Part shown: positions 1 to 15,658 of the stretch, in pieces
Layout of the letters: each line of letters opens with the position of its first letter
Numbering within the stretch: the stretch's first letter is position 1
Virus record (IMG/VR): IMGVR_UViG_2721755662_000003
DNA: 15,658 nucleotides
From: a virus
Taxonomy: Duplodnaviria; Heunggongvirae; Uroviricota; Caudoviricetes
Reading direction: 5' to 3' (one strand)
Made by a program: the position numbers and the translations under genes
The notes under the pieces: model-generated
The model's database searches: none
Seen by the model: the letters and a program-made list of their open reading frames with translations, nothing else
What the model was told of the DNA's origin: nothing

Positions 1-1218
1 ATGAACAAACTGAGCGATACCTTGCTAAGGAAACTTCATGGTAAGCCAGCGGAGAAAAACACGTTTTATAGTGATGGCGGAAACCTGAGCGTGAAATATT
101 TAACATCAGGGAAATTGACCTGGTATTTCACATACAGGGCCGGAACGGGAAGGGAGACACGACCCGAACGCATTAAGCTGGGAAGTTATCCTGATCTGAG
201 CCTGAAAGCAGCCAGGGAAAAAGCCGCACAGTGTCGCACATGGCTGGCTGAGGGGAAAAATCCACGTCATGAGATGAATTACACCGTACAGGAAGCGTTA
301 AAGCCCGTAACGGTTGGCGATGCGCTCACCTACTGGCTTGAGTATTACGTAAAGGAAAACCGCGTGGATTATATCGCCCTGAAAAGGCGACTTAATAATC
401 ACGTAATACAGCAGATTGGTGCTATGCCGCTGGATAAATGCGAGCTACGGCACTGGCTGGCCTGTTTTGACCAGGTGGCAAAGCGAACGCCTGTTACTGC
501 CGGATTCGTGCTACAGGCGTGCAAACAGGCGCTTAAGTTCTGCCGTAGGCGGCGCTATGCAATCAGCAACGTTCTGGACGATCTGAACGTTGCGGACGTT
601 GGGAAAAAACCGGATATAAGCGAACGTGTCTTAAGTAACAAAGAACTTGGCGAATTATTGCAGGCACTGGACAAAAAAATATTCTCCCCTTACTACGTCG
701 CGTTAATCCGCCTCCTGATTGTCTTCGGAGCCAGAACGGTAGAACTGAGGTTATCGGAGATCGGGGAGTGGGATTTTACGGAAATGCTATGGACCGTTCC
801 GAAGGAGCACAGCAAAACGAAGGTCGCAATATTCCGGCCCATACCGGAAGCGATCCTGCCGTTCGTCACGCAGCTGGTGGAGCAGAACAGGCACACGGGC
901 TTATTGCTGGGGGAAGTGAAACAGGAGGCCAGCGTATCGCAGTATGGAAGATTAGCGCACAGGAGGCTTAATCACCCTCACTGGTCACTGCATGACATCC
1001 GGCGCACCTTTACAACCATGCTGAACGATTTAGGCGTTGATCCGCATGTCGTGGAGCAGCTTACAGGCCACCAGATGCCAGGAATGCAGCGAGTTTATAA
1101 TCATTCCCGTTATCTGGATGCGAAACGCAATGCGCTGGATATGTGGACGGAGCGGTTAGGGATACTGGCGGGAACACATGAAAACGTAACCACGCTACCC
1201 GTAGCCAGAAGAAAATAA
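1..1218 (+). CDS. int: Tyrosine recombinase, P4-family integrase (405 aa)
   Basis: N-terminal arm-binding-like region (LSDTLLRKL..GKP..YSDGGNLSVKY..WYFTYR..IKLGSYPDLSLKAAREKA) and C-terminal catalytic region with HDIRRTF...GHQ...RVYNHSRY (His/Arg/Tyr pattern of tyrosine recombinases); ORF starts at window position 1. Confidence 0.9.
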   Translation: MNKLSDTLLRKLHGKPAEKNTFYSDGGNLSVKYLTSGKLTWYFTYRAGTGRETRPERIKLGSYPDLSLKAAREKAAQCRTWLAEGKNPRHEMNYTVQEALKPVTVGDALTYWLEYYVKENRVDYIALKRRLNNHVIQQIGAMPLDKCELRHWLACFDQVAKRTPVTAGFVLQACKQALKFCRRRRYAISNVLDDLNVADVGKKPDISERVLSNKELGELLQALDKKIFSPYYVALIRLLIVFGARTVELRLSEIGEWDFTEMLWTVPKEHSKTKVAIFRPIPEAILPFVTQLVEQNRHTGLLLGEVKQEASVSQYGRLAHRRLNHPHWSLHDIRRTFTTMLNDLGVDPHVVEQLTGHQMPGMQRVYNHSRYLDAKRNALDMWTERLGILAGTHENVTTLPVARRK

Positions 1219-1235
1219 TTTTTTTCGTGTTTTTT

Positions 1236-1251
1236 CAGTATGCGCATACTG
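1236..1251. promoter_or_regulatory. Perfect 16-bp palindrome CAGTATGCGCATACTG just downstream of int stop
   Basis: Read directly: cagtatgc/gcatactg is self-complementary; preceded by two T-runs; operator-like or hairpin. Confidence 0.4.
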
Positions 1252-1266
1252 GATATGCGAACAGAT

Positions 1267-1310
1267 ACAACGTGCAACAATGAGCAACAATGTGGAACAA
1301 CTACGAACAA
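1267..1310 (-). repeat. Five direct repeats of ACAA (minus-strand TTGT, mostly TTGTTC/G) with exact 10-bp phasing
   Basis: atACAA cgtgcaACAA tgagcaACAA tgtggaACAA ctacgaACAA at 1267,1277,1287,1297,1307; same motif as arrays at 7899-7949 and 15383-15408. Confidence 0.65.
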
Positions 1311-1405
1311 GAGGCGAAAAAGCGTACGGATTTATAAGTAGCTGATTTTTAATGTGTTACTGGTTTTTTGTACACTAGCGAATCACTCTTTAAAGAGCGA
1401 GAAAA

Positions 1406-1432
1406 AAGGCATGGAACAATATTTTATGCCTT
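1406..1432. terminator. Hairpin AAGGCAT-13 nt-ATGCCTT flanked by A-run and TTTGTATT; candidate bidirectional terminator between int and alpA
   Basis: 7-bp inverted repeat 1406-1412/1426-1432, T-rich flank on both strands. Confidence 0.35.
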
Positions 1433-1583
1433 TGTATTAACATGAATTTAAAAGATTTTATTCTTACTGTTTCATTTTCTGTAAATCATACATCCTCAGT
1501 ATTTGCCATTCATCACTCTAGCGGGAACAATACGACACAATAAGACACCTGATGACTCTTTAAGAAACGAAAGGGGGGCAATA

Positions 1584-1772
1584 GTGTTAAGCACTGATCG
1601 GTTTATACGTGAAAAAGAATGCGAAAAACTAACCGGCCTTAGCCGTACGTGTCGCTACCGCCTGGAAAAGGCCGGACAATTCCCATCACGTCGTAAACTT
1701 GGCGGTCGTTCCGTTGGCTGGTCTTTATCCGAGGTTCTGGCCTGGAAGGATAGCTGCAAGGCAGTTCATTAA
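1584..1772 (+). CDS. alpA: AlpA/Vis-family winged-helix regulator/excisionase (about 62 aa from GTG 1584; maximal ORF from ATG 1503)
   Basis: Sequence LSTDRFIREKECEKLTGLSRTCRYRLEKAGQFPSRRKLGGRSVGWSLSEVLAWKD matches the AlpA pattern; RBS aagggggg 5 nt upstream of GTG 1584. Confidence 0.85.
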   Translation: MLSTDRFIREKECEKLTGLSRTCRYRLEKAGQFPSRRKLGGRSVGWSLSEVLAWKDSCKAVH

Positions 1773-1922
1773 TCACGCTGGCGGCACGCAGCCGCCACAC
1801 ATCAATCATCTGAACACAGAGCTATAACCATGAAGATTGAATATACGCCAGAACGTGGGCGGGGATTCGTTCGCCCTGGTGAAACTGAAAAACAACAAAA
1901 TTGGGGTTTTTCAGGTATAAAA

Positions 1923-1950
1923 AAAGCGGCCCCGAAATGGAGCCGCCTTT
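1923..1950. terminator. GC hairpin (GCGGC-loop-GCCGC) with a 7-T run on the minus strand; probable terminator for the minus-strand small genes
   Basis: aaagcggc cccgaaatgga gccgccttt; A-run on + side gives T-run on minus strand. Confidence 0.4.
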
Positions 1951-2041
1951 CTGAACAGATAACCCGCTGCGCCGTTTGTGTGTGTGATCCCAAACATAAG
2001 CACGGGGATGATAGCCGTTATCAGGCTGGTGGGCAATGCAA

Positions 2042-2230
2042 TCAGTCTGGTTCAGTTCGTTGCCATACCTGCAATGAGCGCTTTTCCCTGTACTCTTTAA
2101 GGAATTGCTCAAGGGCAAAAGCACATGGCGCGAATCTTTCTGATTCATGCTCTATCTTTCTGCGCCGTCTTTTCCGTGCCGGTGATAATGTTTTGGTCAA
2201 TTCTTTATCGGTCATTGTGTTGTCCTGCAT
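2042..2230 (-). CDS. Hypothetical small basic protein (62 aa), in frame with and separated by a single TAA from the upstream RHH-like ORF
   Basis: ORF track; ARKRRRRK basic patch; no recognisable family. Confidence 0.35.
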   Translation of the reverse strand: MQDNTMTDKELTKTLSPARKRRRRKIEHESERFAPCAFALEQFLKEYREKRSLQVWQRTEPD

Positions 2231-2272
2231 AGCAATGCGCCGTAATACCTTACACCACGGCGCTGATGGTGA

Positions 2273-2452
2273 TTACTCTGGTTCTTTGGCCTTGCGCCGC
2301 TGGCGATATTCAACTTCTCGTTTTAATGCCGCAGTAACAAATTGCCCCGTACTTTCGCCAGGCATTTTTACCGCCTCAACATTGTTCATAACTTCATGCG
2401 GAACCCTTGCCGCAACGGTTTGTGATTTTGCGTTTACCGCTTTTGTCGCCAT
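2273..2452 (-). CDS. Small ribbon-helix-helix-like DNA-binding protein (59 aa), candidate island repressor; not in the ORF track because it is under 60 aa
   Basis: Hand translation of minus strand: MATKAVNAKSQTVAARVPHEVMNNVEAVKMPGESTGQFVTAALKREVEYRQRRKAKEPE; beta-strand then two helices pattern typical of RHH; SD GAGGGG 7 nt upstream of ATG; divergent from operator-bearing promoter. Confidence 0.5.
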   Translation of the reverse strand: MATKAVNAKSQTVAARVPHEVMNNVEAVKMPGESTGQFVTAALKREVEYRQRRKAKEPE

Positions 2453-2502
2453 GTGGTGTACCCCTCATAAAAAACAAATGCAGTATGCAGGAAAAAAAAT
2501 AA

Positions 2503-2555
2503 GTGTTCAACACTTGACGTGTTTAACACCTGGGTTTAAATTGGTGTTCAACACC
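2503..2555 (+). promoter_or_regulatory. Early promoter (TTGACG -35 at 2514-2519, 17-bp spacer, TAAATT -10 at 2537-2542) overlapped by three operator dyads GTGTTYAACAC
   Basis: Operators at 2503-2513, 2519-2529, 2544-2554, each GTGTT-N-AACAC; they cover the -35, spacer and start region. Confidence 0.55.
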
Positions 2556-2651
2556 TTGTTGGCGCAAGGTGCAGAAACGACGAAACCCGGCAGTGCGCTA
2601 ACACTAACCGGGCTTCTAACCACCAACGATAGCGAAAGTATCGAGGTAGCT

Positions 2652-2855
2652 ATGAGAAATCATACCACACACCCGCAAGGGCGGGACTCGCACAACCTGA
2701 ATAAATACATCTGGCGTTTTATCGCCCTGAGCACGGCACAACCGCGCGTGATTACCATTGAGGCCACCAGCGAACAGGAAGCACGCCAGCAATCTCCGGC
2801 TGGCTGCGTGATGGTATTCGCTGCCCGTATTCGCCAGGGGTCACATCATGCGTAA
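2652..2855 (+). CDS. Small protein (67 aa), possibly Icd-like/Ash-like family seen in P4-type elements; paralog of 3088-3309
   Basis: RBS gaggt 4 nt upstream of ATG 2652; C-terminal region KYIWRFIALS...IEATSEQEARQQ...VFAARIRQG mirrors second copy. Confidence 0.5.
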   Translation: MRNHTTHPQGRDSHNLNKYIWRFIALSTAQPRVITIEATSEQEARQQSPAGCVMVFAARIRQGSHHA

Positions 2856-2859
2856 AAAC

Positions 2860-3140
2860 CGCTTGCAAAAAATTATCACGGGGCTGTATGCTTCCCCCGT
2901 CGCCCACATGGCGACCGGGTTTGACAGCCTGAATACATCTGGCGGACAGCCGCCCACATCCGATAAGCGGTTTTTTTGTGTCCGTAAACCTACCCATACC
3001 CGCATTATGGCGGGGCGTAACGGGGGAGCCTTTGTGCTCGCTGGTTTCCAGATGACCAGTCTGTCAACCCTGTTACGTCTCGCCACCATGTTTGACAGCG
3101 TAGTAGCGAGACTCCTTAAAATTCATCTGGGAGCCTTTCA
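2860..3140 (+). promoter_or_regulatory. Structured leader between the two paralogous small genes: nested stem-loops, repeated GTTTGACAGC and GCCCACAT motifs, terminator-like GCGG+T7
   Basis: GGCTGT(2872)...CCCGTCGCC cacat GGCGACCGGG...ACAGCC(2930); GGCGG acag CCGCC (2932-2945); aagcgg ttttttt (2956-2967); CTGTCAA(3062)/TTGACAG(3092); GTCTCGC(3077)/GCGAGAC(3107). Confidence 0.35.
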
Positions 3141-3309
3141 CATGGCTGTATCCGCACGCCCTTATTTTGTCTGGCGCTTTATGCAGTGCCTGACAGACAG
3201 CATTGCAATATTCACCGTTACCGCTGCCACTGAGCGCGAAGCACGTGCACAGCTGCCGCACGCACATCTGATTTTTGTCGCCCGTATTCGTCAGGGGGTA
3301 GGCTTATGA
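3088..3309 (+). CDS. Small protein, paralog of 2652-2855 (start uncertain: ATG 3088 or ATG 3142)
   Basis: PYFVWRFMQCL...TVTAATEREARAQL...IFVARIRQG parallels first copy; the N-terminal half of the 153-aa track ORF is probably not coding. Confidence 0.5.
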   Translation: MFDSVVARLLKIHLGAFHMAVSARPYFVWRFMQCLTDSIAIFTVTAATEREARAQLPHAHLIFVARIRQGVGL

Positions 3310-3536
3310 GTCAGGAAATCACACTACAACAGGCAGCAGAACGCGCCCACCAAATCGAAGTTATTTGCGCACTGGCAGAGGATTACCCTGGCATGATGAC
3401 CGACAGCGAATCAGGGGCAATCATCGGCTTACTTAAACGCCTTAGCGGTGAGGTCTGCGTATTCCTGAGCGATGAACAGGAAAGAAGAACGCTTATTTCT
3501 AACGAAAAAAAATGCGGAGGGGTACATGTGCAATAA
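3306..3536 (+). CDS. Hypothetical protein (76 aa), early operon
   Basis: ORF track; start overlaps previous stop (ATGA coupling). Confidence 0.5.
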   Translation: MSQEITLQQAAERAHQIEVICALAEDYPGMMTDSESGAIIGLLKRLSGEVCVFLSDEQERRTLISNEKKCGGVHVQ

Positions 3537-3747
3537 AACCACACCGGACGCAGCCGCCGCCGCGCTCACTACGCTGATGCACGCGCTTATTGATATTTCT
3601 GTTATTGCTGACAGGGCGCATAAACACGCAGCCAGAGAATCAGAATGCATCTTCCATTTAGCATTTGTGCAGCTAAAAGCCGATCAGGCACTGGATAAGG
3701 CCGGAAAAATTATCATGGCTGATGTGCAGGAGGTGCACCATGCATAA
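3527..3747 (+). CDS. Hypothetical protein (about 73 aa from ATG 3527; track start 3472)
   Basis: SD ggagggg 7 nt upstream of ATG 3527; overlaps flanking genes by a few nt. Confidence 0.5.
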
Positions 3748-4105
3748 TCTGTCAATTTCTGACCTTAACAGCATTCAGTTTGATGAGAAATTTACCGGGC
3801 AGTTGCTGGTCAATGTGGAGAACGGGCGCATAGTGCGTAATTATCACCTGCCGGATGGTGCAATTGCCGGAAGCGTTGAAGCATTGCTGGAACTGGCGGA
3901 ACGTGCGCGACTGATTAAGCCGTCAACGAGCCATCACGATGATGATCTGCATTTTACCGGATGTATGGTGAGTCACTACGAAAACGGCGTCGAGGTATCC
4001 TGTGAACGGCTGCGTGATGATTGCTGTTTCGGCACACTGCCGGAATTTATCGAGTTGCTGACCAGTTGCGGTTATCAGGTCATTCAGGGGGGTAAACATG
4101 CGTGA
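3740..4105 (+). CDS. Hypothetical protein (about 121 aa from ATG 3740; track start 3722)
   Basis: SD aggagg 8 nt upstream of ATG 3740; stop overlaps next start. Confidence 0.55.
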   Translation: MHNLSISDLNSIQFDEKFTGQLLVNVENGRIVRNYHLPDGAIAGSVEALLELAERARLIKPSTSHHDDDLHFTGCMVSHYENGVEVSCERLRDDCCFGTLPEFIELLTSCGYQVIQGGKHA

Positions 4106-4331
4106 TGATCGTTTTAATTCCCTGAAACAGGAATTTTCCGGCGTTCCTGATGATGCGGCTGATGCGCTTTCGTCAATGCCAGAACTTATTAGAGCGGCTT
4201 TTTTCTTACTTTCCACGAGAGAATATAAATCAACGGGGCTTGATGTACTGAATATCGCCGCCGATTATGCGGAATATGTGGCAGAGGCGCGTTATAGAAG
4301 AAAATTTCCTGAGGATGTAAGCCATGCGTGA
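4098..4331 (+). CDS. Hypothetical protein (77 aa)
   Basis: ORF track; translational coupling to neighbours. Confidence 0.5.
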   Translation: MRDDRFNSLKQEFSGVPDDAADALSSMPELIRAAFFLLSTREYKSTGLDVLNIAADYAEYVAEARYRRKFPEDVSHA

Positions 4332-4557
4332 TATTTACCACGAAACAATAGACCGCGCATTTCTTGCACTTTCTCACAGTGAAAACATGCTGGAAATATT
4401 GCGCATATGGCTTGAAACACTTGGCGACAATGAACGCGACAAACAAAAATCAAGAATTGCCACGGCATCAATAACGCTTCTTGAGCCTGTAATAATGGAA
4501 CTGCAAGAAATAGATCTATTGCACGACAGATATAAAGAACAGCACACCGGAGAATAA
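4324..4557 (+). CDS. Hypothetical protein (77 aa)
   Basis: ORF track; translational coupling to neighbours. Confidence 0.5.
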   Translation: MRDIYHETIDRAFLALSHSENMLEILRIWLETLGDNERDKQKSRIATASITLLEPVIMELQEIDLLHDRYKEQHTGE

Positions 4558-4562
4558 AAATA

Positions 4563-4862
4563 ATGAAACTTAAATATTCTGGCTTAACTGCCAGTGGCAA
4601 CACTCACCCTAAATTTACGCGCGGCGATATTTACCGCGACCAGTACGGCGGCACGGTAATGATTAAGGGCGTGGAAGAACGGCGCGTAACCTACCGCCGT
4701 GAAGGTTACGAATATGATTGCGTGATGCCTGTTTATCAGTTCCGGCGTGATTTTTCTCTGGTACAGACCGCGCCGCATAACGTGTCCACCAGCAACGCCA
4801 GGGCACGGGCAAACATCCAGAAGCTGAAAACCATGATTAACGGATTCAGGGGTAAAAAATGA
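4563..4862 (+). CDS. Hypothetical protein (99 aa) immediately upstream of and overlapping primase start
   Basis: ORF track; stop overlaps primase ATG (ATGA). Confidence 0.5.
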   Translation: MKLKYSGLTASGNTHPKFTRGDIYRDQYGGTVMIKGVEERRVTYRREGYEYDCVMPVYQFRRDFSLVQTAPHNVSTSNARARANIQKLKTMINGFRGKK

Positions 4863-6613
4863 AACTGGCACCGAACGTAAAACAGCAGTCACGCGGCATA
4901 AAACACAAAGAAACAGAAGTCATTATTTTTGCGGGTAGTGATGCCTGGTCACACGCAAAACAATGGCAGGAACATGACGCGCGTATGGCCGGAGATAATG
5001 AGCCTCCTGTGTGGCTTGGGGAGCAGCAGTTATCCGAACTGGATAAGCTGCAAATTGTGCCGGAAGGCAGAAAATCCGTGCGCATATTCAGGGCCGGATA
5101 TCTTGCGCCAGTAATGATAAAGGCGATTGGTCAGAAGCTGGCGGCGGCAGGCGTACAGGATGCAAATTTTTACCCTGATGGTATGCACGGTCAGAAGGTG
5201 GAGAACTGGCGCGAATATCTGGCCCGTGAGCGCCAGAATCTTTCTGATGGTCTGGTCATTGAGCTTCCGGTAAAGCAAAAGGCGCAACTTTCGCAGATGG
5301 CGGACAGTGAGCGCGCGCAGCTGCTTGCCGATCGCTTTGATGGCGTTTGCGTACATCCTGAAAGTGAAATCGTTCACGTATGGCGCGGCGGGGTATGGTG
5401 TCCGGTCAGCACAATGGAACTTAGCCGCGAAATGGTGGCGATCTATTCAGAGCACAGGGCCACTTTCAGCAAGCGCGTAATCAATAACGCCGTGGAAGCG
5501 TTAAAAGTTATTGCCGAACCAATGGGCGAGCCGTCCGGCGATTTGTTGCCGTTCGCCAATGGTGCGCTTGACCTGAAAACGGGGGAATTTTCCCCGCACA
5601 CGCCGGAGAACTGGATCACCACGCACAACGGCATTGAGTACACGCCACCAGCACCAGGGGAGAACATCCGCGATAACGCGCCAAACTTTCATAAATGGCT
5701 TGAGCACGCAGCCGGAAAAGACCCGCGCAAGATGATGCGTATATGTGCCGCGCTGTACATGATTATGGCGAACCGGTACGACTGGCAGATGTTTATTGAG
5801 GCCACCGGAGACGGCGGGAGCGGTAAAAGTACATTCACACACATAGCCAGCCTTCTGGCAGGGAAACAGAACACGGTAAGCGCTGAAATGACATCGCTTG
5901 ATGATGCTGGTGGACGTGCGCAGGTTGTCGGGAGTCGTCTTATCGTCCTGGCTGACCAGCCGAAATATACAGGCGAAGGAACGGGCATCAAGAAAATCAC
6001 GGGCGGTGACCCCGTGGAAATTAACCCGAAATACGAAAAGCGTTTCACGGCGGTAATCAGGGCGGTGGTGCTGGCGACCAACAATAACCCGATGATATTC
6101 ACCGAACGGGCCGGAGGTGTGGCACGTCGTCGCGTGATTTTCCGTTTCGACAATATCGTCAGTGAGGCCGAAAAAGACAGGGAGCTACCGGAAAAGATCG
6201 CGGCTGAAATCCCTGTCATTATCCGCCGATTGCTGGCGAACTTTACCGACCCTGAGAAGGCACGGGCTTTACTACTGGAACAGCGTGACGGTGATGAAGC
6301 TCTGGCAATAAAGCAACAGACGGATCCGGTTATTGAGTTTTGCCAGTTCCTGAATTTTCTGGAGGAAGCACGCGGCCTGATGATGGGCGGCGGTGGCGAT
6401 TCAGTGAAGTACACGACCAGAAACAGCCTTTACCGCGTCTATCTGGCGTTTATGGCGTACGCAGGCAGGAGCAAACCGCTAAACGTAAATGACTTTGGCA
6501 AGGCTATGAAGCCAGCCGCGAAAGTTTACGGACATGAATATATTACGCGGAAAGTTAAGGGAGTAACGCAGACTAACGCAATAACAACAGACGAGTGCGA
6601 CGCGTTTTTATAA
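4859..6613 (+). CDS. Replication protein: P4-family primase C-terminal type (D5_N-like region plus SF3 helicase NTPase), 584 aa
   Basis: Walker A GDGGSGKST, Walker-B-like LIVLADQP, D5_N-like region LPFANGALDLKTGEFSPHTPENWITTHNGIEY; followed directly by iteron ori. Confidence 0.85.
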   Translation: MKLAPNVKQQSRGIKHKETEVIIFAGSDAWSHAKQWQEHDARMAGDNEPPVWLGEQQLSELDKLQIVPEGRKSVRIFRAGYLAPVMIKAIGQKLAAAGVQDANFYPDGMHGQKVENWREYLARERQNLSDGLVIELPVKQKAQLSQMADSERAQLLADRFDGVCVHPESEIVHVWRGGVWCPVSTMELSREMVAIYSEHRATFSKRVINNAVEALKVIAEPMGEPSGDLLPFANGALDLKTGEFSPHTPENWITTHNGIEYTPPAPGENIRDNAPNFHKWLEHAAGKDPRKMMRICAALYMIMANRYDWQMFIEATGDGGSGKSTFTHIASLLAGKQNTVSAEMTSLDDAGGRAQVVGSRLIVLADQPKYTGEGTGIKKITGGDPVEINPKYEKRFTAVIRAVVLATNNNPMIFTERAGGVARRRVIFRFDNIVSEAEKDRELPEKIAAEIPVIIRRLLANFTDPEKARALLLEQRDGDEALAIKQQTDPVIEFCQFLNFLEEARGLMMGGGGDSVKYTTRNSLYRVYLAFMAYAGRSKPLNVNDFGKAMKPAAKVYGHEYITRKVKGVTQTNAITTDECDAFL

Positions 6614-6619
6614 TTTTTT

Positions 6620-6860
6620 GTAATTGCTGTCTACCCTGTCTACCTGAGTAAAGAAAAATACATTTAATTCAGTGCATTAAGTTAGGTAGATAACCTTTTT
6701 TTACTGTCTACCCACTATCTACCCTCTCTACCTGATTTTACCTGAATCAGACAGGGAGGTAGACACGGGGTAGATAGTGGATAAAAGCACTCTACCCCGC
6801 TGAAAGCCGCGCCATTACTGGTATGAGGGCCACTAAGGTAGATAAGGTAGACAAGGGGAG
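6620..6860. repeat. Iteron-type replication origin: at least 11 copies of the core TCTACC/GGTAGA (octamer YRTCTACC) in both orientations with AT-rich spacers
   Basis: tgtctacc at 6628, 6637, 6706; tatctacc 6717; tctctacc 6726; ctctaccc 6791; inverted copies ggtaga at 6685, 6758, 6771, 6838, 6847; AT-rich tracts 6611-6620, 6650-6680, 6692-6702. Confidence 0.7.
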
Positions 6861-6901
6861 GCACAACTCAAAACTTTTTAAACGAGGGGGTAAAAATAAA
6901 T

Positions 6902-7180
6902 ATGCACACTTCAGGGAAATTTAATAAATCACTCAAAAAACGCAGAGACAGAACAGAACCGAAATATCGCGCGTTAGACATGACAGAGCACGCTTTAAAG
7001 GTGGCAATCAGAACGATAGACCGCCACGCGGGGGAAGGATACGCGAAAGCACATCCCGAACTGATAAGCGCATTCATGACCACGACGGCGGCAAATTTTG
7101 CCACGCTGACAGAGCGGGAGATTGCCGAAGCGGAACAGGTAACAACCATCAACGTTAAAACCGGAGAGGTGGAATCATGA
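6902..7180 (+). CDS. Hypothetical protein (92 aa), first gene of SSB operon
   Basis: SD gaggggg upstream of ATG 6902; stop overlaps ssb start. Confidence 0.5.
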   Translation: MHTSGKFNKSLKKRRDRTEPKYRALDMTEHALKVAIRTIDRHAGEGYAKAHPELISAFMTTTAANFATLTEREIAEAEQVTTINVKTGEVES

Positions 7181-7587
7181 CAGCACAGATAGCAGCTTAC
7201 GGGCGGCTGGTGGACGACCCGCAGGTAAAACAGACCAGCAAGGGTACACCGATGACGCTGGCGCGTATGGCGGTATCGCTGCCATGCAGCCAGGCACAGG
7301 ATGGACAGGCGACGTTATGGCTATCGGTCATCGCATTTGGTAAGCAGGCCGACTTCCTGGCTAAACATCAAAAAGGCGACGTTGCCAGCGTATCCGGCAC
7401 GATGCAGGTCAGCCAGTGGACCGGACAGAACGGGGAAACGCGGCAGGGTTATCAGGTTATTGCAGACAGCGTAATCAGTGCCCGTGCGGCACGTCCTGGT
7501 GGGAGCCGACGCAAGACCACAGGCACACAGGGTAATCAGCCACCAGCGGGAGGCGATGACCCTTACGGTGATGATATTCCGTTCTGA
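7177..7587 (+). CDS. ssb: Single-stranded DNA-binding protein (136 aa)
   Basis: OB-fold region similar to E. coli SSB (WLSVIAFGKQAD vs WHRVVLFGKLAE), Gly/Pro-rich linker, acidic C-terminal tip ending DDIPF. Confidence 0.85.
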   Translation: MTAQIAAYGRLVDDPQVKQTSKGTPMTLARMAVSLPCSQAQDGQATLWLSVIAFGKQADFLAKHQKGDVASVSGTMQVSQWTGQNGETRQGYQVIADSVISARAARPGGSRRKTTGTQGNQPPAGGDDPYGDDIPF

Positions 7588-7599
7588 GGGGTGGGGACG

Positions 7600-7872
7600 A
7601 TGGTACATGACCGCATAGCGGAAGAACTGGAGGCGAAAGGCTTTTACCGGAGAGCGTCGGCGCGATGGGGTGAAGTCATGCAACTGGTGGAGACAGACAA
7701 GGAACGGCATCACATCACGATGCGACGGCTGGAATGTTCCAGGAAGGCACAGAGGCCACCGGAGCCGCCGGATAACTACGGAGACCTGAAAAAGGCGGTC
7801 GATCGCACTTATGCCGAAATGGGTATGGATGGTGCTGGTAATGAAATATGGCGAAATTACCAGGACAGATAA
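7600..7872 (+). CDS. Probable PerC-family transcriptional activator (about 90 aa from ATG 7600)
   Basis: N-terminal MVHDRIAEELEAKGFYRRASARWGEVM matches my recollection of the PerC/Pch motif; SD gaggggtgggga upstream. Confidence 0.5.
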   Translation: MVHDRIAEELEAKGFYRRASARWGEVMQLVETDKERHHITMRRLECSRKAQRPPEPPDNYGDLKKAVDRTYAEMGMDGAGNEIWRNYQDR

Positions 7873-7878
7873 TCACAC

Positions 7879-7902
7879 AGCCGGAGCAATCCGGCTTTTT
7901 GT
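7879..7902 (+). terminator. Rho-independent terminator: AGCCGGA-GCAA-TCCGGCT then TTTTTGT
   Basis: 7-bp GC-rich stem, GNRA-type tetraloop, T-run immediately 3'. Confidence 0.75.
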
Positions 7903-7949
7903 CATGTTTTGTAAATTATTTGTTCGTGGTTGTTCCACGTTGTTCACTG
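7899..7949 (+). repeat. Five 10/11-bp-phased TTGT repeats (ttgtca, ttgtaa, ttgttc, ttgttc, ttgttc) upstream of the capsid operon
   Basis: TTGT at 7899, 7909, 7920, 7930, 7940; same motif as 1267-1310 (opposite strand) and 15383-15408. Confidence 0.65.
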
Positions 7950-8000
7950 AGCGGATCGGCATATTTTACCCGAACTGAATCATGATTATTCTCGCCCGTG

Positions 8001-8158
8001 GTGCCAGGACGCTGGGGCCACTTTTCCGCCTGTTAATGTTCTCGCCAATATTCATTACCAGGCGGGAAAACGATCGGTGCGATTGCTGATTTCCTTATGA
8101 AAAACGGTTGAGTTTTTGCCGCGTCCTGGAGTTCCTTACTTAACCCCAGGACTTTTTT
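8001..8158 (+). promoter_or_regulatory. Structured untranslated leader of the capsid operon: nested inverted repeats and a hairpin plus T7 run ending 2 nt before the capsid ATG; no SD
   Basis: TTTTCCGCCTG(8022-8032)/CAGGCGGGAAAA(8059-8070); CCAGGACGC(8004-8012)/GCGTCCTGG(8121-8129); TCCTGG(8124-8129)/CCAGGA(8146-8151) followed by CTTTTTTTA. Confidence 0.4.
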
Positions 8159-8159
8159 T

Positions 8160-9317
8160 ATGCCGAGAATAATCGAATTACGCCAGCAGAAAACCGCCAT
8201 TAAAAATCAGATGCGCGACATGCTGGAGAACGCGGAAAAAGAAAACCGCAGTCTTAACGATGCTGAGGGCGCAAAATTTGACGAATTACGCGCTAAAGCT
8301 GAATCCCTCGATAAAGACATTTCCCGCCTTGAAGCCATTGCAGACGAAGAGCGCAGCAAGCCAGGTAAAAGCAGTCAGACCACTGACCCAGCCGAACTAC
8401 GTCACTACATTCTGACAGGTGAAACCCGCGCATTAAGTACAGGCGTTCCCGCTGATGGTGGTTATACCGTTATCCCCGAACTGAACACCGAAATCATGCG
8501 AATGCTGACGGATGAATCCACCATGCGCCGCATCTGTACCGTGAAGAAAATCAGCAGCAACGAGTTTAAGCAGCTTGTTTCCGCTGGCGGTGCGACCGTT
8601 AACCACGGTGAAGAGGGTAAGGCACGCGAACAGACCAGCACCCCGCAGATTAACGAGGTGAGCATTAAGCTGTATCCGGTCTATGCGTACCCGCGCACCA
8701 CGCAGGAAATCGTGGATTTTTCCGATGTGGACATCCTTTCATGGCTGACGGGCGAGATTGGCGACAACTTCACGGAAACCGAAGAAAGCGATCTGGTTGT
8801 GGGCGACGGTGACAAAAAAGCAAAAGGCTTTTTATCCGTACCCCGTGCAGAGAAGAACGACAAAGAGCGTGATTTTGGTACGTTGCAGGTAATTAAACCT
8901 TCCGAATCTCTGGCGTGGACATCTGCGGACCCGCTGATCGACCTGAAATTTGCATTACGTAAAAAATACCGCAAAAACGCGGTCTGGGTGGTTAACTCCA
9001 CGACGGCGGCAAAACTTCAGAAGGTGAAGAACGCGAACGGTGATTACATCTGGCGCGACCGTTTACAGGCGGGTGATCCTGATACGTTACTGGGCCTTCC
9101 GGTCGAATATCTGGAGTTTATGCCGGATAACGTTATTGCCCTGGGTGACTTCAAACGCGGTTACTACATTGTTGATCACGAAACAGGTGTTCGCACCAGA
9201 CCGGACAACCTCACAGAGCCGGGCTTCATCAAAATTTTCACGCAGAAATATTTAGGCGGTGGCGTGGTGGATTCGAACGCGATCAAGATTCTGGAACTGC
9301 CACAGGACGACGATTAA
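8160..9317 (+). CDS. Major capsid protein, HK97 fold, with N-terminal coiled-coil delta (scaffold) domain; 385 aa
   Basis: N-terminal 100 aa charged/helical (delta-domain-like), remainder typical HK97-family MCP; same length as HK97 gp5; prohead protease gene follows. Confidence 0.9.
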   Translation: MPRIIELRQQKTAIKNQMRDMLENAEKENRSLNDAEGAKFDELRAKAESLDKDISRLEAIADEERSKPGKSSQTTDPAELRHYILTGETRALSTGVPADGGYTVIPELNTEIMRMLTDESTMRRICTVKKISSNEFKQLVSAGGATVNHGEEGKAREQTSTPQINEVSIKLYPVYAYPRTTQEIVDFSDVDILSWLTGEIGDNFTETEESDLVVGDGDKKAKGFLSVPRAEKNDKERDFGTLQVIKPSESLAWTSADPLIDLKFALRKKYRKNAVWVVNSTTAAKLQKVKNANGDYIWRDRLQAGDPDTLLGLPVEYLEFMPDNVIALGDFKRGYYIVDHETGVRTRPDNLTEPGFIKIFTQKYLGGGVVDSNAIKILELPQDDD

Positions 9318-9327
9318 CAGCATACAG

Positions 9328-9356
9328 AAGGGGCTTAAAAGCCCCTTTAGTGTTTT
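9328..9356 (+). terminator. Hairpin AAGGGGC-ttaaaa-GCCCCTT followed by T-rich tract after capsid gene (probably a partial terminator)
   Basis: 7-bp stem read directly; U-tract interrupted (TTTAGTGTTTTAT). Confidence 0.5.
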
Positions 9357-9929
9357 ATGGGTGAAAAAATTATGAAGAGTATGGAAATCCGGTCATCGGA
9401 AATCACTACCAGCGGAGCCGGTACGCTGACGGGCTACGTTGTTCGCTGGGATAAGCTTTCAGAACTGCTATGGGGGGAGTTTTACGAAAAATTCCAGCGG
9501 GGGGCGTTTACTGAGTGGCTTGCGGCGGGTAATGACGTTCGCGGCCTGTATGAGCATGACCACAGCATGTTACTGGGGCGCACCCGTTCCGGCACGCTGA
9601 AACTGGAAGAGGACGAAACAGGGTTACGCTTTGAACTGACCCCACCGGATACCAGTACAGGGCGCGACGTTATCGAACTGGTTAAGCGTGGGGACATCTC
9701 GGGGATGAGCTTTGGCTTTCGCTCCCGTAAGGATGTATGGGATACCACAACAGATCCATGCGTGCGCACCGTGCTGGTGGCGGAACTGTACGAAATTACC
9801 GTTACATCGGTACCGGCTTACCCCGATTCCGGCGTGGAGCTGGCCCGCCGTTCCCTGTATGAGCAGCACCCCGAAAAAATGCCGCGTGCGGATAATCGCC
9901 GCTGGTGGGTGGATTTAGCGGGGGTGTGA
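9357..9929 (+). CDS. Prohead maturation protease, HK97 family (start may be ATG 9372)
   Basis: Motifs YVVRWDK, GLYEHDH, GLRFEL, DISGMSFGF typical of HK97-type prohead proteases; positioned between capsid and portal. Confidence 0.85.
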   Translation: MGEKIMKSMEIRSSEITTSGAGTLTGYVVRWDKLSELLWGEFYEKFQRGAFTEWLAAGNDVRGLYEHDHSMLLGRTRSGTLKLEEDETGLRFELTPPDTSTGRDVIELVKRGDISGMSFGFRSRKDVWDTTTDPCVRTVLVAELYEITVTSVPAYPDSGVELARRSLYEQHPEKMPRADNRRWWVDLAGV

Positions 9930-9930
9930 T

Positions 9931-11142
9931 ATGTGGCCTTTCAGAAGAAAAAAAGAGCAGCGCAGCATGACGCTGGATGAATTTATGGCGCTGGCTGGCA
10001 CATCGAACACGGGGGCGGGTGAGTACGTATCATCGGGGACAGCGGAATCACTGCCCGCCGTCATGAACGCCGTGACGGTCATCTCTGAGGCGGTGGCTAC
10101 CATGCCGTGTTACCTGTACCTGGTACGCAATGAGAAGGGGAAGGAGGCCCGCGAGTGGCTTGATTCTCATCCGGTCGATCACATCCTCAACGAGCGCCCG
10201 AACGCATGGCAAACCCCCTACCAGTTTAAGCGAATGATGATCCGCCACTGCCTGTTAAACGGTAATGCTTATGCGGTGATTCAGTGGGGGCGTGATGGTT
10301 TTCCGGCGGCTTTACATCCTTACCCGCCGCAGTCGGTGAACGTGGAGCAGACAGGCGAACACAACTGGCGCTACTGCATCACTGACGCCTACACCGGAAA
10401 CACCCGCAACTATTTACCGTGGGAAGTACTTCACCTTCGTTACTCCACGGATGACGGCTTTATGGGGCGCTCACCTGTAACCATCTGCCGCGAATCGCTG
10501 GGGCTTGGGCTGGCCCAACAACGCCACGGCGCGAGCGTGATGCGTGATGGCATGATGGCGGCAGGGGTTATCACGTCAGGCGAATGGCTGGACGGCGTGA
10601 AGGGCAAACAGGCATTAGCCGCACTGGAACGCTACAAAGGGGCCAGAAACGCCGGAAAAACGCCCATCCTTGAAGGGGGTATGAGCTATCAGCAGCTGGG
10701 CATGAGTAATCAGGATGCTGAATGGCTGGCCTCCCGTCGCTTCACCATTGAAGACATCGCCCGAATGTTCAACGTCTCGCCGATTTTTTTGCAGGAATAC
10801 AGCAACAGCACCTACAGCAATTTCAGCGAGGCAAGCCGCGCATTTCTCACCATGACGATGCGCCCGTGGCTGGCGAACTTTGAGCAGCAGATAAAAAACG
10901 CCCTGCTGGTGGCCTCGCCTGTACCTGGTATCCGGTATCAGGTGGAGTTTGACAGCGCGGACCTGTTACGGGCCACACCTGGCGAACGCTTTGCCACCTA
11001 TGAGCGCGGCATCAAATCCGGCGTTATGTGTCCGAACGAAGCCCGCGAACGTGAAGGTCTGTCACCGCGTGATGGTGGTGATGAGTTCAGCCAGGCATGG
11101 AAACAGGAAGTAAAAATCAGCGAGGGAGAAAAACCGGAATGA
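9931..11142 (+). CDS. Portal protein, HK97 family (403 aa)
   Basis: Conserved portal segments NGNAYAVIQW, RRFTIEDIARMFNVSPIFL, MRPWLANFEQQI. Confidence 0.9.
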   Translation: MWPFRRKKEQRSMTLDEFMALAGTSNTGAGEYVSSGTAESLPAVMNAVTVISEAVATMPCYLYLVRNEKGKEAREWLDSHPVDHILNERPNAWQTPYQFKRMMIRHCLLNGNAYAVIQWGRDGFPAALHPYPPQSVNVEQTGEHNWRYCITDAYTGNTRNYLPWEVLHLRYSTDDGFMGRSPVTICRESLGLGLAQQRHGASVMRDGMMAAGVITSGEWLDGVKGKQALAALERYKGARNAGKTPILEGGMSYQQLGMSNQDAEWLASRRFTIEDIARMFNVSPIFLQEYSNSTYSNFSEASRAFLTMTMRPWLANFEQQIKNALLVASPVPGIRYQVEFDSADLLRATPGERFATYERGIKSGVMCPNEAREREGLSPRDGGDEFSQAWKQEVKISEGEKPE

Positions 11143-11477
11143 ACATAGGGCGACTGCGTGACAGGATAACGATTCAGACCCTGAAACAGACCAGGGATAT
11201 AACCGGCGAAATACTCGAAACGTGGGAGGACGGTCACACACTCTGGGCAAGCGTGAACATGGTCAGCAGCAAGGAGGCCATTTCATCGGGCGCAGAGCTG
11301 GCGATTGGTACCGTAAGGATCTGGATACGGTACCGGAAGGACATCAACGCCACCAGCCGGATAAAGGTCAGTACGGGGCCGCTGGCGGGGCGTGTACTGA
11401 ATATCATCGGGCAGCCGCTGCCGGATGCCGCCAGGACACGCCTTGAAATTCTTTGTCGTGAGGGCGCGGAAAAATGA
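11139..11477 (+). CDS. Head-tail adaptor / head closure protein (about 112 aa from ATG 11139 overlapping portal stop)
   Basis: MNIGRLRDRITIQ...WASV...IRYRKDI pattern of phage head-tail joining proteins; ATGA overlap with portal stop. Confidence 0.7.
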   Translation: MNIGRLRDRITIQTLKQTRDITGEILETWEDGHTLWASVNMVSSKEAISSGAELAIGTVRIWIRYRKDINATSRIKVSTGPLAGRVLNIIGQPLPDAARTRLEILCREGAEK

Positions 11478-11770
11478 CAGAAGAACTTATCACCCTGGAA
11501 GAAGTGAAACTCCATTGCCGCATCGATGGCGACGATGAAGACCAGTTAATCAGCGGATACATTGCCGCATCGCTTGAGGCGTGCCAGATACACATAGGCA
11601 GGCGCTTTGATGACGGGCTGGAGTTCACGCCAGCCATAAAGATTGGCTGCATGATGTTTATCGCTCACCTGTATGAAAATCGCCAGATTGTCGCGGATAA
11701 CGCAAAAACACGCGTACCCATGACGATAGGCGCACTCTGGACGGCTTACCGTGATGTGGGGGTGTACTGA
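11474..11770 (+). CDS. Head-tail connector protein, gp6-like (98 aa)
   Basis: LITLEEVKLHCRIDGDDEDQLISGYIAAS...YENRQ matches gp6-like connector N-terminal pattern. Confidence 0.7.
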   Translation: MTEELITLEEVKLHCRIDGDDEDQLISGYIAASLEACQIHIGRRFDDGLEFTPAIKIGCMMFIAHLYENRQIVADNAKTRVPMTIGALWTAYRDVGVY

Positions 11771-12210
11771 TGCCGTGGCAACCATTAAGACGATGCACAG
11801 AACCAGGCTGTAACAGGCGCGTTAAATCCGGCAAGTGTGAGGAGCACAGGCGGGCGGCATGGCGTGCAGAGGATGCCAGACGAGGACACCGCCGCGCGCG
11901 TGGATATTCCAGACAGTGGGACAAATACCGCGCCATGTATCTGAGTAAAAACCCGTTATGCGTGCGATGCCTTGAGAAGGGGATATATACGCCCGCCGTG
12001 GTGGTGGATCACATTATCCCGATTAATGGCGGTGATGATGTTCTCTTCTGGCCCGAATGGAACCATCAACCATTGTGCCAGGCGTGTCATAACCAGAAAA
12101 CGAAATGGCTTGATCCGGCAACAAAAAGCAAGCGTGCCGCAGGTGGATTTCGTGAAGAGGAAGAACGGGCCGCTAACCGCAATAACTGGATGTATGACGC
12201 TGATGAATGA
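11770..12210 (+). CDS. HNH endonuclease associated with terminase (146 aa)
   Basis: Cys pairs CxxC...C...C with VDHIIPI and NHQPLCQACHNQKT (HNH motif); sits immediately upstream of TerS as in cos-type HK97-like packaging modules. Confidence 0.85.
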   Translation: MPWQPLRRCTEPGCNRRVKSGKCEEHRRAAWRAEDARRGHRRARGYSRQWDKYRAMYLSKNPLCVRCLEKGIYTPAVVVDHIIPINGGDDVLFWPEWNHQPLCQACHNQKTKWLDPATKSKRAAGGFREEEERAANRNNWMYDADE

Positions 12211-12376
12211 GCGGGAACAAAACCGCCTTATCCGTGGACTTATAAGGCAGCGTGACGCATGGAAGACACAGGAAACAGGGCATAAAGATAAAGCGTCAGG
12301 ACGCGCAGAACGCATCACAGCGAAGCGATTAACCGACCGTGACCGCGAGGTTATGGAATGTTTCCGCAATCGCTGA
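12203..12376 (+). CDS. Possible small highly charged protein (57 aa) between HNH and TerS; low confidence
   Basis: 3' part of track ORF 11972-12376 lying outside HNH; MNEREQNRLIRGLIRQRDAWK...; no clear SD. Confidence 0.25.
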   Translation: MNEREQNRLIRGLIRQRDAWKTQETGHKDKASGRAERITAKRLTDRDREVMECFRNR

Positions 12377-12379
12377 TGA

Positions 12380-12440
12380 GGCTGTATGACGGGGTGGGGG
12401 GCGTTTTCAGGACAAACCCGACCCCGCCGGGCACCGAACG
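12380..12440. other. Candidate cos/packaging site: G-run and C-run rich segment between HNH and terS
   Basis: acggggtggggggcg ... cccgaccccgccgggc; position matches where cos lies in HK97-type phages that use HNH+TerS+TerL. Confidence 0.3.
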
Positions 12441-12498
12441 CCTCCTCAAATTTTTATGCACGGGAATTTTTTGAAAAATAATCTGACGAAAAATAAGC

Positions 12499-12855
12499 AT
12501 GGCAAGACCACCGAAAGCCCCCGCCTACCTGGATGACATCGCCGTGAAGCAGTGGCGGGAAAAATCGCGGCAGCTTGCGGAACGGGGAGACCTGACCCCC
12601 GCCGACTGGAGCAATCTGGAACTGTATTGTGTCAACTACTCCATTTACCGGAAAGCCGTCGCAGACCTTGCGGCGCGCGGGTTCAGCATTGTTAACAGTC
12701 AGGGCGGCGAGAGCAGAAACCCCGCATTAAGCGCGAAATCAGACGCTGAAAGGGTGATGATAAAAATGGCCTCCTTGCTCGGTTTTGACCCGATAAGCCG
12801 CCGTAAAAACCCACCGGAAACAGAAGAAGAGGACGAGCTTGACCGCCTGGAATAA
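12499..12855 (+). CDS. terS: Terminase small subunit, P27-like family (118 aa)
   Basis: WSNLELYCVNYSIYRKA...NPALS...GFDPISR pattern of P27-family TerS; overlaps terL start. Confidence 0.8.
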   Translation: MARPPKAPAYLDDIAVKQWREKSRQLAERGDLTPADWSNLELYCVNYSIYRKAVADLAARGFSIVNSQGGESRNPALSAKSDAERVMIKMASLLGFDPISRRKNPPETEEEDELDRLE

Positions 12856-14500
12856 GTACGCAGAAGACGTAAAAACGGGCAAAATTCCGGCCTGTAAACG
12901 GCTGAAACAGGCCGTTAAACGGTACTTTTCGGACCTTAAAAGCCCCCTTTACACGTTCGATCGTGAGGTTGTGGAGCGGTTTATTGCCTTTTCCAGGGTG
13001 TGCCCGCACGTAAAAGGACCGATGCGTGGCAGACCCATTGAGCTGGAGCCGTGGCAGCAGTTCGCCTTTGCGTGCATCCTCGGCTTTAAGGTTAAGGCCA
13101 CCGGACGGCGCAAATACACGAGCGCCTTTATCGAAGTGCCGCGCAAAAATGCGAAATCCACGACCGCCGCGATTCTGGCTAACTGGTTTCTGATTATGGA
13201 GAACGGTCAGCAGGATATCTACACCGCAGCGGTGAGCCGTGACCAGGCGCGGATCGTCTTTGATGATGCGCGTCAGATGTGCCTTTTATCCCGACCGTTA
13301 CGCAGGCGGGTGAATATTCAGGCGCATAAGGTGATACACCCGAAAAGCAACAGCCTGTTAAAGCCGCTGGCAGCAAAAGCGGCAACCATCGAGGGAACAA
13401 ACCCCAGCCTTTCCATCGTGGACGAATACCACTTGCACCCCGATAACGGCGTTTATTCCGCGCTTGAGCTGGGGATGGGCGCACGTCCCGAAGGGCTGTT
13501 ATTTGCCATTACCACATCAGGCAGCAACGTCGTTTCAGCCTGTAAGCAGCACTATGATTATTGCTGCCAGATCCTGGACGGCGAAGAGGTTAACGATTCA
13601 ATTTTTGTACTGATTTACGAACTGGACGACGAAAACGAGGTTGATGATCCGGCGATGTGGATAAAGGCGAACCCTAATATTGATGTTTCCGTCGATCGTG
13701 AAAAACTGGCCTCAACCATCCAGAAAGCGCGGGGTATTCCGTCGCAGTGGGTGGAGATGATGACAAAGCGATTTAATATCTGGTGCCAGGGGGCTACCCC
13801 GTGGATGGGTAACGGCGCATGGGCTGAGTGTGCCGGAACGTTCACGGAGGAAGATTTACACGGCCAGGAGTGTTACGCGGGGCTGGACTTATCATCAACC
13901 AGCGATATTTCCAGCGTGTGCTATGCCTTTCCGGTCGGTAAAACCATTATGCTGGTTTCCCGTCACTATCTGCCGGAATTTCAGCTACAGAACCCCGCCA
14001 ATAAAAACCGCGCCATCTATCGTCAGTGGGCTAAAGCAGGCTGGATACGCACAACGCCTGGCGACTGCATTGATTACGACCGGATCAGAGATGACATCAT
14101 GCAGGACGCGGAGAAATTTAATATCAGGCTGGTGGGCTTTGATACGTGGAACGCCACGCATCTCAGAACGCAATTACAGGGGGCAGGTTTTGAGGTGGAG
14201 CCGTTCCCGCAAACCTACCTCAGATTCAGTCCGGCGGCGAAATCGTTCGAAGTTTTTGTTAACCGCAGGGTGATTGTGCATCGTGGCGATCCGGTGTTGT
14301 CCTGGTCGATGAGTAACGTCGTGATGCAGAGTGACGCGAACGCCAATATCAAGCCGAACAAGAAAAAATCACCGAACAAGATAGACCCGAGCGTGGCGGC
14401 GCTGATGGCGTTTGGTACATTCCAGGCAGAGCATGAGGATTTTGCTTTTGATATAAGCGACAGCCACCGCCAGAAACTGGAAGAATTTAGCGGGGTGTAA
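12839..14500 (+). CDS. terL: Terminase large subunit (553 aa)
   Basis: N-terminal ATPase region then nuclease region, typical TerL layout; overlaps TerS; size typical. Confidence 0.9.
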   Translation: MTAWNKYAEDVKTGKIPACKRLKQAVKRYFSDLKSPLYTFDREVVERFIAFSRVCPHVKGPMRGRPIELEPWQQFAFACILGFKVKATGRRKYTSAFIEVPRKNAKSTTAAILANWFLIMENGQQDIYTAAVSRDQARIVFDDARQMCLLSRPLRRRVNIQAHKVIHPKSNSLLKPLAAKAATIEGTNPSLSIVDEYHLHPDNGVYSALELGMGARPEGLLFAITTSGSNVVSACKQHYDYCCQILDGEEVNDSIFVLIYELDDENEVDDPAMWIKANPNIDVSVDREKLASTIQKARGIPSQWVEMMTKRFNIWCQGATPWMGNGAWAECAGTFTEEDLHGQECYAGLDLSSTSDISSVCYAFPVGKTIMLVSRHYLPEFQLQNPANKNRAIYRQWAKAGWIRTTPGDCIDYDRIRDDIMQDAEKFNIRLVGFDTWNATHLRTQLQGAGFEVEPFPQTYLRFSPAAKSFEVFVNRRVIVHRGDPVLSWSMSNVVMQSDANANIKPNKKKSPNKIDPSVAALMAFGTFQAEHEDFAFDISDSHRQKLEEFSGV

Positions 14501-14513
14501 TGAGGTCAGCAGC

Positions 14514-14795
14514 ATGACAGAAGCCGAAATAACGGGATTAATCCGCCGCGTTGCCGGAATCAGCCAGCAGGCTGACGAACAGGCCACGCAGCCGGACAGC
14601 GTGACAGCCGAAAACTATGCGCGTGTTGTTGCTGAGGTGATGCGCCGTGATGGTATAGAACTTAATGGCGTGGATATGCGCAACATACGAACCAGAGTTC
14701 TTGAGTTGCTGGCCTACCGTCGCCGCGTGGAGATGTATCGGGAGAAGGAGAAAATAACGTACCACTGGAAGAAGCCGGAGCGGTTGCGGCGGTAA
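14514..14795 (+). CDS. Hypothetical protein (93 aa) after terL
   Basis: ORF track; Arg-rich C-terminus; no recognised family. Confidence 0.45.
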   Translation: MTEAEITGLIRRVAGISQQADEQATQPDSVTAENYARVVAEVMRRDGIELNGVDMRNIRTRVLELLAYRRRVEMYREKEKITYHWKKPERLRR

Positions 14796-14957
14796 CTGGT
14801 TGATATTCCCGACGGCCCAAAAATGGGTTGGCTACACCCCTCACAACTACGACATTTTCGCAGTTTAATTAATGGTCAGCTTAATCGCTAACCCGCTGAT
14901 ATTTTCGGAAACCTCAATTTGAGGAAGTCGGCGCGGTAACTCGCTGAACTTTAAGCA

Positions 14958-15313
14958 AAGCGCAAAATTGCGCTTGCTGAATAATCATTATGATTACGCA
15001 GATGATTAAGGAATGACCGAAGGCGGAAATTCGCCTGTGGTTAATGGGGGAGTTGCAGATCTGCAACTCGACCATGAAACTACGGAAACTACCCGTAGTT
15101 TGGGTAGTAAGAGTAACACCCAGATTTTGGGGCTTACTCGTGATACCCAAATTTGGGGTATCAGTGGCAACCATAACGACTTTCGTTACGGTTGATGCTT
15201 TTACCCCATTGGGGGAAAGGTATTACGATAATCATAACACCTACCGAACAGGTAAAGCCCACCAGCCTGATTAACGTTTAACCGGAAAAAAATTCCGGTA
15301 GGTGGGGATCCCC
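14958..15313. promoter_or_regulatory. Non-coding, palindrome-dense right arm
   Basis: AAGCGCAAAATTGCGCTT (14958-14975); TAATCATtATGATTA (14982-14996); perfect 18-bp AGTTGCAGATCTGCAACT (15051-15068); GAAACTAC x2 and 8-bp stem AACTACGG/CCGTAGTT (15076-15100); GATACCCAAATTTGGGGTATC (15142-15162); CCGGAA-aaaaa-TTCCGG (15282-15298); GGGGATCCCC (15304-15313). Confidence 0.4.
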
Positions 15314-15382
15314 ATATCGACATTAACGCCCCTCATGAATTGGTGTGCTTCCCCCTGGAAAGATGATCCGCCTGTATATTTC

Positions 15383-15447
15383 TTGTGTCTATTTGTTCCA
15401 CGTTGTTTCATACAGTGCACCGAACGGTGTAGTCACTGGTGTAGTCA
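15383..15447 (+). repeat. att-proximal direct repeats: TTGTGT/TTGTTC/TTGTTT (15383, 15394, 15403) and GGTGTAGTCA x2 (15426-15435, 15438-15447)
   Basis: Read directly; lies roughly 70-140 bp inside the inferred right junction, where arm-type and Xis-type sites usually sit. Confidence 0.45.
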
Positions 15448-15493
15448 TTTTGCGATTTTTGGCACTTTTTGCGGTGTTAATTATTTAATTAAA

Positions 15494-15658
15494 TCAATGT
15501 GTTATGCGAAATAAGTTATATATAACAGCAATAAATAATGCGAGAATAAACGGCACGATGATCTCGGCGGCAAAACGGATACCGCAGAGAATAATGACCA
15601 GCATTCCCAACATAATGACGATTTTTAGGCCATTGAGCGTGATGATCGGCTTTGCCAT
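15494..15658 (-). pseudogene. tqsA: Truncated 5' fragment of a tqsA (ydgG)-like AI-2 exporter gene: 46 host-like codons then 8 island-derived codons and stop
   Basis: Minus-strand translation [46 protein letters not shown] then YNLFRITH-stop; the first 46 residues match my recollection of the E. coli TqsA N-terminus. Confidence 0.55.

What the first reader, a model, noticed from the sequence alone, without database searches (positions are those of the whole stretch)
7600..7872. PerC-like activator located directly upstream of the capsid/packaging operon
The N-terminus MVHDRIAEELEAKGFYRRASARW resembles PerC/Pch-type activators, which are known in E. coli for activating virulence loci. Here the gene sits at the boundary between the replication and morphogenesis modules, followed by a strong terminator and the phased array. 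It could be the late activator of the island, or a regulator that acts on host genes (cross-talk between a satellite and host virulence regulation).
Basis: partly seen in the sequence, partly recalled or inferred. Interest (0 to 1): 0.55.

Follow-up and report, generated by a model that had tools for sequence, protein, structure and literature searches.

The report
PchE-type PerC regulator in a cf-PICI
The gene is a real PerC-family regulator, the counterpart of the already studied PchE protein of E. coli O157:H7, carried by a capsid-forming phage satellite. The evidence points to an exchangeable accessory regulator that acts on host genes, not to the switch for the satellite's capsid genes.

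Summary
The ORF at 7600-7872 (+) is real: 90 aa, with a full-length Pfam PerC match (E=4e-43). The window is an E. coli capsid-forming PICI of the EcCIEDL933/OI-51 type. The protein is 87% identical to PchE of O157 Sakai and is annotated "PerC family" in hundreds of genomes, so the gene and its position are already known.

The "late activator" reading is not supported.
- 44 complete E. coli genomes carry a cf-PICI with the conserved repeat array and a related capsid operon, but with ProQ/FinO in place of perC.
- A 94%-identical PchE sits in front of a different, classical-PICI packaging module that lacks the array.
- In 54 loci from other Enterobacterales, perC follows satellite primase/SSB genes and never precedes a capsid gene.
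- Published work on PchE shows it is transcribed with ssb in uninduced cells and falls on SOS induction.

The model is all-helical with no DNA-binding fold. Its N-terminus resembles ANR (Aar-type) proteins, which act by protein contacts.

The best reading is an accessory, resident-state regulator acting in trans on host promoters, probably through H-NS-type partners. The cross-talk idea fits published PchE and EcCIMP1 data.

The phased TTGTTC arrays recur next to int/alpA and near attR, and they track those modules, not perC.

The parts
6902..7180 (+). orf92, a small conserved protein of unknown function. It is the counterpart of ECs1586 and the first gene of the orf-ssb-perC unit.
   Evidence: It is an ORF. 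It matches phrog_1231 at E=2.9e-51 and is 89% identical to the Sakai counterpart. In O157 the pchE transcript starts 10 nt upstream of ECs1586 (PMC7369912, section 4.4).
7177..7587 (+). Single-stranded DNA-binding protein gene, which overlaps the orf92 stop codon.
   Evidence: Pfam SSB match at E=4.2e-17. Annotated as SSB in RefSeq.
7600..7872 (+). PerC-family gene (PchE type, 'group 3'), 90 aa.
   Evidence: Pfam PerC at E=4.1e-43, full length. It is 87% identical to PchE ECs_1588. RefSeq annotates it 'PerC family transcriptional regulator'. phrog_994 matches at E=4.5e-46. The AF2 model has five helices and mean pLDDT 81.5.
7879..7902 (+). Intrinsic terminator closing the orf92-ssb-perC unit (AGCCGGA-GCAA-TCCGGCU plus UUUUUG).
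   Evidence: Found by the terminator scan. dG is -13.2 kcal/mol with z -4.98. In Sakai it is duplicated on both sides of an inserted gene, ECs_1589, which marks it as a module boundary.
7899..7945 (+). Phased array of five TTGT(C/A/T) units at the head of the capsid-operon leader. It is adjacent to the perC unit but not linked to it.
   Evidence: Units start at 7899, 7909, 7920, 7930 and 7940. None of 1000 Markov simulations gave an array of four or more units. The same repeat unit occurs at 1265-1310 (-), at 15393-15408 (+) and upstream of int in L001. The array is present in the perC-less locus L057.
8123..8159 (+). Second terminator-like hairpin plus U7, ending at the capsid start codon and burying the only AGGA. 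It belongs to the capsid leader, not to perC.
   Evidence: Inverted repeat I24. dG is -14.1 kcal/mol with z -4.13. The whole leader 7870-8175 folds with z -4.92.
8160..9317 (+). Major capsid protein gene, the first gene of the morphogenesis and packaging operon. It is listed for context.
   Evidence: Pfam Phage_capsid match at E=1.5e-61.

Best explanation
The ORF encodes the PchE-type (group 3) PerC-family protein of an E. coli capsid-forming PICI.

Shown here or in cited papers:
- It is a bona fide family member.
- It is the last gene of an orf92-ssb-perC unit closed by an intrinsic terminator.
- The predicted protein is small and all-helical, with no recognisable DNA-binding fold.
- The slot it occupies is exchangeable. 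ProQ/FinO can replace it, and extra small genes are inserted right after it.
- Its presence is uncoupled from the type of packaging module downstream.

Shown for the 87%-identical O157 orthologue only:
- It is transcribed with ssb from a promoter next to the origin in uninduced cells.
- Its level falls on SOS induction.
- Over-expression re-tunes the host regulators csgD, flhDC, stpA and ler.

Inferred:
- The protein works in trans through protein-protein contacts with nucleoid-associated or AraC-type regulators, chiefly H-NS/StpA-type partners. This is how PchA (H-NS anti-silencing at LEE1) and ANR/Aar proteins (which bind H-NS and AggR) work.
- It is therefore a resident-state, lysogenic-conversion-type accessory regulator of host, and possibly other mobile-element, promoters.
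- It is not the dedicated activator of the capsid operon.
For: - Family: Pfam PerC E=4e-43 and 87% identity to PchE.
- ANR link: 32 of 42 diverse family members hit the NCBIfam ANR model over the N-terminal 50 residues, best E=5e-7.
- Operon and terminator.
- Exchangeable slot: L057 reads ssb-ProQ/FinO-hyp82-array-capsid with no perC by tblastn, and 44 genomes share this layout. Sakai has ECs_1589 inserted between duplicated terminators.
- Uncoupling from the downstream module: L059 has a 94%-identical PchE in front of a classical PICI module whose leader lacks the array.
- Other genera: across 54 loci, the upstream neighbours are Toprim/DUF927 or D5 primases and SSB. The downstream neighbours are heterogeneous and include no capsid gene.
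- Literature: pchE transcription start, resident-state expression and decrease on SOS (PMC7369912 sections 2.7 and 4.4; PMC6265319). PchE regulon (PMC6265319, PMC7369912). PchA removes H-NS from LEE1 and lacks known DNA-binding homology (PMC4764244). Aar has no DNA-binding ability and binds AggR and H-NS (PMC4983702, PMC5570504). EcCIMP1_025 silences LEE1 (PMC11773190).
Against: - No experiment on this allele exists.
- The PchE phenotypes come mostly from plasmid over-expression. Deletion gave no significant change in biofilm formation (PMC6265319).
- The promoter evidence comes from Sakai, whose origin region differs in sequence from this window.
- The ANR similarity is below NCBIfam's curated cut-off (19.2 against 32 bits).
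- The family's steady association with satellite primase/SSB genes in genera that lack LEE, such as Pantoea, Erwinia and Klebsiella, hints at a role in satellite biology that 'host accessory regulator' does not explain.
- perC-less islands might be served in trans by a divergent perC elsewhere in the genome. I did not exclude this.
Confidence: 0.55

Rival explanations
1. Late activator. PerC switches on the capsid and packaging operon of the island. It would do this either by binding the phased array or by counter-silencing H-NS on the leader, as PchA does at LEE1.
For: - Position: it is the last gene before the capsid leader.
- The leader has only a weak -35/-10 candidate, TTGTTC-16 nt-TATTTT, overlapped by the array. 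The promoter scan found no consensus promoter there. This is the layout expected of an activator-dependent promoter.
- The family member PchA is an activator by anti-silencing (PMC4764244).
Against: - There is a double dissociation. Array and capsid operon occur without perC in L057 and 44 genomes. PchE occurs with a different module that has no array in L059.
- The same repeat unit occurs beside int/alpA and near attR, and it travels with those modules.
- The pchE orthologue is expressed in uninduced cells and decreases on SOS (PMC7369912, PMC6265319).
- A terminator insulates perC from the leader.
- The leader is only moderately AT-rich, at 44-47% GC.
- No DNA-binding fold was found.
- AlpA is the established activator of the PICI cycle (PMC6092414; bioRxiv 10.1101/2022.09.08.507074).
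Confidence: 0.1
2. Satellite-intrinsic nucleoid modulator. PerC-family proteins are core satellite functions, co-expressed with SSB, that modulate H-NS-type silencing of the element itself. They would either keep the resident island quiet, in the manner of Hha, or help it establish or express itself after entry. The effects on host virulence genes would then be side effects.
For: - perC sits after satellite primase and SSB genes in many Enterobacterales genera, whatever lies downstream.
- Only one hit was found among 50,697 phage records.
- Two loci have Hha-family genes in the downstream set, and two have ProQ in the upstream set.
- The PchE over-expression pattern (stpA down, csgD down, flhDC up, eae down) resembles strengthened H-NS action. 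EcCIMP1_025 silences LEE1 (PMC7369912, PMC11773190). This reading of the pattern is my inference.
Against: - perC can be lost or replaced within otherwise intact-looking cf-PICIs.
- ler rose more than two-fold on pchE over-expression, which does not fit simple co-silencing (PMC7369912).
- No interaction data exist for any group 3 PerC protein.
Confidence: 0.2
3. ANR-type anti-activator. The protein is functionally an AraC Negative Regulator that binds and inactivates an AraC/XylS-family activator of the host.
For: The N-terminal 50 residues match the ANR model in 32 of 42 family members. The authors of PMC11773190 proposed this for EcCIMP1_025. In EPEC, perC lies in one operon with the AraC-type regulator PerA (my own knowledge).
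Against: - The score is below the curated cut-off.
- The protein has a 40-residue C-terminal extension with a conserved MGI motif. Aar, the ANR described in PMC5570504, has 63 residues.
- No AraC-family gene is present in the window.
Confidence: 0.1

Closest known systems
PchE (ECs_1588) of E. coli O157:H7 Sakai, in OI-51 / CP-933C / 'Sp7' = cf-PICI EcCIEDL933
   Same: It has the same length (90 aa) and 87% identity. It lies in the same gene order, orf-ssb-perC-terminator-leader-capsid. The leader is 97.5% identical and the capsid gene 98.5% identical at the DNA level.
   Different: There are 12 amino-acid differences. Sakai has an extra gene, ECs_1589, between duplicated terminators. The primase and origin alleles differ, as does the integration site: roxA/phoQ in Sakai against tqsA here.
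PerC of the EPEC EAF plasmid and PchA/B/C of EHEC prophages (group 1)
   Same: [quoted passage not shown] The LE..G.(Y/W)RRAA.RW motif was derived from the family members aligned here; PerC and PchA-C sequences themselves were not aligned.
   Different: Group 1 proteins activate LEE1 by removing H-NS (PMC4764244). Group 3 PchE and the PICI homologues did not activate LEE1 (Porter 2005 as cited in PMC11773190 and PMC6265319). Their genomic setting is a plasmid operon or lambdoid prophages, not a satellite.
EcCIMP1_025, the PerC-like protein of PICI EcCIMP1
   Same: It is a PerC-family gene carried by an E. coli PICI, and it too shows distant ANR-family matches in database searches (PMC11773190).
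   Different: The paper reports about 40% identity between EcCIMP1_025 and the EcCIEDL933 homologue, PchE. It was shown to repress LEE1-lux in C. rodentium. EcCIMP1 is not a capsid-forming PICI.
ANR family (Aar, Cnr, Rnr)
   Same: It has a three-helix N-terminal module and no DNA-binding domain, and there is sub-threshold HMM similarity. ANR proteins act by binding H-NS and AraC-type regulators (PMC4983702, PMC5570504).
   Different: ANR proteins are about 63 aa and usually accompany an AraC regulator. This protein has 90 aa with a conserved C-terminal extension and sits in a satellite replication module.
ProQ/FinO-family gene of perC-less cf-PICIs
   Same: It occupies the same slot, after ssb and before the capsid leader. 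In PICI surveys it is likewise treated as an accessory, host-interaction gene (PMC13612085).
   Different: It is an unrelated fold and function, an RNA chaperone. In E. albertii locus L003 both genes are present in tandem.

Membership tests
PerC family (Pfam PF06069) | The profile HMM score is above the gathering threshold over the full length. | tested here: met
   146 bits against a cut-off of 22.6, E=4.1e-43, residues 1-89 on profile positions 1-89 of 90.
PerC family (Pfam PF06069) | It has the conserved N-terminal motif LE..G.(Y/W)RRAA.RW, the single conserved Cys and the C-terminal MG(I/L) motif. | tested here: met
   L10, E11, R17, R18 and A19 are invariant. D4, A7, G14, A20, R22, W23, C46, A66, M74 and G75 are at least 90% conserved in a 42-sequence alignment with identities down to about 30%. 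The window protein carries all of them.
PerC family (Pfam PF06069) | It activates the LEE1 (ler) promoter, the activity that named the family. | not testable with these tools
   The literature reports that group 3 PchE and the PICI homologues do not activate LEE1 (PMC11773190 and PMC6265319, both citing Porter 2005 and Iyoda & Watanabe 2004). I could not read Porter 2005 itself.
Capsid-forming PICI (cf-PICI, EcCIEDL933 type), the host element | It has int, alpA and a primase-type replication gene with an origin, plus its own capsid, protease, portal, head-tail connectors, HNH, TerS and TerL. It has no tail genes and is about 15 kb. | tested here: met
   Pfam and PHROG hits exist for every one of these genes. 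Iterons lie at 6621-6858. No tail gene is present. The layout is colinear with Sakai OI-51.
ANR (AraC Negative Regulator) family, NCBIfam NF033650 | The HMM score is above the curated cut-off. | tested here: not met
   19.2 bits against a cut-off of 32, E=8e-4. The similarity recurs in 32 of 42 family members, best E=5e-7. This suggests distant homology of the N-terminal module, not membership.
ANR (AraC Negative Regulator) family, NCBIfam NF033650 | It is a protein of about 60-70 aa made of three helices and encoded alongside an AraC/XylS regulator. | tested here: not met
   The protein has 90 aa and five predicted helices. No AraC-family gene is in the window.
Dedicated late-gene activator of a phage or satellite | It is consistently linked with the late or morphogenesis operon it controls, and with that operon's promoter elements. 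| tested here: not met
   The capsid operon and array occur without perC in L057 and 44 genomes. perC occurs with another module that lacks the array in L059. There is no capsid gene next to perC in the 54 loci from other genera.
Dedicated late-gene activator of a phage or satellite | Its expression is restricted to the induced or late phase. | not testable with these tools
   For the O157 orthologue, published RNA-seq, RACE and lacZ data show expression in uninduced cells and a decrease after SOS induction (PMC7369912, PMC6265319).

The most novel reading that the evidence does not exclude
PerC-family proteins are, in origin, satellite genes. They are small H-NS/nucleoid-modulating proteins co-transcribed with the satellite SSB, and phage satellites of Enterobacterales use them to manage xenogeneic silencing of themselves, or of their helper, during residence or establishment. 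On this reading the famous virulence regulators PerC and PchA-C are escaped, repurposed copies. In this island PerC would then contribute measurably to island silencing, induction or transfer, even though it is not the capsid-operon activator.
Probability: 0.2. Interest if true: 0.6.

Novelty: already known. Interest (0 to 1): 0.22.

Why it matters
As a finding it adds little. The gene is annotated, its O157 orthologue PchE has been studied, and PerC genes in Gram-negative PICIs are noted in several papers.

What remains open is why phage satellites across Enterobacterales so often carry a PerC-family gene right behind their primase and SSB genes. This matters for two reasons. These satellites spread between strains on borrowed tails, so any regulator they carry can rewire adhesion, motility and LEE expression in the recipient. 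Also, the mechanism of the family is still unsettled: is it H-NS anti-silencing, co-silencing or anti-activation? The island offers a compact genetic system to test this.

A practical result is that the capsid-operon switch should be sought in the TTGTTC arrays and the two-terminator leader, not in perC.

Tried and rejected
- Solved structures by sequence: only chance coiled-coil matches to PACSIN F-BAR, E about 0.007.
- Foldseek against the PDB: nothing at E<=1e-3.
- Rfam on the whole window: nothing in the perC-capsid leader.
- Sigma-70 scan: no consensus promoter in the leader.
- A Q-like antitermination role for AlpA, by analogy with P. aeruginosa AlpA. I rejected this as a homology argument. 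That protein uses residues up to at least 142 and an N-terminal ring (PMC9371919), whereas the island's AlpA has 62 aa.
- H-NS silencing of the leader inferred from base composition: GC is 44-47%, only moderately AT-rich, so this is not informative.
- Reaching bona fide ANR proteins with the PerC profile: 30 of the lower-ranked listed hits that I aligned are PerC-like, many of them truncated.
- Cluster names: none distinguished PchA or PerC, so I could not compute identity to group 1 proteins.
- Porter et al. 2005 is not held, so its results are cited second-hand.
- Is perC always followed by a terminator? It is in the E. coli lineage, but in only 4 of 40 loci from other genera, and weakly there. 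The terminator is therefore not a family-wide feature.
- The position of the cat marker in EcCIEDL933, and any perC mutant: neither is stated in the cf-PICI preprint. The EcCICFT073 mutants c1499 and c1500 are capsid-like and decoration genes, not perC.

Full report
**1. The observation**

It runs from ATG 7600 to TAA 7872 and encodes 90 aa beginning MVHDRIAEELEAKGFYRRASARW. It begins 12 nt after the stop codon of an SSB gene.

Pfam PerC (PF06069) matches from end to end at E=4.1e-43, 146 bits against a gathering score of 22.6. PHROGs gives phrog_994 at E=4.5e-46. Chance is excluded.

An intrinsic terminator follows at 7879-7896 plus a U-run (dG -13.2 kcal/mol, z -5.0). The capsid gene starts at 8160.

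**2. What the window is**

The genes found are:
- a tyrosine integrase
- AlpA (PF05930)
- a C4 antisense RNA with Icd-like genes
- a DUF4222 protein
- a D5-type primase
- an iteron-rich origin
- orf92, SSB and PerC
- capsid, S78 protease, portal, head completion protein, connector, HNH, P27-type TerS and TerL

No tail genes are present.

This is the architecture of the capsid-forming PICIs described for EcCIEDL933 (bioRxiv 10.1101/2022.09.08.507074). The window is colinear with O-island 51 / CP-933C / 'Sp7' of O157 Sakai. [quoted passage not shown]

The window protein is 87% identical to PchE. The 801-bp region is found at 100% identity in many complete E. coli genomes, where RefSeq calls the gene 'PerC family transcriptional regulator'. 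In strain PCN033 the island sits inside tqsA.

**3. What is published on the close relatives**

- The pch genes fall into three groups, and PchE is group 3. Only group 1 (PchA-C) is needed for ler/LEE expression (PMC6265319).
- The PICI-borne homologues of EcCIEDL933 and EcCICFT073 had no effect on LEE1-lacZ (PMC11773190, citing Porter 2005, which I could not read).
- Over-expressed PchE represses csgD/curli, eae, lpfA1 and stpA and induces flhDC/fliC (PMC6265319, PMC7369912).
- RNA-seq and 5'RACE place the pchE transcript start 10 nt upstream of ECs1586. The transcript therefore covers ECs1586, ssb and pchE.
- A lacZ fusion is active in uninduced cells and drops about three-fold with an SOS inducer (PMC7369912, sections 2.7 and 4.4).
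- The PerC-like protein of PICI EcCIMP1 silences LEE1 in C. rodentium. Its authors suspected an ANR-like function (PMC11773190).

**4. The protein**

- An AlphaFold2 model built on 17 homologues has mean pLDDT 81.5, above 90 for residues 1-50. It shows five helices: 5-13, 16-27, 33-50, 60-74 and 80-89.
- Foldseek against the PDB finds nothing significant.
- The NCBIfam ANR model matches residues 7-52 at E=8e-4, below its cut-off. The same weak match recurs in 32 of 42 diverse family members, best E=5e-7.
- I read this as distant homology of the N-terminal three-helix module to ANR proteins. Those proteins have no DNA-binding ability and act by binding AggR-type activators and H-NS (PMC4983702, PMC5570504).
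- A full HMMER scan of 1.84 billion representative proteins found only 242 family members at E<=1e-3, so the family is small.

**5. Is it the late activator? Test by linkage**

(a) Locus L057 (strain 2014C-3075) is a cf-PICI inserted in a prophage terL gene. Its order is RepA-hyp-ssb-ProQ/FinO-hyp82-leader-capsid...TerL. tblastn finds no PerC anywhere in 19.5 kb, even at E<=10. Forty-four complete genomes share this perC-less arrangement over at least 80% of a 1.66-kb probe.

(b) Locus L059 (O157:H7 strain 1130) lies at the same roxA/phoQ site as OI-51. It has a PchE 94% identical to the window protein. That gene is followed by the classical-PICI module: a 68-aa protein, a capsid-like protein, a head decoration protein and a different TerS. 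The leader of this module contains no TTGTTC array. Fifteen of 60 evenly spaced rows of the genome search show the same partial match, which ends at the terminator.

(c) I fetched 54 loci from other Enterobacterales species.
- None had a homologue of the window's capsid, protease, portal or terminase genes.
- Among the three genes upstream, the commonest Pfam families were Toprim_3/Zn-ribbon primase (9), DUF927 (8), SSB (7) and D5-type primase (3-4).
- The three genes downstream were heterogeneous, including plasmid transfer and partition genes, two Hha-family genes, transport genes and many proteins with no family match. Separate scans of selected downstream proteins found tape-measure and SLT-domain proteins.

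(d) Only one of 50,697 phage records has a tblastn hit.

(e) Between the window and Sakai, perC is the most diverged segment of the neighbourhood. DNA identity is 91.6% for perC, 96.6% for ssb, 97.5% for the leader and 98.5% for the capsid gene. The breakpoint is at the terminator, which in Sakai is duplicated around an inserted gene.

Taken together, perC belongs to the replication-side unit and occupies an exchangeable accessory slot. It is not tied to the capsid operon.

**6. The 'phased array'**

- Five TTGT units at 7899-7945 are spaced 10, 11, 10 and 10 bp.
- A second array of five units at exactly 10-bp spacing lies at 1265-1310 on the other strand, between int and alpA. The two arrays share 23 of 25 nt.
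- Two further units lie at 15393-15408, near attR. Three lie 65-90 bp upstream of int, just outside the window.
- None of 1000 Markov simulations gave even one array of four or more units.
- The int, alpA and att-proximal arrays also occur in L059, which has the same int and AlpA allele but a classical module.
- The leader array is kept at 94% in L057 and L058, where the rest of the leader cannot be aligned. There Int is 41% identical, the AlpA homologues 48-58%, TerS 89% and TerL 93%.

The arrays therefore track the int/alpA and capsid modules, not perC. The layout resembles the repeat arrays bound by excisionase-type regulators such as P2 Cox and P4 Vis (my own knowledge), by integrase arm domains, or by TerS. 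AlpA is the established activator of the PICI cycle and of its own promoter (PMC6092414). I could not decide which protein binds the arrays.

The leader is strongly structured (z -4.9). It ends in a terminator-like hairpin plus U7 that abuts the capsid ATG and buries the only AGGA (dG -14.1 kcal/mol). This suggests control by read-through or RNA remodelling.

**7. Conclusion on mechanism**

The best-supported reading is an accessory regulator that is expressed from the resident island together with SSB. It acts in trans, through protein contacts with H-NS-type or AraC-type regulators, on host promoters.

- Shown here: family membership, operon position and terminator, absence of a DNA-binding fold, the exchangeable slot, and uncoupling from the capsid module.
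- Shown only for the orthologue: expression pattern and regulon.
- Inferred: the H-NS/ANR-like mode of action.

The main rival worth testing is that the family has a function within the satellite itself, managing silencing of the element. This would explain its steady association with primase and SSB genes in genera that have no LEE.

**8. Novelty**

The gene, its family and its place in OI-51/EcCIEDL933 are already in the literature and in RefSeq annotation. Interest is low. The residual interest lies in the unexplained role of PerC genes in satellites and in the arrays and leader next door.

Noticed in passing
window 7899-7945 (+), 1265-1310 (-), 15393-15408 (+); L001 2954-2979 (+): Phased TTGT(T/C/A) repeat arrays with a 10-11 bp period lie at the capsid-operon leader, between int and alpA, near attR and upstream of int. 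The leader array and the int-alpA array share 23 of 25 nt. They look like binding arrays for AlpA (an excisionase-type regulator), the integrase arm domain or TerS. The binder is unknown.
   Followed up: partly
window 7873-8159: The capsid-operon leader is highly structured (z -4.9). It has a long hairpin at 8022-8069 (dG -20.6 kcal/mol). A terminator-like hairpin plus U7 at 8123-8159 abuts the capsid ATG and sequesters the only AGGA. This suggests control by antitermination or translation. No Rfam family matches.
   Followed up: partly
window 2886-2935 and 3003-3090 (+), with ORFs 1830-2855 and 2848-3309: A C4 antisense RNA (Rfam RF01695, 72.6 bits) and its a1/b1 target element (RF03163) lie inside or next to Icd-like cell-division-inhibitor ORFs. 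This is a P1/P7-type c4-icd immunity module in a PICI. In strain PCN033 the annotated Icd-like gene here is a pseudogene missing its C-terminus.
   Followed up: no
window 6621-6858: The replication origin has at least 10 copies of the iteron CTGTCTACC / GGTAGAC(A) in both orientations, around an AT-rich core. Sakai OI-51 has a different primase and different iterons (TAACCCGCA) at the same place, so the pri-ori module has been swapped.
   Followed up: partly
window 4563-4862 (+): This DUF4222 protein is 80% identical to ECs1581 (RgdR), the OI-51 regulator reported to activate LEE/type III secretion (PMC3378721). It is a second host-directed regulator on the same island.
   Followed up: no
L002 9046-9400 (Sakai), L059 10071-10295, L057 10236-10484, L058 8191-8439: A small gene (ECs_1589, phrog_1957, 74-82 aa, no Pfam match) is inserted between perC and the capsid leader, flanked in Sakai by duplicated copies of the perC terminator. 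The site is a hotspot for moron-like insertions. L058 also carries a reverse-strand 157-aa ORF there.
   Followed up: partly
L057 (NZ_CP027447.1) and L058 (NZ_CP121356.1): This cf-PICI lineage is integrated inside the terL gene of a resident prophage, splitting it. In L057 and 44 genomes a ProQ/FinO-family gene replaces perC. E. albertii locus L003 has ProQ/FinO and PerC in tandem.
   Followed up: partly
L016, L017, L018, L019, L022 (Pantoea, Chimaeribacter, Lonsdalea, Erwinia), about 1.5 kb downstream of perC: These satellite-like islands (int, Toprim/DUF927 primase, perC) carry a large tape-measure-like protein (PF20155 in L016, 580-1140 aa across loci) and no capsid genes. L015 has an SLT-domain protein at the same place. 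This may be a different kind of tail-related piracy.
   Followed up: no
alignment A6 (downstream neighbours of perC in the 54 loci): Two loci have an Hha-family gene (an H-NS co-silencer) within three genes downstream of perC. One upstream neighbour is a CaiF/GrlA-type regulator. Nucleoid and LEE-type regulators therefore cluster with perC.
   Followed up: no
window 15494-15658 (-): The right end of the window holds the 5' fragment of the host gene tqsA (AI-2 transporter), which the island interrupts. The left junction lies just outside the window, which begins 12 nt inside int.
   Followed up: partly

What the first reader, a model, noticed from the sequence alone, without database searches (positions are those of the whole stretch)
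7899..7949. Second phased TTGTT array sits between a strong terminator and the capsid operon
Five TTGT units at 7899, 7909, 7920, 7930, 7940 follow the GNRA-loop terminator (7879-7902) and precede a structured leader and the capsid gene. This arrangement would let an island-encoded activator (AlpA or the adjacent PerC-like protein) switch on the head/packaging operon only after induction. The orientation is opposite to the array at 1267-1310.
Basis: partly seen in the sequence, partly recalled or inferred. Interest (0 to 1): 0.65.

Follow-up and report, generated by a model that had tools for sequence, protein, structure and literature searches.

The report
Repeat array upstream of capsid promoter
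Three exact TTGTTC repeats, one DNA turn apart, sit just upstream of a previously undescribed but strongly conserved promoter and folded leader that drive the capsid genes of a phage satellite. The same repeat code also marks the satellite's integration sites, so one island protein may link excision to capsid production.

Summary
The window is a capsid-forming phage-inducible chromosomal island (cf-PICI) of E. coli, inserted in tqsA. The array is real but smaller than claimed. Only TTGTTC at 7920, 7930 and 7940 are true repeats. The unit at 7899 is the terminator's T-tail, and the unit at 7909 lies in a separate conserved box, TTTTGTAAATTAT.

Comparison with about 120 related contigs shows a fixed cassette: box, three phased hexamers, a sigma-70-type promoter, a conserved hairpin at the predicted transcript start, and a structured leader that hides the ribosome-binding site. 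All 96 distinct sequences carry a TAnnnT -10 element at one offset. In the window the -35 is 7965-7970 and the -10 is 7987-7992. The repeats therefore lie at about -54 to -79, where an upstream activator site would sit.

In this element the 25-mer recurs inverted behind int (2 mismatches), and a 15-mer recurs exactly in the attR arm. A fourth array lies in the attL arm. This pattern is typical of excisionase-type winged-helix proteins, so AlpA is the best candidate binder. PerC is very unlikely.

The binder is unproven. Across elements the repeat motif does not track the AlpA allele, so a host nucleoid protein remains a serious rival.

The parts
7879..7902 (+). Intrinsic terminator ending the early (SSB-PerC) operon. 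Stem AGCCGGA/TCCGGCT, GCAA loop, T-tail.
   Evidence: Terminator scan. Fold energy -13.2 kcal/mol. A near-identical terminator also follows PerC in the EDL933-type element, which carries one extra small gene between two such terminators.
7907..7919 (+). Conserved box TTTTGTAAATTAT, the left edge of the conserved late cassette. TTGTAA may be a degenerate fourth repeat, 11 bp before the first TTGTTC.
   Evidence: GTAAAT is nearly invariant in about 95 distinct upstream regions. Homology between elements with unrelated upstream genes starts about 10 nt before this box. The distance from the box to the hairpin is 86-87 nt in 118 of 123 loci.
7920..7945 (+). Three exact TTGTTC hexamers with a 10-bp period (7920, 7930, 7940). 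This is the true array, at about -79 to -54 relative to the predicted start. Proposed binding sites for a head-to-tail oligomerising winged-helix protein.
   Evidence: The first hexamer is conserved in the whole family as TTGT(T/A)C. The second and third are degenerate elsewhere.
7965..7970 (+). Predicted -35 element TTTACC (4 of 6 matches to TTGACA), with a 16-nt spacer to the -10.
   Evidence: The best match to TTGACA across 96 sequences is at a 16-nt spacer: mean 3.66 of 6, against 1.0-2.1 at spacers of 15, 17 and 18.
7987..7992 (+). Predicted -10 element TATTCT of the late (packaging-operon) promoter. The predicted start is about 7998-8000.
   Evidence: TAnnnT is present in 96 of 96 distinct homologous regions at this exact offset, as ten different hexamers. 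No other offset reaches more than 10 of 96. The simple consensus scan did not call it, because it matches only 8 of 12 positions.
7998..8021 (+). Hairpin 1 at the predicted 5' end of the transcript: GTGGTGCCAG-GACG-CTGGGGCCAC. In most relatives it is the invariant 25-mer GTGGCACTCAGACGTGAGCCGCCAC.
   Evidence: Fold energy -17 kcal/mol. Nine pairs, three kept through changes on both sides between the window and the other sequences. The 25-mer is exact in more than 120 viral-collection contigs.
8022..8069 (+). Hairpin 2 of the leader (CCGCCTG...CAGGCGG). It is a long stem whose sequence differs between elements but always pairs.
   Evidence: Fold. Alternative stems at the same place in relatives include GGCCGTTTAA/TTAAACGGCC, GTCCACCTGG/CCAGGTGGAC and GGCCGTCAG/CTGACGGCC. 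These were read by eye. The consensus-structure prediction on the automatic alignment did not capture them.
8123..8159 (+). Hairpin 3 (GTCCTGG...CCAGGAC) followed by T7, directly before the capsid ATG. The AGGA ribosome-binding site (8148-8151) lies in the 3' arm.
   Evidence: Fold energy -14.1 kcal/mol. Relatives have an analogous TGGTTTC...GAAACCA hairpin at the same place but no T-run.
8160..9317 (+). Major capsid gene, the first gene of the packaging operon (capsid, protease, portal, head completion, connector, HNH, TerS, TerL, through about 14500).
   Evidence: Pfam matches. RefSeq annotation of the identical element.
1267..1311 (-). Inverted copy of the array, between int and alpA. It has 4-5 AACAA units on the top strand with a 10-bp period.
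   Evidence: 25-mer with 2 mismatches on the minus strand. It forms a 34-nt inverted repeat with the attL-arm array, so the two arrays flank int.
15383..15407 (+). Array of the same motif in the attR arm (TTGT, TTGTTC, TTGTTT). It shares the exact 15-mer TTGTTCCACGTTGTT with 7930-7944.
   Evidence: It lies about 115-140 bp left of the candidate core ATAACAGCA (15522-15530).
15426..15448 (+). Doubled motif GGTGTAGTCACT / GGTGTAGTCAT next to the attR-arm array. The same doublet follows the attL-arm array, left of the window. These are probably integrase arm-type sites.
   Evidence: (family D8). It is analogous to the doubled tgTGTATTGCa motif in both arms of helper-embedded PICIs (PMC10111431), confirmed in L001.
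1584..1772 (+). alpA, the candidate binder. It is a winged-helix protein of the excisionase and regulator family.
   Evidence: Pfam Phage_AlpA, E = 1.5e-16. PHROG family 'excisionase and transcriptional regulator'.
7591..7872 (+). PerC-family gene immediately upstream.
   Evidence: Pfam PerC, E = 4.6e-43. It is absent from elements that keep the identical array.

Best explanation
The three TTGTTC repeats are the upstream protein-binding part of the promoter of the cf-PICI packaging operon.

Shown by sequence comparison:
- The operon is insulated from early transcription by a terminator.
- It has its own sigma-70-type promoter, with -35 TTTACC at 7965-7970 and -10 TATTCT at 7987-7992.
- The transcript is predicted to begin at a conserved hairpin (7998).
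- The repeats lie at about -54 to -79, next to a family-wide box at -80 to -92.

Inferred:
- In this element the repeats are bound by the island's AlpA protein. AlpA is a small winged-helix excisionase and regulator. Proteins of this kind line up head-to-tail on direct repeats spaced one helical turn apart.
- When a helper phage switches alpA on, AlpA would occupy the same DNA code in four places. In both att arms it would sit next to the integrase arm sites and promote excision. Behind int and upstream of alpA it would drive autoregulation. At the capsid promoter it would help RNA polymerase use a weak -35 element with a 16-nt spacer.
- The 5' hairpin and the hidden ribosome-binding site would add RNA-level control.
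For: - The array is far beyond chance.
- The 25-mer 7920-7944 recurs inverted at 1286-1310 with 2 mismatches, spacers included. The 15-mer TTGTTCCACGTTGTT recurs exactly at 15393-15407 (0 of 200 shuffles).
- A fourth array lies in the attL arm just upstream of int.
- In both arms the array sits next to a doubled GGTGTAGTCACT motif. This matches the arrangement of integrase arm sites plus accessory-factor sites in other integrative elements.
- A -10 of the form TAnnnT is present in 96 of 96 distinct homologous regions at one offset, and the box-to-hairpin spacing is fixed at 86-87 nt.
- The array is an island of conservation between non-homologous flanks. L001 matches only window 7890-7945 at 91% identity.
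- Literature:
  - Canonical alpA is needed for PICI excision (PMC11773190).
  - Overexpressing alpA alone is used to produce EcCIEDL933 capsids (bioRxiv 10.1101/2025.02.11.637232).
  - Binding sites of recombination directionality factors are direct repeats one helical turn apart, and such factors can double as transcription regulators (phage 186 Apl, PMC7498355).
- All 10 distinct arrays linked to an HTH_17-type regulator are of the TAC class, and all short-AlpA elements are of the TTC class.
Against: - No binding or start-site data exist.
- The identical TTGTTC x3 array occurs in elements whose AlpA proteins are only 47-58% identical and whose att arms carry another motif. L001 has TGTATTGC doublets. 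L075 has AATATC x3 behind int.
- Elements with the same long AlpA allele carry different repeat classes.
- No protein family separates by repeat class.
- Similarity between alpA-proximal DNA and the element's own late array is only marginal: p = 0.04 for 5-mers, 0.07 for 6-mers and 0.33 for 7-mers.
- L002 has a 100% identical AlpA but no such array before its different late genes.
- The most conserved part of the region (box plus first hexamer) is shared by elements with unrelated regulators. This points to a common factor, possibly from the host.
- The repeat centres (about -56, -66, -76) are not the classic -61.5/-71.5 positions.
- The simple promoter scan found nothing here.
Confidence: 0.4

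Rival explanations
1. The box plus repeats form a site for a host nucleoid-associated protein such as Fis or IHF, or an intrinsically bent upstream element. This site would set the strength of the late promoter in all cf-PICIs. Under this reading, the resemblance to the int/att arrays in this element arises because those arms use the same host factor, as lambda att arms use IHF and Fis.
For: - GTAAATTATTTGT(T/A)C is the best-conserved part of the region and is shared by elements with AlpA, long AlpA or HTH_17 regulators and unrelated integrases.
- No island protein co-varies with the repeat class.
- From memory, not tested: G-N13-C with an A/T-rich centre fits the loose Fis consensus, and AACAAATAATTTA matches 7 of 9 IHF consensus positions.
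Against: - The second and third hexamers are perfect copies only in this lineage. They match the element's own int-proximal array including the spacers, 23 of 25 positions. A degenerate host-factor site would not require that.
- A promoter dependent only on host factors would not explain why capsids appear only after alpA induction.
- No matrix for Fis or IHF could be run here.
Confidence: 0.22
2. The repeats bind a repressor or silencer, from the island or H-NS-like. This keeps the capsid operon off in the integrated state, and induction relieves it.
For: - The late operon must be silent before induction.
- Proteins of the recombination directionality factor type, such as P2 Cox and 186 Apl, act mainly as repressors at their repeat arrays (PMC7498355).
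- The -10 is well conserved and the promoter may not need activation.
Against: - The sites lie upstream of -54 and do not overlap the -35, the -10 or the start, which is an unusual position for simple repression.
- AlpA is described as an activator in E. coli PICIs (PMC6092414).
Confidence: 0.1
3. The perfect triple repeat has little function at this position. A short copy of the int-proximal array was pasted by ectopic recombination into a pre-existing, weakly repetitive upstream region and then spread with the late module.
For: - The perfect triple has a single origin. The window type and the L001 type differ by 1-2 bases.
- It occurs on several backbones.
- Some relatives show decay: L063 and L107 read TTGTTC..TTGTTT..CTGTTC.
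- Most family members manage with degenerate second and third hexamers.
Against: - The array is kept intact in at least 15 loci with different upstream flanks. Four sequenced copies of the window type checked here (L003, L004, L136 and the window) also keep it unchanged, while bases on either side vary.
- Its phase relative to the box and promoter is preserved to within 1 nt.
Confidence: 0.1
4. AlpA acts here as a processive antiterminator, like Pseudomonas aeruginosa AlpA. The array would be its loading site, letting RNA polymerase read through the leader hairpin and T7 before the capsid gene, or through the PerC terminator.
For: - P. aeruginosa AlpA belongs to the same Pfam family. It binds two half-sites (GGGACG-N5-GGTA) and bypasses terminators placed just upstream of the first gene (PMC7969949).
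- The window has a stem plus T7 directly before the ATG.
- All island genes point one way.
Against: - In that system the site lies between -35 and -10. Here the repeats are upstream of -35 and downstream of the PerC terminator.
- Most relatives have no T-run after hairpin 3.
- The terminator lies before the array in some elements and after it in others.
Confidence: 0.07
5. The repeats are bound by the adjacent PerC-like protein or by the arm-binding domain of the integrase.
For: - PerC is a known activator family and its gene ends 27 bp before the terminator.
- Integrase arm sites can be tandem direct repeats, and the motif is present in both att arms.
Against: - PerC is absent from many elements with the identical array. 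It is present in L002, which lacks the array.
- For the integrase, the doubled GGTGTAGTCACT motif is the better arm-site candidate: four half-sites, both arms, and a parallel in helper-embedded PICIs (PMC10111431).
- An arm site 7.5 kb from the core has no role in recombination.
Confidence: 0.06

Closest known systems
Repeat arrays of recombination directionality factors that double as transcription sites (lambda Xis X1-X1.5-X2, P2 Cox boxes, phage 186 Apl, P4 Vis)
   Same: Short direct repeats are spaced one helical turn apart. They are found both at the attachment site and at a promoter of the same element, and a small winged-helix protein is encoded next to int (PMC7498355; general knowledge for Xis, Cox and Vis).
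   Different: Those proteins mostly repress early or lysogenic promoters, although Cox activates P4 PLL. Here the array sits upstream of a structural-gene promoter of a satellite. Arrays occur in both att arms and also flank int as an inverted pair. Binding has not been shown.
AlpA as master activator of Gram-negative PICIs (EcCICFT073, EcCIEDL933, EcCIMP1)
   Same: The window has the same int-alpA module; the O157 relative L002 has an identical AlpA. AlpA is needed for induction, excision and transfer, and it activates its own promoter (PMC6092414, PMC11773190, bioRxiv 10.1101/2022.09.08.507074).
   Different: The PICI papers read here describe no AlpA binding site and no promoter for the capsid operon.
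Pseudomonas aeruginosa AlpA antiterminator and its binding element
   Same: Same protein family. It has two phased half-sites, and terminator-like structures lie just upstream of the first regulated gene (PMC7969949, PMC9371919).
   Different: That site lies between -35 and -10. The repeats here are upstream of -35, number three to four, and have another sequence.
Doubled att-arm motif of helper-embedded PICIs (tgTGTATTGCa x2)
   Same: The window element has an analogous doublet (GGTGTAGTCACT x2) in both arms at similar distances (PMC10111431).
   Different: The TTGTTC arrays are a second, separate class of repeat lying next to these doublets. That paper did not describe them.
Activator-dependent sigma-70 promoters with upstream sites (class I type)
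   Same: Good -10, weak -35, non-optimal 16-nt spacer, and protein sites between -50 and -90 (general knowledge).
   Different: The site centres are not at the classic -61.5/-71.5 positions. The sites are direct repeats, not a dyad.

Membership tests
Excisionase-type (recombination directionality factor) binding array | Three or more direct repeats spaced about one helical turn apart | tested here: met
   TTGTTC at 7920, 7930 and 7940, exactly 10 bp apart. Reached in 0-4 of 1000 shuffles.
Excisionase-type (recombination directionality factor) binding array | The same motif is present in an att arm, next to integrase arm-type sites | tested here: met
   Arrays lie at window 15383-15407 and L003 2328-2373. 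Each is followed by the GGTGTAGTCACT doublet.
Excisionase-type (recombination directionality factor) binding array | Bound by the element's own small winged-helix protein | not testable with these tools
   This needs a gel-shift, footprint or ChIP experiment. The indirect test across elements was inconclusive.
Excisionase-type (recombination directionality factor) binding array | The motif changes together with the regulator across related elements | tested here: inconclusive
   HTH_17 elements are TAC class in 10 of 10 cases, and short-AlpA elements are all TTC class. Long-AlpA elements are mixed. L001 and L075 keep TTGTTC x3 with other AlpA alleles. The permutation test gave p = 0.04 to 0.33.
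Sigma-70 promoter with an upstream activator site | -10 hexamer with A at position 2 and T at position 6, at a fixed position | tested here: met
   TAnnnT in 96 of 96 distinct sequences at one offset, and at most 10 of 96 elsewhere. In the window it is TATTCT, 7987-7992.
Sigma-70 promoter with an upstream activator site | Recognisable -35 at a 16-18 nt spacing | tested here: met
   TTTAC(T/A/C) or TTTTCT at a 16-nt spacer, mean 3.66 of 6 matches. The match is weak, and the simple scan did not call a promoter.
Sigma-70 promoter with an upstream activator site | Mapped transcription start that depends on the activator | not testable with these tools
   No transcript data are available. The start at about 7998-8000 is inferred from the -10 position.
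AlpA/Q-type antitermination site | Binding element lies inside the promoter, between -35 and -10 | tested here: not met
   The repeats end at 7945, 19 bp upstream of the -35.
AlpA/Q-type antitermination site | Intrinsic terminator between the promoter and the first gene | tested here: inconclusive
   The window has a 7-bp stem with a 16-nt loop and T7 at 8123-8159. Most relatives have the hairpin without a T-run.
Integrase arm-type sites | Located within about 150-200 bp of the crossover core | tested here: not met
   7920-7945 is about 7.6 kb from the candidate attR core at 15522-15530 and about 8.1 kb from the attL core left of the window.
Replication-origin iterons | Same unit as the iterons next to the primase gene | tested here: not met
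   The origin region 6620-6860 carries at least 12 copies of TGTCTACC-type units, which is a different motif.
PerC-controlled promoter | The site co-occurs with a PerC gene across elements | tested here: not met
   The identical array occurs without PerC in L001 and relatives. PerC occurs without the array in L002.
Known RNA family (Rfam) for the leader | Match to a curated covariance model | tested here: not met
   No match came near any gathering score in the window or in L005.

The most novel reading that the evidence does not exclude
cf-PICIs carry a dedicated late-operon control cassette that has not been described. It consists of a host-factor-like box, phased winged-helix sites, a weak promoter, an invariant 5' hairpin and a leader that masks the ribosome-binding site. 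In the E. coli EDL933/FORC_069 lineage this cassette has been rewired with a copy of the element's own excision code. A single protein, AlpA, would then read one DNA word to excise the island, boost its own gene and switch on capsid synthesis.
Probability: 0.3. Interest if true: 0.65.

Novelty: new variant of a known kind. Interest (0 to 1): 0.5.

Why it matters
cf-PICIs are widespread satellites that build their own capsids and steal only phage tails. How their capsid operon is switched on has not been described in the papers available here.

This work locates the probable promoter and its upstream control sites, and a conserved structured leader, to within a few bases. It also shows they are shared by more than 100 related elements. 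That turns 'AlpA induces the island' into a set of directly testable DNA-protein contacts.

If AlpA reads the same repeats at the att arms and at the capsid promoter, excision and particle production are coupled by one code. That would matter for understanding satellite timing and for engineering PICI-based delivery particles.

If the binder is instead a host protein, the cassette would tie satellite spread to host physiology.

Tried and rejected
- Replication iterons: rejected. The origin units are TGTCTACC.
- cos site: rejected. The GC-rich gap between HNH and terS (12390-12445) is the better candidate. The capsid-proximal region instead shows a promoter signature.
- Sigma-54 promoter: the hairpin starts with TGGCAC, which resembles a -24 element. 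Rejected because the -12 GC is missing and the window's own version (TGGTGC) keeps the pairing, not the motif.
- A promoter inside the box (TAAATT as -10): rejected. All seven bases are invariant rather than following a TAnnnT pattern, and no conserved -35 lies upstream.
- Rfam searches of the window and of L005 found nothing.
- The phage collection gave only 3 records, one of them a 16.5-kb 'phage' that looks like a cf-PICI.
- The small phrog_1957 gene as universal activator: it lies upstream in only 38 of 125 loci and is deleted in the window.
- Enrichment of early proteins in loci with the perfect triple gave only linkage, to SSB.
- Nearest-neighbour concordance of every protein family with repeat class showed no separation.
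- The k-mer similarity test between alpA-proximal DNA and the late array was marginal.
- E. coli K-12 CP4-57 intA-alpA was inspected as a reference for AlpA sites. It has a different AlpA type and no phased array, so it was uninformative.
- The late-module small ORFs (60 aa and 93 aa) matched only PHROG families of unknown function.

Full report
**What the window is.** The 15.7-kb window is a capsid-forming phage-inducible chromosomal island (cf-PICI). All its genes point the same way:
- integrase (1-1218)
- AlpA (1584-1772)
- a D5-type primase (4859-6613)
- SSB (7177-7587)
- a PerC-family protein (7591-7872)
- an HK97-type packaging module: capsid 8160-9317, protease, portal, head completion, connector, HNH, TerS and TerL

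It is 100% identical to an element inserted in tqsA of E. coli FORC_069. Part of the PerC-capsid region is found in 831 of 5426 complete E. coli genomes, and 353 hold at least 80% of it.

**The observation.**
- TTGT occurs at the five stated positions. A five-unit chain with 9-12 bp spacing never arose in 1000 dinucleotide-preserving shuffles.
- The units are of three kinds.
  - 7899-7902 is the T-tail of the terminator and varies among close relatives.
  - 7909-7912 lies in a separate box, TTTTGTAAATTAT (7907-7919).
  - Only 7920, 7930 and 7940 are identical TTGTTC hexamers at exactly 10 bp.
- The terminator is real: GCAA loop, -13.2 kcal/mol.
- The array at 1267-1310 is real and inverted.
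One is at 15383-15407 in the attR arm. The other lies just outside the window, upstream of int in the attL arm at L003 2328-2373.
- The 25-mer 7920-7944 recurs on the minus strand at 1286-1310 with 2 mismatches, spacers included. The 15-mer TTGTTCCACGTTGTT recurs exactly at 15393-15407. Neither recurrence arose in 200 shuffles.

**What surrounds the array.**
- I collected relatives in five genera with the capsid protein. I then collected more than 120 viral-collection contigs with a 25-nt hairpin sequence shared by most of them.
- The region upstream of the capsid gene proved to be a conserved cassette. In order, it contains:
  - the box;
  - three hexamers in 10-bp phase;
  - about 20 nt of spacer;
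  - a -35-like TTTAC(T/A/C) or TTTTCT;
  - a 16-nt spacer;
  - a hexamer that is TAnnnT in 96 of 96 distinct sequences at one exact offset (ten different hexamers; at most 10 of 96 at any other offset);
  - five bases;
  - a hairpin.
- This is the conservation pattern expected of a sigma-70 -10 element.
- In the window the -35 is TTTACC (7965-7970), the -10 is TATTCT (7987-7992) and the hairpin starts at 7998. The predicted start is therefore about 7998-8000. The repeats lie at about -79 to -54 and the box at -92 to -80.
- The box-to-hairpin distance is 86-87 nt in 118 of 123 loci.
- The simple consensus scan did not flag this promoter, which matches only 8 of 12 positions. The start is an inference.

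**The leader.**
- Hairpin 1 (7998-8021, -17 kcal/mol) keeps its pairing in the window through three double changes relative to the otherwise invariant 25-mer. The GACG loop is conserved.
- Hairpin 2 (8022-8069) has quite different sequences in different elements, but all of them pair. These stems were read by eye, because the consensus-structure prediction on the automatic alignment did not capture them.
- Hairpin 3 (8123-8152) encloses the AGGA ribosome-binding site. In this lineage only, it is followed by T7 and then the ATG.
- No Rfam family matches.
- The phage collection holds only three similar records.

**Position of the terminator.** In the window, L001 and L004 the terminator of the upstream genes precedes the box. 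In about 40% of relatives a terminator lies between the third hexamer and the -35. Either way the late operon is insulated from early transcription and must rely on its own promoter.

**Who binds? PerC.**
- PerC can be set aside. The identical array is kept in elements without PerC, for example L001, which has a ProQ/FinO protein and a small phrog_1957 protein there.
- An element with PerC and an identical AlpA but another packaging module lacks the array.
- The window differs from the EDL933-type element by loss of the small phrog_1957 gene between two near-identical terminators. That gene lies upstream in only 38 of 125 loci.

**Who binds? Integrase and primase.**
- Both att arms carry a doubled GGTGTAGTCACT motif next to the TTGT array. 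This parallels the doubled TGTATTGC motif reported in both arms of helper-embedded PICIs (PMC10111431) and confirmed in L001.
- These four half-sites are the better candidates for the integrase arm domains. That leaves the TTGT arrays for an accessory factor.
- The origin iterons (TGTCTACC, 6620-6860) are unrelated.

**The case for AlpA.**
- AlpA belongs to a PHROG family described as 'excisionase and transcriptional regulator'.
- Such proteins bind direct repeats one helical turn apart and can act both at att and at promoters (PMC7498355).
- Canonical alpA is needed for excision (PMC11773190).
- alpA overexpression alone is used to make EcCIEDL933 capsids (bioRxiv 10.1101/2025.02.11.637232).
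- Arrays in both att arms, behind int and upstream of alpA, and at the capsid promoter are what a dual excisionase-activator would need.
- The near identity of the capsid array to the int-proximal array, spacers included, suggests that this lineage copied its own excision code into the late promoter.

**The case against AlpA as a general answer.**
- The same TTGTTC x3 array occurs in helper-embedded elements with two AlpA paralogues only 47-58% identical to the window's AlpA and with other att motifs.
- It also occurs in L075, whose int-proximal array is AATATC x3.
- Across 57 elements, one long AlpA allele goes with several repeat classes. HTH_17 regulators go only with the TAC class (10 of 10) and short AlpA only with the TTC class.
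- No protein family separates by repeat class.
- A permutation test for similarity between alpA-proximal DNA and the element's own late array is marginal: p = 0.04, 0.07 and 0.33 for 5-, 6- and 7-mers.
- The best-conserved part of the region, GTAAATTATTTGT(T/A)C, is common to all of them.
- From memory it resembles a Fis site (G-N13-C with an A/T-rich centre) or a weak IHF site. I could not test this.

**Verdict.**
- The finding is a real cis-regulatory element, but of three repeats, not five.
- It belongs to a previously undescribed, strongly conserved promoter-and-leader cassette of cf-PICI packaging operons.
- The most likely mechanism in this element is binding of AlpA as a head-to-tail oligomer upstream of a weak promoter (confidence about 0.4).
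- A host nucleoid protein is the main rival (about 0.2). Repression, antitermination, a largely functionless pasted copy, and PerC or integrase are minor rivals.
- As a kind of system it is a new variant of the known dual-use excisionase repeat arrays.

Noticed in passing
window 7998-8159; same region in L001, L005-L007, L016-L135: A 5' leader of about 160 nt precedes the capsid gene. It has three hairpins. The first is an invariant 25-mer in more than 120 contigs, with a compensated variant in the window. The second is a long stem that varies in sequence but always pairs. The third hides the ribosome-binding site. There is no Rfam match.
   Followed up: partly
window 15426-15448 and L003 2383-2406: A doubled 12-bp motif, GGTGTAGTCACT, lies in both att arms next to the TTGT arrays. 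These are probably integrase arm-type sites, analogous to the TGTATTGC doublets of helper-embedded PICIs. The candidate crossover core is ATAACAGCA (window 15522-15530; L003 2246-2254).
   Followed up: partly
L003 2340-2373 and 3708-3741 (window 1267-1300): The attL-arm array and the array behind int form a 34-nt inverted repeat (76% complementary) that brackets the whole int gene. A protein bridging the two could loop out int.
   Followed up: no
window 7879-7902 compared with L136 9818-9840 and 10172-10195: The window lacks a 74-aa gene (phrog_1957) that is present in the EDL933-type element. The deletion lies between two near-identical terminators: GCCGGAG(A/C)AATCCGGC followed by a T-run.
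   Followed up: yes
window 6620-6860: The probable replication origin lies after the primase gene. It has at least 12 TGTCTACC-type iterons in both orientations in an AT-rich stretch.
   Followed up: partly
window 12390-12445: A very GC-rich stretch (GGGGTGGGGGGCG...CCCGACCCCGCCGGGCACC) lies between the HNH and terS genes. It is the likely cos site of the satellite.
   Followed up: no
window 1519-1550; the alpA-proximal regions of L019, L024, L034, L039, L059, L062, L078 and others: Immediately upstream of alpA, many elements have a hairpin whose loop holds two GAAC- or AAAC-type half-sites 10-11 nt apart. Examples are GCTCTCGAACCTTAGCGAACGAGAGC and GCCTCCACAAACTCAGAAACAGTGGAGGC. In some of them the 3' arm holds the ribosome-binding site. 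The window has GGAACAATACGACACAATAAGACAC at this position.
   Followed up: partly
window 1237-1252: A perfect 16-bp palindrome, CAGTATGCGCATACTG, lies just after the int stop codon and before the inverted array. It could be an operator or an unusual terminator.
   Followed up: no
L004 16789-16825: The Shigella flexneri relative has a different phased array, GTGAC x4 at 10 bp, in the variable region after terL.
   Followed up: no
L001 15354-15511: The helper-embedded relative is inserted in a prophage terL gene. After its own terL it has three direct and three inverted copies of TGCGGGTTA.
   Followed up: no
window 12194-12376: A 60-aa basic ORF (phrog_3173) overlaps the end of the HNH gene. 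It ends with LTDRDREVMECFRNR, which looks like the first helix of a LuxR or sigma region-4 type DNA-binding motif cut short.
   Followed up: no
window 7971-7975: The spacer of the predicted late promoter contains CGAAC, the reverse complement of GTTCG. This is the half-site seen in pairs upstream of alpA in short-AlpA elements. It occurs only in the window lineage and may be chance.
   Followed up: no

What the first reader, a model, noticed from the sequence alone, without database searches (positions are those of the whole stretch)
8001..8160. Capsid gene has no Shine-Dalgarno and is preceded by nested hairpins ending in a T7 run 2 nt before the ATG
Immediately upstream of the capsid ATG (8160-8162) is TCCTGG-16 nt-CCAGGA followed by CTTTTTTTA (8152-8160), inside two longer inverted repeats (8022-8032/8059-8070 and 8004-8012/8121-8129). 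A terminator-like element next to the start codon of the most highly expressed structural gene suggests antitermination or RNA-structure-dependent translational control of the late operon, possibly triggered by the helper.
Basis: seen in the sequence. Interest (0 to 1): 0.55.

Follow-up and report, generated by a model that had tools for sequence, protein, structure and literature searches.

The report
Switchable terminator hairpin before satellite capsid gene
The capsid operon of this E. coli phage satellite (a capsid-forming PICI) begins with a conserved RNA leader whose last hairpin looks like a transcription terminator and also buries the ribosome-binding site. An upstream decoy sequence can pair with that hairpin and undo it, so the leader is probably an undescribed on/off switch for capsid production.

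Summary
The window is an EcCIEDL933-type capsid-forming PICI. The hairpin is real: GTCCTGG(8123-8129)/CCAGGAC(8146-8152), extendable to 11 pairs, followed by T7 (8153-8159). Three details of the finding are wrong. The T-run abuts the ATG. A weak Shine-Dalgarno (AGGA, 8148-8151, 8-nt spacer) exists and lies inside the hairpin's 3' arm. The repeats are not nested: 8004-8012/8121-8129 (9/9) uses the hairpin's own 5' arm, so the two helices exclude each other, and 8022-8069 is a separate upstream hairpin.

The leader therefore reads as three tiers:
- P1 (7998-8021): anti-antiterminator.
- Long-range helix: antiterminator and anti-sequestor.
- Terminator and SD sequestor.

Both strands of the long-range helix are invariant in 24/24 distinct leaders, including a divergent one. 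A second cf-PICI leader class, undetectable by HMM, has the same three-tier logic but no U-tract. SD sequestration is thus the shared output and termination is a class-A addition.

Prefix folding shows the antiterminator is favoured only until the 3' arm is made. The sensor is unknown. Published work shows capsids form without a helper, which argues against direct helper triggering. There is no Rfam match and no literature description. All evidence is in silico. Interest is moderate.

The parts
7879..7901 (+). Canonical intrinsic terminator (GCCGGA-GCAA-TCCGGC plus TTTTTG) ending the upstream perC/cargo unit. It isolates the capsid operon from early transcription.
   Evidence: 7 pairs, loop 4, T-tail; sequence. 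Duplicated around an extra cargo gene in EDL933.
7907..7945 (+). Conserved promoter module: TTTTGTAAATTAT followed by TTGTTC x3 at a 10-nt period. TTGTAA acts as a fourth phased repeat. Inferred binding array for the AlpA/excisionase-like regulator.
   Evidence: present upstream of all enterobacterial cf-PICI capsid genes fetched; phasing; 11 matches against 1.7 expected in the window. The same array occurs at 1275-1310(-) and 15383-15408(+).
7962..7967 (+). Putative -10 (TATTTT), 16 nt after the third TTGTTC. Implies a transcription start near 7973-7975. Inferred, not mapped.
   Evidence: Spacing and hexamer are kept in the divergent L059 although the spacer sequence differs. T(A/G)TTTA(C) sits at the same register in class B leaders.
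7998..8021 (+). P1 hairpin: outer GUGGU/GCCAC, inner CCAG/CUGG, loop GACG. Acts as anti-antiterminator by hiding the decoy CCAGGAC.
   Evidence: -15.9 kcal/mol; inner stem invariant 24/24. Class B has the same hairpin with a compensated inner stem CUCA/UGAG. The class-B covariance model aligns here.
8004..8012 (+). Decoy / antiterminator 5' strand CCAGGACGC. Its first 7 nt are identical to the SD-bearing arm at 8146-8152.
   Evidence: D1, I5; invariant in 24/24 distinct leaders including L059; chance 0.003.
8022..8069 (+). P2 hairpin (11-bp base plus 5-bp top), a spacer helix that brings P1 next to the box.
   Evidence: -20.6 kcal/mol; 8025-8066 varies as C-G, U-G, C.A and A.G, and L059 keeps the stem with a different apex. 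The equivalent P2 in class B covaries in 7 of 8 pairs.
8121..8129 (+). Box GCGUCCUGG: 3' strand of the antiterminator helix and, from 8123, the anti-SD 5' arm of the terminator hairpin.
   Evidence: invariant 24/24; pairs with 8004-8012 in the MFE of prefixes ending at 8129-8141.
8123..8152 (+). Terminator-like, SD-sequestering hairpin.
   Evidence: 8130-8145 A.C(19)/A-U(4)/U-A(1); 8129-8146 G-C(19)/G-U(4)/G.G(1); 8131-8144 G-C(23)/G-U(1).
8148..8151 (+). Weak Shine-Dalgarno AGGA, 8 nt before the ATG, inside the hairpin's 3' arm.
8153..8159 (+). U7 tract directly abutting the start codon. It is T7 or T8 and never interrupted in all class A leaders.
   Evidence: EDL933 has T8; L059 has T8.
8160..9317 (+). 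HK97-fold major capsid gene, first gene of the packaging operon.
   Evidence: PF05065, 1.5e-61; conserved N-terminus fixes the start.
7982..8089 (+). Candidate upstream ORF (35 codons, no SD) running through P1 and P2. Weak rival sensor.

Best explanation
The roughly 185-nt leader of the cf-PICI capsid (packaging) operon is a three-helix RNA switch.

OFF state, which is the equilibrium state: P1 (7998-8021) is closed. The box GCGUCCUGG (8121-8129) pairs with CCAGGAC (8146-8152). This forms a hairpin that buries the weak SD (AGGA) and, together with U7 ending at the AUG, has the form of an intrinsic terminator.

ON state: the inner stem of P1 opens. Its strand CCAGGACGC (8004-8012), a 7-nt copy of the SD arm plus two more bases, pairs with the box. 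The terminator then cannot form and the SD and AUG are left single-stranded.

The decoy is transcribed first and the real SD arm last. The antiterminator helix is therefore favoured only in the short interval before the 3' arm emerges. The outcome is set kinetically, or by a factor that stabilises or opens P1.

Shown: the sequence elements, their mutual exclusivity, their conservation, and the same logic in a second leader class.
Inferred: that the RNA starts upstream of P1 (near 7974), that termination actually occurs, and that the switch is regulated.
Unknown: the sensor.

Transcription of the leader itself is probably driven by AlpA bound to the phased TTGTTC array. This is inference.
For: 1. 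Anatomy. The 9/9 helix 8004-8012/8121-8129 overlaps the 5' arm of the hairpin 8123-8152. CCAGGAC occurs both at 8004 and at 8146 (D1, I4, I5). A complement of this length is expected in 0.3% of shuffles.

2. Folding. The full leader's MFE is P1 plus terminator at -77.5 kcal/mol, against -66.9 with the antiterminator forced. For prefixes ending at 8129-8141 the MFE contains the antiterminator helix with P1 opened, and it flips back at 8147-8153.

3. Conservation. About 360 E. coli genomes carry the leader, including the experimentally studied EcCIEDL933. In 24 distinct class A sequences both strands of the antiterminator helix and the P1 inner stem are invariant. Loops, P3 and flanks vary. The only divergent member (L059, capsid 69% identical) conserves exactly P1/decoy, the P2 stem, the box, the CAGGAC arm and the T-run. 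Bases that serve two exclusive helices are expected to be frozen. The arm used in one helix only shows G-C to G-U changes, and one pair goes A.C / A-U / U-A.

4. Independent replication. Class B cf-PICI leaders (37 distinct) are not found by a sequence HMM. They nevertheless have P1 with the same GACG loop and a compensated inner stem, a strongly covarying P2 (7 of 8 pairs), and a box (GCGCUGGUUUCACGUC). That box is complementary to P1 (GACGUGAGCCGC) and also forms the 5' arm (GGUUUC) of a hairpin holding the purine-rich RBS (GAAACC). Three of four class B leaders tested show the same transient long-range helix in prefix folds.

5. The hairpin lies in the only possible 5' UTR. The U-run touches the ATG, and a separate canonical terminator closes the upstream unit.

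6. U7/U8 is uninterrupted in every class A leader.
Against: - Everything is in silico. No transcription start, 3' end or structure probing is available.
- At equilibrium the ON helix has probability about 0. Prefix MFEs are not kinetics.
- Both strands of the long-range helix are invariant, so there is no within-class covariation for it. The class A / class B comparison amounts to two lineages.
- Homology of A and B is not significant (HMM negative; CM 14.4 bits, E about 0.6).
- One class B leader (L087) shows no transient helix.
- No sensor (protein, ligand, leader peptide) was identified.
- Class B lacks a U-tract, so termination may be incidental even in class A. U-rich spacers can also simply aid ribosome binding (background knowledge, not tested here).
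- Two natural variants (L018, L021) break the hairpin.
Confidence: 0.5

Rival explanations
1. Static damper. The hairpin and U7 form a constitutive, partly leaky terminator and SD-occluding structure. It simply sets a low basal level of capsid expression and insulates the operon. The upstream complementary 9-mer has no switching role, and P1 and P2 only stabilise the 5' end.
For: The equilibrium fold is overwhelmingly P1 plus hairpin: P = 1.0 and 10.6 kcal/mol better than the alternative. No sensor was found. The literature reports capsids made spontaneously without induction, which is compatible with leaky constitutive control. A third leader type (Gilliamella L005) also buries the start codon, with no obvious alternative helix.
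Against: It does not explain four observations. The 9-mer complementary to the hairpin arm is invariant in 24/24 leaders, including the divergent L059, while neighbouring bases drift. That 9-mer sits exactly in the loop and stem of a conserved hairpin. An unrelated-sequence leader class has the same arrangement. Chance expectation for the complement is 0.003.
Confidence: 0.22
2. Protein-mediated processive antitermination, in the style of lambda Q/N. A PICI, host or helper protein modifies RNA polymerase at the conserved promoter or at the P1 hairpin so that it reads through the U7 terminator. The alternative RNA helix is secondary.
For: The layout is a conserved promoter, then a roughly 185-nt leader, then a terminator immediately before the first late gene. 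This resembles lambda PR'-tR' and P. aeruginosa PalpB-tB. P1 is a conserved hairpin that could serve as a boxB-like handle. Several small ORFs of the island have no known function.
Against: No Q, N or other antiterminator family was detected in any ORF scanned. The island's AlpA is a 62-aa excisionase-type wHTH protein (PF05930), unrelated to the 8-helix Q-like P. aeruginosa AlpA; the PDB search gave no match to it. Class B leaders have no terminator to antiterminate yet keep P1 and the box. A helper is not required for capsid production.
Confidence: 0.08
3. Ribosome-mediated attenuation by an upstream ORF. Translation of the ORF starting at AUG 7982 runs through P1, opens it, and decides between the antiterminator and the terminator, as in trp-type leaders.
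For: A start codon lies exactly 9 codons upstream of the loop codon ACG in 27/27 class A and 37/48 class B leaders, in the same frame. In class B the ORF stops at the UGA inside P1.
Against: There is no SD before the AUG (ACCCGAACUGAAUC|AUG). 11 of 48 class B leaders lack any start there. ORF length and frame are not conserved: 35 or 44 codons, or open-ended in L059. Substitutions are mostly non-synonymous. There is no run of regulatory codons.
Confidence: 0.08
4. DNA-level element. The inverted and direct repeats (five CCWGG sites, CCAGGAC x3) are protein-binding, cos/pac or replication-origin sites rather than RNA structure.
For: Five CCWGG sites lie in about 300 nt, against 2.9 per kb in the whole window. 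Three direct CCAGGAC copies are spaced 144 and 142 nt apart.
Against: P2 in class B covaries in the manner of an RNA helix, with G-U pairs tolerated. In class A, G-C to G-U changes are strand-specific. The elements lie in an obligatory 5' UTR. The published cf-PICI description does not place cos here. By analogy with HNH-type cos phages, cos is expected next to terS (background knowledge).
Confidence: 0.03

Closest known systems
Classical transcription attenuators with anti-antiterminator, antiterminator and terminator (trp 1:2 / 2:3 / 3:4; pyrBI; bgl/sac leaders)
   Same: Three successive, pairwise-exclusive helices. The last is a GC-rich hairpin with a U-tract just before the first structural gene. 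The middle helix shares the terminator's 5' arm.
   Different: No convincing leader peptide or known RNA-binding antiterminator was found. Two large hairpins separate strands 1-2 from strand 3. The terminator's 3' arm is also the ribosome-binding site. The context is a phage satellite's capsid operon.
Riboswitch expression platforms that combine a terminator with SD sequestration
   Same: One hairpin both terminates and masks the SD. The decision is made co-transcriptionally between two alternative helices.
   Different: No aptamer was recognised: no Rfam hit for either leader class. No ligand is suggested by gene context. The conserved parts are only the switching strands.
Kinetically controlled leaders (MS2 maturation-gene 5' UTR; hok mRNA metastable hairpins). 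Recalled from the literature, not tested here.
   Same: The equilibrium fold occludes the ribosome-binding site by long-distance pairing. A transient alternative structure exists only on the nascent RNA.
   Different: Here the transient structure also removes a terminator. No experimental folding kinetics exist. There is no sequence relationship.
Lambda PR'-tR'/Q and P. aeruginosa AlpA-PalpB-tB late-gene antitermination (PMC7969949, PMC9371919)
   Same: A terminator sits between a dedicated promoter and the first late or lysis gene. A regulator called AlpA is required for expression.
   Different: The island's AlpA is a 62-aa excisionase-like protein with no Q-like nozzle domain. No Q-binding-element or pause signature could be established. 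An RNA-intrinsic antiterminator is present.

Membership tests
Intrinsic (Rho-independent) terminator | GC-rich stem directly followed by a U-tract of at least 5-7 | tested here: met
   The 7-bp stem has 5 G-C pairs and extends to 11 pairs with one mismatch. Loop 8 nt, -12.7 kcal/mol, U7 immediately 3'. It is not listed by the simple scan because of the mismatch.
Intrinsic (Rho-independent) terminator | Transcripts actually end in the U-tract | not testable with these tools
   Needs Term-seq, Northern blots or in vitro transcription.
Terminator/antiterminator attenuator | Upstream sequence able to pair with the terminator's 5' arm, mutually exclusive with the terminator | tested here: met
   8004-8012/8121-8129 is 9/9 and overlaps 8123-8129. 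Chance 0.003. Invariant 24/24. It is the MFE in prefixes 8129-8141.
Terminator/antiterminator attenuator | Anti-antiterminator that hides the antiterminator strand | tested here: met
   P1 at 7998-8021, -15.9 kcal/mol, contains 8004-8012.
Terminator/antiterminator attenuator | A sensor (leader peptide, RNA-binding protein, tRNA or ligand) | tested here: inconclusive
   The uORF is present but has no SD and is not universal. No aptamer family was found. The island's C4-like antisense RNA has no complementarity to the leader. No protein candidate was identified.
SD-sequestering translational riboregulator | SD and/or start codon paired in the stable fold and freed in the alternative fold | tested here: met
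   AGGA 8148-8151 lies in the 3' arm. The forced-ON fold leaves 8146-8162 largely unpaired. The same holds in class B with GGUUUC/GAAACC.
Lambda-Q-type / P. aeruginosa-AlpA-type processive antitermination | A Q-like antiterminator protein (DNA-binding domain plus RNA-exit-channel nozzle) encoded by the element | tested here: not met
   No such family appears in the Pfam/PHROG scans of the 22 ORFs checked. The island's AlpA is 62 aa, PF05930, and in the PDB matches only 8c3t 'AlpA family phage regulatory protein'. Pae AlpA has eight helices with DNA-contact residues up to H142.
Lambda-Q-type / P. aeruginosa-AlpA-type processive antitermination | Binding element within the promoter plus a sigma-dependent pause (-10-like) in the initially transcribed region | tested here: inconclusive
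   GATTAT at 7984-7989 is -10-like, but it is GGTTAT in L059. The transcription start is unknown.
Any described RNA family (Rfam 15) | Covariance-model match at or near the gathering score | tested here: not met
   Nothing in 7850-8250 above 17 bits. Nothing for a class B leader above 21 bits. The whole-window scan finds only C4/a1b1/isrK/symR elsewhere.
Class B cf-PICI capsid leader (defined here) | Sequence or structure-profile similarity to the class B alignment | tested here: inconclusive
   nhmmer finds nothing in the leader. The class-B CM's best hit in the window is 7998-8080, with P1 and P2 aligned in register, but at only 14.4 bits and E about 0.6.

The most novel reading that the evidence does not exclude
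cf-PICIs carry a dedicated, previously undescribed family of leader riboregulators, with at least two sequence classes sharing a decoy-SD three-helix design. These gate capsid synthesis in response to a specific trans-acting signal. One candidate signal is autogenous feedback by an unassembled capsid or packaging protein; another is a host or helper RNA-binding factor acting on the conserved GACG-loop hairpin P1. In class A, the prematurely terminated leader of about 185 nt, with its terminator hairpin and U-tail, could additionally act as a small RNA.
Probability: 0.25. Interest if true: 0.7.

Novelty: new member of a known kind. Interest (0 to 1): 0.5.

Why it matters
cf-PICIs are unusual satellites that build their own capsids and release tail-less, DNA-filled particles even without a helper. 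How capsid production is controlled has not been described in the papers I could search.

This leader gives a concrete, mutable control point at the first gene of the packaging operon. It is present in the prototype EcCIEDL933 and in about 360 complete E. coli genomes. It makes a clear prediction: decoy, box and SD-arm mutations, with compensatory changes, should alter capsid output.

If the switch responds to a factor, that would explain how a satellite times or limits capsid synthesis. It would also add a new structured RNA family to phage-satellite biology. If it is only a static damper, the finding is ordinary.

Tried and rejected
1. AlpA as a Q-like antiterminator. Rejected as a homology argument. 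P. aeruginosa AlpA is a large Q-fold protein. The island's AlpA is a 62-aa excisionase-type protein.

2. The island's C4-like antisense RNA (3003-3090) as trans-regulator of the leader. There is no complementarity of 8 nt or more to 7970-8175.

3. An enclosing 5'-3' helix 7984-7994/8164-8174 (11/11 in the window). It carries uncompensated breaks in 5 + 3 + 1 of 24 leaders, so it is not supported.

4. Known RNA families. None match.

5. Metagenome scan with GCCAGGACGCTGGG. A first viral scan used the wrong fixed spacing. The corrected scan returned only contigs already held.

6. More E. coli variants (H50-H52). They add no new changes in the switch elements.

7. The early hairpin CCCCTGTCTCTGACGGGGG plus T-run in some class B loci, first read as a leader terminator. 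It lies in the promoter spacer register and is absent from other class B leaders.

8. The leader in bona fide phages. Class A is absent from 50,697 phage records. Class B occurs in only 3 records, one of them a 16.5-kb induced prophage of satellite size.

9. PerC as the dedicated activator. Unlikely, because the gene upstream of the same promoter and leader differs between islands.
Full report
CONTEXT

The window is a capsid-forming phage-inducible chromosomal island (cf-PICI) of E. coli. Its genes run in this order:
- integrase (1-1218);
- AlpA (1584-1772, PF05930);
- D5-type primase (4859-6613);
- SSB;
- a PerC-family gene (7591-7872);
- then the packaging operon: HK97-fold capsid (8160-9317), prohead protease, portal, connectors, TerS and TerL.

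The 810 bases around the finding are 100% identical to E. coli FORC_069. They are 95% identical to the prototype EcCIEDL933 in strain EDL933. EDL933 carries the same leader with a T8 run. The leader alone (7895-8165) is present at 80% coverage or more in 360 of 5,426 complete E. coli genomes.

OBSERVATION

The hairpin and T-run are real. GTCCTGG (8123-8129) pairs with CCAGGAC (8146-8152). After one A.C mismatch the stem continues with GUU/AAC, giving 11-nt arms and an 8-nt loop at -12.7 kcal/mol. T7 occupies 8153-8159 and touches the ATG at 8160, so the gap is 0 nt, not 2.

A Shine-Dalgarno core AGGA (8148-8151) lies 8 nt upstream of the ATG. It is weak, at -4.0 kcal/mol against the 16S tail compared with -6 to -12 for most genes of the island, but it is present. 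It sits in the 3' arm of the hairpin.

The repeat 8004-8012/8121-8129 is a perfect 9/9 complement. Because 8123-8129 is also the hairpin's 5' arm, the two helices are alternatives rather than nested. The repeat 8022-8032/8059-8070 is the base of a separate upstream hairpin, P2.

The region folds far better than shuffles (z = -5.3). A complement of 9 nt or more to the arm region arises in 0.3% of shuffled upstream leaders. The start codon is fixed by the conserved capsid N-terminus in relatives.

TRANSCRIPTION UNIT

A canonical terminator (7879-7901) follows perC. Next comes a module found upstream of every enterobacterial cf-PICI capsid gene I fetched. It consists of TTTTGTAAATTAT, three hexamers phased at 10 nt (TTGTTC x3 here), 15-16 nt, and T(A/G)TTT(A/T).

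I infer a promoter with its -10 at 7962-7967 and a start near 7974. This is not mapped. Whatever the exact start, the U-run abuts the ATG, so every capsid mRNA must contain and cross the hairpin.

COMPARATIVE EVIDENCE, CLASS A

There are 24 distinct leaders of the window's type, from IMG/VR, GTDB genomes and E. coli. In all of them both strands of the 9-bp long-range helix and the inner stem of P1 are invariant. Loops, P3 and flanks vary.

The one divergent member is L059, whose capsid is 69% identical. It conserves P1 and the decoy, the P2 stem (with a different apex), the box GCCGCGTCCTGG, CAGGAC and a T8 run. Little else is conserved.

In the hairpin, pair 8130-8145 is A.C in 19 leaders, A-U in 4 and U-A in 1. 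Pair 8129-8146 is G-C in 19, G-U in 4 and G.G in 1. Two variants (L018, L021) break the stem. The U-tract is always T7 or T8.

Freezing of bases that serve two exclusive helices is the pattern expected of a switch. So is drift, with some compensation, in bases that serve only one helix. This is not proof.

COMPARATIVE EVIDENCE, CLASS B

Most other cf-PICIs (Citrobacter, Erwinia, Rosenbergiella, other E. coli islands; 37 distinct leaders) have a leader that a sequence HMM cannot relate to class A. Its architecture is nevertheless the same:
- P1, GUGGC-A-CUCA-GACG-UGAG-CC-GCCAC. It has the same outer stem and GACG loop as class A (GUGGU-G-CCAG-GACG-CUGG-G-GCCAC), with a compensated inner stem.
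- A variable P2 that covaries in 7 of 8 basal pairs.
- A box, GCGCUGGUUUCACGUC. It is complementary to P1 (GACGUGAGCCGC) and also supplies the 5' arm GGUUUC of a hairpin whose 3' arm GAAACC is the purine-rich ribosome-binding region.

A covariance model of class B places its best hit in the window on 7998-8080, with P1 and P2 in register. The score is only 14.4 bits, E about 0.6. This agrees in position but is not significant.

Class B has no U-tract before the ATG. A single Gilliamella leader also buries its start codon.

FOLDING

For the window, the full-length MFE is P1 plus terminator at -77.5 kcal/mol. Forcing the long-range helix costs 10.6 kcal/mol. For prefixes ending at 8129-8141, when the box has been made but the 3' arm has not, the MFE contains the long-range helix with P1 opened. 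It flips back once 8147-8153 is present. Three of four class B leaders behave the same way, and one (L094) keeps the long-range helix in its final MFE.

MECHANISM PROPOSED

The leader has three tiers:
- P1 is the anti-antiterminator.
- The decoy:box helix is the antiterminator and anti-sequestor.
- The box:SD-arm hairpin is the terminator and sequestor.

The decoy CCAGGAC is an exact copy of the SD arm, so strand exchange between the two is isoenergetic. The outcome should depend on timing or on anything that stabilises or opens P1.

The output shared by both classes is access to the ribosome-binding site. Class A adds a U-tract that should also terminate transcription at the start codon. Blocked translation of the first gene would be expected to reduce downstream expression through Rho polarity. 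That last step is established knowledge, not tested here.

Confidence that this switch description is essentially right is about 0.5. The sensor is unknown.

WHO TURNS THE OPERON ON

Published work shows three things. AlpA is the activator needed for PICI induction, and helpers act by inducing alpA. An alpA mutation abolishes EcCIEDL933 induction. cf-PICI capsids are made without helper phages, and alpA overexpression is used to drive EcCIEDL933 reproduction for capsid purification. Direct helper triggering of the leader is therefore unlikely.

The TTGTTC array of the capsid promoter recurs in two places. One copy lies between int and alpA (1275-1310, minus strand, four copies). The other lies at the right end (15383-15408), next to two GGTGTAGTCA repeats. 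An excisionase-type protein would be expected to bind at such positions. I therefore infer that AlpA binds the capsid promoter. This is inference only.

The attractive parallel with the P. aeruginosa antiterminator AlpA fails. That protein is an eight-helix Q-like factor, unrelated to the 62-aa protein here.

RIVALS AND DEAD ENDS

- A static damper is the main rival, at about 0.22.
- Q/N-like antitermination (0.08) lacks a candidate protein and cannot explain class B.
- A leader-peptide mechanism (0.08) has some support. A start codon lies 9 codons upstream of the loop codon in 27/27 class A and 37/48 class B leaders. Against it, there is no SD, no conserved peptide, and 11 class B leaders lack the start.
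- A DNA-level role (0.03) is unlikely given RNA-type covariation.
- The C4-like antisense RNA does not match the leader.
- Rfam has nothing for either class.
- Class A is absent from 50,697 phage records, and class B occurs in only three records.
- The 5'-3' helix 7984-7994/8164-8174 is not maintained.
- The metagenome scan was uninformative.

VERDICT

The structure is real and conserved, and is very probably a functional leader. It is better described as a terminator/antiterminator/anti-antiterminator switch that also masks a weak SD than as nested hairpins before an SD-less gene.

It belongs to a well-known kind of mechanism. As an RNA family it appears undescribed, and it sits at a biologically interesting control point. 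All functional statements await transcript mapping and mutagenesis.

Noticed in passing
window 2886-2935 and 3003-3090 (+): Rfam C4 antisense RNA (72.6 bits, E 8e-13) with its a1/b1 target module (46.8 bits). This is a P1/P7-type antisense immunity cassette inside a cf-PICI. It overlaps the mechanical ORF 2848-3309, which is therefore probably not a gene. The upstream ORF 1830-2855 has a C-terminal 'transcriptional repressor' PHROG domain.
   Followed up: partly
window 1275-1310 (-), 1525-1540 (-), 15383-15408 (+), 15426-15447 (+): Arrays of TTGTTC-like hexamers at a 10-nt period, identical in type to the capsid-promoter array. They lie between int and alpA and at the right end of the island. 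The right-end array sits beside two direct GGTGTAGTCA repeats, which resembles excisionase sites next to integrase arm sites in an att arm. TTCTGTAAATCAT at 1477-1489 resembles the promoter motif.
   Followed up: partly
L002-L004, L053-L058, L071, L074-L185 (about 230 nt upstream of their capsid genes): A second, widespread cf-PICI capsid-leader class. It has a 25-nt invariant hairpin (GTGGCACTCAGACGTGAGCCGCCAC), a strongly covarying variable hairpin, and an invariant CTGGTTTCACGTC box. There is no Rfam match.
   Followed up: yes
window 7591-7872; L336 700-924; L071 3201-3731: The slot just upstream of the capsid promoter is a variable cargo site. It holds PerC here, PerC plus a 75-aa ORF flanked by duplicated terminators in EDL933, and a ProQ/FinO-family RNA-binding protein plus a small ORF in another E. 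coli cf-PICI.
   Followed up: no
window 9327-9348 (+): A strong terminator-like hairpin (9 pairs, loop 4, T-rich tail) lies between the capsid and protease genes. This could lower expression of downstream genes relative to the capsid. The protease ATG at 9357 has almost no SD.
   Followed up: no
window 7860-8150: Five CCWGG (Dcm/EcoRII) sites lie in about 300 nt, against 2.9 per kb in the whole window. All sit in the switching strands (CCAGGAC x3, GTCCTGG, ACCAGGCGG).
   Followed up: no
window 6993-7027 (+) and 7499-7520 (+): There are P1-like sequences inside coding regions. GGTGGCAATCAGAACGATAGACCGCCAC in ORF 6902-7180 resembles the class B P1 (nhmmer E 1.3). GTGGGAGCCGACGCAAGACCAC in ssb fits the P1 pattern. 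Both are probably chance.
   Followed up: no
L186 (IMG/VR contig), leader region: A class A leader is interrupted right after GCCAGGACG, inside P1, by unrelated coding sequence. This is a natural truncation or recombination at the decoy.
   Followed up: no
L018/L184 variant of 8149 (G>T): A natural variant turns CCAGGAC into CCATGAC. It breaks both the hairpin and the SD and creates an in-frame ATG 12 nt upstream, giving MTFF-MPRII....
   Followed up: no

What the first reader, a model, noticed from the sequence alone, without database searches (positions are those of the whole stretch)
12203..12498. Candidate cos site and a possible tiny charged ORF between HNH and TerS
The 290-bp spacer contains adjacent G-rich (acggggtggggggcg) and C-rich (cccgaccccgccgggc) blocks at 12386-12433, located where cos-type HK97-like phages have their cohesive-end site and where HNH-assisted cleavage occurs. 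An island-specific cos would explain selective packaging of island DNA. A 57-aa highly basic ORF (12203-12376) may be coding but lacks a clear RBS.
Basis: inference. Interest (0 to 1): 0.45.

Follow-up and report, generated by a model that had tools for sequence, protein, structure and literature searches.

The report
Phage satellite's own DNA-packaging (cos) site
The gap between the HNH and small-terminase genes of this E. coli phage-satellite island (a known capsid-forming PICI) almost certainly holds the island's own cos packaging site, plus a real but uncharacterised 57-residue gene. This is what the element family predicts, so it is useful detail and not a surprise.

Summary
The window is 100% identical to an E. 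coli chromosomal island inserted in tqsA. It is a capsid-forming PICI of the EcCIEDL933 type (int, primase, capsid, protease, portal, connectors, HNH, TerS, TerL).

- **Small ORF (12203-12376).** It is a real gene. It matches phrog_3173, has about 159 sequence clusters across Enterobacterales, shows dN/dS 0.26-0.45 only in its own frame, and its start overlaps the HNH stop by 8 nt. Its function is unknown.
- **Conserved non-coding blocks.** Two blocks are conserved from Escherichia to Pasteurella: a G-run block (12391-12417), and 53-54 bp downstream of it 'ACCG..CCTCCTCAAATTTTTAyGCACGG..TTTTTTGAAAATAA' (12432-12481).
It lies in the variable stretch between them, and the G/C hairpin is not conserved.
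- **Virion-derived evidence.** Two independent virion-derived assemblies of a Klebsiella relative break in this spacer. This brackets the physical ends to window 12414-12485, so the G-rich block lies inside the packaged right end.
- **Predicted cut.** The HK97 cos layout and the gap midpoint both put the cut near 12450|12451, with the TerS site just downstream.

cos packaging by cf-PICIs is already published. The nucleotide-level site and the small gene's role are not. Interest is modest.

The parts
11770..12210 (+). HNH endonuclease gene of the packaging module
   Evidence: Pfam HNH PF01844, E = 1.8e-8. phrog_144 HNH, E = 8e-45. PGAP annotation.
12203..12376 (+). Small basic protein gene: 57 aa, pI 10.7, two predicted helices. 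PGAP uses the upstream ATG at 12194 (WP_000174068.1, 60 aa). Function unknown.
   Evidence: phrog_3173, E = 7.5e-37, with the profile starting at the 12203 Met. About 159 clusters in Enterobacterales, all annotated hypothetical. dN/dS is 0.26-0.45 in this frame against about 1-2.6 in the other forward frames, P about 0.005. The ORF is intact in 56 of 60 unique variants. AF2 model pLDDT 77.
12391..12417 (.). Conserved G-run block GGGGTGGGGGGCGTTTTCAGGACAAAC. It is the left (last-packaged) part of the cos region and lies inside the packaged right end.
   Evidence: Conserved across genera. Retained at the 3' end of virion-derived LR881103. HK97 has a G9 run 43-51 nt before its cos cut.
12417..12432 (.). 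It sits in a variable linker and is not a conserved element.
   Evidence: 19-31% divergence between E. coli lineages. Replaced by unrelated sequence in Klebsiella, L003, Pasteurella and Aeromonas. The hairpin with the G-run is not conserved.
12432..12450 (.). Conserved C-run CACCGAACGCCTCCTCAAA. This is the predicted position of the staggered cos cut, with the top-strand nick about 12450|12451 (inferred).
   Evidence: Cross-genus consensus ACCGCCCCCTCCTCAAA lies at a fixed 53-54 bp from the G-run. It aligns with HK97 ...ACCGCCGCCAAA| at the mapped cut. It falls at the midpoint of the 12414-12485 gap in the virion assembly.
12451..12481 (.). Most conserved block, TTTTTATGCACGGGAATTTTTTGAAAAATAA. 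Predicted TerS recognition site (cosB-like) at the first-packaged end.
   Evidence: Near-invariant across 57 unique spacers from several bacterial orders. It occupies the same position as the HK97 TerS site at +15..+29, which also contains an A/T tract.
12499..12855 (+). Small terminase, P27 family
   Evidence: Pfam Terminase_4 PF05119, E = 1.3e-23. phrog_83.
12839..14500 (+). Large terminase, HK97 type
   Evidence: Pfam TerL_ATPase plus TerL_nuclease. The best solved relative is HK97 TerL 6z6d, E = 5.9e-42.

Best explanation
The window is a capsid-forming PICI of the EcCIEDL933 type, and the hnh-terS spacer is its private cos site, of the HK97 / HNH-assisted kind. Steps 1-6 below are inferred by analogy with HK97.

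1. After induction and replication, concatemeric island DNA is recognised by the island's P27-family TerS.
2. TerS binds the near-invariant box about 12456-12481 (GCACGG..TTTTTTGAAAATAA), just upstream of its own gene.
3. TerS recruits the HK97-type TerL, which together with the HNH protein makes staggered nicks in the conserved C-run around 12440-12450. The best guess for the top-strand nick is 12450|12451, 48 nt before the terS ATG.
4. By analogy with HK97, the nicks would leave a short 3' cohesive end.
5. Packaging runs rightwards from terS and ends at the next cos.
6. The G-run block (12391-12417) is therefore the last DNA to enter the capsid. It lies about five helical turns from the cut and is probably a terminase/HNH positioning or termination element.

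Because this site is absent from sequenced phages and the TerS family differs from that of HK97-like helper phages, only island DNA is cut and packaged.

The 57-aa ORF is a genuine gene, translationally coupled to hnh, encoding a basic two-helix protein. It is most likely an accessory packaging factor, not a core one, because relatives with the same cos layout lack it.
For: **Shown: identity of the element**
- The window is 100% identical to E. coli FORC_069 over its full length.
- The spacer is 99.3% identical to that of EDL933.
- The gene set matches the cf-PICI definition.

**Shown: published behaviour of this family**
- cf-PICIs package exclusively with their own HNH-TerS-TerL.
- KpCIDSM30104 DNA has cohesive cos ends.

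**Shown: two virion-derived assemblies break in this spacer**
- LR881103 (vB_KppS-Ant) is more than 99% identical to a region of the DSM 30104 genome, the strain that carries KpCIDSM30104. It was made with Nextera XT and SPAdes from particle DNA. It is linear and lacks exactly 69 bp of the chromosomal sequence between its two ends, corresponding to window 12414-12485.
- In PQ569648, a second virion-derived record, the cf-PICI segment starts at terS codon 1 and the record ends 2 nt before the small-ORF stop.

**Shown: conservation**
- In 57 unique spacers from Enterobacterales, Pasteurellaceae, Orbaceae and Aeromonas, the G-run and the C-run/T-box are conserved at a fixed 51-56 bp spacing, while the sequence between them varies.
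- Blocks 12391-12417 and 12434-12480 diverge 9-15%; the whole 122-nt spacer diverges 16-19%. Flanking genes differ at about 30-37% of synonymous sites (pS computed).

**Shown: the HK97 parallel**
- TerL is closest to HK97 TerL.
- HK97 has a G9 run 43-51 nt before its cut, then ...ACCGCCGCCAAA|GTTTGAATTT, a TerS site at +15..+29 with an A/T tract, and its terS ATG at +50.
- Alignment of the HK97 cos with this family gives z = 5.7 for Xenorhabdus and z = 2.8 for the window.

**Shown: the small ORF**
- It is absent from the Pasteurella element Pmp8 and from most Xenorhabdus elements, which have the same cos layout.

**Shown: no alternative signal**
- There is no + strand promoter or terminator in the spacer.
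Against: - No termini were mapped for this island. The two virion assemblies bracket the cut but do not pinpoint it, and both come from a Klebsiella relative whose spacer differs from the window.
- An assembly break could in principle arise from homopolymer-rich sequence, although hundreds of genome and metagenome assemblies read straight through the region.
- The HK97 alignment is weak for the window and not significant for Klebsiella (z = 1.5).
- The island TerS has no detectable sequence similarity to HK97 TerS or to any solved structure. Transferring the TerS binding position is therefore inference.
- Overhang polarity and length are unknown.
- Nothing tested here bears on the small protein's function. 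Four of 60 variants carry a premature stop or frameshift.
Confidence: 0.75

Rival explanations
1. One reading: the adjacent G-rich and C-rich blocks (12389-12432) are themselves the cohesive-end or cleavage site, for example as a symmetric cosN-like element or hairpin.
For: - The two blocks are partly complementary, with 10 of 12 positions pairing (read directly), and they fold together in the predicted minimum-energy structure.
- Several lineages keep some C-run about 20 nt after the G-run. In Serratia the G-run A and the C-block T change together.
- The C-rich block lies inside the 12414-12485 bracket.
Against: - The G-rich block is retained in full at the right end of the virion-derived contig, so the cut is to its right.
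- The C-rich block evolves at a near-neutral rate.
- It is replaced by unrelated sequence in Klebsiella, L003, Pluralibacter, Pasteurella and Aeromonas.
- The hairpin is no more stable than shuffles in 53 of 57 relatives (mean z = -0.43) or in the window itself (z = 0.18).
Confidence: 0.12
2. The conserved non-coding blocks are expression signals for terS-terL (a promoter, operator, leader or translation signal) and not the packaging site. The cos or pac site would then lie elsewhere.
For: - The conserved AT-rich block lies 18-48 nt upstream of the terS ATG.
- terS has no strong Shine-Dalgarno sequence in the window.
- The two roles are not mutually exclusive.
Against: - No sigma-70-like promoter or terminator is found on the + strand.
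- terS sits in the middle of a co-oriented operon.
- Two virion-derived assemblies end exactly here.
- The same layout surrounds the mapped HK97 cut.
Confidence: 0.08
3. The island is packaged by a headful (pac) mechanism, and the spacer only holds a pac recognition site without fixed ends.
For: None found here, apart from the fact that a TerS recognition site upstream of terS is also typical of pac phages (established knowledge).
Against: - TerL is HK97-type, with an adjacent HNH gene.
- Cohesive ends are reported for KpCIDSM30104.
- The virion assembly is linear, with a gap at one fixed place and no terminal redundancy.
Confidence: 0.03
4. The 57-codon ORF is not translated, and its conservation reflects DNA-level constraints of the cos flank.
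For: - There is no clear Shine-Dalgarno sequence.
- The last 20 nt (GAATGyTTCCGCAAyCGCTGA) are more conserved than the rest.
- A few copies carry stops or frameshifts.
- Relatives in Pasteurella and most Xenorhabdus lack the ORF.
Against: - Synonymous changes are in excess only in this frame and in its wobble-sharing antisense frame.
- Protein-level conservation persists down to 36% identity across genera, with indels in multiples of three.
- It matches a PHROG family end to end.
- The 8-nt overlap with the hnh stop is conserved.
Confidence: 0.05

Closest known systems
EcCIEDL933 and other capsid-forming PICIs (Alqurainy et al., bioRxiv 10.1101/2022.09.08.507074; He et al., bioRxiv 10.1101/2025.02.11.637232)
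   Same: - Same gene order: capsid, protease, portal, connectors, hnh, terS, terL.
- The spacer is 99.3% identical to EDL933.
- Exclusive self-packaging and cohesive ends are published for this family.
   Different: Nothing differs in kind. The papers held in the library do not give the cos site at nucleotide level. They do not name the small ORF unambiguously either: a 'hypothetical gene 1792' whose mutant transfers poorly may or may not be this ORF.
Bacteriophage HK97 cos site and HNH(gp74)-TerS-TerL packaging
   Same: - hnh lies upstream and terS downstream of cos.
- TerL is homologous (6z6d, E = 5.9e-42).
- A G-run lies about 45-60 nt before the cut.
- The C-rich motif ACCGCC...AAA sits at the cut.
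- An A/T tract lies about 20 nt after it.
- The cut is about 48-49 nt before the terS ATG.
   Different: - TerS belongs to a different family (P27/Terminase_4, 118 aa) with no detectable similarity to HK97 gp1.
- The actual recognition sequence differs.
- The island's ends and overhang have not been mapped.
Lambda cos (cosQ-cosN-cosB)
   Same: The layout is tripartite: an upstream element on the last-packaged side, the nicking site, and a downstream TerS-binding region next to the small-terminase gene.
   Different: Lambda has 12-nt 5' overhangs, no HNH partner and uses IHF. There is no sequence similarity. The comparison is functional only and rests on established knowledge.
cos-type SaPIs (e.g. 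SaPIbov5) and satellite P4, which carry a cos site
   Same: A satellite that carries a cos site for unit-length packaging.
   Different: Those satellites copy the helper's cos and use the helper's terminase. Here both the cos and the terminase are the satellite's own, and the cos is absent from sequenced phages.
PHROG family phrog_3173 (unknown function)
   Same: The small ORF matches the family end to end, with E = 7.5e-37. The Klebsiella homologue also matches, with E = 2e-27.
   Different: The family has no assigned function, no Pfam domain and no structural relative. Foldseek against the PDB found nothing.

Membership tests
Capsid-forming PICI (cf-PICI) | Encodes its own capsid, prohead protease, portal, head-completion protein and connector | tested here: met
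   Pfam Phage_capsid, Peptidase_S78, Phage_portal, Phage_HCP and Phage_connect_1
Capsid-forming PICI (cf-PICI) | Own packaging genes in the order hnh-terS-terL, after the head genes | tested here: met
   the order matches the description for Proteobacteria
Capsid-forming PICI (cf-PICI) | Integrase plus a replication/regulation module, size about 10-18 kb, no tail or lysis genes | tested here: met
   PGAP annotation of the identical FORC_069 locus shows int, an HTH regulator, primase, SSB and PerC. The island spans about 15.5 kb between the tqsA fragments, and nothing is annotated as a tail or lysis gene.
Capsid-forming PICI (cf-PICI) | Induced by a helper phage and transferred in small capsids joined to helper tails | not testable with these tools
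   Published for the near-identical EcCIEDL933
HK97-type, HNH-assisted cos packaging | HK97-like TerL (ATPase plus RNase H-like nuclease) | tested here: met
   PF03354 and PF20441; 6z6d, E = 5.9e-42
HK97-type, HNH-assisted cos packaging | HNH endonuclease gene adjacent to the terminase genes, with cos in between | tested here: met
   hnh at 11770-12210, terS at 12499. Virion-assembly ends fall between them.
HK97-type, HNH-assisted cos packaging | Defined, non-permuted genome ends at one site | tested here: inconclusive
   Two virion-derived assemblies of a Klebsiella relative end in the spacer, and cohesive ends are reported. No end mapping exists for this island, and no true contig end was found in 190 metagenome and IMG/VR stretches.
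HK97-type, HNH-assisted cos packaging | Short 3' cohesive overhang (10 nt in HK97) | not testable with these tools
   Requires end sequencing of particle DNA
HK97-type, HNH-assisted cos packaging | TerS homologous to HK97 gp1 | tested here: not met
   No PDB hit at E <= 1, although the PDB should include the HK97 TerS structures described. The island TerS belongs to the P27 family, PF05119. The system therefore works like HK97 but with a different recognition subunit.
phrog_3173 small protein family | Full-length match to the family profile | tested here: met
   E = 7.5e-37, profile positions 1-57 of 57

The most novel reading that the evidence does not exclude
The 57-aa basic protein (phrog_3173) is a previously unrecognised fourth component of an HNH-TerS-TerL packaging machine. 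In this reading it is a cos-proximal DNA-binding or terminase-binding factor that tunes or restricts cos recognition in enterobacterial cf-PICIs. It could, for example, act at the conserved G-run about five helical turns from the cut, and so contribute to the satellite-versus-helper packaging exclusivity.
Probability: 0.2. Interest if true: 0.55.

Novelty: new member of a known kind. Interest (0 to 1): 0.3.

Why it matters
cf-PICIs move between species at very high frequency by packaging only themselves and borrowing tails. A nucleotide-level cos (about 90 bp, 12391-12481) would have three uses:
- It would let people build minimal packageable cargo for cf-PICI-based DNA delivery.
- It would help predict which islands can cross-package each other.
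- It would improve annotation of the thousands of related elements. The motif CTCAAATTTTTAyGCACGG..TTTTTTTGAAAATAA recurs in at least 120 IMG/VR contigs.

The shared layout with HK97, despite an unrelated TerS, is a handy natural experiment on how small terminases read cos. The small conserved gene is a cheap knock-out target. None of this overturns current understanding.

Tried and rejected
1. **Contig ends as a proxy for physical termini.**
   - IMG/VR stretches L241 and L262 appeared to start 7-8 nt before the G-run.
   - Metagenome stretch L349 appeared to stop 4 nt before CAAA|TTTT.
   - list_loci showed that all three are internal storage-chunk boundaries, so they were rejected.
   - None of the 120 IMG/VR stretches or the 70 metagenome stretches has a true contig end in the spacer.
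2. **Island-sized Logan contigs.** Contigs of 16.7 and 15.8 kb that encode the small protein span cos and break near int/att, so they say nothing about cos.
3. **Hairpin, terminator or promoter readings of the G/C blocks.** There is no excess folding energy and no + strand consensus site.
4. **Structure-based function for the small protein.** The AF2 model shows two helices, Foldseek against the PDB gave no match, and Pfam gave nothing.
5. **Identity of 'hypothetical gene 1792'.** This gene has a packaging phenotype in the Alqurainy preprint. I tried to decide whether it is this ORF.
   - Only EDL933_1785 could be anchored, to CP-933C.
   - The question remains unresolved.
6. **Distant phages whose records start near terS.** Acinetobacter phage AbIPP1 was checked for real termini. 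The record had simply been reordered to start at terS.
7. **TerS against solved structures.** No hit.

Full report
**What the window is**

The 15,658-nt window is 100% identical over its whole length to E. coli FORC_069 chromosome 2444631-2460288. There it is an island inserted in tqsA. Its genes in order are:
- integrase;
- a small HTH regulator;
- Icd-like genes;
- primase;
- SSB;
- a PerC-family regulator;
- major capsid;
- S78 prohead protease;
- portal;
- head-completion protein;
- connector;
- HNH endonuclease;
- P27-family TerS;
- TerL.

No tail or lysis genes are annotated. The 401 nt around the finding occur in 489 of 5,426 complete E. coli genomes, always on the chromosome, and are 99.3% identical in strain EDL933.

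This is the organisation and the prototype strain of the capsid-forming PICIs (cf-PICIs) described by Alqurainy et al. Those elements make their own small capsids, package only themselves with their own HNH-TerS-TerL, and take only tails from a helper phage. [quoted passage not shown] A cos site near the terminase genes is therefore expected. I found no paper in the library that gives it at nucleotide level.

**Checking the observation**

- a 288-nt gap between the hnh stop (12210) and the terS ATG (12499);
- acggggtggggggcg at 12389-12403;
- cccgaccccgccgggc at 12417-12432;
- a 57-codon ORF at 12203-12376 encoding a basic protein (pI 10.7).

In a single sequence the G-run is not statistically remarkable, and the region does not fold better than shuffled sequence. 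Its significance comes from comparison with relatives.

**The small ORF is a gene**

- Its ATG lies in ATGAATGA, overlapping the hnh stop by 8 nt. The same arrangement is kept in Klebsiella and in a wastewater-derived relative.
- PGAP annotates it as WP_000174068.1, starting 9 nt earlier.
- It matches PHROG family phrog_3173 end to end (E = 7.5e-37). The profile begins at the 12203 Met. The 50-aa Klebsiella homologue matches the same family.
- A profile search found 159 clusters in Citrobacter, Klebsiella, Enterobacter, Serratia, Pectobacterium, Erwinia, Pantoea, Providencia, Proteus, Yersinia, Cronobacter, Salmonella and Xenorhabdus. All are annotated 'hypothetical' and none has a Pfam domain.
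- Proteins down to 36% identity keep an N-terminal TEQE..L..GL.R.R(D/E).F helix and a C-terminal RDRE(L/V).EC/AFRNR end. The indels between them are in whole codons.
- Between E. coli island lineages, dN/dS is 0.26-0.45 in this frame and about 1-2.6 in the other two forward frames. The excess of synonymous changes has P about 0.005. The neighbouring genes have dN/dS of 0.04-0.13.
- The ORF is intact in 56 of 60 unique variants.
- AlphaFold predicts two helices at pLDDT 77. Foldseek against the PDB found nothing.
- Pasteurella phage Pmp8 (a cf-PICI-like element) and most Xenorhabdus relatives lack the ORF but keep the same non-coding layout. It is therefore an accessory, not part of the core mechanism.

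The preprint reports a 'hypothetical gene 1792' in the packaging module whose mutant transfers very poorly. I could not establish whether that is this ORF or the 93-aa ORF after terL.

**The non-coding part**

I aligned 60 unique E. coli variants. I then compared 57 unique spacers upstream of related terS genes from Enterobacterales, Pasteurellaceae, Orbaceae and Aeromonas. Two blocks stand out:
- GGGGTGGGGG followed by (G)TTTTCAGGAC or ATCAAAAATGAC (window 12391-12417);
- ACCGCCCCCTCCTCAAATTTTTAyGCACGGyrATTTTTTTGAAAATAA (window 12432-12481), starting a nearly fixed 53-54 bp after the G-run begins.

The range of that spacing is 51-56 bp, about five helical turns.

Between E. coli lineages these two blocks diverge 9-15%. 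Flanking genes differ at about 30-37% of synonymous sites (pS computed). The nucleotides just after the ORF stop and just before the terS ATG diverge about 29-33%.

It diverges 19-31% and is replaced by unrelated sequence in Klebsiella, Pluralibacter, Pasteurella and Aeromonas. The G-run/C-block hairpin is no more stable than shuffles in 53 of 57 relatives. No + strand promoter or terminator is predicted in the spacer.

**Where the ends are**

Two GenBank records derive from particle DNA of a Klebsiella relative.

*LR881103 (vB_KppS-Ant).*
- It was assembled with SPAdes from a Nextera XT library of a lysate grown on K. pneumoniae DSM 30104, and it is more than 99% identical to a region of that genome. 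DSM 30104 is the strain that carries KpCIDSM30104.
- The record is linear. It starts 22 nt before terS and ends at ...GGGGTGGGGGAGGTTTTCAGGAC.
- Against the chromosome of the same strain (ATCC 13883, L089), exactly 69 bp are missing between the two ends. This corresponds to window 12414-12485.
- Transposase libraries lose the last few tens of bases of linear molecules (my own knowledge). That loss would produce such a gap, centred on a physical end.

*PQ569648 (Klebsiella phage P12620-1).*
- This is a chimeric record of about 90 kb of phage sequence plus a cf-PICI.
- Its cf-PICI segment starts at terS codon 1, and the record ends 2 nt before the small-ORF stop.

Two independent breaks within about 130 nt of a 16.6-kb element are very unlikely by chance. 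The cut is therefore to the right of the G-run block and to the left of 12486. The G-rich block is packaged DNA at the right end and is not the cleavage site.

**Comparison with HK97**

The island TerL is most similar to HK97 TerL among solved structures. In HK97 the cos cut is mapped:
- The record ends ...GGGCAGGGGGGGGATCAAATC...TGACCGCCGCCAAA and begins GTTTGAATTTAACGCTAACCCGATTTTTTTAG....
- The overhang is 10 nt.
- TerS binds +15..+29, which includes the A/T tract.
- The terS ATG is at +50.

The cf-PICI family shows the same sequence of elements: a G-run, about 45-55 bp, ACCGCC...CAAA, T-rich sequence, (A)CGCACGG..ATTTTTTT, and then terS. Global alignment places the HK97 cut after CTCAAA, which is window 12450|12451, 48 nt before the terS ATG. 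That point is also the midpoint of the 12414-12485 gap.

The alignment is significant for a Xenorhabdus member (z = 5.7), marginal for the window (z = 2.8) and not significant for Klebsiella (z = 1.5). The island TerS shows no similarity to any solved small terminase. The exact cut position and the TerS site are therefore inferences.

**Specificity**

In the phage collection the spacer DNA matches only three records, all of which carry cf-PICI-type sequence:
- vB_KppS-Ant;
- P12620-1;
- a 1.6-kb wastewater clone.

Combined with a TerS family different from that of HK97, this fits the published finding that island and helper packaging are mutually exclusive.

**Mechanism, and what is shown versus inferred**

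*Shown:*
- the identity of the element;
- that the small ORF is coding;
- the two conserved non-coding blocks and their fixed spacing;
- the lack of conservation of the C-rich block and of the hairpin;
- that virion-derived assemblies of a relative break in this spacer;
- that TerL is HK97-type.

*Inferred:*
- TerS binds about 12456-12481.
- TerL plus HNH nick around 12440-12450 and leave a short 3' overhang.
- Packaging proceeds rightwards from terS.
- The G-run block acts in termination or positioning.
- The small protein is a packaging accessory.

**Verdict**

It is wrong in detail about which nucleotides matter. The system is a known kind (cf-PICI with HK97-style, HNH-assisted cos packaging) in a known element. 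What is new is limited to a bracketed position, a conserved-motif description of the cos site, and the recognition of a conserved but uncharacterised small gene next to it.

Noticed in passing
L002 (LR881103.1, whole record): vB_KppS-Ant was published as a filamentous ssDNA phage of a novel genus. Its genes are capsid, protease, portal, connectors, HNH, TerS, TerL, integrase and primase, so it is the cf-PICI KpCIDSM30104 later studied by He et al. Its 765-aa 'tape measure' annotation after terL is probably an accessory or defence gene.
   Followed up: partly
L085 / L289 (PQ569648.1, about 90,644 to 106,503): 'Klebsiella phage P12620-1, complete genome' (106.5 kb) is a chimera. An unrelated phage sequence is joined exactly at terS codon 1 to a full cf-PICI that runs to the end of the record.
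   Followed up: partly
L087 395-600 and 677-691 (HK97 NC_002167 right end): HK97 also has an unannotated ORF of about 67 codons whose ATG overlaps the HNH (gp74) stop as ATGA. It lies between hnh and cos and is acidic, with no similarity to the island's small protein. A G9 run lies 43-51 nt before the cos cut. I have seen neither discussed.
   Followed up: no
window 14514-14795: The 93-aa ORF immediately after terL matches phrog_1561 (unknown function, E = 3e-56). It lies in the region that He et al. call variable and likely to hold defence genes. It is the other candidate for the preprint's 'hypothetical gene 1792'.
   Followed up: no
L005, L053, L064, L083; P0034, P0108: Some island copies carry a frameshift or a CGA-to-TGA stop in the small ORF. 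Others have lost the stop codon (TGA to TGG or TGC) and read 30 codons on through the G-run to a TAA in the T-box. The cos-flanking DNA stays intact in these copies.
   Followed up: partly
L098-L166 (Xenorhabdus, Photorhabdus and Proteus genome contigs): Xenorhabdus genomes carry many copies of this terS/cos module, with 5-6 loci in X. kozodoii and X. innexi. Several draft contigs break inside it (L110, L151, L158, L160). L132 has the G-run expanded to (GGGGTA)x5.
   Followed up: no
window 7591-7872: A PerC-family regulator (pchE-like) lies between the replication genes and the capsid operon. A proteomics paper links CP-933C (this island in EDL933) to PchE and to an over-expressed 9-kDa protein, EDL933_1785.
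   Followed up: no
window 1-1218 and 15515-15658: The island interrupts tqsA (AI-2 transporter), leaving pseudogene fragments on both sides. Some E. coli genomes hold up to 5 places that match the spacer.
   Followed up: no

What the first reader, a model, noticed from the sequence alone, without database searches (positions are those of the whole stretch)
14900..15320. About 400 bp of dense dyad symmetry with no credible ORF at the right arm
At least seven palindromes or hairpins occur here, including a perfect 18-mer AGTTGCAGATCTGCAACT and a 21-bp near-palindrome GATACCCAAATTTGGGGTATC, plus a duplicated GAAACTAC. The track ORFs here are short and overlap these elements. This density is unusual for spacer DNA and suggests a structured ncRNA, a cluster of protein-binding operators, or att-proximal architectural sites.
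Basis: seen in the sequence. Interest (0 to 1): 0.5.

Follow-up and report, generated by a model that had tools for sequence, protein, structure and literature searches.

The report
Palindrome-and-IHF-site repeat mosaic in satellite
The hairpin-dense stretch is real: it is a non-coding patchwork of short palindromic repeat modules, several joined to a consensus IHF (DNA-bending protein) site, at the end of the packaging operon of an E. coli phage satellite, and it resembles the chromosome's REP/BIME repeats more than a single RNA gene or the integration site.

Summary
Window 14900-15320 is the strongest folding outlier in the 15.7-kb window (z about -9 to -10 on both strands) and holds at least 12 palindromes. 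The window is a capsid-forming phage-inducible chromosomal island (cf-PICI) inserted in tqsA. The feature spans about 14790-15320. It lies after the last ORF of the packaging operon and inside the attP arm block (15375-15447).

It is a mosaic of independently shuffled modules, not one unit:
- About 48-bp repeat units. Each has a conserved linear motif that matches the IHF consensus WATCARNNNNTTR, always in one orientation, followed by a 5-bp palindrome. The palindrome sequence differs between copies but stays complementary (17 distinct stems).
- A hairpin followed by ACGCAGATGATTAAGG.
- A 123-bp four-palindrome module (15045-15167). It appears to account for most of the matches found in 1557 of 5426 complete E. 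coli genomes, including non-cf PICIs.

Unit number varies from 0 to 6 consensus-matching units per island (more if degenerate copies are counted). G.T and A.C mispairs are equal (51 vs 47), so no RNA strand is favoured. There is no Rfam hit, no cosN, no ori-type iteron and no credible ORF.

Best reading (about 0.35): a satellite-specific BIME-1/RIB-like boundary element. Function is inferred, not shown.

The parts
14514..14795 (+). Last ORF of the packaging operon (93 aa, PHROG 1561, function unknown). It precedes the mosaic in the islands that carry it, and its stop codon TAA is the TAA of repeat unit 1.
   Evidence: no Pfam, PDB or fold match
14790..14833 (+). Repeat unit 1. IHF consensus TATCAACCAGTTA on the minus strand at 14793-14805, then the palindrome GGCCCAAAAATGGGTT at 14814-14829.
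   Evidence: (D1)
14845..14865 (.). Palindrome AACTACGACATTTTCGCAGTT. Other islands carry the perfect form AAACTACGAAATTTTCGTAGTTT.
14886..14933 (+). Repeat unit 2. IHF consensus TATCAGCGGGTTA on the minus strand at 14889-14901, then the palindrome CCTCAATTTGAGG at 14912-14924, then AAGTCGGCGCGG.
   Evidence: (D1)
14934..14979 (+). Repeat unit 3, with a degenerate IHF motif (TAACTCGCTGAAC), then the palindrome AAGCGCAAAATTGCGCTT at 14958-14975.
   Evidence: (D1, I20)
14980..15011 (+). Second unit type: hairpin AATCATTATGATT followed by the conserved ACGCAGATGATTAAGG. Other islands have GGTCATGATGACC or GTGATGATAATCAC in place of the hairpin.
   Evidence: (I10)
15014..15043 (.). Long hairpin TGACCGAAGGCGGAAATTCGCCTGTGGTTA. 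In other PICI types it lies downstream of the 123-bp module instead of upstream.
15045..15167 (+). 123-bp core module. It holds the 20-bp perfect palindrome with central GATC (15050-15069), GAAACTAC x2 with hairpin AAACTACGG/CCGTAGTTT, TACCC-N7-GGGTA at 15090-15106 and 15144-15160, and an imperfect copy at 15118-15132. It is the most widely shared piece.
15168..15215 (.). Palindromes CAACCATAACGACTTTCGTTACGGTTG (15168-15194) and ACCCCATTGGGGG (15203-15215).
   Evidence: (I2)
15238..15313 (.). Long-range inverted repeat CACCTACCG/CGGTAGGTG (15238-15246 and 15296-15304) enclosing CCGGAAAAAAATTCCGG (15282-15298), then GGGGATCCCC (15304-15313).
   Evidence: I12, I17
15375..15447 (+). Not part of the mosaic: the attP arm block that ends in the direct repeat GGTGTAGTCA x2 (15426-15447). 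The same block sits just upstream of int at the left end.
   Evidence: (D5)

Best explanation
The stretch 14790-15320 is a satellite-specific mosaic of short palindromic repeat modules at the 3' end of the island's packaging operon. It is analogous to the REP/BIME-1 (RIB) elements of the E. coli chromosome.

Shown: (1) it is built from separable modules that recur in different orders and numbers in many E. coli and Shigella PICIs; (2) one module type pairs a one-orientation match to the IHF consensus with a palindrome kept complementary through sequence change; (3) there is no strand bias in wobble-type mispairs.

Inferred mechanism: IHF binds each unit and bends the DNA sharply, giving a compact nucleoprotein stretch between the heavily transcribed late operon and the attP arm. 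The palindromes, transcribed as the operon's 3' tail, form hairpins that slow 3' exonucleases. On DNA, the stretch acts as a boundary for transcription and supercoiling, as proposed for REP/BIME. Copy number changes by recombination between the conserved linear motifs. The 123-bp module may in addition bind a dimeric protein at TACCC-N7-GGGTA.
For: Context: cf-PICI in tqsA. The mosaic lies after the last ORF and before the arm block.

Modularity: sub-segments match independently in 1557 of 5426 E. coli genomes. Order and number differ between islands.

Units: 79 distinct aligned units have invariant TAA, 94% C, invariant Y-T, 96% G and invariant A, then TT/CG/AAA.

IHF consensus WATCARNNNNTTR: 135 hits in one orientation against 9 in the other in 40 kb of pooled arrays. 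Density is 4.2 per kb against at most 0.27 per kb in the rest of the fetched loci. There are 5 in the window against 1.0 expected, and 2 of them lie in units 1 and 2.

Hairpins: a perfect stem of at least 5 bp occurs in 51 of 65 units against 8% of shuffles. There are 17 distinct stems at the same position, with 4.71 of 5 Watson-Crick pairs against 1.86 when arms are permuted.

DNA level: G.T 51 against A.C 47.

The module is more conserved than the neighbouring ORF (92-95% against 81-85% identity).

Precedent: BIME-1 linkers carry an IHF site, RIBs lie at 3' ends of transcription units, REP stems vary but keep complementarity, and copy number varies by locus and strain (PMC3333891).
Against: IHF binding rests on a consensus match only. 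The unit set was first collected with a pattern that enforced part of that consensus, although the later nhmmer pass did not. Positions inside the consensus 'NNNN' (C at 94%, G at 72%) and beyond the core are also conserved, so another reader of the motif is possible. Five-bp stems are too short to extrude as cruciforms, so a DNA-level need for complementarity is unexplained. The REP consensus, inverted REP pairing and genome-wide dispersal are absent. No transcript, 3'-end or protein-binding data were available. No intrinsic terminator is predicted inside the flagged stretch; the one terminator-like site found lies at 14781-14798, on the ORF stop codon.
Confidence: 0.35

Rival explanations
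1. RNA-level element only. The stretch is the structured 3' UTR of the packaging operon, or one or more processed non-coding RNAs, whose hairpins act in RNA (stability, processing or protein sponge). On this reading the IHF-like motif is a single-stranded RNA motif.
For: Extreme folding z-scores. Stems are kept through compensatory change while loops drift. All units are co-oriented with the upstream operon. No terminator separates the last ORF from the region other than a weak one at 14781-14798.
Against: No excess of G.U over A.C on either strand (51 against 47). No Rfam family even at E<=10. Modules move independently and vary in number. Only 2 of 36 pairs covary in the conserved 123-bp module. 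Three palindromes share one half-site and spacer length, which RNA stems do not need.
Confidence: 0.2
2. Repeat debris without a function of its own. The right end is where cargo genes are gained and lost. The units are scars or boundary pieces that multiply by slippage and recombination. Their palindromes stay perfect through template-switch correction rather than selection.
For: Unit number ranges from 0 to 6 consensus-matching units per island. Indels are of cassette size. Cargo such as a Q-like antiterminator gene sits between modules in L004. Units also occur in PICIs without ORF93. The equal G.T and A.C counts are what neutral transitions give.
Against: The 123-bp module is more conserved than the adjacent protein-coding gene across PICI families. 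The linear motif keeps invariant positions across 79 distinct copies. The orientation is strictly uniform.
Confidence: 0.2
3. Operator cluster. The 123-bp module (TACCC-N7-GGGTA x2 plus an imperfect copy, and the 20-bp GATC palindrome) is bound by a dimeric regulator of the island or of the helper phage and controls a late step such as induction, packaging or int expression.
For: There are three exact TACCC-N7-GGGTA sites in the window (15090, 15144 and 13795 inside terL) against about 0.015 expected, plus 15118 with one mismatch. Centre-to-centre spacing is 26.5 bp. Half-sites are kept while the spacer varies, and symmetric double changes occur (GATACCC..GGGTATC to GATCCCC..GGGGATC). The module is shared by PICIs with different morphogenesis genes.
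Against: No candidate binding protein was identified. The motif is found nowhere else in 1.2 Mb of related loci except the terL site. No promoter is nearby. The same data fit hairpins.
Confidence: 0.15
4. Part of the attP intasome: binding sites for Int, AlpA and IHF that shape excision and integration.
For: The region is close to attR. IHF consensus sites are present.
Against: The arm-type block shared by both att arms lies outside, at 15375-15447. Islands carrying near-identical attP arm-block sequence carry different numbers and orders of units. The same modules occur in islands at other att sites such as clpS and tRNA.
Confidence: 0.05
5. Packaging (cos/pac) site or second replication site (P4 crr-like).
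For: Repeats and palindromes are typical of such sites. Some islands have two module copies flanking an iteron-rich 436-bp stretch.
Against: There is no lambda cosN within 3 mismatches in the region. The published EcCICFT073 cos1 sequence has a canonical cosN and shows no resemblance to the module (by eye); the cos2 sequence was not retrieved. The expected cf-PICI cos position is between the HNH and terS genes (12376-12499). All 11 ori iterons TCTACCY lie at 6630-6851 and none in the right end. The module is shared by islands with different terminase and replication genes.
Confidence: 0.05

Closest known systems
BIME-1 / RIB (RIP) elements of E. coli: an IHF site between REP palindromes at the 3' ends of transcription units
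   Same: Non-coding and located at the 3' end of an operon. Built from short palindromes whose stems vary but stay complementary. Combined with an IHF consensus at a fixed distance. Mosaic in build, with copy number varying between strains (PMC3333891).
   Different: No REP/PU consensus and no GTAG/CTAC-flanked 35-nt palindrome. Units are all co-oriented rather than in inverted pairs. Stems are only about 5 bp. The elements are confined to phage satellites of Escherichia and Shigella rather than dispersed over the chromosome.
Lambda-type cos sites of PICIs (EcCICFT073 cos1/cos2) with cosB and the IHF site I1
   Same: A cis-acting non-coding site of a PICI that can include an IHF site (PMC6092414, PMC9026076).
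   Different: No cosQ or cosN sequence here. The module is shared by islands with unrelated terminase systems.
Structured non-coding RNAs of phages and satellites (C4/CI antisense RNA, Rfam RF01695)
   Same: A strongly folding non-coding stretch in a satellite. A true C4 RNA is present elsewhere in this window, at 3003-3090.
   Different: No Rfam match in 14700-15658. No strand bias. The build is modular and shuffled.
P4 crr / iteron clusters
   Same: A second repeat-rich non-coding region far from ori in a satellite that has a P4-alpha-like primase.
   Different: The ori iteron TCTACCY is absent from the right end.

Membership tests
BIME-1 / RIB (RIP) repetitive elements | REP (PU) palindromes of 20-40 nt with the family consensus and a flanking GTAG/CTAC | tested here: not met
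   By eye on the sequence: the palindromes are 11-20 bp with many different sequences. No REP consensus was seen and no formal REP-consensus scan was run. BLAST hits of the region all fall in PICI right ends.
BIME-1 / RIB (RIP) repetitive elements | Two REPs in inverted orientation around a conserved linker | tested here: not met
   Units are tandem and co-oriented (135 against 9).
BIME-1 / RIB (RIP) repetitive elements | IHF consensus in the conserved linear part | tested here: met
   WATCARNNNNTTR at 14793-14805 and 14889-14901. Density in arrays is 4.2 per kb.
BIME-1 / RIB (RIP) repetitive elements | Location at the 3' end of a transcription unit | tested here: met
   The mosaic starts on the stop codon of the last ORF of the packaging operon.
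BIME-1 / RIB (RIP) repetitive elements | IHF actually binds | not testable with these tools
   Needs EMSA, footprinting or ChIP.
Known RNA families (Rfam 15) | Covariance-model match at or near the gathering score | tested here: not met
   Nothing at gathering score. The best hit in 14700-15658 is E 0.83 at 20.9 bits against a 64.5-bit cut-off, and it lies outside the region.
Functional RNA hairpins in general | Excess of G.U over A.C in stems on the transcribed strand | tested here: not met
   G.T 51 against A.C 47 in 212 distinct hairpins.
attP arm of a tyrosine integrase | Arm-type integrase repeats shared by both arms; fixed architecture for a given integrase | tested here: not met
   The shared block is at 15375-15447, outside the region. 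Array composition varies between islands that carry near-identical arm-block sequence.
Lambda-type cos | cosN GGGCGGCGACCT with cosQ upstream | tested here: not met
   No match within 3 mismatches in 14800-15658. Reference sequences were taken from PMC6092414 Fig. S5.
Iteron-type replication site (ori or P4 crr) | Copies of the island's own iteron | tested here: not met
   All 11 TCTACCY copies lie at 6630-6851.
Type III toxin-antitoxin RNA repeats | Near-identical tandem repeats next to a toxin endoribonuclease gene | tested here: not met
   The units differ in sequence, and no gene follows before attR.
Integron attC sites | Inverse core RYYYAAC paired with core GTTRRRY at the other end of an imperfect palindrome | tested here: not met
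   By eye on the unit listings: many units begin GCCTAAC, but no inverted GTTRRRY partner was seen, and the repeats are direct. No formal pattern search was run.

The most novel reading that the evidence does not exclude
The array of co-oriented high-consensus IHF sites could be an amplifiable IHF sink. When the satellite replicates, hundreds of copies of 2-6 sites would draw IHF away from IHF-dependent steps of the helper phage (cos cleavage, integration, silencing of rha-type genes), or would time the satellite's own late steps. One hint: a near-identical unit (31 of 33 nt, a perfect IHF consensus and a compensated hairpin) lies inside a Rha-family gene of P1-like phage-plasmids. From my own recollection of the literature, not checked here, rha genes were defined by toxicity in IHF-deficient hosts. 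Nothing tested here excludes this reading, and nothing supports it directly.
Probability: 0.06. Interest if true: 0.8.

Novelty: new variant of a known kind. Interest (0 to 1): 0.45.

Why it matters
PICIs and cf-PICIs are under intense study as gene-transfer agents, yet none of the PICI papers I searched mentions IHF sites or palindromic repeats in this part of the island; two of them were searched for these terms directly, the others only for cos sites. This analysis shows a conserved, rule-based architecture there (an IHF consensus plus a covarying palindrome, and a 123-bp module that appears to account for most of the matches found in 1557 of 5426 complete E. coli genomes). It is a defined target for deletion and binding experiments. 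It is also a handy sequence marker for the right end of this satellite group. If it works as a boundary or IHF-loaded element, it would extend the REP/BIME idea from chromosomes to mobile satellites.

Tried and rejected
- Rfam at gathering score and at E<=10: nothing in the region.
- tRNA and tmRNA scan: none.
- Promoter and terminator scan: nothing above shuffles.
- Phage genome collection: no match.
- Lambda cosN and the published EcCICFT073 cos1 sequence: not similar. The cos2 sequence was not retrieved.
- P4 crr-like second iteron site: the iterons are confined to 6630-6851.
- Coding potential: the internal ORFs have no family. The minus strand is full of stops and the units sit in different frames. 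The resemblance to a Rha-family protein is therefore a nucleotide-level match, not a pseudogene.
- ORF93 as a clue: it is a narrow family (36 representatives). The 3-helix model has pLDDT 71.5 and there is no PDB sequence, Pfam or fold match.
- GTDB representative-genome scan with ORF93: one Shigella locus only.
- Metagenome scan with the unit motif: the true hits are all E. coli-type PICIs and the rest are chance.
- CsrA-type GGA motifs, a sigma-54 promoter, the RfaH ops element and integron attC: considered by eye on the sequence and dropped (spacing or partner motif missing).
- TACCC-N7-GGGTA elsewhere in related loci: only the module and one terL site.

Full report
**What the window is.** The 651-bp stretch 14800-15450 is 100% identical to many E. 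coli chromosomes. In strain FORC_069 the annotated neighbourhood shows a roughly 15.5-kb island inserted in tqsA. The gene order is integrase, HTH regulator, Icd-like genes, primase, SSB and PerC, followed by major capsid, prohead protease, portal, head closure, connector, HNH, TerS (P27 family), TerL, a 93-aa hypothetical ORF, about 700 bp without annotation, and the 5' fragment of tqsA. This is the gene order of a capsid-forming PICI as described for EcCIEDL933 (bioRxiv 10.1101/2022.09.08.507074). The flagged region therefore lies after the last ORF of the packaging operon and before attR.

**Check of the observation.**
The 18-mer is in fact a 20-bp perfect palindrome at 15050-15069.
- Region 14880-15320 folds with z = -10.05 on the + strand and -10.65 on the - strand, with no shuffle as good.
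- In a 200-nt scan of the whole window, the three windows covering 14901-15300 are the three strongest outliers. The next ones are the region after the primase gene and the C4 RNA locus.
- The internal ORFs have no significant family.
The feature begins earlier than flagged, at 14790.

**It is a mosaic, not one unit.**
- A sensitive blastn search against 5,426 complete E. coli genomes finds matches in 1,557 genomes, but only 203 cover most of the query.
- Separate sub-segments match on their own. Judging by the sampled rows, window 15045-15167 appears to account for most of these matches; 14888-14979 and 15228-15319 also match independently.
- The same pieces occur at the right end of other PICI types at other att sites. 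Examples are a cf-PICI next to clpS (L002), a PICI with capsid, decoration and terS genes (L003), and one with a Q-like gene (L004).
- Eighty viral contigs carrying the 18-mer, and 80 more found through the 93-aa ORF, show the pieces in different orders and numbers.
- For example, the hairpin GACCGA(A/G)GGCGGAA(A)TTCGCC.. lies upstream of the 123-bp module here but downstream of it in L003-type islands.

**Repeat units.**
- Reading the arrays side by side reveals a unit of about 48 bp. It starts with a conserved linear motif, [G/C]NTAAC(C/T)N(G)(C/T)TGAT(A)TT(Y)(Y)CGNAAA.
- The motif is followed at a fixed distance by a short palindrome, then (A/G)RGNCGG(CG)CGG.
- The window has three units (14790, 14886 and 14934; family D1). 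The TAA of unit 1 is the stop codon of the 93-aa ORF.
- An nhmmer pass with a profile of the units gives 79 distinct copies with invariant T-A-A, C at 94%, invariant Y-T, G at 96% and invariant A.
- The palindrome differs between copies but stays complementary: CCTCA/TGAGG, CCTGC/GCAGG, CCCCC/GGGGG, CAGCC/GGCTG, GCGCA/TGCGC, CTCAA/TTGAG, TCCAC/GTGGA and GCCCA/TGGGT.
- In numbers, 51 of 65 units have a perfect stem of at least 5 bp against 8% of shuffles. There are 17 distinct stems, with 4.71 of 5 Watson-Crick pairs against 1.86 after permuting arms.
- A second unit type is a variable hairpin (AATCAT-T-ATGATT, GGTCAT-G-ATGACC or GTGAT-GATA-ATCAC) followed by ACGCAGATGATTAAGG.

**The IHF consensus.**
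- The invariant positions of the linear motif, read on the minus strand, spell WATCARNNNNTTR. This is the consensus for integration host factor; the consensus itself comes from my own knowledge of the literature.
- The window has 5 matches against 1.0 expected. Two are units 1 and 2, and one (15492-15504) lies between the arm block and the tqsA junction.
- In 40 kb of pooled arrays there are 135 matches in the unit orientation and 9 in the other. That is 4.2 per kb against at most 0.27 per kb in the rest of the fetched loci.
- Caveats: my first unit list used a pattern that enforced part of the consensus. The copies are related by descent. Positions outside the consensus are also conserved. 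Binding itself is untested.

**DNA or RNA?**
- If the hairpins worked in RNA from one strand, G.U should be tolerated and A.C removed. Among 212 distinct hairpins in the arrays the counts are G.T 51 and A.C 47. No strand is favoured.
- There is no Rfam hit and no promoter or terminator signal above shuffles.
- In the 123-bp module the consensus fold has 36 pairs. Only 2 show compensatory change: C-G to T-A at the base of the GATACCC palindrome, and A-T to C-G within it.
- The module holds TACCC-N7-GGGTA twice exactly (15090 and 15144) and once imperfectly (15118), with centres 26.5 bp apart. A further exact copy lies in terL. About 0.015 exact matches are expected. A shared half-site and spacer length is more typical of protein operators than of RNA stems.
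- In 1.2 Mb of related loci the motif occurs nowhere else.
- The module is more conserved between PICI families (92-95%) than the adjacent ORF (81-85%).

**What it is not.**
- Not the attP arm. Both att arms share a roughly 75-bp block ending in GGTGTAGTCACTGGTGTAGTCA, at 15375-15447 on the right and just upstream of int on the left. The arrays also vary between islands that carry near-identical arm-block sequence.
- Not a lambda-type cos. There is no cosN within three mismatches. The published EcCICFT073 cos1 sequence is unrelated (PMC6092414 Fig. S5); the cos2 sequence was not retrieved. The likely cos of this island is the G+C-rich gap between the HNH gene and terS (12376-12499; this is an inference).
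- Not a second iteron site. All 11 TCTACCY iterons lie at 6630-6851.
- Not coding. The minus strand is full of stops and the units fall in different frames.

**Distribution.**
- There is no match in 50,697 phage genomes.
- One Shigella locus was found among GTDB species representatives.
- The true metagenome hits are all E. coli-type PICIs, including islands without the 93-aa ORF.
- The 93-aa protein (PHROG 1561) is a narrow family. It has no Pfam, PDB or fold match, and its 3-helix model is of moderate confidence.

**An unexpected relative.** P1-like phage-plasmids carry, inside the coding sequence of a Rha-family gene next to icd, a stretch 31 of 33 nt identical to the unit. It includes a perfect IHF consensus (TATCAATAACTTA) and a compensated hairpin (CCTCCAATGGAGG). 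I could not establish what this means.

**Comparison with known systems.** The closest described kind is BIME-1/RIB of E. coli.
- Shared features: REP palindromes whose stems vary but keep complementarity, a linker that frequently carries an IHF site, location at 3' ends of transcription units, and copy number varying by locus and strain. Proposed roles are mRNA stabilisation, termination and topological insulation (PMC3333891).
- Differences: the present mosaic fails the defining sequence and arrangement tests. It has no REP consensus, no inverted pairs and no dispersal over the chromosome. It is therefore an analogue, not a member.

**Verdict.**
- Shown: a real, highly non-random and conserved but modular non-coding architecture specific to Escherichia and Shigella PICIs.
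- Inferred: IHF binding and a boundary or 3'-end role (confidence about 0.35).
- Rivals: an RNA-only element (0.2), functionless repeat debris at a cargo-exchange hot spot (0.2), an operator cluster in the 123-bp module (0.15), part of attP (0.05), and a cos or replication site (0.05).

Noticed in passing
window 6620-6860: Eleven exact copies of TCTACCY in both orientations around an A+T-rich stretch, directly after the primase gene (4859-6613). This is probably the island's replication origin. It is the second strongest folding outlier in the window (z -5.4 to -6.3).
   Followed up: partly
window 2886-2935 and 3003-3090: Rfam matches to the a1/b1 target (46.8 bits, just above the 46.7-bit cut-off) and to C4 antisense RNA (72.6 bits), next to Icd-like ORFs. 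This points to a P1/P4-type antisense immunity module in a capsid-forming PICI.
   Followed up: no
window 15375-15447 and L001 2095-2166: Both att arms carry the same roughly 75-bp block ending in GGTGTAGTCA(CT)GGTGTAGTCA. These are likely arm-type integrase sites. Islands at clpS have GGTGTAGTTAA x2 instead.
   Followed up: partly
window 15492-15504: A perfect IHF consensus, AATCAATGTGTTA, lies between the arm block and the tqsA junction. It is a candidate intasome IHF site.
   Followed up: no
L166 2494-2545 (NZ_CP021537.1, P1-like phage-plasmid): A sequence 31 of 33 nt identical to the repeat unit lies inside the coding sequence of a Rha-family gene next to icd. It includes the IHF consensus TATCAATAACTTA and the compensated hairpin CCTCCAATGGAGG. 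Most of the 51 matching plasmid records are of this kind.
   Followed up: partly
L011 ~4527-5083, L035 ~9559-10080, L023, L053: Some islands have two copies of the 123-bp module about 436 bp apart. They flank TTGCGGGTTA x3 and TAACCCGC x3 around an A+T-rich centre, which looks like an origin. In L035 the second copy is cut by an insertion that, from memory, resembles an IS903-type end.
   Followed up: no
window 12376-12499: The G+C-rich gap between the HNH-associated ORF and terS (GACGGGGTGGGGGGCG...GACCCCGCCGGGC) is the expected position of the cos site of an HK97-type packaging module.
   Followed up: no
window 13795-13811: An exact TACCC-N7-GGGTA (TACCCCGTGGATGGGTA) lies inside terL. It matches the half-sites of the palindromes in the 123-bp module and is present in 29 of the fetched loci, which were not de-duplicated.
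   Followed up: partly
L004 5204-5596 (NZ_AP045178.1): In one PICI a Q-family antiterminator gene and another small gene sit between repeat units and the later hairpin modules. This suggests the mosaic is where cargo genes are inserted.
   Followed up: no

What the first reader, a model, noticed from the sequence alone, without database searches (positions are those of the whole stretch)
15383..15447. att-proximal repeats: TTGTT triplet and duplicated GGTGTAGTCA at the right end
About 70-140 bp inside the inferred right junction there are three TTGT(G/T)(T/C) units with about 10-bp spacing and two copies of GGTGTAGTCA 12 bp apart. In lambdoid and P4-type systems, arm-type integrase sites and excisionase sites are short direct repeats at this distance from the core. 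The TTGTT units match the arrays at the two promoter-proximal sites, consistent with one protein serving as both excisionase and transcription factor.
Basis: inference. Interest (0 to 1): 0.55.

Follow-up and report, generated by a model that had tools for sequence, protein, structure and literature searches.

The report
Satellite attachment-site arm: integrase and AlpA sites
The repeats are real and form one arm of the attachment site of a 15.7-kb phage satellite inserted in the E. coli tqsA gene; they most likely bind its integrase and its AlpA regulator/excisionase, which is an ordinary kind of feature but gives testable candidate AlpA operators for this satellite family.

Summary
TTGTGT, TTGTTC and TTGTTT start at 15383, 15393 and 15403. 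GGTGTAGTCA lies at 15426-35 and 15438-47. All sit 75-139 bp inside the right junction, whose core is ATAACAGCA at 15522-30.

The window is a capsid-forming PICI-like satellite of 15,717 bp that splits tqsA. Just upstream of int, outside the window, attL carries the same module in the same orientation: four TTGT units at 10-bp spacing and the identical 22-mer.

TTGT arrays occur only at five places in 36.6 kb, all inside the element: twice in the attL arm, once in the attR arm, once downstream of int and once upstream of the capsid operon. The decamer doublet occurs only on the two arms. It covaries with the integrase N-terminal arm-binding domain, not with AlpA. The array flavour shifts with the AlpA variant.

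The geometry matches the doubled attP motif reported for helper-embedded PICIs (-79/+133 bp here, -81/+132 there) with a different sequence. A circular IMG/VR contig carries the predicted attP.

Best reading: decamers are Int arm-type sites; TTGT arrays are AlpA (RDF and activator) operators; an IHF consensus lies between arm and core. Binding is inferred, not shown. This is a new member of a known kind, of moderate interest.

The parts
15383..15412 (+). P-arm (attR) array of three 10-bp-phased units, TTGTGTCTAT, TTGTTCCACG and TTGTTTCATA. A degenerate fourth unit, CAGTGC, follows at 15413. Proposed AlpA (RDF/activator) operator array.
   Evidence: The array is conserved at the same place in 12 related elements at 6 integration sites. 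It is the homologue of the 4-unit array in the attL arm.
15426..15447 (+). Doubled decamer GGTGTAGTCAcTGGTGTAGTCA with a 12-bp period. Proposed pair of Int arm-type sites in the P arm.
   Evidence: the only exact copies lie here and at attL. Its variant (GTCACT or GTTAAT) follows the Int N-domain variant and not AlpA. The position, -100 to -79 from the core centre, matches the HE-PICI doubled motif.
15448..15475 (+). Three T4-5 tracts phased at 9-10 bp (TTTTGCGA, TTTTTGGCA, TTTTTGCGG). Likely intrinsically curved spacer DNA.
   Evidence: Read directly from the sequence. family D1 flags part of it. The function is inferred.
15492..15504 (+). Perfect IHF consensus AATCAATGTGTTA (WATCAANNNNTTR), preceded by an A/T-rich tract, between the arm sites and the core.
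   Evidence: one of only 3 perfect matches in 36.6 kb. The motif is kept in the roxA-, allE- and abgR-type elements and in the circular contig L143. Binding was not tested.
15522..15530 (.). Common core ATAACAGCA shared by attL, attR and attB. The crossover region lies within it.
   Evidence: Alignment with the empty K-12 tqsA site. The attL copy is at L001 2806-2814. The attP junction is found in a circular IMG/VR contig.
15531..15658 (-). 5' fragment of the host gene tqsA (AI-2 exporter), truncated by the insertion.
   Evidence: RefSeq annotation of L001 and alignment to K-12.
1267..1310 (-). Five-unit TTGT array at 10-bp phase, inverted relative to the arm arrays. It lies just after the int stop codon and about 270 bp upstream of alpA.
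   Evidence: It is conserved in all AlpA-v1 elements.
1521..1540 (-). Two further TTGT units (TTGTGTCGTA, TTGTTCCCGC). They overlap the -10 of a predicted alpA promoter (TTGCCA-17-AACAAT).
   Evidence: Sequence and promoter scan. Weak evidence.
1584..1772 (+). alpA, encoding a 62-aa AlpA-family winged-HTH protein. Candidate binder of the TTGT arrays.
   Evidence: Pfam PF05930, E=5e-17. PHROG 2790, 'excisionase and transcriptional regulator'. PDB 8c3t, AlpA-family protein, E=2e-6.
1..1218 (+). int, a tyrosine integrase. The annotated GTG start lies 12 nt upstream of the window. Residues 8-95 form the arm-DNA-binding domain.
   Evidence: Pfam PF13356, E=1.4e-18, and PF00589. PDB 3jtz, the N-domain of a CP4-like integrase.
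7920..7949 (+). Three-unit array (TTGTTCGTGG, TTGTTCCACG, TTGTTCACTG). It lies 24 bp after the perC terminator and 211 bp upstream of the capsid ATG. Proposed AlpA-dependent late-operon operator.
   Evidence: The array is present in cf-PICI relatives, including L007, which lacks PerC.

Best explanation
Positions 15383-15447 are the protein-binding part of the P arm of the attachment site of a tqsA-integrating, capsid-forming PICI-like satellite.

The reconstructed attP reads as follows, in bp from the core centre:
- TTGT array x3: -143 to -114
- GGTGTAGTCA x2: -100 to -79
- phased T-tracts
- IHF consensus: -34 to -22
- core ATAACAGCA
- TGTTT units and an IHF-like site
- TTGT array x4: +90 to +129
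- GGTGTAGTCA x2: +133 to +154
- int start codon: +180

Inferred mechanism:
- The four decamers are arm-type sites. Each is held by the N-terminal arm-binding domain of one protomer of the Int tetramer, while the C-terminal domains act at the core. IHF and the curved spacer fold the arms back onto the core.
- The 10-bp-phased TTGT units are operators for AlpA. AlpA binds head to tail, one protomer per helical turn, as other winged-helix RDFs do. On the arms it would bend the DNA next to the Int sites and favour the excisive attL x attR synapse.
- The same operators upstream of alpA and of the capsid/packaging operon would let AlpA activate its own gene and the late genes. Excision and gene expression would then be switched on together when a helper phage induces alpA.
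- The attL module also lies 25-90 bp upstream of int, so Int and AlpA binding probably also modulates int transcription, as in P4.

Shown here: the sequence architecture, its conservation, the covariation and the existence of the excised attP. Inferred: which protein binds which repeat, and all effects on recombination and transcription.
For: (1) The same module is present on both arms in direct orientation, with conservation concentrated in the motifs.

(2) The motif distributions differ. The decamers occur only on the arms. The TTGT arrays occur on both arms and at two regulatory gaps, and nowhere else in 36.6 kb.

(3) The architecture is conserved in 12 E. coli/Shigella elements at 6 integration sites. 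The gap between the doublets is a constant 212 bp in the three site types where the core could be located unambiguously (tqsA, roxA and abgR), while the core and the core-proximal DNA change.

(4) There is a double dissociation.
- Elements with an identical AlpA protein (WP_000953272.1) carry GTCACT decamers with the tqsA-type Int, and GTTAAT decamers with the roxA-type Int.
- 14 of 19 type-specific Int substitutions lie in residues 5-56 of the arm-binding domain (p=2.4e-6).
- Elements with a B-type Int N-domain but a 55%-identical AlpA keep GGTGTAGTYAAT. Their array units shift to TTGTTCG.

(5) Relatives in Serratia, Erwinia, Kosakonia, Raoultella and Phytobacter (Int 53-57% identical) keep a (G)TGTAGTC doublet at 12-bp period, preceded by 10-bp-phased (T)GTTC/GTTT-type units (weakest in the Serratia locus L014). 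Xenorhabdus relatives and HE-PICIs have other doublets at the same place.

(6) Int has PF13356. AlpA has PF05930 and matches a PHROG annotated 'excisionase and transcriptional regulator'.

(7) Literature.
- RDF sites are direct repeats one helix turn apart, and Apl, Cox and Vis are dual RDF/regulators (PMC7498355).
- A doubled attP motif at -81/+132 in HE-PICIs was proposed to bind the four Int arm domains (PMC10111431).

(8) A circular IMG/VR contig carries exactly the predicted attP.

(9) PerC is absent from L007 and L010, yet the arrays persist.
Against: No binding data exist for these sites.

The Int/decamer covariation rests on essentially one switch within E. coli plus deeper clade differences. 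The arms and the int 5' end are contiguous in attP, so co-inheritance of a recombination block is a partial alternative. Against that, the changes are confined to the decamers on the attR side.

The AlpA/array covariation is modest: mainly position 7, C to G.

RDF sites on both arms, and distal to the Int sites on the P arm, are unlike lambda.

Fillol-Salom et al. found no AlpA effect on Pint in EcCICFT073.

No consensus sigma-70 promoter was found next to the arm arrays or the capsid array. HE-PICIs show no TTGT arrays.
Confidence: 0.7

Rival explanations
1. The assignment is the other way round. The 10-bp-phased TTGT units are the Int arm-type sites (like lambda P'1-P'3), and the doubled decamer is the AlpA/RDF site (like X1/X2).
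For: Tandem arm-type sites at about 10-11-bp spacing are known from lambda (own knowledge). A two-copy tandem site is also typical of RDFs. PMC10111431 left open that AlpA binds the doubled motif. P4 Int autoregulates its promoter, so Int binding near promoters is not absurd.
Against: The decamer variant follows the Int N-domain while AlpA stays identical. The decamer stays the same when AlpA changes to a 55%-identical variant. Four decamers fit an Int tetramer. TTGT arrays upstream of the capsid operon and of alpA suit a transcription factor, and AlpA is the known autoactivator. The decamer is absent from all promoter regions.
Confidence: 0.1
2. The decamers are Int arm sites, but the TTGT arrays are bound by something other than AlpA. 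Candidates are another satellite protein, a host nucleoid protein, or the still-unknown helper-phage factor that switches on alpA.
For: The helper-encoded inducer of alpA transcription is unidentified (PMC6092414), and arrays lie upstream of alpA. The AlpA/array covariation is only modest. Several small conserved proteins of unknown function are present: phrog_1561, phrog_1231 and phrog_285.
Against: Arrays on both att arms fit an RDF, and AlpA is the only RDF-family protein encoded. AlpA overexpression alone induces excision and autoactivation without a helper. PerC is dispensable for array presence. The arrays are conserved with alpA across genera.
Confidence: 0.15
3. The two modules are a sequence duplication without present function, for example a relic of an old rearrangement, and the short repeats are incidental.
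For: The modules are 76% identical over 76 nt, as a decaying duplication might be.
Against: Identity is 36/38 at motif positions against 22/38 elsewhere. The module is conserved at 6 integration sites and in 5 other genera. The spacing to the core is fixed. The decamers changed in parallel on both arms.
Confidence: 0.03

Closest known systems
Doubled attP motif of helper-embedded PICIs (tgTGTATTGCantgTGTATTGCa; PMC10111431)
   Same: Both are tandem doublets with a 12-bp period, in two co-oriented copies per attP. One ends about 80 bp upstream of the attP centre and one starts about 132 bp downstream (here -79 and +133). The downstream copy sits just upstream of int. The Ints share the same N-terminal family signature.
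   Different: The motif sequence differs (GGTGTAGTYA here). The target is a chromosomal gene (tqsA), not a prophage late gene. That paper reported the motif as absent from other PICIs and did not decide between Int and AlpA. Here 10-bp TTGT arrays accompany the doublets, and none is evident in the HE-PICIs examined.
Lambda attP (Int arm-type sites P1, P2, P'1-3; Xis X1-X1.5-X2; IHF H1, H2, H')
   Same: Both have a heterobivalent Int with an N-terminal arm-binding domain, arm repeats on both sides of a short core, IHF-type sites between arm and core, and an RDF binding phased direct repeats next to an Int arm site (general knowledge; for the RDF rule).
   Different: There are only 2+2 arm sites, all co-oriented. 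The proposed RDF arrays lie on both arms, whereas lambda has them on the P arm only. The same operators also occur at promoters. The Int arm domain belongs to a different Pfam family (PF13356).
Dual-purpose RDF/regulators: 186 Apl, P2 Cox, P4 Vis
   Same: In each, a small DNA-binding protein binds direct repeats one helix turn apart, both at att and at promoters, coupling excision with transcription control (PMC7498355). P4 Vis is an AlpA-family protein, and P4 Pint is controlled by Int and Vis and carries an IHF site.
   Different: Apl and Cox repress early promoters, whereas PICI AlpA is an activator. The operator sequence differs. Arrays here lie on both arms.
E. coli PICIs and cf-PICIs (EcCICFT073, EcCIEDL933)
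   Same: The gene order is the same: int, alpA, icd-like, primase, ssb, perC, then HK97-type capsid, protease, portal, HNH, TerS and TerL. The size is about 15 kb. AlpA is essential for induction of those elements.
   Different: Those papers, as far as I could read them, do not define AlpA operators or Int arm sites. Whether this element is identical to a named prototype was not established.

Membership tests
Arm-type sites of a heterobivalent tyrosine integrase attP | The integrase carries a separate N-terminal arm-DNA-binding domain. | tested here: met
   PF13356 Arm-DNA-bind_3 covers residues 8-95, E=1.4e-18. PDB 3jtz, the N-domain of a CP4-like integrase, matches at E=1.5e-5.
Arm-type sites of a heterobivalent tyrosine integrase attP | Repeats distinct from the core sequence lie on both arms, tens to about 150 bp from the crossover. 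| tested here: met
   The doublets lie at -100 to -79 and at +133 to +154. Exact copies occur nowhere else in 36.6 kb.
Arm-type sites of a heterobivalent tyrosine integrase attP | The site sequence co-varies with the arm-binding domain. | tested here: met
   GTCACT goes with K36/Y37/L38/K42, and GTTAAT goes with R36/H37/S38/L42. Other doublets occur in the Xenorhabdus and HE-PICI clades. There are few independent events, and linkage is not fully excluded.
Arm-type sites of a heterobivalent tyrosine integrase attP | The Int N-domain binds the sites directly. | not testable with these tools
   This needs EMSA or footprinting.
RDF (excisionase) operator array | Direct repeats spaced one helical turn apart. 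| tested here: met
   The spacing is exactly 10 bp, with 3-5 units per array. TTGT is invariant in 30 of 30 distinct units. The rule comes from PMC7498355.
RDF (excisionase) operator array | The array lies in an att arm next to an Int arm-type site. | tested here: met
   The array ends 13 bp before the first decamer on both arms.
RDF (excisionase) operator array | The element encodes an RDF-family winged-helix protein. | tested here: met
   AlpA matches PF05930 (E=5e-17), PHROG 2790 and PDB 8c3t.
RDF (excisionase) operator array | The RDF binds and bends the array and is needed for excision. | not testable with these tools
   The only indirect support is that AlpA overexpression triggers excision of a related PICI.
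HE-PICI doubled attP motif (PMC10111431) | Two co-oriented tandem doublets lie about 81 bp upstream and about 132 bp downstream of the attP centre. | tested here: met
   The values here are -79 and +133. The gap between the doublets is 212 bp in three site types and in the circular contig L143.
HE-PICI doubled attP motif (PMC10111431) | The motif core is TGTATTGC. | tested here: not met
   Here the core is GGTGTAGT(C/T)A.
HE-PICI doubled attP motif (PMC10111431) | The element integrates in a prophage late gene. | tested here: not met
   It integrates in the chromosomal gene tqsA. Relatives integrate at roxA/phoQ, allE/allC, abgR/smrA, cspD/clpS and ISEc45.
Capsid-forming PICI | The element has int, alpA and a primase plus its own capsid, protease, portal, connector, HNH, TerS and TerL genes. 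It has no tail or lysis genes and is about 15 kb. | tested here: met
   RefSeq annotation of L001, Pfam hits and an element length of 15,717 bp.
Capsid-forming PICI | Induction and transfer depend on a helper phage. | not testable with these tools
   A related 11-kb element with the same attP and int occurs as a circular or concatemeric contig in IMG/VR. This is suggestive only.
IHF site | A match to WATCAANNNNTTR with an upstream A/T tract. | tested here: met
   Window 15492-15504 is a perfect match, one of 3 in 36.6 kb. Binding was not tested.

The most novel reading that the evidence does not exclude
The duplicated module (AlpA array followed by an Int doublet) on both arms defines a near-symmetric intasome, common to a large clade of Gram-negative PICI integrases. 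All four Int arm sites would be used in both directions, and directionality would be set solely by AlpA filaments on both arms. The same operators at PalpA and the late promoter would make AlpA a single switch that fires excision, autoactivation and capsid/packaging expression together. The arm sites could then be re-coded by swapping about 15 residues of the Int N-domain.
Probability: 0.3. Interest if true: 0.55.

Novelty: new member of a known kind. Interest (0 to 1): 0.4.

Why it matters
AlpA is the master switch of Gram-negative PICIs and cf-PICIs. The papers I could read do not define where it binds, and they disagree on whether it is an activator, an excisionase or both.

These arrays give a concrete candidate operator, consensus TTGTTCCACG at 10-bp phase, at the places where both activities would be exerted. 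That makes the dual-role question directly testable.

The results also extend the doubled attP motif, reported as unique to helper-embedded PICIs, to a general architecture of this integrase family. They add comparative evidence that the integrase arm domain reads the motif.

In practical terms, the data define the minimal attP (about 300 bp) and the arm-code residues needed to use or re-target these integrases. The insertion also inactivates the AI-2 exporter gene tqsA in about 195 of 5,426 complete E. coli genomes.

Tried and rejected
- Rfam search of 14500-15658 at E<=1 found nothing.
- tRNA scan found none, so this is not a tRNA-targeting element.
- Sigma-70 promoter scans near the arm arrays and the capsid array found no convincing promoter. 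The idea that the arm arrays are parts of promoters stays unsupported.
- PerC as the array binder is rejected, because L007 and L010 lack PerC and keep the arrays.
- The 93-aa conserved right-end protein as a known DNA binder: no Pfam hit and no relative in the PDB. The question is left open.
- Iterons or a replication origin: there are no TTGT arrays near the primase 3' region.
- Automatic core detection by longest common substring failed for L007 and L010, giving spurious matches. I did not use their distances.
- A literature search for the motif strings returned only unrelated primer sequences. The search for PDB 8c3t found no describing paper.
- One paper search failed on a term that was too short, and one script failed on a file name.
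- I did not run protein structure prediction or the large homology searches, because Pfam, PHROG and PDB sequence hits already settled the protein families.

Full report
**1. The observation**

- TTGTGT, TTGTTC and TTGTTT start at 15383, 15393 and 15403, at exactly 10-bp spacing.
- GGTGTAGTCA lies at 15426-35 and 15438-47, with a 12-bp period.

One search matched the right end of the window to 195 complete E. coli genomes. One search fetched one of them as L001 (E. coli FORC_069). Window position 1 equals L001 position 3002.

The window is an island that splits tqsA, the gene for the AI-2 exporter. I aligned attL, attR and the empty K-12 site.
- The common core is ATAACAGCA, at window 15522-30 and at L001 2806-14.
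- The element is 15,717 bp long.
- The repeats therefore lie 75-139 bp inside the right junction.

**2. Is it more than chance?**

- TTGT-N6-TTGT-N6-TTGT gives 7 overlapping hits in 36.6 kb, against none in 100 shuffles.
- An unbiased scan for any 4-mer repeated at least 3 times at 10-bp period returns 9 arrays. All are of the TTGT/TGTT/ACAA family and all lie inside the element. The shuffle mean is 0.58. Other periods return unrelated or no arrays.
- Exact GGTGTAGTCA occurs four times, two copies on each arm.

**3.

A 76-nt module just upstream of int (L001 2893-2968, outside the window) is a direct repeat of window 15376-15451.
- It has four TTGT units at 2900, 2910, 2920 and 2930.
- It carries the identical 22-mer GGTGTAGTCACTGGTGTAGTCA at 2943-64. 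The int GTG start is at 2990.
- Identity between the two modules is 22/22 in the doublet, 14/16 in the TTGT cores and 22/38 elsewhere. Selection therefore acts on the motifs, not on the whole stretch.

The other TTGT arrays are:
- window 1267-1310: minus strand, five units, directly after the int stop codon;
- window 7920-7949: plus strand, three units, 24 bp after the terminator that follows perC and 211 bp before the capsid ATG;
- window 1521-1540: two further units overlapping a predicted alpA promoter -10;
- L001 2828-2871: extra TGTTT units in the P' arm next to the core.

**4. What the element is**

RefSeq annotation and Pfam give the following genes:
- an integrase with an Arm-DNA-bind_3 domain (residues 8-95, E=1.4e-18; also PDB 3jtz);
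- a 62-aa AlpA-family protein (PF05930; PHROG 'excisionase and transcriptional regulator'; PDB 8c3t);
- Icd-like proteins, a D5-type primase, SSB and PerC;
- then an HK97-type capsid, protease, portal, connectors, HNH endonuclease, TerS and TerL.

That is the gene content of a capsid-forming PICI.

**5. Reconstructed attP**

Positions are in bp from the core centre.

| Feature | Position |
|---|---|
| TTGT array x3 | -143 to -114 |
| Decamer doublet | -100 to -79 |
| Three phased T-tracts | between the doublet and the IHF site |
| Perfect IHF consensus AATCAATGTGTTA | -34 to -22 |
| Core ATAACAGCA | centre |
| TGTTT units and an IHF-like TTATCAACAGATTTG | P' arm, next to the core |
| TTGT array x4 | +90 to +129 |
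| Decamer doublet | +133 to +154 |
| int start codon | +180 |

The IHF match is one of only 3 perfect matches in 36.6 kb.

This attP is not only a reconstruction. IMG/VR contig L143 is 11,098 bp long and has a 119-bp terminal direct repeat, so it represents a circular or concatemeric PICI of 10,979 bp. It carries exactly this junction and all the motifs, followed by the tqsA-type int.

**6. Comparative evidence**

I fetched twelve related E. coli/Shigella elements at six integration sites: tqsA, roxA/phoQ, allE/allC, abgR/smrA, ISEc45 and cspD/clpS.
- All keep the arrays and the doublets at the same places.
- The gap between the doublets is a constant 212 bp in the three site types where the core could be located (tqsA, roxA, abgR), while the core and the core-proximal 35 bp change with the target.

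The doublet variant follows the integrase, not AlpA.
- tqsA-type Ints go with GGTGTAGTCAcT. All other Ints go with GGTGTAGTTAAT or GTCAAT.
- L001, L003 and L004 encode the identical AlpA protein.
- 14 of the 19 residues that separate tqsA-type from other Ints lie in positions 5-56 of the arm-binding domain (Fisher p=2.4e-6).

The converse also holds. L012 and L013 have a B-type Int N-domain and keep GGTGTAGTYAAT. Their AlpA is only about 55% identical, and their array units become TTGTTCG, with position 7 G in all in-register units against C in 21 of 30 for AlpA v1.

This double dissociation is the main basis for assigning the decamers to Int and the arrays to AlpA.

Further away:
- Relatives from Serratia, Erwinia, Kosakonia, Raoultella and Phytobacter have Ints 53-57% identical and an AlpA homologue in each. 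They keep a (G)TGTAGTC doublet at 12-bp period, 25-35 bp upstream of int, preceded by 10-bp-phased (T)GTTC/GTTT-type units.
- Xenorhabdus relatives carry GTGGGGTAAtcgGTGGGGCAA at the same place.

PerC is absent from L007 and L010, which keep the arrays, so PerC is not the binder.

**7. Comparison with what is known**

The closest precedent is the doubled motif tgTGTATTGCantgTGTATTGCa of helper-embedded PICIs.
- It occurs as two co-oriented copies, 81±2 bp upstream and 132±2 bp downstream of the attP centre.
- It was proposed to bind the four arm domains of the Int tetramer, or AlpA.
- It was reported as absent from other PICIs (PMC10111431).

Our doublets have the same period and the same positions (-79 and +133) but another sequence. 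In HE-PICI contigs the downstream doublet also sits just upstream of an int with the same N-terminal family signature. The architecture is therefore general for this integrase family, and each subclade has its own arm code.

For the arrays, the known rule is that RDFs bind head to tail to direct repeats one helix turn apart. Apl, Cox and Vis act both at att and at promoters (PMC7498355). P4 Pint is controlled by Int and Vis and has an IHF site.

[quoted passage not shown] In PICMIs, AlpA is proposed to be an excisionase.

None of the papers I could read defines AlpA operators for E. coli PICIs. The motif strings appear in no relevant paper in the library.

**8. Mechanism, with its status**

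Shown here:
- the architecture, its conservation and the covariation;
- the existence of the excised attP.

Inferred:
- The four decamers hold the N-domains of the Int tetramer.
- IHF and the curved spacer fold the arms back onto the core.
- AlpA oligomerises on the TTGT arrays on both arms to favour the excisive synapse.
- AlpA acts on the arrays near alpA and the late operon to activate transcription.
- Int and AlpA binding upstream of int modulates int expression.

**9. Weak points**

- No binding data exist for these sites.
- There are few independent covariation events, and the arms are linked to the int 5' end in attP.
- RDF sites on both arms are unlike lambda.
- AlpA had no effect on Pint in EcCICFT073.
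- No good sigma-70 promoter lies next to the arrays.

**10. Verdict**

This is an ordinary kind of feature, a complex tyrosine-integrase attP with RDF operators. It is a new sequence member of the doubled-motif architecture already seen in HE-PICIs.

It adds two things: candidate AlpA operators and comparative evidence for who binds what. Interest is moderate, at 0.4.

Noticed in passing
window 15035-15215: This is a non-coding stretch of four consecutive hairpins with an exceptionally stable predicted fold. The plus strand gives -88.1 kcal/mol (z=-8.7) and the minus strand gives -77.6 kcal/mol (z=-9.2). There is no Rfam match. The stretch is present intact in L001, L005 and L012 and at 79% identity in L013, and only the last hairpin is present in several other relatives. 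A 3-sequence alignment shows 4 pairs with compensatory changes. It could be a structured RNA or a DNA-level signal.
   Followed up: partly
window 15522-15658 and L001 1908-2813: The satellite integrates inside the coding sequence of tqsA (AI-2 exporter), after about 46 codons, and does not restore the gene. RefSeq marks both fragments as pseudogenes. About 195 of 5,426 complete E. coli genomes carry this right junction.
   Followed up: partly
L143 (IMGVR_UViG_3300045988_152974), whole contig: An 11,098-bp IMG/VR contig with a 119-bp terminal direct repeat is a circular or concatemeric PICI of 10,979 bp. It carries the same tqsA-type int and the exact predicted attP, but a different and shorter late module (351-aa capsid-like gene, no portal or TerL). 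The same integration module is therefore shared between classical and capsid-forming satellites.
   Followed up: partly
window 1236-1251: A perfect 16-bp palindrome, CAGTATGCGCATACTG, lies between the int stop codon and the five-unit TTGT array. It is flanked by T-runs on the upstream side only, so it is not a canonical terminator on either strand. It may be a dimeric protein-binding site. L012 and L013 have a different inverted repeat at the same place.
   Followed up: no
window 14790-14951: Three copies of an 18-nt direct repeat (CGGTAACTGGTTGATATT and two 78% variants) lie at 14790, 14886 and 14934, just after the last gene (93 aa, phrog_1561, unknown function). The function is unknown.
   Followed up: no
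L001 2820-3002 (minus strand); window 15302-15514 (plus strand): RefSeq annotates a 60-aa 'hypothetical protein' (WP_001332680.1) running straight across the attL arm repeats. A 70-aa ORF likewise spans the attR arm in the window. Neither has a Pfam or PHROG hit. The conservation pattern follows the DNA motifs, so these are probably not genes.
   Followed up: partly
L004 15694-15770; L003 14369-15786: There are natural variants of the attL arm. L004 has lost one 12-bp decamer unit, leaving a single copy. In O157:H7 strain FRIK2533 (L003) an IS3-family element separates the attL arm from int. Both could impair excision or int regulation and would be ready-made natural mutants.
   Followed up: no
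L001 2828-2871 (P' arm, outside the window): Additional TGTTT/TGTGC units at about 10-bp phase (2828, 2838, 2848, 2858, 2867) tile the P' arm from +18 to +65 next to the core. Nearly the whole arm between the core and the Int doublet is therefore made of TGT-type units.
   Followed up: no
L062 3945-3974: A helper-embedded PICI has three exact 10-bp-phased TTTTTCGTAG units about 1 kb downstream of its alpA. It has no TTGT arrays, and its AlpA has a different recognition helix. This may be the equivalent operator array of that AlpA subfamily.
   Followed up: no
L014-L018, directly downstream of int: In the Serratia, Erwinia, Kosakonia, Raoultella and Phytobacter relatives, an ORF starts at or just after the int stop codon and separates int from alpA. 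This resembles the 'integrase-overlapping gene' described for Vibrio PICMIs (PMC10803314).
   Followed up: no

Follow-up and report, generated by a model that had tools for sequence, protein, structure and literature searches.

The attachment sites of Escherichia coli PICIs were described by Fillol-Salom et al. (2018, ISME J), who counted eight sites that are never used by prophages and also reported spontaneous PICI excision. In Table S1 of that paper the islands EcCI042 and EcCIK1516 are listed with the att core ATAACAGCA and with tqsA as the att gene. Other entries are ycfD-phoQ (core GGACATATTT), cspD-clpS, lysR-smrA, frmR-thiM, yejM-luxR and yicC-dinD. Capsid-forming PICIs (cf-PICIs) are the subject of the preprint of Alqurainy et al. 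(10.1101/2022.09.08.507074) and of de Sousa et al. (2023). The preprint gives 10-15 kb as a search criterion for cf-PICIs and states that, of the six attB sites that they use in E. coli, classical PICIs share four.

Integration into tqsA has been noted in other work as well. Bobay et al. (2013) found tqsA among the core genes disrupted by integration, and Mageeney et al. (2020, NAR) listed it as a candidate for "regulated gene integrity", with the islands Eco282.16.tqsA, Eco557.15.tqsA and Eco33.11.tqsA. Flockhart et al. (2012) noted that strain ED1a has an OI-51 relative in the interval from ydgD to ydgG (tqsA), and characterised the island-borne 99-aa regulator RgdR. The insertion in tqsA, its site and its 9-bp core are already published. 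What might be added here is a capsid-forming PICI that occupies the tqsA site, and this is itself implied by the cf-PICI paper on shared attB sites.

The DNA examined here, referred to as the window, is the whole stretch of 15,658 nt that was analysed. Its edge is, with very little doubt, the integrase-distal junction (attR) of a 15.7-kb cf-PICI that splits tqsA at a 9-bp core. The features on which this reading is based are collected in Table 1.

Table 1. Features of the window, with the basis on which each was assigned
Feature	Position	Strand	Basis
Tyrosine integrase	1..1218	+	Pfam Arm-DNA-bind_3, Phage_integrase, weak Phage_int_M
AlpA-type excisionase/regulator	1584..1772	+	PHROG 2790 and 66 "excisionase and transcriptional regulator"; Pfam Phage_AlpA in homologous islands
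Primase-replicase	4859..6613	+	Pfam D5_N, DUF5906, Pox_D5
Capsid/packaging module: major capsid protein, prohead protease, portal, head closure, head-tail adaptor, HNH, TerS, TerL	8160..14500	+	Pfam, PHROG, PGAP
76-nt direct repeat at both island ends, 76% identity, including the arm repeats	15376..15451	+	Repeat search, spacing 15,484 nt
Tandem GGTGTAGTCA repeats, candidate arm-type Int binding sites (P' arm)	15426..15447	+	Same pair next to int at L001 35697-35720; binding role inferred
Tail of the truncated ORF (YNLFRITH + stop), also the core-proximal attP part specific to tqsA-type islands	15494..15521	-	Translation; divergence from phoQ-type islands
9-bp att core ATAACAGCA, attR copy (TGCTGTTAT in tqsA orientation, tqsA nt 129-137)	15522..15530	+	FORC_069 junctions compared with the empty site of strain 8A
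Host tqsA 5' fragment, nt 1-137, residues 1-46	15522..15658	-	Identity to annotated tqsA; native upstream region beyond the window edge

The island and its junctions with tqsA

The window is the reverse complement of part of the E. coli FORC_069 chromosome (NZ_CP023061; locus L001, 20001-35658), with 0 mismatches over 15,658 nt. The order there is ydgD, mdtI, mdtJ and ydgV, the tqsA 5' piece, the 15.7-kb island with its integrase last, a 906-nt tqsA 3' piece, and then pntB and pntA. The 3' piece comprises codons 44-344 and lies about 190 bp beyond window position 1. PGAP lists both pieces as partial pseudogenes, the first missing its C-terminus and the second its N-terminus. In strain 8A (locus L002) the site is empty, and an unbroken 1,035-nt tqsA lies between ydgV and pntB. 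A preliminary description, made from the letters of the window, had placed the island inside the 5' coding region of tqsA. The FORC_069 locus confirms this, with an integrase-bearing island between the two tqsA pieces and the 3' part of the gene adjoining the integrase side, where matching host sequence had been anticipated. An intact tqsA elsewhere would have spoken against the idea; FORC_069 matches the 5' part of tqsA at a single place and therefore has no second copy. About 10 kb from this locus, L001 1-9700 holds a lambdoid/Rac-like prophage (kil, recE, bet, exo, intD). It abuts a truncated ynfG (missing its N-terminus according to PGAP), a second gene-interrupting integration nearby.

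At the window edge, the minus-strand ORF at 15494-15658 translates as 46 native TqsA residues followed by eight island-encoded codons (YNLFRITH) and a stop. A megablast search with window 15300-15658 gave matches in 5,423 of 5,426 complete E. coli genomes. In most of the 5,423, the 137 nt from 15658 to 15522 are 99-100% identical to a gene annotated as "tqsA: AI-2 transporter TqsA", and the match ends at nt 137. Translation and search together bear out the earlier account of this ORF as TqsA-derived with a foreign end. Codon 46 is ATT in tqsA and ATA at the window junction, encoding Ile in both. Junction comparison assigns the sequence from 15521 leftwards to the island and 15522-15530 to the tqsA-derived core; the first placement of the junction, near 15515-15523, was right in region and a few bases off. 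Homology of the window end to islands of the phoQ type (those at the roxA(ycfD)-phoQ site) stops at about 15503; beyond it, next to the core, the two att types have different sequences. A chance match to tqsA was ruled out by the host flank (ydgV, mdtJI, ydgD), which continues past the window edge in FORC_069. An assembly artefact was likewise rejected, because the island end and the tqsA 5' fragment are joined in 243 complete genomes.

The three sequences needed to define the core can be lined up directly. With the core in brackets, attB of strain 8A reads ...TTATTTAT[TGCTGTTAT]TCTTAACCC..., the 5'-fragment/island junction ...TTATTTAT[TGCTGTTAT]ATATAACTT..., and the island/3'-fragment junction ...TGATAAAA[TGCTGTTAT]TCTTAACCC.... 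The match to tqsA extends through nt 137 in the 5' piece and begins at nt 129 in the 3' piece, an overlap that sets the duplicated core at 9 bp. ATAACAGCA occurs once within the window, the other (attL) copy lying about 190 bp to the left of position 1, and the empty site has a single copy. This comparison of attB, attL and attR supplies the duplicated att core that the preliminary description had suggested looking for, one copy per island end. An 8-bp core, GCTGTTAT, derived from PGAP fragment coordinates, was dropped, as the colinear comparison and the published table both give 9 bp. With ATAACAGCA at both ends and inside tqsA, the island falls in the tqsA att group of E. coli PICIs (cf. Fillol-Salom 2018, Table S1), and the cores and contexts derived independently here agree with that table. 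The second copy of the 76-nt block is at L001 35692-35767. The tandem GGTGTAGTCA repeats within the block are putative arm-type Int binding sites, in place of which phoQ-type islands have GGTGTAGTTAAT.

By Pfam, PHROG and PGAP names, all 11 core components of a cf-PICI in the definition of de Sousa (2023) are present: int, alpA and the primase are at the left end, and the island has head and packaging genes of its own. The latter were recognised from Pfam Phage_capsid (HK97-type), Peptidase_S78, Phage_portal, Terminase_4, TerL_ATPase and TerL_nuclease, and from PHROG 25 (head closure), 40 (adaptor) and 144 (HNH). Family searches and PGAP add Icd-like genes, a DUF4222 protein, an SSB and PerC. 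Among the 26 PGAP island genes, several of them small ORFs without assigned function, neither annotation nor family matches identified tail, holin or lysis genes. At 15.7 kb between the cores, the island is marginally larger than the stated cf-PICI range of 10-15 kb. Induction by a helper phage, with packaging into the island's own capsids fitted with helper tails, belongs to the cf-PICI definition and is a putative trait of this island.

Several details of the gene map can be added. The window starts at an internal ATG (Met5) of the integrase (window 1-12); the PGAP start is a GTG 12 nt upstream, outside the window. In the Icd-like region, Rfam detected a C4 antisense RNA (RF01695, 72.6 bits) and an a1/b1 target element (RF03163, 46.8 bits) at window 2886-2935 and 3003-3090 (+), a P1/P4-type antisense-RNA immunity cassette on a satellite. 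An uninterrupted 341-aa ORF at window 1830-2855 (+), whose C-terminal part matches PHROG "transcriptional repressor" and Icd-like families, is divided in the PGAP annotation between a partial Icd-like pseudogene and a small gene. The 99-aa DUF4222 protein (window 4563-4862, +) corresponds to RgdR, and a 90-aa PerC-like protein is encoded at 7600-7872 (+). In the literature, RgdR and PerC-like proteins encoded on islands are described as activating the LEE type III secretion system (Flockhart et al. 2012; Fillol-Salom 2018).

Recurrence of the site and relatives of the integrase

A 201-nt probe across the empty tqsA site was compared with 5,423 complete E. coli genomes, the site being taken as intact where at least 80% of the probe was covered. 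This was so in 5,171 of the 5,423 genomes, which leaves 252 (about 4.6%) with a split site. The right end of the island is joined to the tqsA 5' fragment in 243 of the 252, and at least 80% of the whole island is present in 133 of the split-site genomes. In a sizeable set of complete genomes the AI-2 exporter gene is in this way divided at a single, fixed 9-bp site, the dividing elements being satellites of the PICI or cf-PICI type. For annotation this means that the tqsA pseudogene pieces do not reflect decay of the gene but represent one half each of a satellite attachment site, and that the tqsA att site gives the exact limits of the island. In a few genomes tqsA is broken elsewhere, e.g., where the match stops at nt 83 or nt 119 of the gene, and strain 2 HS-C has about 208 extra bp within the probed stretch; unrelated IS insertions or indels seem to be the cause.

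Six occupied loci were sampled: FORC_069, strains 10153, EH41, 2015C-3121 and O111:H11 88.0502, and one GenBank draft assembly. Their integrases (94-100% DNA identity) all adjoin the 906-nt tqsA remnant with an identical junction, and the genes downstream of alpA differ. Since cargo varies and the junction does not, the int-attP module has been used repeatedly at the exact nucleotide by different satellites. Several elements of a tight integrase clade at one break position, one of the marks of regulated gene integrity, are therefore seen in these six loci. The remnant is a partial pseudogene in the PGAP annotation of every genome examined.

The integrase is P4-like (CP4-57-type), with PF13356 (Arm-DNA-bind_3, DUF4102) at 67.2 bits and PF00589 at 60.2 bits, and homologues at 55% identity carry the source name "Prophage CP4-57 integrase". 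NCBIfam gave sub-threshold generic integrase matches only. Phage P4 integrase is absent among the best 25 matches in the phage collection, the best of which is 50% identical. Among the closest there is the 49.9% identical integrase of LR881103.1 ("Escherichia phage vB_KppS-Ant", an induced prophage, 16,548 bp), which may be a satellite deposited as a phage. A search of genome contigs with the integrase gave one locus, a Shigella flexneri phoQ-type island.

ARAGORN found no tRNA beside any related integrase examined, nor within the window or the FORC_069 locus, and a tRNA target was ruled out on these grounds. The preliminary description had called the site a non-tRNA one and, for a P4-family integrase, an unusual one. 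The first half stands; the second does not, since the close relatives examined are all at non-tRNA sites. An integrase with 91% amino acid identity, found in O157:H7 and Shigella, lies between roxA(ycfD) and phoQ with core GGACATATTT; relatives at 84, 75 and 68% are at abgR(lysR)-smrA, cspD-clpS and rcnR(frmR)-thiM, with no tRNA nearby. Each of these has been published as an att site of E. coli PICIs, with tqsA on the same list (Fillol-Salom 2018, Table S1).

The integrase-proximal attP arms of the tqsA type and its relatives are homologous up to a conserved ATTTTATCAnTTAGTG motif, and the core is the exact point of their divergence. A set of 29 fixed amino acid differences separates tqsA-type from phoQ-type integrases; 18 fall within the first 58 residues and 0 after residue 248, so that the two differ mainly in the N-terminal arm-binding domain. 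This N-terminal change parallels a change of arm repeat, GTGACTACACC in the tqsA type vs TTAACTACACC in the phoQ type, and the attP cores are different as well. The two integrases (residues 1-248, window 1-732; L003 16986-18215) form a natural pair for mapping the determinants of target specificity.

Effect of the insertion on TqsA

On intact TqsA the Pfam family AI-2E_transport covers residues 14-328 (268.8 bits). The 54-aa product of the 5' piece retains profile positions 2-36 only, at 14.3 bits and below threshold, and the remnant matches from profile position 32 onwards (positions 32-326, 244.6 bits). Positions 2-36 are in this way split from 32-326, a conserved domain that is disrupted and unrestored, as is looked for in regulated gene integrity. 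In the solved structure (PDB 7NB6; TqsA structure paper) H1 spans residues 7-29 and H2 residues 31-57; H2 (Ala31-Trp57) is a horizontal membrane-embedded helix, and H1 is the main protomer contact in the pentamer. The insertion cuts H2 after residue 46 and severs H1 from the rest of TqsA. Because H1 and half of H2 are removed, a loss of TqsA function in carriers is strongly inferred. The first in-frame starts in the remnant are GTG51 and ATG54, and a truncated TqsA product beginning at either is possible. The effect on quorum-signal export and biofilm proposed at the outset is plausible and remains putative.

The integrated state is best explained by a simple exchange. The tyrosine integrase of the island recombined attP with the 9-bp core ATAACAGCA in tqsA codons 43-46, leaving a copy of the core at each end. 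The 5' piece keeps the native promoter and encodes residues 1-46 with the eight island-encoded residues, and the 3' piece, codons 44-344, is left without promoter or start codon of its own. As attP brings no replacement 5' end, tqsA is interrupted for as long as the island is integrated. Precise excision mediated by Int and AlpA would rebuild the gene, and intact int, intact alpA and identical cores suggest that the island can still excise.

Restoration of the gene at the other side of the island had been named as the one escape from truncation. Such an innocuous integration, in which attP would provide a substitute 5' end, promoter or start and so allow functional TqsA to be made from the int-side junction, is very improbable, although a gene-restoring attP is usual for elements that target protein-coding genes (Mageeney 2020). 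The int-side junction, read in the tqsA frame, is ...KNTK-TGA-TAA-AAT-GCT GTT ATT... (K N T K TGA TAA N A V I L N P L V Q H M). A 60-aa hypothetical ORF of the island (L001 35658-35840, +; outside window position 1, overlapping the int start on the opposite strand) does leave the int end in the frame of the remnant, but it is closed by the tandem stops TGA TAA, which leave a single codon between ORF and core and are present in all sampled islands. As a fusion partner for TqsA it was ruled out by these stops, which lie in sequence conserved even in phoQ-type islands. It is probably a chance ORF, because the stops fall in a motif, CACTAAnTGATAAAAT, that is conserved in islands with other att sites. 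The island side of the junction has no similarity to TqsA residues 1-43, and a consensus scan found no sigma-70-like promoter facing the remnant, which does not prove its absence. The int-side junction restores nothing, no replacement gene end is supplied by attP, and the truncation foreseen in the preliminary description holds. The remnant has no internal stops or frameshifts in 6/6 sampled loci, a point that would suit a functional product, but it is a pseudogene to PGAP throughout and the missing H1 is the main pentamer contact.

The undecayed remnant also bears on a reversible switch, in which spontaneous or helper-induced excision would restore tqsA in some cells and be selected through AI-2 signalling. 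The idea is not new, since reversal by excision was already proposed for tqsA by Mageeney et al. (2020), and little new biology is added to it here; as an account of this locus it looks improbable. tqsA is among their candidates (tight integrase clade, several independent elements, same break position), identical cores would permit exact restoration, and E. coli PICIs do excise spontaneously (Fillol-Salom 2018). Against this, sister integrases use intergenic sites, so that tqsA may be merely a tolerated landing site; the three paralogous AI-2E proteins of E. coli could buffer a loss (TqsA structure paper); and helper-induced excision would take place in cells about to lyse, which would gain nothing from a restored gene. 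Residues 44-344 of the remnant are unchanged in 5/6 sampled loci, FORC_069 having R178C, and this fits recent insertion and retained gene value equally and does not discriminate between them. The intact remnant and the exact 9-bp cores permit a switch; neither demonstrates it. It is unlikely that tqsA is more than a tolerated landing site in this respect. That AI-2 export would be restored by excision in a selected subpopulation, or that integration would deliberately raise intracellular AI-2, is decidedly improbable; if true, this would tie quorum signalling, along with biofilm behaviour, to the life cycle of satellite and helper phage. Scarcely credible is an off-target event, with tqsA a secondary site of an integrase whose real target lies elsewhere, e.g., at roxA-phoQ. 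A 91%-identical integrase does use that site with core GGACATATTT, and many within-gene sites have been suggested to be secondary (Bobay 2013), but tqsA-type integrases form a group of their own, with 29 fixed differences, a matching attP core and different arm repeats. Every sampled int of at least 94% DNA identity is at tqsA, at the same nucleotide, and the same island end is joined to the tqsA 5' fragment in 243 genomes.

Comparison with described satellites

The reading preferred here, a cf-PICI integrated at its own att site within tqsA, can be set beside four groups of described elements. EcCI042 and EcCIK1516, compared by description, share with this island tqsA, the core ATAACAGCA, the accessory genes rdgR and perC, and an int at the left end followed by alpA. 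They are 11-kb classical PICIs without capsid, portal or TerL of their own, whereas this island is 15.7 kb and has the full head and packaging module. The TIGER islands of Mageeney (2020) are likewise 11-16 kb elements in E. coli tqsA, with the UPF0118/AI-2E Pfam domain disrupted and unrestored; they were not classed as satellites there.

Islands of the OI-51 / CP-933C / EcCICFT073 type at ycfD(roxA)-phoQ resemble this one in integrase (91%), homologous attP arms, alpA, rdgR, perC and ssb. They differ in their core (GGACATATTT), an intergenic target, other arm repeats and the 29 fixed differences of the integrase. The fourth element is EcCIEDL933, the prototype cf-PICI. As set out in the Alqurainy preprint and by de Sousa et al. 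(2023), it has the same gene set in the same order (int, alpA, primase, capsid, protease, portal, adaptor, connector, HNH, TerS and TerL), and on that description it shares with this island a lack of tail and lysis genes.
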